From positions 8,184 through 72,183 of the forward strand of contig JAJXUV010000009.1 in NCBI GenBank assembly GCA_021782495.1: a stretch of 64,000 nucleotides of DNA, given 5' to 3'. Shown here in pieces: positions 1-64,000 of this stretch. The notes beneath the pieces are model-generated. The model saw nothing but the letters and a program-made list of their open reading frames with translations. It was not told the origin of the DNA and did not search any database. The position numbers and the translations under genes are program-made. Every line of letters starts with the position of its first letter. The stretch's first letter is position 1. Source of the stretch: Pseudomonadota bacterium (GTDB taxonomy: Bacteria > Pseudomonadota > Gammaproteobacteria > UBA1113).

Positions 1-20643: not shown

Positions 20644-21890
20644 ACACTGCTCACACGTCTTCTACTCGATTCAGCCCTGCCGATATCGAAAAAATTCGGG
20701 CCGATTTCCCGATTTTAAAAATCCGCGTTAAAGATCATCCGCTGGTGTATTTAGACAACGCCAATACCTCACAAAAACCCCAGTGTGTTATCGATGCATT
20801 AAAAGAGTATTATCAAGATTACAATGCCAACATTCATAGAGCCGTGTATGAAATCAGTGAACGTGCTACCGCAGCTTATGAAGCTTCACGGACACGTGTG
20901 GCACAATTCTTAAATGCTTCGGGCAACAACGAAATCGTGTTTGTCAAAGGCACCACAGAAGCCATTAATTTGGTTGCGCAATCCTATGGCAGACCGCGCC
21001 TTAAACCTGGAGACGAAGTGTTGATCACCGCTTTAGAACACCACTCTAATATTGTTCCCTGGCAATTGGTCTGCGAACAAACGGGTGCCACTTTGAGGGT
21101 TGCGCCAATCAATTTGCAAGGCGAAGTGATCGTGGAAGAATACGAACGCGCTTTGTCGGAAAAAACCAAAATCGTCGCCGTAGGACACATTTCCAACGCA
21201 CTCGGCACCATCAATCCCATTGCAGACATGATCGCCAAAGCCCATGCAGTGGGCGCTGTGGTACTAATCGATGGCGCTCAAGCGGCGCCGCACACTCCCA
21301 TCGATGTGCAAGCCTTAGATTGCGATTTTTATGCCTTTTCTAGCCATAAAATTTATGGACCTACCGGTCTTGGTGTATTGTATGGAAAAAAAGCCTTGCT
21401 AGAGGCCATGCCACCTTATCAAGGCGGCGGTGAAATGATCAAATGGGTGAGCTTTGAAAAAACACTCTATCAAGATCCGCCTTATAAATTTGAAGCCGGC
21501 ACTCAACACATCGAAGGGGCCATTGGTTTAAAAGTGGCTTTGGATTATCTCTGTCATTTGGGTTTAGACGCCATCGGCCATTATGAACAAGAATTATTGT
21601 ATTACGCCACAAACCTCGCCCGTGAACATCGATTGAATATTATCGGCGAGGCTTTGCATAAGGCCAGTATTCTTTCTTTTACTTTGGATAATATCCATGC
21701 GCACGATGTGGGAACCATATTAAACCATTATGGCATTGCTGTACGGGCAGGTCACCATTGCGCCCTGCCCGTCATGGAATTTTTCCATGTACCTGCCACC
21801 CTCAGGGCTTCTTTTTCTTTTTACAATACGAAGAGTGAAATTGACTGTTTATTTGAAGCCTTACGCAAAACTCGGGAGATGTTTAAATGA
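20640..21890 (+). CDS. sufS: Cysteine desulfurase SufS
   Basis: VYLDNA, FSSHKIYGPTG, VRAGHHCA. Confidence 0.97.
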   Translation: MNTAHTSSTRFSPADIEKIRADFPILKIRVKDHPLVYLDNANTSQKPQCVIDALKEYYQDYNANIHRAVYEISERATAAYEASRTRVAQFLNASGNNEIVFVKGTTEAINLVAQSYGRPRLKPGDEVLITALEHHSNIVPWQLVCEQTGATLRVAPINLQGEVIVEEYERALSEKTKIVAVGHISNALGTINPIADMIAKAHAVGAVVLIDGAQAAPHTPIDVQALDCDFYAFSSHKIYGPTGLGVLYGKKALLEAMPPYQGGGEMIKWVSFEKTLYQDPPYKFEAGTQHIEGAIGLKVALDYLCHLGLDAIGHYEQELLYYATNLAREHRLNIIGEALHKASILSFTLDNIHAHDVGTILNHYGIAVRAGHHCALPVMEFFHVPATLRASFSFYNTKSEIDCLFEALRKTREMFK

Positions 21891-21894
21891 ACCA

Positions 21895-22071
21895 TAACTG
21901 CTCACATCACTTTTCAAGAGAAGCCCTTATTTGGCGCATCTTGGGCGTAATTTCTCAGGGAAAAATGCTCATTTACCGCAGTGTAAACTCCGCTTTTTTG
22001 CCTCGAAATTCCACGCAACCTGCATCCAAATCTGTGCTTCACAGTACTCGTAGATATGGAGAATAATTATA
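21895..22071. repeat. Long imperfect palindromic insertion (family C) between sufS and sufU
   Basis: Symmetry centred on gctcatttac-cgcagt-gtaaactccgc; aaatgaacca repeated at 21885 and 22072. Confidence 0.7.
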
Positions 22072-22073
22072 AA

Positions 22074-22541
22074 ATGAACCACGACGAATTAAGTGAATTG
22101 TACCAAGAAGTCATTATGGAGCATAACCACCATCCCCGTAATTATGGGGTCTTGCCGAATGCTAATCATCAAGCTGCTGGTTTTAATCCTTTGTGCGGCG
22201 ATAGAATCAATTTAAAATTAAACATCGACCAAGACGATAAAATCACGGCCATCATGTTTGAAGGCAATGGCTGTGCGATTTCGATTGCTTCAGCTTCCTT
22301 GTTAACCGAAATGGTGCAAGGCAAACCTGTCGCCGAAGCTTATGGTTTATTCGAACAATTTCACGAATTATTGACGGGAAAAACGGTTAACACCGCTTCT
22401 TTGGGAAAACTCACGGTACTGGCCGGTGTGAATGCGTTTCCAGCACGTGTCAAATGTGCTACTTTAGCTTGGCATACTTTAAAAGCCGCCTTAGCCGACG
22501 ATGCAAGCACCGTTTCAACGGAGACTGGCAATGACCTCTAA
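22074..22541 (+). CDS. sufU: SufU (NifU-like) sulfur-transfer protein
   Basis: LYQEVIMEH, NPLCGD, GCAIS, RVKCATLAW; in-frame alternative start at 22056. Confidence 0.93.
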   Translation: MNHDELSELYQEVIMEHNHHPRNYGVLPNANHQAAGFNPLCGDRINLKLNIDQDDKITAIMFEGNGCAISIASASLLTEMVQGKPVAEAYGLFEQFHELLTGKTVNTASLGKLTVLAGVNAFPARVKCATLAWHTLKAALADDASTVSTETGNDL

Positions 22542-22854
22542 TGCCCACGCTGAATTAGAAAAACGGATTATTGACGCTTTGAAGGAAATTTACGATCCGG
22601 AAATTCCCGTTAATATTTATGACTTAGGTTTAATTTATCGCATTGAAATCGACGAAAATGCCATCGTTCATTTAGACATGACTTTGACAGCACCTGGTTG
22701 CCCCGTGGCCCAAACTTTTCCCATTCAAGTGGCCGACGCCATTCGTGCAGTCGAGGGCGTTGCTGATGTCGAATTGGAAATGGTCTGGGATCCACCTTGG
22801 TCGGTCGAGCGCATGACTGAAGAAGCCAAAGTAACCTTGGGGTTTTTTGATTAG
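22531..22854 (+). CDS. DUF59/SufT-MIP18 Fe-S assembly protein
   Basis: DPEIPVNIYDLGLIY, MTLTAPGCPVA, VWDPPW. Confidence 0.92.
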   Translation: MTSNAHAELEKRIIDALKEIYDPEIPVNIYDLGLIYRIEIDENAIVHLDMTLTAPGCPVAQTFPIQVADAIRAVEGVADVELEMVWDPPWSVERMTEEAKVTLGFFD

Positions 22855-22865
22855 GGAGCAATAAG

Positions 22866-23183
22866 ATGGCATACCGTTGGCTAAGCGTTTGCGCTAAAAC
22901 CGCTATCCCCGTCGGAGAATGGATCACCTTCGATACCGGCGTAGAAGAATTGTTGATCGTCAATCTAGACGACGACATTTATGCCATACAAGATTTGTGT
23001 ACACACGACGGCGGCAATTTGGCGGATGGGGAATTAGACGGCGATGAAGTCGTGTGTCCTCGCCATGGGGCCCGTTTCTGTGTCAAAAACGGCAAGGTCA
23101 CCACCCCACCCGCCTATGAAGACATCAAAGCTTTTCCCACCCGAATTCAAAATGGGATGATTGAGGTGCAGGTGGAAGTATAG
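22866..23183 (+). CDS. Rieske-type ferredoxin
   Basis: CTH...CPRHGARF. Confidence 0.92.
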   Translation: MAYRWLSVCAKTAIPVGEWITFDTGVEELLIVNLDDDIYAIQDLCTHDGGNLADGELDGDEVVCPRHGARFCVKNGKVTTPPAYEDIKAFPTRIQNGMIEVQVEV

Positions 23184-23207
23184 AAATTTTGGCCTAAATA
23201 CTTTCCG

Positions 23208-24260
23208 CTAATTTCTGGAAAGCGGACATTCTTTTTCATGACGAATTAACCACTGCTTCCTATTCAATCCACCACCATAACCGCCAAGTTCTCTATTCTC
23301 GTTAATCACGCGATGACAAGGAATAATAATAGCAAGTTGATTTTTGCCATTGGCATTGGCGACGGCACGAAAGGCTTTGGTATGGCTAATGGCTTTTGCA
23401 ATGTCGAGATAAGAGCATGTTTTTCCAACGGGAATTGCTCTCAATGCGTCCCAGACAGATTTTTCAAAATCTGAGCCTAATAGAAAATAAGGGGTTTGAA
23501 ACGTATAAGATCTTCCGGAAAAATAATCTGACAATTCGGCTTCAATCTGATCGGTAATAGCTGTTCTGCCCGGAATGACGCCAATTTTCAGTCTTTGTCG
23601 CAAGCGTTCAATTTCTTTTTCTAAAGCACGCCTATCGATGAATTCCAATAAATACAAATAATCTGTGTCTACTATCGCAATCATGGGGCCCAGCGGTGTA
23701 TCTATCCAATTTGCCAATAACACTTTTCCATCTATTCGGACAGGCGCATCGCCAAGAATTCTGGTGAAAGCATCGCGAAAACCACTGGATGACTCATAAC
23801 CAACCTCAAGTTGAGCATCCATGACTGAGTTTCCCGCTCTAACATGCGCCATGGCAAAACCCATTCTTCTTGATCTGGCATATTCAATAAAAGTCATACC
23901 AAAACGCTTTTTAAATTGCCGTCGAGCTGTAGATTCGTCTATCCCAAGCAACTTAAAATCTCGATCTTTCCACCTTTTTTCAGGGTTATTTTCAACCGCC
24001 TCAATAAGACTTTTAATCACAGAAGATGCTTGATTAGGCAGCAATAAGGGATTACATCGCTTACAAGGACGATAGGCTGCCAGCAAAGCTTCTTTGGCCG
24101 TAGAAAAGAATTCACAATTTTCAAACTTAGGTTTTCTGGCCGGACAAGTCGCATGACAAAAAACACCGGTGGTTTTTACCCCTACGTAAAAAATACCATC
24201 GTACTCTTTGTTTTTTTCCAGCAATGCTTTGTAATAAAAGTGTTTGGTTTTAATATCCAC
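23208..24260 (-). CDS. ada: Bifunctional Ada: Zn-binding/AraC regulator plus O6-methylguanine methyltransferase
   Basis: TTGVFCHATC..RKP, RPCKRC, GYESSSGFRDAF, PCHRVI. Confidence 0.93.
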   Translation of the reverse strand: MDIKTKHFYYKALLEKNKEYDGIFYVGVKTTGVFCHATCPARKPKFENCEFFSTAKEALLAAYRPCKRCNPLLLPNQASSVIKSLIEAVENNPEKRWKDRDFKLLGIDESTARRQFKKRFGMTFIEYARSRRMGFAMAHVRAGNSVMDAQLEVGYESSSGFRDAFTRILGDAPVRIDGKVLLANWIDTPLGPMIAIVDTDYLYLLEFIDRRALEKEIERLRQRLKIGVIPGRTAITDQIEAELSDYFSGRSYTFQTPYFLLGSDFEKSVWDALRAIPVGKTCSYLDIAKAISHTKAFRAVANANGKNQLAIIIPCHRVINENRELGGYGGGLNRKQWLIRHEKECPLSRN

Positions 24261-24440
24261 GATTTGTAAGCCTATCTTTCAGTAAAATATTCGCCATTAT
24301 AAACGTGGCCGAATTTGGGCACCACCGAAAGTCAGGCGCTAAATTTCTACTATGCTTAGTCATACTTTCATTTAACAAAAAAATTCTGTTAATACAACAA
24401 GAAGTTTTGTGGGCATTATTTGTACGAACAGGTTGGAAGT

Positions 24441-26060
24441 TTAAGCGGTAGAAAACCTTTTATAATCTGCATAATCAGACTTTGACTGCTGTACGTTGCC
24501 TAATCGTTCATGCGCTTTTGATCGCAGGAAAAAAGTATTGCTATCTGTTCGATTTAATTCTAATGACTTGTTACATTTTTTAATTACTTTCTCAAAATTT
24601 TCACTTCTGAAGTAGAACCCCGCTTTTTCAGTATAGTAACGCGCGGGCTCTTCTGATTTTAACCTTTTTATAAACTGAAAGGCTTTTTCCGCTTCTCCTG
24701 AGAGCATAAGCATTTTACTATAAAGGGCTATCAAGAAATGTGCCTGTTTTTTCATTAAATTCTCGGGATCGCCTTGAAGGTCTTCTATCATCTTTGGTAT
24801 GTTTAGAACGAGTATTTCTAAAAATAGCGTTGGCAAAAATTTTCTTAATTGTTGATAAACTTCTTTTTGATCCTCTAAACTTACTTTCGCAGAGCCAAAA
24901 CCTTCAAGTGTTAGGTGAGATATAGTTCGCTCTCTCAGTGACCCTTCACTCGAAGGTGTTTTAGGCAATTTCCAATAACAGCCCAAAGGTGTAAAGTTTG
25001 CGCGTCCTTCGTTAACCGTGATAATAAATGCCACTCTCATGGTGGGATCGTAGCTTTTACCTTGCAGTCTCAATTCTTTAGATCCGCAATATTCTTCCAC
25101 TAAAAATACCTTCGATTTGGTTGATCGCCAAGGGCTAATTTCTTCTGATGGATTGTGGTTATCGCACAACAATTTTTTTAACATACCCTCTAAGTCTTCG
25201 GGCTTAACGATAATGACACCTTCACCTCGACTTAAATCGGGGGCTTTTAGAACATAAAAGTCAACCTCAGGGATATCCGCTTTAATCTTATCAGCTAGGC
25301 CATTTTCGTAACCTAATGGGTAAGCTTTACATCGAGGTCGATAGTTTTGACAAGATTGAACAGCCACTTGATGCATCATATATTTGTCACGTGTTACCAT
25401 TTTCCAAGAAACGGAGTTATCCAAAACCAGTATATCTTTATTAGGGATGAGTGGCACCCGTTCTCGCGCTATTTCAAAAAAAACGCCTTTATAATCTGAC
25501 AATTTTCTAGAGGACAATGCCGCTTTGGATGAATGATGCCTTTTTGAAAACGCCTCTAATTCTTTTTTAGCTCTCTCGGGGTCGTCATTAAATACGGTGA
25601 AAAAGGGTTTTATTTTCTCTAAGGCATCTATAAACTTTTTTTCAAGCATAGGGCTTTCAGGATATAAACGATCGTAGCCTGAAAAATTCGATGATAGTCC
25701 CTCGCCAAATTCAAGTAACTTTACTTGCCCCTTGGATGTGAATTTAAGATCCACTATTCCAAATAGAATATGCGCAGACAACTGTAATACATCCAAGTGA
25801 TACCGTGCTTTTTTGTAATTCGGATCTATTTCTAAAGCGCGCCGAAAAGCCGCTATGGCCTCTGGGGTTTGCTTTAACTGGACATAGCACATCCCACGAT
25901 TTAACCATGCTTCTTTGAAACTTTCATTTATTGAAATGGCATTTTCGTAGCACTTGAGTGCCTCTTGATATCGCCCCTCCCTATAAAAAGTATTTCCTTG
26001 CTCTTTTATTAGCTCTTCAGCAGAACCCATGCTTCCTACCATTGTTTTTGAAACAGCCAT
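24441..26060 (-). CDS. TPR - ATP-grasp-like - TPR protein
   Basis: N- and C-terminal TPRs; RDKY, YVLKAPDLSRGEGV, FLVEEY, TMRVAF ATP-grasp-like motifs. Confidence 0.65.
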   Translation of the reverse strand: MAVSKTMVGSMGSAEELIKEQGNTFYREGRYQEALKCYENAISINESFKEAWLNRGMCYVQLKQTPEAIAAFRRALEIDPNYKKARYHLDVLQLSAHILFGIVDLKFTSKGQVKLLEFGEGLSSNFSGYDRLYPESPMLEKKFIDALEKIKPFFTVFNDDPERAKKELEAFSKRHHSSKAALSSRKLSDYKGVFFEIARERVPLIPNKDILVLDNSVSWKMVTRDKYMMHQVAVQSCQNYRPRCKAYPLGYENGLADKIKADIPEVDFYVLKAPDLSRGEGVIIVKPEDLEGMLKKLLCDNHNPSEEISPWRSTKSKVFLVEEYCGSKELRLQGKSYDPTMRVAFIITVNEGRANFTPLGCYWKLPKTPSSEGSLRERTISHLTLEGFGSAKVSLEDQKEVYQQLRKFLPTLFLEILVLNIPKMIEDLQGDPENLMKKQAHFLIALYSKMLMLSGEAEKAFQFIKRLKSEEPARYYTEKAGFYFRSENFEKVIKKCNKSLELNRTDSNTFFLRSKAHERLGNVQQSKSDYADYKRFSTA

Positions 26061-26148
26061 AAAGACAACCCCCCTCTTATGGTTAAATTATGGTTATATG
26101 ATACTCTCTGCATATCATTTTTACAAGTAAAATACCGGTAAACGTCAA

Positions 26149-26604
26149 CTAGTCTATAAACCCATCCGGACTCACCAAATCTATAAAATACTTATAAGGC
26201 ATTTGGATGGCTTCGTTGTACAAGCCTCCATTAAAAACAATGGCGCGATCGGCATGAAATATGCGAGATAGATACACGGGCATGCGATACAAATGGCCGA
26301 AAGGTGGAATGGCCCCTCGTTCACAATCGGCGAAGGCTTTTGCAAATTCTTTTTCTGCCACCAAAAGGACGGCAGGCGTTGCAAAGACTTTTTGTAAACA
26401 GCGAATGTCGATGTGGCTGCAAGCCGGCACGACCAACATGGTCAACACGTCTTTGACTTTAACGATCACCACCTTCGCATATTGATAACCGGAAACGTGG
26501 GTGGCTTCTGCGCTCTCTTGCGCCGTATAAACGGGCATATGCGCGATACTGACATAGTGCGCATGAGAATCGTCCAAATATCGCTGTACAGTGACTGAAG
26601 CCAT
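26149..26604 (-). CDS. YbaK/ProX-family aminoacyl-tRNA deacylase
   Basis: AKVVIV, DCERGAIPPFG, VFNGG. Confidence 0.88.
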   Translation of the reverse strand: MASVTVQRYLDDSHAHYVSIAHMPVYTAQESAEATHVSGYQYAKVVIVKVKDVLTMLVVPACSHIDIRCLQKVFATPAVLLVAEKEFAKAFADCERGAIPPFGHLYRMPVYLSRIFHADRAIVFNGGLYNEAIQMPYKYFIDLVSPDGFID

Positions 26605-26720
26605 AACCTTACCCTCATATTTTCAGCAATCAAATAAGCCTCTTGCTAAAAGTATAGATGCGCCTAGGGCCATTTTGAAACCATTTTTAGGGGTATAATT
26701 GAAGCGTGTTAAGCTAAGGC

Positions 26721-28748
<2,028 letters not shown>

Positions 28749-29085
28749 TCAATACCTTAAAGATAACACTCCATTATTGGTTATGACGAGCGTTTTCATG
28801 AAAAAAAACTTTTTTTTGATAAAAATTTTGTGATTTTTAATAAAAAATATGAAAAAACAGTTTTAATTTCACATTTTTTTACTGTAGAATATCCTTTGTC
28901 AGCTAGAGATGGCACTAAAAAGTGTAAATTTATAAAAAAATTTGTACTTTTTTATCAAAAAACGTGTTGACATAAAAAAAATGTGCTATCTTTAGTGGTG
29001 ATCAGGTTAGGATAATGATTTAGGTCTTAATAAACATTATCTCGTTATCTTAACTTAACTGTAGTGGCAATTAAGGAGAAGACAG

Positions 29086-29748
29086 ATGGCTAAGTCCATG
29101 CGTAAACATAAAGCAGCAAAACCTGCTGCTCACAAGCGTGTCGCTAAAAAGGCGTCACATAAGGTTGCTTCAAAGGTCGCACACAAACGCGAAAGTGCTT
29201 TGAAGAAACAAATGCACAGTGTAGCAAAGAAAGTAGCAGCTGCTAAGAAAGAAGCAGCTAAGAAGATCCTAAAGGTCAAAGCTGCTGCAGCTGCTGAATT
29301 GAAAAAACAATTGGCTGAAGCTTATAACAGAGGCGTCCAAGAAACGGTAGCCTTCTTCAAAAAAGCGGAAGCTGCTTTGTTAAAAGGTGGCAAAAAGACA
29401 ACCAAGCGTACGGCTAAGAAAAAGAGTACTGCTAAGAAGTCAACTGCCAAGAAAAGCACGGCTAAAAAGTCTACCGCTAAAAAAAGCGTGGCTAAAAAGC
29501 CTGTAGCTAAGAAATCAACGGCTAAGAAAAGCACGGCTAAAAAGTCTACTGCTAAGAAAAGCACAGCTAAAAAATCCGTTGCTAAAAAGAGCAAGGCTAA
29601 AAAGCCCACTGCTAAGAAAAGCACGGCTAAAAAATCAGTAGCACGTAAAGCTCGTAAGAGTACTGGCGCTAAAAAACGTACTACCGCGGCCCGTAAATCC
29701 ACGCGTCGTGGTGCTAAGCACCATAAATCGGCTGCTGTAGCAAGCTAG
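29086..29748 (+). CDS. Histone H1-like basic protein (Hq1/Hc2-like) with ~15 AKKST-type pentapeptides
   Basis: Very Lys/Ala-rich; AAGGAG SD; followed by a terminator. Confidence 0.85.
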
Positions 29749-29776
29749 ACTGCTTTTTTAGTAAAAATGCATAGCC

Positions 29777-29806
29777 AAAAGCCACCGTTTTTAACGGTGG
29801 CTTTTT
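29777..29806 (+). terminator. Rho-independent terminator
   Basis: aaaagccaccgtt-ttt-aacggtggc-ttttt. Confidence 0.85.
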
Positions 29807-29807
29807 C

Positions 29808-30767
29808 ATGCTGTATGAAATGAGTGATTTTTACACGAAATGGGCTTGGGATGTTTTAAGCGACCATGGATATCTAAGCCTAAATCCTATTCCCGAAAAA
29901 ATCCTGGATACCGCTTGGTCTGTGGTTTATCGTTTTGCGACACACCGTGGCGCAATTTACCTTAAAAAAGTTCCTCCCCCACTTTTTCTAGAAGTCCTCA
30001 TTATCAAAATATTAGCAACCCAATTTAAAGCCAAGGTTCCCCATCTCGTTGCAGACAATCCAAAACACCATTGTTTTTTAATGCAGGATGCGGGAATACC
30101 CTTACACGATTTTCTGAAAGAAAACTTCAAAACAGAATGGCTCATTCCAGCCTTGCAGGATTATACAACCTTACAATTAAAAACCATTACTCGCATCGAT
30201 TTCTTGATTGCAGAAGGCGTCCCAGATTGGCGACTTGAAAAATTGCCACAACACTATCGAAGCTTGATCAATGAAGAAAAGCTGTTATTGGCCGATGGCC
30301 TAAATCATCTGGAAATCGAAAAACTCAAAGGCTTAGAAGAAAAATTGCTTTGCATTTGCGAGCAATTATCGAAGTACAACATCCCTGAAACTCTGAGCCA
30401 TTCTGATTTTCACGATAAAAATATTCTAATCAACGCCCAAACACATGAAACCACTTTAATTGATCTAGGCGAAATGTCTATCACGCACCCCTTTTTTTCA
30501 GTGCTCAATTATCTGCACAGAGCCCAAGAAAATTTTCAAATATCGGAAAAACACTATCAATCTATTCAGGAAATGGCTCTTGAACCCTGGCTTTCTTTCG
30601 AGCCTAAAGATCGCTTGTTAGAGATCTTCAACTTAATTCAGCAATGTTGGTCTATTCATGCCGTATTGGGAGAATACCACCTGATCCAAAGCGTAACACC
30701 GCTCCATCGCAAAACCTTAAGCACACAAGGGCGTTTTGCGAACAAGTTGAGGATTTGGATGTTATAA
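29808..30767 (+). CDS. APH/choline-kinase-like phosphotransferase
   Basis: IYLKK, HSDFHDKNIL, IDLGE. Confidence 0.8.
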   Translation: MLYEMSDFYTKWAWDVLSDHGYLSLNPIPEKILDTAWSVVYRFATHRGAIYLKKVPPPLFLEVLIIKILATQFKAKVPHLVADNPKHHCFLMQDAGIPLHDFLKENFKTEWLIPALQDYTTLQLKTITRIDFLIAEGVPDWRLEKLPQHYRSLINEEKLLLADGLNHLEIEKLKGLEEKLLCICEQLSKYNIPETLSHSDFHDKNILINAQTHETTLIDLGEMSITHPFFSVLNYLHRAQENFQISEKHYQSIQEMALEPWLSFEPKDRLLEIFNLIQQCWSIHAVLGEYHLIQSVTPLHRKTLSTQGRFANKLRIWML

Positions 30768-30938
30768 ATAATTTAACCATTTTGAGTGATTTCAGTCATT
30801 TGTCAGCCATTTTGACAAGCAGTATCTCAGACGATTTACGCCAAATAATCCCGATAGTTCACCACAGAAACAGCATACTTATACGGAAATTTATCCCCTT
30901 GATACAAAATTCTGTCAATGCAAATTTAAAGTAGGACT

Positions 30939-31769
30939 TTAAATTTTTAGGGCTACTGACAGCACCGTGTCTAAAAAATTGTCCAATACTTGAGTCACCA
31001 CCTCCATCTGTTCCAGATTGGCAATATGGCCTGCATCCGGAATAATTCTCAATCGGCTATCGGGCATACTCTCTGCCATGATTTTGGCTTCTTTGGGTGG
31101 TCTGGGAATATCGTCTTCTCCCACAACGATCAAAGTGGGTTGCTGAATTTTAGAAAGTTGCGGCAGTAAATCGGGGCGTGTAAAAATCATTTTCCCTAAA
31201 GTAGCCACACCTGGAATCGCTACTGCGGGAATGCGCATCAAATCATCTTTCAGTTGCTCCACCATGACAGGACGATTTTTTACTGTTTTAGGCGATAAAA
31301 ATATCGGTGCAATAATGTTGGCTAGATCTTCTGGAACACCATGATTACTTTCCATCATCGATAACATTCCTAAATATTTTTTCTGAGTCTCTTCAGGTTC
31401 AGCCCCGACATAAGTATCCATCAACACCAAAGCGCGAACGGCTTCTGGATGATCCAACGTCAATTGTGTACCCCACATACCGCCTACCGATAAGCCTATG
31501 ACGATGACTTCATTCAAACCTAGATTTTGCATTAATTGCCAATAATCATCGGCCAATTGTTTTAAGGTATATTCTGTGGCATTCAAATGTCCTGATTGTC
31601 CATGAGACCAGAGATCCGGAACGATACAACGAAAACGCGAAGAAAATACCTCGATTTGCGGCGCCCACATCTGGCTATTCCACAAAAAGCTGTGGCCCCA
31701 TAGAACAGGAAATCCCTCTCCTTCATCCAAATAATGTAGTTCGCGCCCCTTGATGTTCATGGTAGGCAT
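30939..31769 (-). CDS. Alpha/beta hydrolase
   Basis: PDLWSHG, GLSVGG nucleophile elbow, GEDD, AGH; ATG 31769 after AGGAGA. Confidence 0.9.
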   Translation of the reverse strand: MPTMNIKGRELHYLDEGEGFPVLWGHSFLWNSQMWAPQIEVFSSRFRCIVPDLWSHGQSGHLNATEYTLKQLADDYWQLMQNLGLNEVIVIGLSVGGMWGTQLTLDHPEAVRALVLMDTYVGAEPEETQKKYLGMLSMMESNHGVPEDLANIIAPIFLSPKTVKNRPVMVEQLKDDLMRIPAVAIPGVATLGKMIFTRPDLLPQLSKIQQPTLIVVGEDDIPRPPKEAKIMAESMPDSRLRIIPDAGHIANLEQMEVVTQVLDNFLDTVLSVALKI

Positions 31770-31789
31770 GTTATTCTCCTTAATCAAGT

Positions 31790-32740
31790 TCAAGCCATCA
31801 ACAGTTCTTCTTTCTTAGCTTTCGCCTTAACTTCTTTTTGAGGCGTATTTTCTCCTAATGCTTCTAACACCGCCGGTAAAAATGCGGCAAACTCGCCACT
31901 GCATAATACAAATTCTGCGTCGAATTGATCGACCGTGGTTTCAGTGCTCACTTCTTCGGCTTCTTCTTGAATGAGATCGGTAAATTGAACACGCTTGATG
32001 CTAAAATCGTCTTCCAATATAAAATTCAAGCGATCGCGCCAGCCTATTTTCGCTTTGAAGACTTCCTTTCCAGCTAATAAATGCTGCGTGACTTCCTCGC
32101 TGCAAACGTCCTGATTCAAACATTTAATAACATTTTTAGCCTGACGCGGATCGCGCAATTCACAATAATCTTTAAACTCAAAAGCCTCCGGAAGCCTTCC
32201 TTCTATGGCCCATTGCGTCAAAATGCGGCTAATTGAATTTTCAACCTGGATCGGTTCTAATTGCAGCTGCGGCAGCGATTTTTTCAAAAGCACAACGAAT
32301 TCTTCGGCCTTGGTGCGTCGACCCGCATCTAAAATCAACCACTGATGTCTTTTGTCAAAATAAGCATAAGTCACGTCGTTTTTACTAAAAGCTCTGGGCA
32401 ACAAATGCAAAGTCACTTCTTCTTGCAAGGCGCGTTTGTCTCGTTGACTCACTTTCTGCCCTTCTTGTTCTAGTATCGCGATTCTTTGTAAGACTTGTTC
32501 ACGCACCACACTTTGGGGTAACAATTTTTCTTCTTTGCGTAAAGCAATCATCACGCAACCTGCGGCTTCGTGCGTTAATCGGTCGTGACCGACCCCCAAA
32601 GGCGGCGCCCAACCAACGGTTAAATGCTCTAATTGTCCACAAGGCCGGCTGGGTAAATCGGCTAATAAGTCATGTAATTCTTCCGCCGTGTATTCAAAAG
32701 GCGTCAACACTTTATAGGCTAGAATATTTTTAAACCACAT
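31790..32740 (-). CDS. rdgC: Recombination-associated protein RdgC
   Basis: MWFKN, GWAPP, EEKLLP, LLPRAFS. Confidence 0.95.
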   Translation of the reverse strand: MWFKNILAYKVLTPFEYTAEELHDLLADLPSRPCGQLEHLTVGWAPPLGVGHDRLTHEAAGCVMIALRKEEKLLPQSVVREQVLQRIAILEQEGQKVSQRDKRALQEEVTLHLLPRAFSKNDVTYAYFDKRHQWLILDAGRRTKAEEFVVLLKKSLPQLQLEPIQVENSISRILTQWAIEGRLPEAFEFKDYCELRDPRQAKNVIKCLNQDVCSEEVTQHLLAGKEVFKAKIGWRDRLNFILEDDFSIKRVQFTDLIQEEAEEVSTETTVDQFDAEFVLCSGEFAAFLPAVLEALGENTPQKEVKAKAKKEELLMA

Positions 32741-32848
32741 AAAATCCTCTCTTTGTTTGAAGGGAAAATCATAGCATATTTGCTGGCGTAAAACCGGTTT
32801 ACTTGGCTCCTAAAAATCGGTTAAAATTTTATCTTTTGCGAGTCTTCA

Positions 32849-33475
32849 ATGTCCGCCACACCCTGTTTACACTTAAATCACTTTGAAGCACACACTGAAA
32901 CTCAAACCTTGTTCAATAATATCAATATAAGCCTCGCTGGCGGCTCACTTTTACACATTCAGGGTCCGAATGGAAGCGGTAAAAGCACCCTCCTTCGCAT
33001 GATAGCCGGTTTAAAACCGCATCAAGGAACCGTATTCTGGCAGGATAGTACGCAAAAAACGGTGAATATTGAAAGCGAACTGTTTTATTTTAGCCACCAA
33101 TTGGCCATTAAGCTGGGTTTAACGGTTCAAGAAAATATACGGCATTTGCAAAGCTTGCATGGTGGTCATTCAGAGAACCTATCATCCATTCTAGAAATTT
33201 TAGGACTTCATTCAAAAAGAAATACTTTAGCCGAAGCCTTATCCCAAGGACAACAACAAAGCCTCGCCTTAGCGCCTTTGTTGTGGGGTACGCAAAAATT
33301 GTGGTTGCTCGACGAACCCTTTGTGGCTTTAGACAGCAAGGCAAAACGATGGTTAAGCCAACTATTGAATCGCCATTTAGCCCAAAAAGGCTGGGTGATT
33401 CTCGCAAGCCACGAAAAAATAGAGTACCTTGAACACCCCATAGAACCTCTTTTTCTAGGGGCGTTAGATGCTTAA
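32849..33475 (+). CDS. ccmA: Heme export ABC ATPase CcmA
   Basis: [25 protein letters not shown]; operon context. Confidence 0.93.
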   Translation: MSATPCLHLNHFEAHTETQTLFNNINISLAGGSLLHIQGPNGSGKSTLLRMIAGLKPHQGTVFWQDSTQKTVNIESELFYFSHQLAIKLGLTVQENIRHLQSLHGGHSENLSSILEILGLHSKRNTLAEALSQGQQQSLALAPLLWGTQKLWLLDEPFVALDSKAKRWLSQLLNRHLAQKGWVILASHEKIEYLEHPIEPLFLGALDA

Positions 33476-34136
33476 ACAGTTTAAAATATTGCTAGAACAC
33501 GAACTTAAAATACACTACCGGCACGGCGCAGAATGGTTAACGCCGCTTGTTTTTTATTGGTTAGTCGTTTCCCTATTTCCTTTTGCTTTGAGCAGTACGC
33601 AAAGCATCTTGCGACAAAGCGCTGCGGGTATCATTTGGATCGCTTTATTGTTGTCTTTGTTGATGTCTTTGCCTCGTTTGTTTCAATCGGATTTAAAGGA
33701 CGGCTCTTTGGCACAATACTGTTTGCGCACGTCTTCTCTCATGCCTTATATCAGTGCTAAATTGTTAAGTTACGCTGTTCTCTATATTATCCCCTGCTTA
33801 TTGTTAACGCCTTTATTGGCCTTATTGTTTTATTTGCCTGCCCATAGTATTTTCATTCTACTCTTAACCTTGTGTTTGGGCAGTCCAATTCTATTGTTGA
33901 TAGGCAGTCTGGGCGCTGCCTTAACTTTAAAGGCGCGAGAAAGCAGCGCTTTGCTTGCTTTAGTGATCTTTCCCTTGTATATTCCCGTTTTAATTTTAGC
34001 CTTGAATTGCGTGAATTTGGCCGAACAAAATTTGCCGATCGGCGCTTTGCTCGCTTATTTAGCCGCTTATTGTTGTGTGGCGATCGCTTTGATCCCTCTG
34101 GCTTTAAAAAGCATTTTAAAAATTGGAGTTACTTGA
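33468..34136 (+). CDS. ccmB: CcmB
   Basis: LFPFAL, GIIWIALL, DGSL, PLYIPVLI. Confidence 0.93.
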   Translation: MLKQFKILLEHELKIHYRHGAEWLTPLVFYWLVVSLFPFALSSTQSILRQSAAGIIWIALLLSLLMSLPRLFQSDLKDGSLAQYCLRTSSLMPYISAKLLSYAVLYIIPCLLLTPLLALLFYLPAHSIFILLLTLCLGSPILLLIGSLGAALTLKARESSALLALVIFPLYIPVLILALNCVNLAEQNLPIGALLAYLAAYCCVAIALIPLALKSILKIGVT

Positions 34137-34874
34137 ATGCAGCGGTTGACACGCTATTTTTTAGTTCCGCAACAATGCTATCGTTTTATAACCGATTGGT
34201 CGCCTTGGTTGACTGGCGCTTTTCTTTTGACGTTGGGCTATGGTTTGATCGCGGGTTTATGCTTTGCTCCGGCCGATTACCAACAAGGAGATGGCTTTAG
34301 GATTATCTACGTTCATGTTCCCAGTGCTTTATTGGCGATGGGGATTTATACGATCATGACCACCACCGCTTTGATCAGTTTGGTGTTTCGGATCAAACTG
34401 GCCACTTTGGTCATGCAGATCAGTGCCCCTATTGGTGCGAGTTTTACTTTTTTAGCCTTAATCACCGGTTCTTTGTGGGGAAAACCGATGTGGGGAACTT
34501 GGTGGATTTGGGATGCACGCCTGACTTCCGTTTTGATTTTATTTTTTTTGTATCTCGCTTTTATCGCGGTTCGTGCTGCTATCAGCGATCCCTGGGCGCG
34601 CGATCGCATTGCGGCTTGGATGGCAATCATCGGCTTTATCAACATTCCGATCATTCATTATTCGGTTTTATGGTGGAACACCTTGCATCAAGGCGCAACA
34701 CTCACCGTTTTCAATCCTTCCATTGCACCAAGCATGTTGTATCCTTTACTATCCATGATAATCGCCTTTGCTTTGTTTTATTTAATACTACTGTGTCAAC
34801 GTTTGTGCGCCGACATTCTATATCAAGAACGCAAAGCGGCTTGGGTCCAGGAGATACTGCATGAACTTACATGA
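34137..34874 (+). CDS. ccmC: CcmC
   Basis: IYVHVP, WGKPMWGTWWIWDARLT, WWNTLHQ. Confidence 0.96.
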   Translation: MQRLTRYFLVPQQCYRFITDWSPWLTGAFLLTLGYGLIAGLCFAPADYQQGDGFRIIYVHVPSALLAMGIYTIMTTTALISLVFRIKLATLVMQISAPIGASFTFLALITGSLWGKPMWGTWWIWDARLTSVLILFFLYLAFIAVRAAISDPWARDRIAAWMAIIGFINIPIIHYSVLWWNTLHQGATLTVFNPSIAPSMLYPLLSMIIAFALFYLILLCQRLCADILYQERKAAWVQEILHELT

Positions 34875-35028
34875 ATTTTACACAATGGGTGGCTACGCTG
34901 CGTATGTATGGCCCGCCTTTGCCGTGGTTTTGGGGATTTTCGGTGGGCAATGGATTTTAGCCAAAAGGCATCGACGAAAGATAATTTTGAAGATTAAAGA
35001 AGTGTCTTGTGATAAAATAATTAAATAA
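34861..35028 (+). CDS. ccmD: CcmD (55 aa, below the ORF-track cutoff)
   Basis: MNLHEFYTMGGYAAYVWPAF...; MGGY..YVW motif, single TM and basic tail, between ccmC and ccmE. Confidence 0.88.
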   Translation: MNLHEFYTMGGYAAYVWPAFAVVLGIFGGQWILAKRHRRKIILKIKEVSCDKIIK

Positions 35029-35058
35029 TGATAGGGGCAACGAGACACAACCACAGTT

Positions 35059-35274
35059 TGTCATCCTCGCCAACCTTATCGCCGTGGCCCACTATTGCAA
35101 AAGCATAAATTTATCAGCGATAAGGTTAAGCGGGGATCCACGAAAACTCTACGCTTCGACAAACTTTCAAAGTTGGATTGTTGTATTTTGTTTTTTTCTA
35201 GATCTCCTGGCTCCCCCGCGAAGCCTGTACTCGGCACTCCAGGTAGTCGCTGCGCGACCTTGCCGAGGATGACA
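35059..35274. repeat. Composite palindromic element related to family B, between ccmD and ccmE
   Basis: Ends tgtcatcctcg...cgaggatgaca; internal aaccttatcgc/gcgataaggtt and gcggggatcc arms. Confidence 0.65.
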
Positions 35275-35369
35275 GATTTTTAGAATGGTATATACAGCGC
35301 TTTGTAAGATGCATTGTAAATAGTGGATAACATACCACGGCTTAATAGGATTAAATTTTAACCACCAAT

Positions 35370-35810
35370 ATGAACATGAAACAAAAGAAAAAATTAGGTT
35401 TTATCTGCTTTCTGATTGTTCTATTAGGGCTCGCGGCTGCCTTTGTATTGTATGCTTTGAAAAAAAATATCAACTTGTATTATACACCGACGCAAGCTGT
35501 GGCAGAAAAATTAGCGGCAACGCAAAAACTGCGTTTAGGTGGTTTTGTGGCAGAAAATAGTTTAGATATCGATTCCCAAACATTACAGGTGAATTTCGTG
35601 ATTACCGATTATAAAACGCAAATACCGGTACACTATCAAGGTGAATTGCCGAATTTATTTCGAGAAAAACAAGGTGTGGTAGTGACGGGCCACTTGAATG
35701 CAAATGGTAGTTTTGAAGCGACCGAAATTCTGGCCAAACACGATGAGAAATATATGCCAAAACCGGTGAGAGAATTATTGGCAGAGCAAGGGGTTCTTAA
35801 TGCTCGCTGA
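35370..35810 (+). CDS. ccmE: Heme chaperone CcmE
   Basis: YYTPT, LPNLFRE, LAKHDEKY. Confidence 0.96.
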   Translation: MNMKQKKKLGFICFLIVLLGLAAAFVLYALKKNINLYYTPTQAVAEKLAATQKLRLGGFVAENSLDIDSQTLQVNFVITDYKTQIPVHYQGELPNLFREKQGVVVTGHLNANGSFEATEILAKHDEKYMPKPVRELLAEQGVLNAR

Positions 35811-37833
35811 GTGGGGGACTTTGTTTTTAGCTTTGGCTCTTGTCTTATGTCTAAGCATTTTGCTTTTACCTTTAAAATACAGCCATCCCAACGTGCATTT
35901 ATTTCTACAACGCGCCACGATAGCCTACAGCCTCTGTATCTTTCTGGCCTTAGGCTGTTTAATGCTCGCTTTTTTAAAGTATGATTTCACACTCTGGTCT
36001 GTGTACAGCAATGCCAATGCCGATTTACCGTGGTGGTATCGATTGGGTGCCACCTGGGGACATCATGAAGGTTCTTTATTGTTGTGGTGTGCTTTGCTAT
36101 CGCTGTGGTGTGCAGGCGTTGCTTTATTTCCTCGCGGATTATCCCAGAAAACCCATCGCTTGGTGTTAAGTTGTTTGGCCTTATTGGAAAGTGGTTTTTT
36201 GGTATTTTTATTATTAACCTCTTCGCCTTTCGCACGTTTTTTCCCGACAGACGTCGTCCCCGCTCAAACTTTAACGCCTATTTTGCAAGACCCCGGTTTA
36301 ATGTTTCACCCCCCGATGTTGTATTTGGGTTATGTGGGTTTTGCCGTCGGTTTTGCCTATGCGGTTTCCGCTTTAATAGAAGGCAAATTAGATTCGAGTT
36401 GGTGTCGTAGTTTACGCGTGTGGGTAGGTTTGTCCTGGGCTTTTTTAACTTTGGGGATTGTCTTAGGCAGTTGGTGGGCTTATCGAGAATTGGGTTGGGG
36501 AGGCTGGTGGTTTTGGGATCCCGTTGAAAATGCTTCTTTGATGCCTTGGTTGTGTGCGACGGCTTTAATGCACAGTTTGATCGTCAGTGAAAAACAACAG
36601 GCTTTCAAAGCTTGGGTGGTGACGCTTGCTTTATTGTGTTTTGCCTTAAGTTTATTGGGCACTTTTTTAGTACGTTCAGGTGTTTTAGTGTCCGTACACG
36701 CTTTTGCCAGCGATCCGTCGCGTGGTGTATTTTTACTGTTGTTCTTAAGTGCTTTATGGGTCAGCAGTATGATCTTGTTCGCCTTGCGTGCGCATCATTT
36801 AAAAAGTAAACACACTTTTGAATTATTGTCTAGAGAAACTTTTTTATTGTTAAACAGTGTGGTGATTTTAAGTTTGCTTGCCACCGTTGTGTTAGGCACT
36901 GTTTATCCCATTATTTTAGACAGTTTGCATTCAGATAAAATCAGCGTCGGTATGCCCTACTACAATGCCGTCTTTGTTCCCATCGCGCTACCTTTATTGC
37001 TGCTCATGGCCATTGCGCCGCTGCTTCGTTGGAAAATGCAAAGCCTTTCCGGTCTAATTTCTAAAATAGGATGGCCTTTCTGTTGTGCAGTAATAATGAC
37101 GCTTATCGTTGCTTTTTACGATTCACAGAGTCGTGCACTTTGGGCGATCGCGAGTTTATTCGTCGCTTTTTTTATTATCTTCGCCACACTTTTGGATTTG
37201 TATCAACATCTACGAAAACACGCTTTGTCTTTAAGACGCTTTGCGATGATCCTCGCGCATCTGGGCATTGCGATTTTGGTTTTGGGCATTAGCATCAATA
37301 AGAGTCACAGTCGAGAACGCCAAGTCAAAATGCAAGTAGGACAAAGTGTGATCTTAGCAAATTATCGCTTTACTTTAGAACGTCTATCTCCCATTGTGAC
37401 AAAAACTTATCACGGAACTGAGGCACTATTCCGAGTAGATAAAGTTATGTGCGTGGAAAGCGCTCGAGCCGAGGTAAGGCATTTGGGACCGGACGCCGCA
37501 TGGATGCGGCGTCCGAGCATACAGGGATGTATTCACAGCGTGTCCCAAGGATCTTACCTCGGCTCGAGCGCTGGAACTCCCATCTTTCAAAGACTTGGAG
37601 AAATCCGTAGTATCAACGAAAATTTCGACATCACTCAGTCTCAAATCACTAAAACGGGAATTCAGATGACCGTGTGGCGCGATTTGTACATTGCTTTGGG
37701 ACAAAAACTAGATAAAAATACGTGGATTGTGCGTGTGTATTATAAACCTTTTGTCCGCTGGATTTGGGCTGGGGGAATATTGGTGTTTATCGGGATATTA
37801 TTAACGTTCACCACACGGAGAAAGTCGCCATGA
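35800..37833 (+). CDS. ccmF: Heme lyase CcmF with an in-frame palindromic insertion
   Basis: WGHHEGSLL, HPPMLYLGY, WAYRELGWGGWWFWDPVENAS, SVHAFA, KPFVRWIW. Confidence 0.96.
   Translation: MLAEWGTLFLALALVLCLSILLLPLKYSHPNVHLFLQRATIAYSLCIFLALGCLMLAFLKYDFTLWSVYSNANADLPWWYRLGATWGHHEGSLLLWCALLSLWCAGVALFPRGLSQKTHRLVLSCLALLESGFLVFLLLTSSPFARFFPTDVVPAQTLTPILQDPGLMFHPPMLYLGYVGFAVGFAYAVSALIEGKLDSSWCRSLRVWVGLSWAFLTLGIVLGSWWAYRELGWGGWWFWDPVENASLMPWLCATALMHSLIVSEKQQAFKAWVVTLALLCFALSLLGTFLVRSGVLVSVHAFASDPSRGVFLLLFLSALWVSSMILFALRAHHLKSKHTFELLSRETFLLLNSVVILSLLATVVLGTVYPIILDSLHSDKISVGMPYYNAVFVPIALPLLLLMAIAPLLRWKMQSLSGLISKIGWPFCCAVIMTLIVAFYDSQSRALWAIASLFVAFFIIFATLLDLYQHLRKHALSLRRFAMILAHLGIAILVLGISINKSHSRERQVKMQVGQSVILANYRFTLERLSPIVTKTYHGTEALFRVDKVMCVESARAEVRHLGPDAAWMRRPSIQGCIHSVSQGSYLGSSAGTPIFQRLGEIRSINENFDITQSQITKTGIQMTVWRDLYIALGQKLDKNTWIVRVYYKPFVRWIWAGGILVFIGILLTFTTRRKSP
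37459..37572. repeat. 114-bp palindromic element (family D) inside ccmF
   Basis: Perfect 20-bp IR agcgctcgagccgaggtaag/cttacctcggctcgagcgct; two internal GGA-loop hairpins; homolog at 40245-40354. Confidence 0.88.
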
Positions 37834-38369
37834 AAACGATGTTACGCTTGTCTCCGATTTTGCTTATTTTCGGATTGATTGCCGCCTTGTGGCGCGGACT
37901 GTATTCAAATCCCAAAGAAATTCCTTCGCCTTTGCTAAACAAACTGACGCCTTCTTTTGAATTGCCAAATTTATTCAATCCTCAAGAAAATCTAAACAAC
38001 CAACTATTCAAAGACAAAGTCACGATTCTCAATGTCTGGGCCAGTTGGTGTGCGGCTTGCGTGGAAGAACAAATGTTTATTCGCACTATTGCACCTTCGA
38101 CTTCGGCACAGTGGATAGGGTTTAATTACAAGGACGATAGACAAAACGCAATGGCTTGGTTAAACCGTTATGGCAATCCTTATTCGGCGATTGCAGCAGA
38201 TACCCAAGGCGTTGTTGCTCTCGACTGGGGCATTTATGGTACGCCTGAAACCTTTGTCATCGATCGAAAAGATCGGATTCGTTATAAACACATAGGACCG
38301 ATCACTTTTGCAGATTGGCAAAAGGATTTTGTGCCTTTGTTGGCGAAATTAAATGGGGAAGTAGACTGA
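37830..38369 (+). CDS. ccmG: Thiol:disulfide oxidoreductase CcmG/DsbE
   Basis: NVWASWCAAC, GIYGTPETF; ATGA overlap with ccmF. Confidence 0.95.
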   Translation: MKTMLRLSPILLIFGLIAALWRGLYSNPKEIPSPLLNKLTPSFELPNLFNPQENLNNQLFKDKVTILNVWASWCAACVEEQMFIRTIAPSTSAQWIGFNYKDDRQNAMAWLNRYGNPYSAIAADTQGVVALDWGIYGTPETFVIDRKDRIRYKHIGPITFADWQKDFVPLLAKLNGEVD

Positions 38370-38887
38370 TGAATATCTTTACAGATGCGCACTACCAAGC
38401 AATGAATGTATTCTGTCCTCCCTGCGAAAACAGGGGTCCCGTTTCAAATAGACACTGGATCTCTGCTTTCGCAGGGAGGACAAAAAAAATATTGCTTATT
38501 TTCCTATTTCTTTTTATCTCACCACTGAGCTTCGCTGCTACTCAAACCAATCCCGACGTCTACGCTTTTTCTACGACCACCGACACAGCGCGTTTTAATA
38601 CACTCCTCACACAATTTAGATGTCTAGTCTGTCAAAATGAAAACTTGGCCGATTCAAATGCTGCAATCGCCGCCGATCTGCGGCAACAAATTTACCAGCG
38701 CGTTTTACAAGGACAAAGCGATGAATCGATTCAAAAATACTTAGTCACGCGTTACGGCGATTATGTTTTATTTGCGCCGCCTTTTAAAATGAATACGACC
38801 GCTCTATGGATTTTGCCTTTTTTATTATTAACCGGTGGTCTGCTGAGTTTAGGGATTGTGATTCAACGCAGGAGGAAAAACACATGA
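38369..38887 (+). CDS. ccmH: CcmH with an N-terminal palindromic insertion
   Basis: RCLVCQNE, RYGDYV; TGATG overlap with ccmG. Confidence 0.92.
   Translation: MNIFTDAHYQAMNVFCPPCENRGPVSNRHWISAFAGRTKKILLIFLFLFISPLSFAATQTNPDVYAFSTTTDTARFNTLLTQFRCLVCQNENLADSNAAIAADLRQQIYQRVLQGQSDESIQKYLVTRYGDYVLFAPPFKMNTTALWILPFLLLTGGLLSLGIVIQRRRKNT
38414..38482. repeat. Family B palindrome within the ccmH 5' end
   Basis: tgtcctccctgcgaaa...tttcgcagggaggaca; loop gtttcaaatag shared with 13160-13235. Confidence 0.88.
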
Positions 38888-39285
38888 CTTTATTAGGGTG
38901 TTTTGCCTTATTTGTGCTGTTGCTCAGCGTGTGGGTCAGCGCTCCACTATTTTGCACCCCCTCTTCTATACACTATGGCCCTTGGTGCTTCACTCTATTG
39001 CCCTTGATTTCAGTGACCCTTCTTTTATATGCTGTATTTGGCCATCAACAAGCCTGGCAAGATTGGCAAGAACACGGCCGAGCGCATTATAAATTAATGA
39101 ATCAAGTACAAAAATTAGGCGGTTTACAAGGCTTAATTCAAGGTGTCAAAGCACGTTTGGCACAAAACCCGGACGACATCCACGGTTGGCAATTGCTGGC
39201 TAAATTGTATGCGGCCAATCACCAAATGCAAGAAGCCCAAGCAGCAGAATGGGAGATAAAACGACGTGAAACAAACAGGCTTTAG
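38884..39285 (+). CDS. Short CcmI/CycH-like protein
   Basis: TM segment, LYAVFG, then ARLAQNPDDIHGWQLLAKLY TPR-like motif; ATGA overlap with ccmH. Confidence 0.75.
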   Translation: MTLLGCFALFVLLLSVWVSAPLFCTPSSIHYGPWCFTLLPLISVTLLLYAVFGHQQAWQDWQEHGRAHYKLMNQVQKLGGLQGLIQGVKARLAQNPDDIHGWQLLAKLYAANHQMQEAQAAEWEIKRRETNRL

Positions 39286-39664
39286 TTTAATCGAATTGAT
39301 CATAGCCATGGCTATCATCGGAATATTGGCGGTGATTGCTTATCCCAGTTATAAAACTCATCTAGAACAGGCCAGACGCAGCGATGGGCAAACGGCACTT
39401 TTAGATTTGGCAAATCGCTTGGATCACTATTTCAGCGAAAATAACCAGTATGCGGGGGCGACTTTGGCAGAACTGGGTGTTAGTCCCCGTTCCACCGAAG
39501 GCTATTACGCACTGGCCATTGCCAGCCTAGAAGACAATGCTTTTCGTATACAAGCCATTCCCATCGGCGCTCAACAAGAAGATGCTTGCGGAACTCTGAG
39601 TTTAAATCAATTGGGCGAACGGGGGTTTAGCGGAAAAAATACGGAATTAAAACATTGCTGGTAA
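39266..39664 (+). CDS. pilE: Type IV minor pilin PilE-like
   Basis: GFSLIELII prepilin motif, AYPSY, RRSD, C-terminal Cys pair ending CW. Confidence 0.88.
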   Translation: MKQTGFSLIELIIAMAIIGILAVIAYPSYKTHLEQARRSDGQTALLDLANRLDHYFSENNQYAGATLAELGVSPRSTEGYYALAIASLEDNAFRIQAIPIGAQQEDACGTLSLNQLGERGFSGKNTELKHCW

Positions 39665-39690
39665 ATGTCATTCTTAGAAAAGCGCCTTTT

Positions 39691-39756
39691 TGTCATTCCT
39701 GCGAAAACAGGAATCCAGTGCATTTATGCAGGATCCCTGTTTTCGCAGGGATGACA
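39691..39756. repeat. Family B palindrome
   Basis: tgtcattcctgcgaaaacaggaatcc...ggatccctgttttcgcagggatgaca. Confidence 0.88.
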
Positions 39757-39770
39757 ACAACACCCTAAAG

Positions 39771-39796
39771 AAAAAGGGTGGCTTGCGCCACCCTTT
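39771..39796 (-). terminator. Rho-independent terminator of the Csr/Rsm sRNA
   Basis: Minus strand AAAGGGUGGC-GCAA-GCCACCC-UUUUU. Confidence 0.85.
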
Positions 39797-40001
39797 GATC
39801 CCCGTCTCTCATCCCTTAGAGACGGTTATTTTGCTCCATCCTAGAGTCATTGCACTCATCCTTTAGTGCTAGTGCATCCGTGCACATCTCATCCTAACGT
39901 CCCATCCTTCGAAAAAACATCCCTTCTTAGCGGCATCTTATCCCTACCTGCCGTTCTACTCCCTTAGCATGCATCCTTGCGTCACATGTCCATACGTGTA
40001 C
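39771..40001 (-). ncRNA. CsrB/RsmY/RsmZ-type CsrA-sequestering small RNA (~230 nt)
   Basis: 14 GGA motifs, mostly A(N)GGAUG in small hairpin loops; sigma70 promoter upstream and terminator downstream; no ORF; 5' end is estimated. Confidence 0.85.
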
Positions 40002-40007
40002 TTCTAT

Positions 40008-40036
40008 AGAGTAGAGCAAATACAATTACCCTGCAA
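40008..40036 (-). promoter_or_regulatory. Sigma70-type promoter of the sRNA
   Basis: Minus strand TTGCAG-17 nt-TACTCT. Confidence 0.75.
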
Positions 40037-40086
40037 CTTTTAAAGGGTAATTGTTCCGGAAAAAATTTAGACACAAGGTGCTGAAA

Positions 40087-40099
40087 TATCAAGAGATTA
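40087..40099. promoter_or_regulatory. IHF site
   Basis: TATCAAGAGATTA fits WATCAAN4TTR. Confidence 0.6.
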
Positions 40100-40150
40100 T
40101 ACAAAAAAATACAAATTTGATTATTCTTTAAGCAACTTTTGACCGTTCTT

Positions 40151-40164
40151 TAAGAAATTTCGTA
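40151..40164. promoter_or_regulatory. LetA/GacA-type box
   Basis: TAAGAAATTTCGTA versus the Legionella consensus TNAGAAATTTCTNA (1 mismatch). Confidence 0.7.
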
Positions 40165-40190
40165 CAAGAAAAAACCCCTTCTTCCAAAAC

Positions 40191-40225
40191 TTATCCACAG
40201 ATTCTGTGGATAACCATGTGGATGA
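40191..40225. promoter_or_regulatory. DnaA-box triplet (DARS-like core)
   Basis: TTATCCACA-N5-TGTGGATAA-N3-TGTGGATGA. Confidence 0.7.
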
Positions 40226-40244
40226 GTTAGGGTAATCTCTGCCA

Positions 40245-40354
40245 CTCTCGAGCTGAAGGAAGCTCTCTTGGGATCGTAGGCCCGCCATGGATAACGGTAG
40301 TGTGGTATAGGGATGCACAGAGCGTGTCCCAAGAGAATTTTCTCAGCTCGAGAG
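40245..40354. repeat. Family D palindrome (intergenic copy)
   Basis: ctctcgagctga/tcagctcgagag ends; ttggga, catggat, agggatg and agcgtgtcccaag shared with 37459-37572. Confidence 0.8.
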
Positions 40355-40365
40355 CCTGTTGACAA

Positions 40366-64000: not shown

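Follow-up and report, generated by a model that had tools for sequence, protein, structure and literature searches.

A predicted GGA-rich small RNA gene of the Csr/Rsm class, with a conserved upstream cassette, in an uncultured Legionella-like bacterium

In the window (the whole 64,000-nt stretch of DNA analyzed here), the minus strand from 40003 to 39771 was predicted, with a high degree of likelihood, to carry a stand-alone small RNA (sRNA) gene of the Csr/Rsm class approximately 233 nt in length. The sRNA is very probably a real, unannotated gene of an uncultured Legionella-like bacterium. Its interpretation as a Csr/Rsm sRNA, put forward in a preliminary description of this DNA, was supported by five published sequence criteria, a conserved upstream cassette, compensatory stems, csrA, and a gene for a UvrY/GacA-type regulator, and every sequence element listed in that description was indeed present where it had been placed. 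The sRNA body is located in a 700-nt intergenic gap (39665-40365), which is bordered by two genes as follows.

39771..40003, minus strand: predicted sRNA body, approximately 233 nt, with 14 GGA motifs, 12 of them in an A(N)GGA context
40366-41991, minus strand: GspE/PilB-like ATPase gene flanking the gap
39266-39664, plus strand: ComP-type pilin gene flanking the gap, convergent with the sRNA

Counting of the motifs reproduced the previously claimed 14 minus-strand GGA, which are contained in 233-235 nt from approximately 40003 to 39771. When both strands of the 1.89-Mb genome were surveyed, the number of GGA per 235 nt showed a mean of 2.49 (SD 1.64), and the maximum of 14 was found at the sRNA locus only. 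Another 14 regions of the genome contained 11-13 GGA per 235 nt, and the two that were inspected corresponded to 16S rRNA (C1:29180-29503) and to a C6 stretch that appeared to be coding by eye. Eight of the 14 motifs in the sRNA read GGAUG, in agreement with the core of the CsrA consensus obtained by SELEX, RUACARGGAUGU. A dispersed palindromic repeat is located directly downstream of the sRNA. An origin of the sRNA from a tandem repeat or a mobile element was rejected, since the sRNA sequence occurs once in the genome, dispersal being confined to the downstream palindrome. Over 39700-40250, four DNA contig copies were near-identical and differed solely at 40007 (X6) and 40181 (X3). A search for sequencing runs yielded seven entries, none of which was recorded as RNA.

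Relatives of the sRNA were sought by BLAST in 40 related genomes, and a single full-length relative (G009, 67% identity) was obtained, which is the only close orthologue; the downstream pilin gene is common to both loci. Pairwise alignment of the two loci revealed conservation of an upstream palindromic box with its flanks, of an IHF match, and of the block TTAAAAGTTGCAGGG-AATTGTATTT...CTACTCT, and at least 10 GGA positions coincided between the two RNAs. RNAalifold analysis of the pair yielded 56 base pairs, 14 of which were changed on both sides. In the 51-pair structure that was subsequently modelled, all pairs were kept in both sequences and 14 were compensatory on both sides, as compared with 0-1 compensatory pairs and 32-49% of pairing cells in slid controls with the partners moved by 1-3 columns, although the derivation of this structure from the same two sequences favors the pairing result.

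The sRNA strand was predicted to fold with -75.6 kcal/mol (z = -5.18), and none of 200 shuffled sequences was equally stable. As listed below, the conserved structure places GGA in seven of nine hairpin loops, which hold seven of the 14 motifs, in accordance with the short GGA stem-loops and the terminator noted in the preliminary description; on the minus strand, GUGCACGGAUGCAC is located at 39885-39872 and CCGUCUCUAAGGGAUGAGAGACGG within 39829-39798.

39983..39998, minus strand: 5' hairpin of the conserved structure, with GGA in the loop (UAUGGACA)
39971..39980, minus strand: small hairpin with the loop AAGGAU, one of its two pairs changed on both sides relative to G009
39928..39958, minus strand: two-tier hairpin with the loop GGUAGGGAUAAGA, three compensatory pairs
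39872..39885, minus strand: hairpin GUGCA-CGGA-UGCAC, which is GCGCA-AGGA-UGCGC in G009 (compensatory)
39852..39869, minus strand: hairpin with the loop AAAGGAUG, two compensatory pairs and two one-sided changes
39834..39846, minus strand: hairpin CUCUA-GGA-UGGAG; the stem is kept in G009, where the loop GGA is AGA
39798..39829, minus strand: long hairpin with the loop AAGGGAUG, two compensatory pairs
39768..39796, minus strand: Rho-independent terminator and U tract, one compensatory pair relative to G009

The terminator stem (39796-39773) consists of 10 pairs including six G-C pairs and is followed by a T run. Burial of the GGA motifs in stems had been named in advance as evidence against the proposed function. 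The unpaired probability was predicted to be 0.5 or higher for nine of the 14 motifs and the other five were predicted to be mostly paired, the mean unpaired probability being 0.68 for GGA versus 0.45 for the whole RNA.

Since BLAST alone gave only G009, further relatives were sought with a covariance model, R1, built from the sRNA and G009 pair, which scored 273 bits at the sRNA itself. R1 identified full-length matches in G002, G004, G005, G008, and G006, several of which carried extra shorter copies. Altogether, seven of the 10 genus genomes contained R1 relatives, and R1 gave no match in the 11 genomes that represent the remaining 10 genera of the order; these 21 genomes were all that was sampled of the family and order. 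In 150 other families of the class, each represented by one genome, R1 detected no relative and only two weak, terminator-sized partial matches. The R1 matches were 142-257 nt long (142-210 nt for the shorter extra copies), with one to about five R1-type copies per genome. Nine members examined were 184-257 nt in length and contained 10-15 GGA, of which 7-11 were predicted to be unpaired. In a nine-sequence MAFFT alignment, which is rough in the 5' half with respect to the other clade, 17 of 46 predicted pairs showed compensatory change; the terminator was present in all nine aligned relatives, and the 5' ends of the related RNAs start with GUGUACAGGAUGUACAU.

Two further searches started from upstream elements. 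A scan of genome contigs with a degenerate form of the box gave at least 118 stretches, of which 100 (L023-L122) were searched with R1 and 18 were left out. Five of the 100 loci matched R1 (L025, L054, L063, L082, and L095); four of them gave the same scores as known members, and the score of L025 was new. The other degenerate-box matches listed were dismissed as chance occurrences in unrelated phyla. Metagenome contigs carrying the conserved promoter word provided 21 loci, none of which contained the RNA according to R1.

A search of the whole window against Rfam at gathering thresholds returned no match, and the expectation that standard annotation would miss the sRNA was thereby borne out. 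Under permissive settings, PrrB_RsmZ (RF00166) was aligned end to end with 39886-39768 (119 nt; the model has 133 positions) with a score of 38.4 bits (E = 4.3e-7). As the gathering score is 44, the sRNA falls outside RF00166 by the Rfam rule; the orthologue in G009 scored 32.9 bits. At E values up to 10, PrrB_RsmZ alone was listed from its clan, one lower clan match being suppressed. The other Csr/Rsm families of Rfam, which we take to be CsrB, CsrC, RsmY, and RsmX, gave no match at gathering score in the window. Judged by its sequence, the sRNA is a new family, absent from Rfam, of what would be a well-known functional kind, and its 3' half looks RsmZ-type.

Upstream of the sRNA body, four elements were recognized, two of them rival promoter-like sites.

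40149..40166, minus strand: putative GacA/UvrY/LetA-type activating box TGTACGAAATTTCTTAAA, an 18-nt near-palindrome
40087..40099, plus strand: predicted IHF-consensus site TATCAAGAGATTA, at approximately -90 relative to the preferred start
40064..40092, minus strand: alternative promoter-like site P2, TTGATA-17 nt-TAAATT, called by the promoter scanner (9/12)
40008..40036, minus strand: preferred promoter P1 (predicted), TTGCAG-17 nt-TACTCT, with hexamers TTGCAG at 40036-40031 and TACTCT at 40013-40008

The palindrome reported earlier at approximately 155 nt upstream was recovered as the 14-mer TAAGAAATTTCGTA at 40151-40164, which lies inside the 18-nt box. All 18 nt of the box recur unchanged in G009 and upstream of a candidate short sRNA on contig C8 of the same genome. 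When up to two mismatches were allowed, every one of the 10 genus genomes contained 2-9 occurrences of the 18-mer, versus 0-1 for a reversed control, and the numbers in other genera were at control levels. In a search with the LetA 14-nt consensus, which we took to be TNAGAAATTTCTNA, 242 places in the genome matched with up to two mismatches. This 14-mer was discarded as a target finder for being too loose, and the GGA-rich "targets" that it produced were false, namely a 16S rRNA region and a coding-looking stretch. By our own count, the box matches the E. coli csrB UvrY site at 13 of 18 positions and differs at five (PMC4682653). The IHF consensus expected approximately 90 nt upstream was likewise found, at 40087-40099, as a perfect match to WATCAANNNNTTR, although this pattern occurs in the window at chance frequency (eight matches versus 6.5 expected, not significant alone). 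G009 carries an IHF-consensus match, AATCAAAGACTTA, at the same place. Among 10 related loci examined, six showed an IHF-consensus match 94-127 nt upstream, and a box variant was present in the same six when the upstream sequences were read, the automated box pattern having caught L017 alone. As the IHF pattern and the LetA consensus are each weak singly, their weight derives from conservation.

The TTGCAG-17-TACTCT element claimed as the promoter was confirmed at 40036-40008. P1 agrees with the sigma-70 consensus at six of 12 positions and was passed over by the promoter scanner, and such a weak match is expected of an activator-dependent promoter. In G009, neither hexamer of P1 is changed and most spacer positions are kept, and the relatives have TATCCT, TATTCT, or TATCTT in place of TACTCT. 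On the other hand, P2 might drive an RNA of the same class that starts near 40057 and measures approximately 290 nt, the first 55 nt being a leader poor in GGA, in which case the "IHF site" would merely be a -35 region and the TTGCAG...TACTCT block a transcribed or protein-bound element. P2, with its 9/12 match, is the sole site called by the scanner in the stretch; in G009, the corresponding alignment positions read TTGATT-17 nt-TAAAAT, with both hexamers kept around a spacer that has diverged, as is usual for a true promoter, and the relatives carry TTGATT-18 nt-TAAGAT or TAAAAT at the equivalent place. In the short paralogue family, however, an unambiguous promoter, TTGTCT-16 nt-TACAAT, follows 70-90 nt downstream of TTGATT, which is hence not the promoter there. 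Moreover, a start from P1 places the box approximately 155 nt upstream and lets the RNA open directly with a GGA hairpin, as is also seen in the relatives, in the short family, and in the RsmZ consensus of Rfam. Based on these two points, P1 was preferred, and we regard the use of P2 as unlikely, though worth keeping in mind. Since the better-scoring and equally conserved P2 overlaps the IHF match with its -35 hexamer, both the start of the sRNA and the IHF reading are uncertain.

The genome was also found to encode the partners that such an sRNA would need. The absence of csrA had been named as a finding that would speak against the Csr/Rsm assignment; one csrA was found on contig C13 (134297-134455), with scores of 90.9 bits in Pfam and 113.5 bits in NCBIfam (cut-off 73). 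A response regulator gave its best match, by approximately 100 bits, to the UvrY/SirA/GacA family (239 bits versus a curated cut-off of 280), and its gene occupies the classical position immediately before uvrC. In addition, a hybrid histidine kinase whose similarity to BarA, LetS, and TorS falls below every cut-off and IHF alpha- and beta-like proteins are encoded. DotB is encoded as well and scored 590 bits against a curated cut-off of 463, so that the organism can be counted among the Dot/Icm-bearing bacteria; DotB is the one feature that links the organism to a replicative/transmissive lifestyle.

Kulkarni et al., 2006 (PMC1488887) set out five sequence criteria for CsrA-regulating sRNAs: the RNA lies between genes, is rich in AGGA/ARGGA, carries GGA in its loops, ends at a terminator, and is preceded by a conserved site for an activator. 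The sRNA showed all five: its position in the 700-nt gap, the genome-maximal density of 14 GGA in 233 nt, the Rho-independent terminator at 39796-39773 with its T run, GGA in seven of nine loops with stems backed by 14 compensatory pairs, and an upstream UvrY/GacA-type 18-nt box that G009 and the C8 paralogue share without a mismatch. The partner itself, CsrA, is encoded in the genome.

The motifs, structure, conservation, and partner genes described above were observed here, and they are consistent with the following mechanism. A phosphorylated regulator of the UvrY/GacA/LetA type would bind the palindromic box at about -155, IHF would bend the DNA at about -90, and the two would jointly activate the weak core promoter TTGCAG-17 nt-TACTCT. 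The resulting transcript would form a row of short hairpins, with A(N)GGA in the loops and single-stranded linkers, and would end at the terminator. As a CsrA dimer grips two GGA sites, each RNA might hold an estimated 5-7 dimers. As the RNA accumulates, CsrA would then be drawn away from its target mRNAs, and the regulon under its control would switch. We infer in this scheme transcription from the proposed start site, binding of the regulator and IHF, and the binding and stoichiometry of CsrA.

It is improbable, in our estimation, that the structured RNA is real and yet serves as a base-pairing sRNA or as a decoy for another RNA-binding protein rather than as a CsrA sponge. Such a role is brought to mind by CbsR12 of Coxiella burnetii, which reportedly binds CsrA and also acts on mRNAs (bioRxiv 10.1101/679134). 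The conservation of the present sRNA, however, falls on GGA loops and stems and includes no long single-stranded seed, csrA is present, and the five class criteria describe the RNA. Still less probable, and very unlikely, is that no gene exists and that the intergenic region became GGA-rich by chance or is the remnant of a decayed repeat, as the dispersed palindrome immediately downstream might suggest; the genomic maximum of GGA, the 14 compensatory pairs, the conserved upstream cassette, the single-copy sequence, and the relatives in seven of 10 genomes of the genus all argue against it. A small protein-coding gene or leader peptide is the least credible reading of all and would be most surprising. 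Mechanically defined open reading frames do overlap the sRNA, one on the minus strand (40 aa, 39982-40104) and one on the plus strand (58 aa, 39690-39866), but the 40-aa frame starts upstream of the start points from both candidate promoters, the substitutions relative to G009 follow stem pairing and not codon positions, and the terminator ends the region with no downstream gene on the minus strand.

With the reading as a CsrA sponge thus preferred, the sRNA was compared with known systems. PrrB/RsmZ of Pseudomonas (RF00166, clan CL00106) resembles the 3' half of the sRNA in its GGA-loop hairpins and terminal stem-loop, and both are located behind a GacA-type upstream box, which is a prediction in the present case. 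The sRNA is approximately twice the length of the RsmZ model, in agreement with the earlier claim of a greater length (approximately 233 nt versus 133 model positions), and its extra 5' portion of approximately 115 nt contains eight more GGA. The RsmX/Y/Z RNAs of Legionella are approximately 100-130 nt long and have fewer GGA. In L. pneumophila, the LetA/S system acts through RsmX/Y/Z on CsrA to govern the switch to transmissive traits (PMC5338858, PMC12239595), and the same circuit is proposed for the sRNA. By analogy, the sRNA may take part in a replicative-to-transmissive switch.

In E. coli csrB, an 18-nt UvrY palindrome is centered near -183, and an IHF site between this palindrome and the promoter is needed for full activation (PMC4682653); the order of box, IHF site, and promoter predicted here parallels this layout. 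CsrB/CsrC of E. coli and Salmonella, as well as CsrB1/CsrB2 of Vibrio fischeri, are like the sRNA in having many GGA hairpins and a terminator, and CsrB1 and CsrB2 are given as 416-420 nt with 21 motifs (PMC1488887), such that the sRNA, with 233 nt and 14 GGA, stands between the RsmZ model (133) and these RNAs. CbsR12 and CbsR1 of C. burnetii are candidate RsmY/Z equivalents from another Dot/Icm-bearing lineage and are likewise outside standard models; CbsR1 is said to have a LetA-like site, and 4-5 CsrA sites are reported, as compared by description with 14 GGA in the sRNA (bioRxiv 10.1101/679134).

The sRNA would fill an annotation gap left by the standard models and leaves the known concept of Csr/Rsm regulation unchanged. 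These sRNAs are the probable output RNAs of a GacA/LetA-CsrA switch in an uncultured lineage with a Dot/Icm ATPase, and their variable length and copy number within one genus may offer material on the growth of sponges by addition of hairpin modules. The genus-specific 18-nt box, in turn, flags further candidate targets. Allowing up to two mismatches, four 18-mer sites were found in the genome; besides that of the sRNA, they are associated with the following features.

Contig C8, approximately 17800-18000, minus strand: candidate short GGA-rich sRNA, approximately seven GGA in approximately 110 nt
Window, 62765-62748: box site, followed by an IHF match at 62694-62706 and the gene of a receiver-plus-Hpt protein
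Window, 61763-62599: receiver-plus-Hpt protein gene, downstream of this box and IHF cassette
Contig C3: box site upstream of a 162-aa coiled-coil-like ORF

A distinct short family appears to coexist under the same box, which is hinted at before protein-coding genes too. It is conceivable, and we propose it only tentatively, that a modular family with several copies arose in this genus from a single Rsm-type RNA and that the box/IHF cassette drives protein-coding genes directly. If so, the direct regulon would be broader than the sRNA-dominated UvrY binding in E. coli, and the genus would provide a natural series for the evolution of sponge capacity.

The short sRNA on C8 lies behind the same 18-nt box without a mismatch, accompanied by an IHF-consensus site and a TTGTCT-16 nt-TACAAT promoter that is close to consensus. 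It showed no match to the Csr/Rsm families of Rfam at E values up to 1 and no homology to the long sRNA by R1; its 5' start resembles that of the long sRNA (GGACAUG...GCAAGGA). Look-alike loci were recognized by eye, with no formal alignment, in G001, G002, G004, G005, G007, and G009. A nearly invariant element of approximately 110 nt follows the short sRNA on C8.

In the source genome (G000), a second, shorter GGA-rich sRNA candidate carrying approximately seven GGA motifs was observed on another contig, C8 (loci L145 and L160), with the following elements:

C8, approximately 17800-18000, minus strand: short sRNA candidate
C8, upstream of the candidate: 18-nt box (the GacA/UvrY/LetA-type regulator palindrome) identical to that of the predicted long Csr/Rsm-type sRNA of the window, and an IHF-consensus site
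C8, promoter of the candidate: TTGTCT, 16 nt, TACAAT

The C8 candidate gave no Rfam matches at E-values up to 1, and look-alikes, as judged by eye, were found in the related genomes G001, G002, G004, G005, G007, and G009. Immediately 3' of the short sRNA on C8 lies an element of approximately 110 nt, also seen at loci L004, L006, L007, L008, L172, and L180, which starts with TTTACCTTCGCTAATCTCCCTAAG, ends in a strong terminator, and is almost unchanged throughout the genus. An Rfam search with this element returned no family match; it is either an RNA in its own right or a domain at the 3' end of the short sRNA.

As for the long family, three to five copies were present in several genomes of the genus, some of them truncated or degenerate (G004 and G008; loci L012, L014, L016, L017, L019, L020, L156, and L166), and one truncated copy at the G004/G008 loci was separated by 3.7 kb from a full copy, with a PilB-like gene close to the truncated one. 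In the stretch that separates the IHF site from the promoter, the relatives at L011-L014, L016, L017, and L157 share a conserved block containing the palindrome GGTCGACC. The window sRNA and G009 lack this block, which may constitute a second protein-binding site.

Three further elements were observed in the sequence flanking the long sRNA in the window:

39683-39763: palindromic element of approximately 80 nt, directly after the sRNA terminator
40191-40213: two perfect DnaA boxes in inverted orientation (TTATCCACA, 5 nt, TGTGGATAA)
40245-40345, minus strand: imperfect long hairpin of approximately 100 nt (-49 kcal/mol)

The palindromic element is a repeat scattered across the genome, where short-BLAST returned 82 pieces of it. 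The DnaA-box pair, lying approximately 30 nt further upstream than the regulator box and accompanied by a third, degenerate box at approximately 40216-40224, is the sole inverted perfect pair in the G000 genome and is absent from G009; this stretch was also matched by short contigs from other places. The hairpin, which is single-copy and sits directly behind the PilB-like ATPase gene's stop codon, could act as an insulator of the sRNA promoter against read-through.

Boxes of the same type were also observed ahead of a protein-coding gene and an ORF. At window 62694-62765 on the minus strand, a box (TGTACGAGATTTCTGAAA) and, after it, an IHF-consensus match precede the gene for a receiver-plus-Hpt protein (ORF 61763-62599, minus strand). 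This gene may be a direct protein-coding target of the box regulator, or it may serve the two-component system as a feedback arm. On a further G000 contig, C3, a box with a perfectly palindromic core (TACGAAATTTCGTA; 120271-120288, locus L178) is accompanied by an IHF-like site and the promoter-like element TTCTATTAT. Downstream of the C3 cassette are a region poor in GGA motifs and an ORF of 162 aa whose sole match was a faint coiled-coil, and a cassette resembling that on C3 also occurs in G004 (L005).
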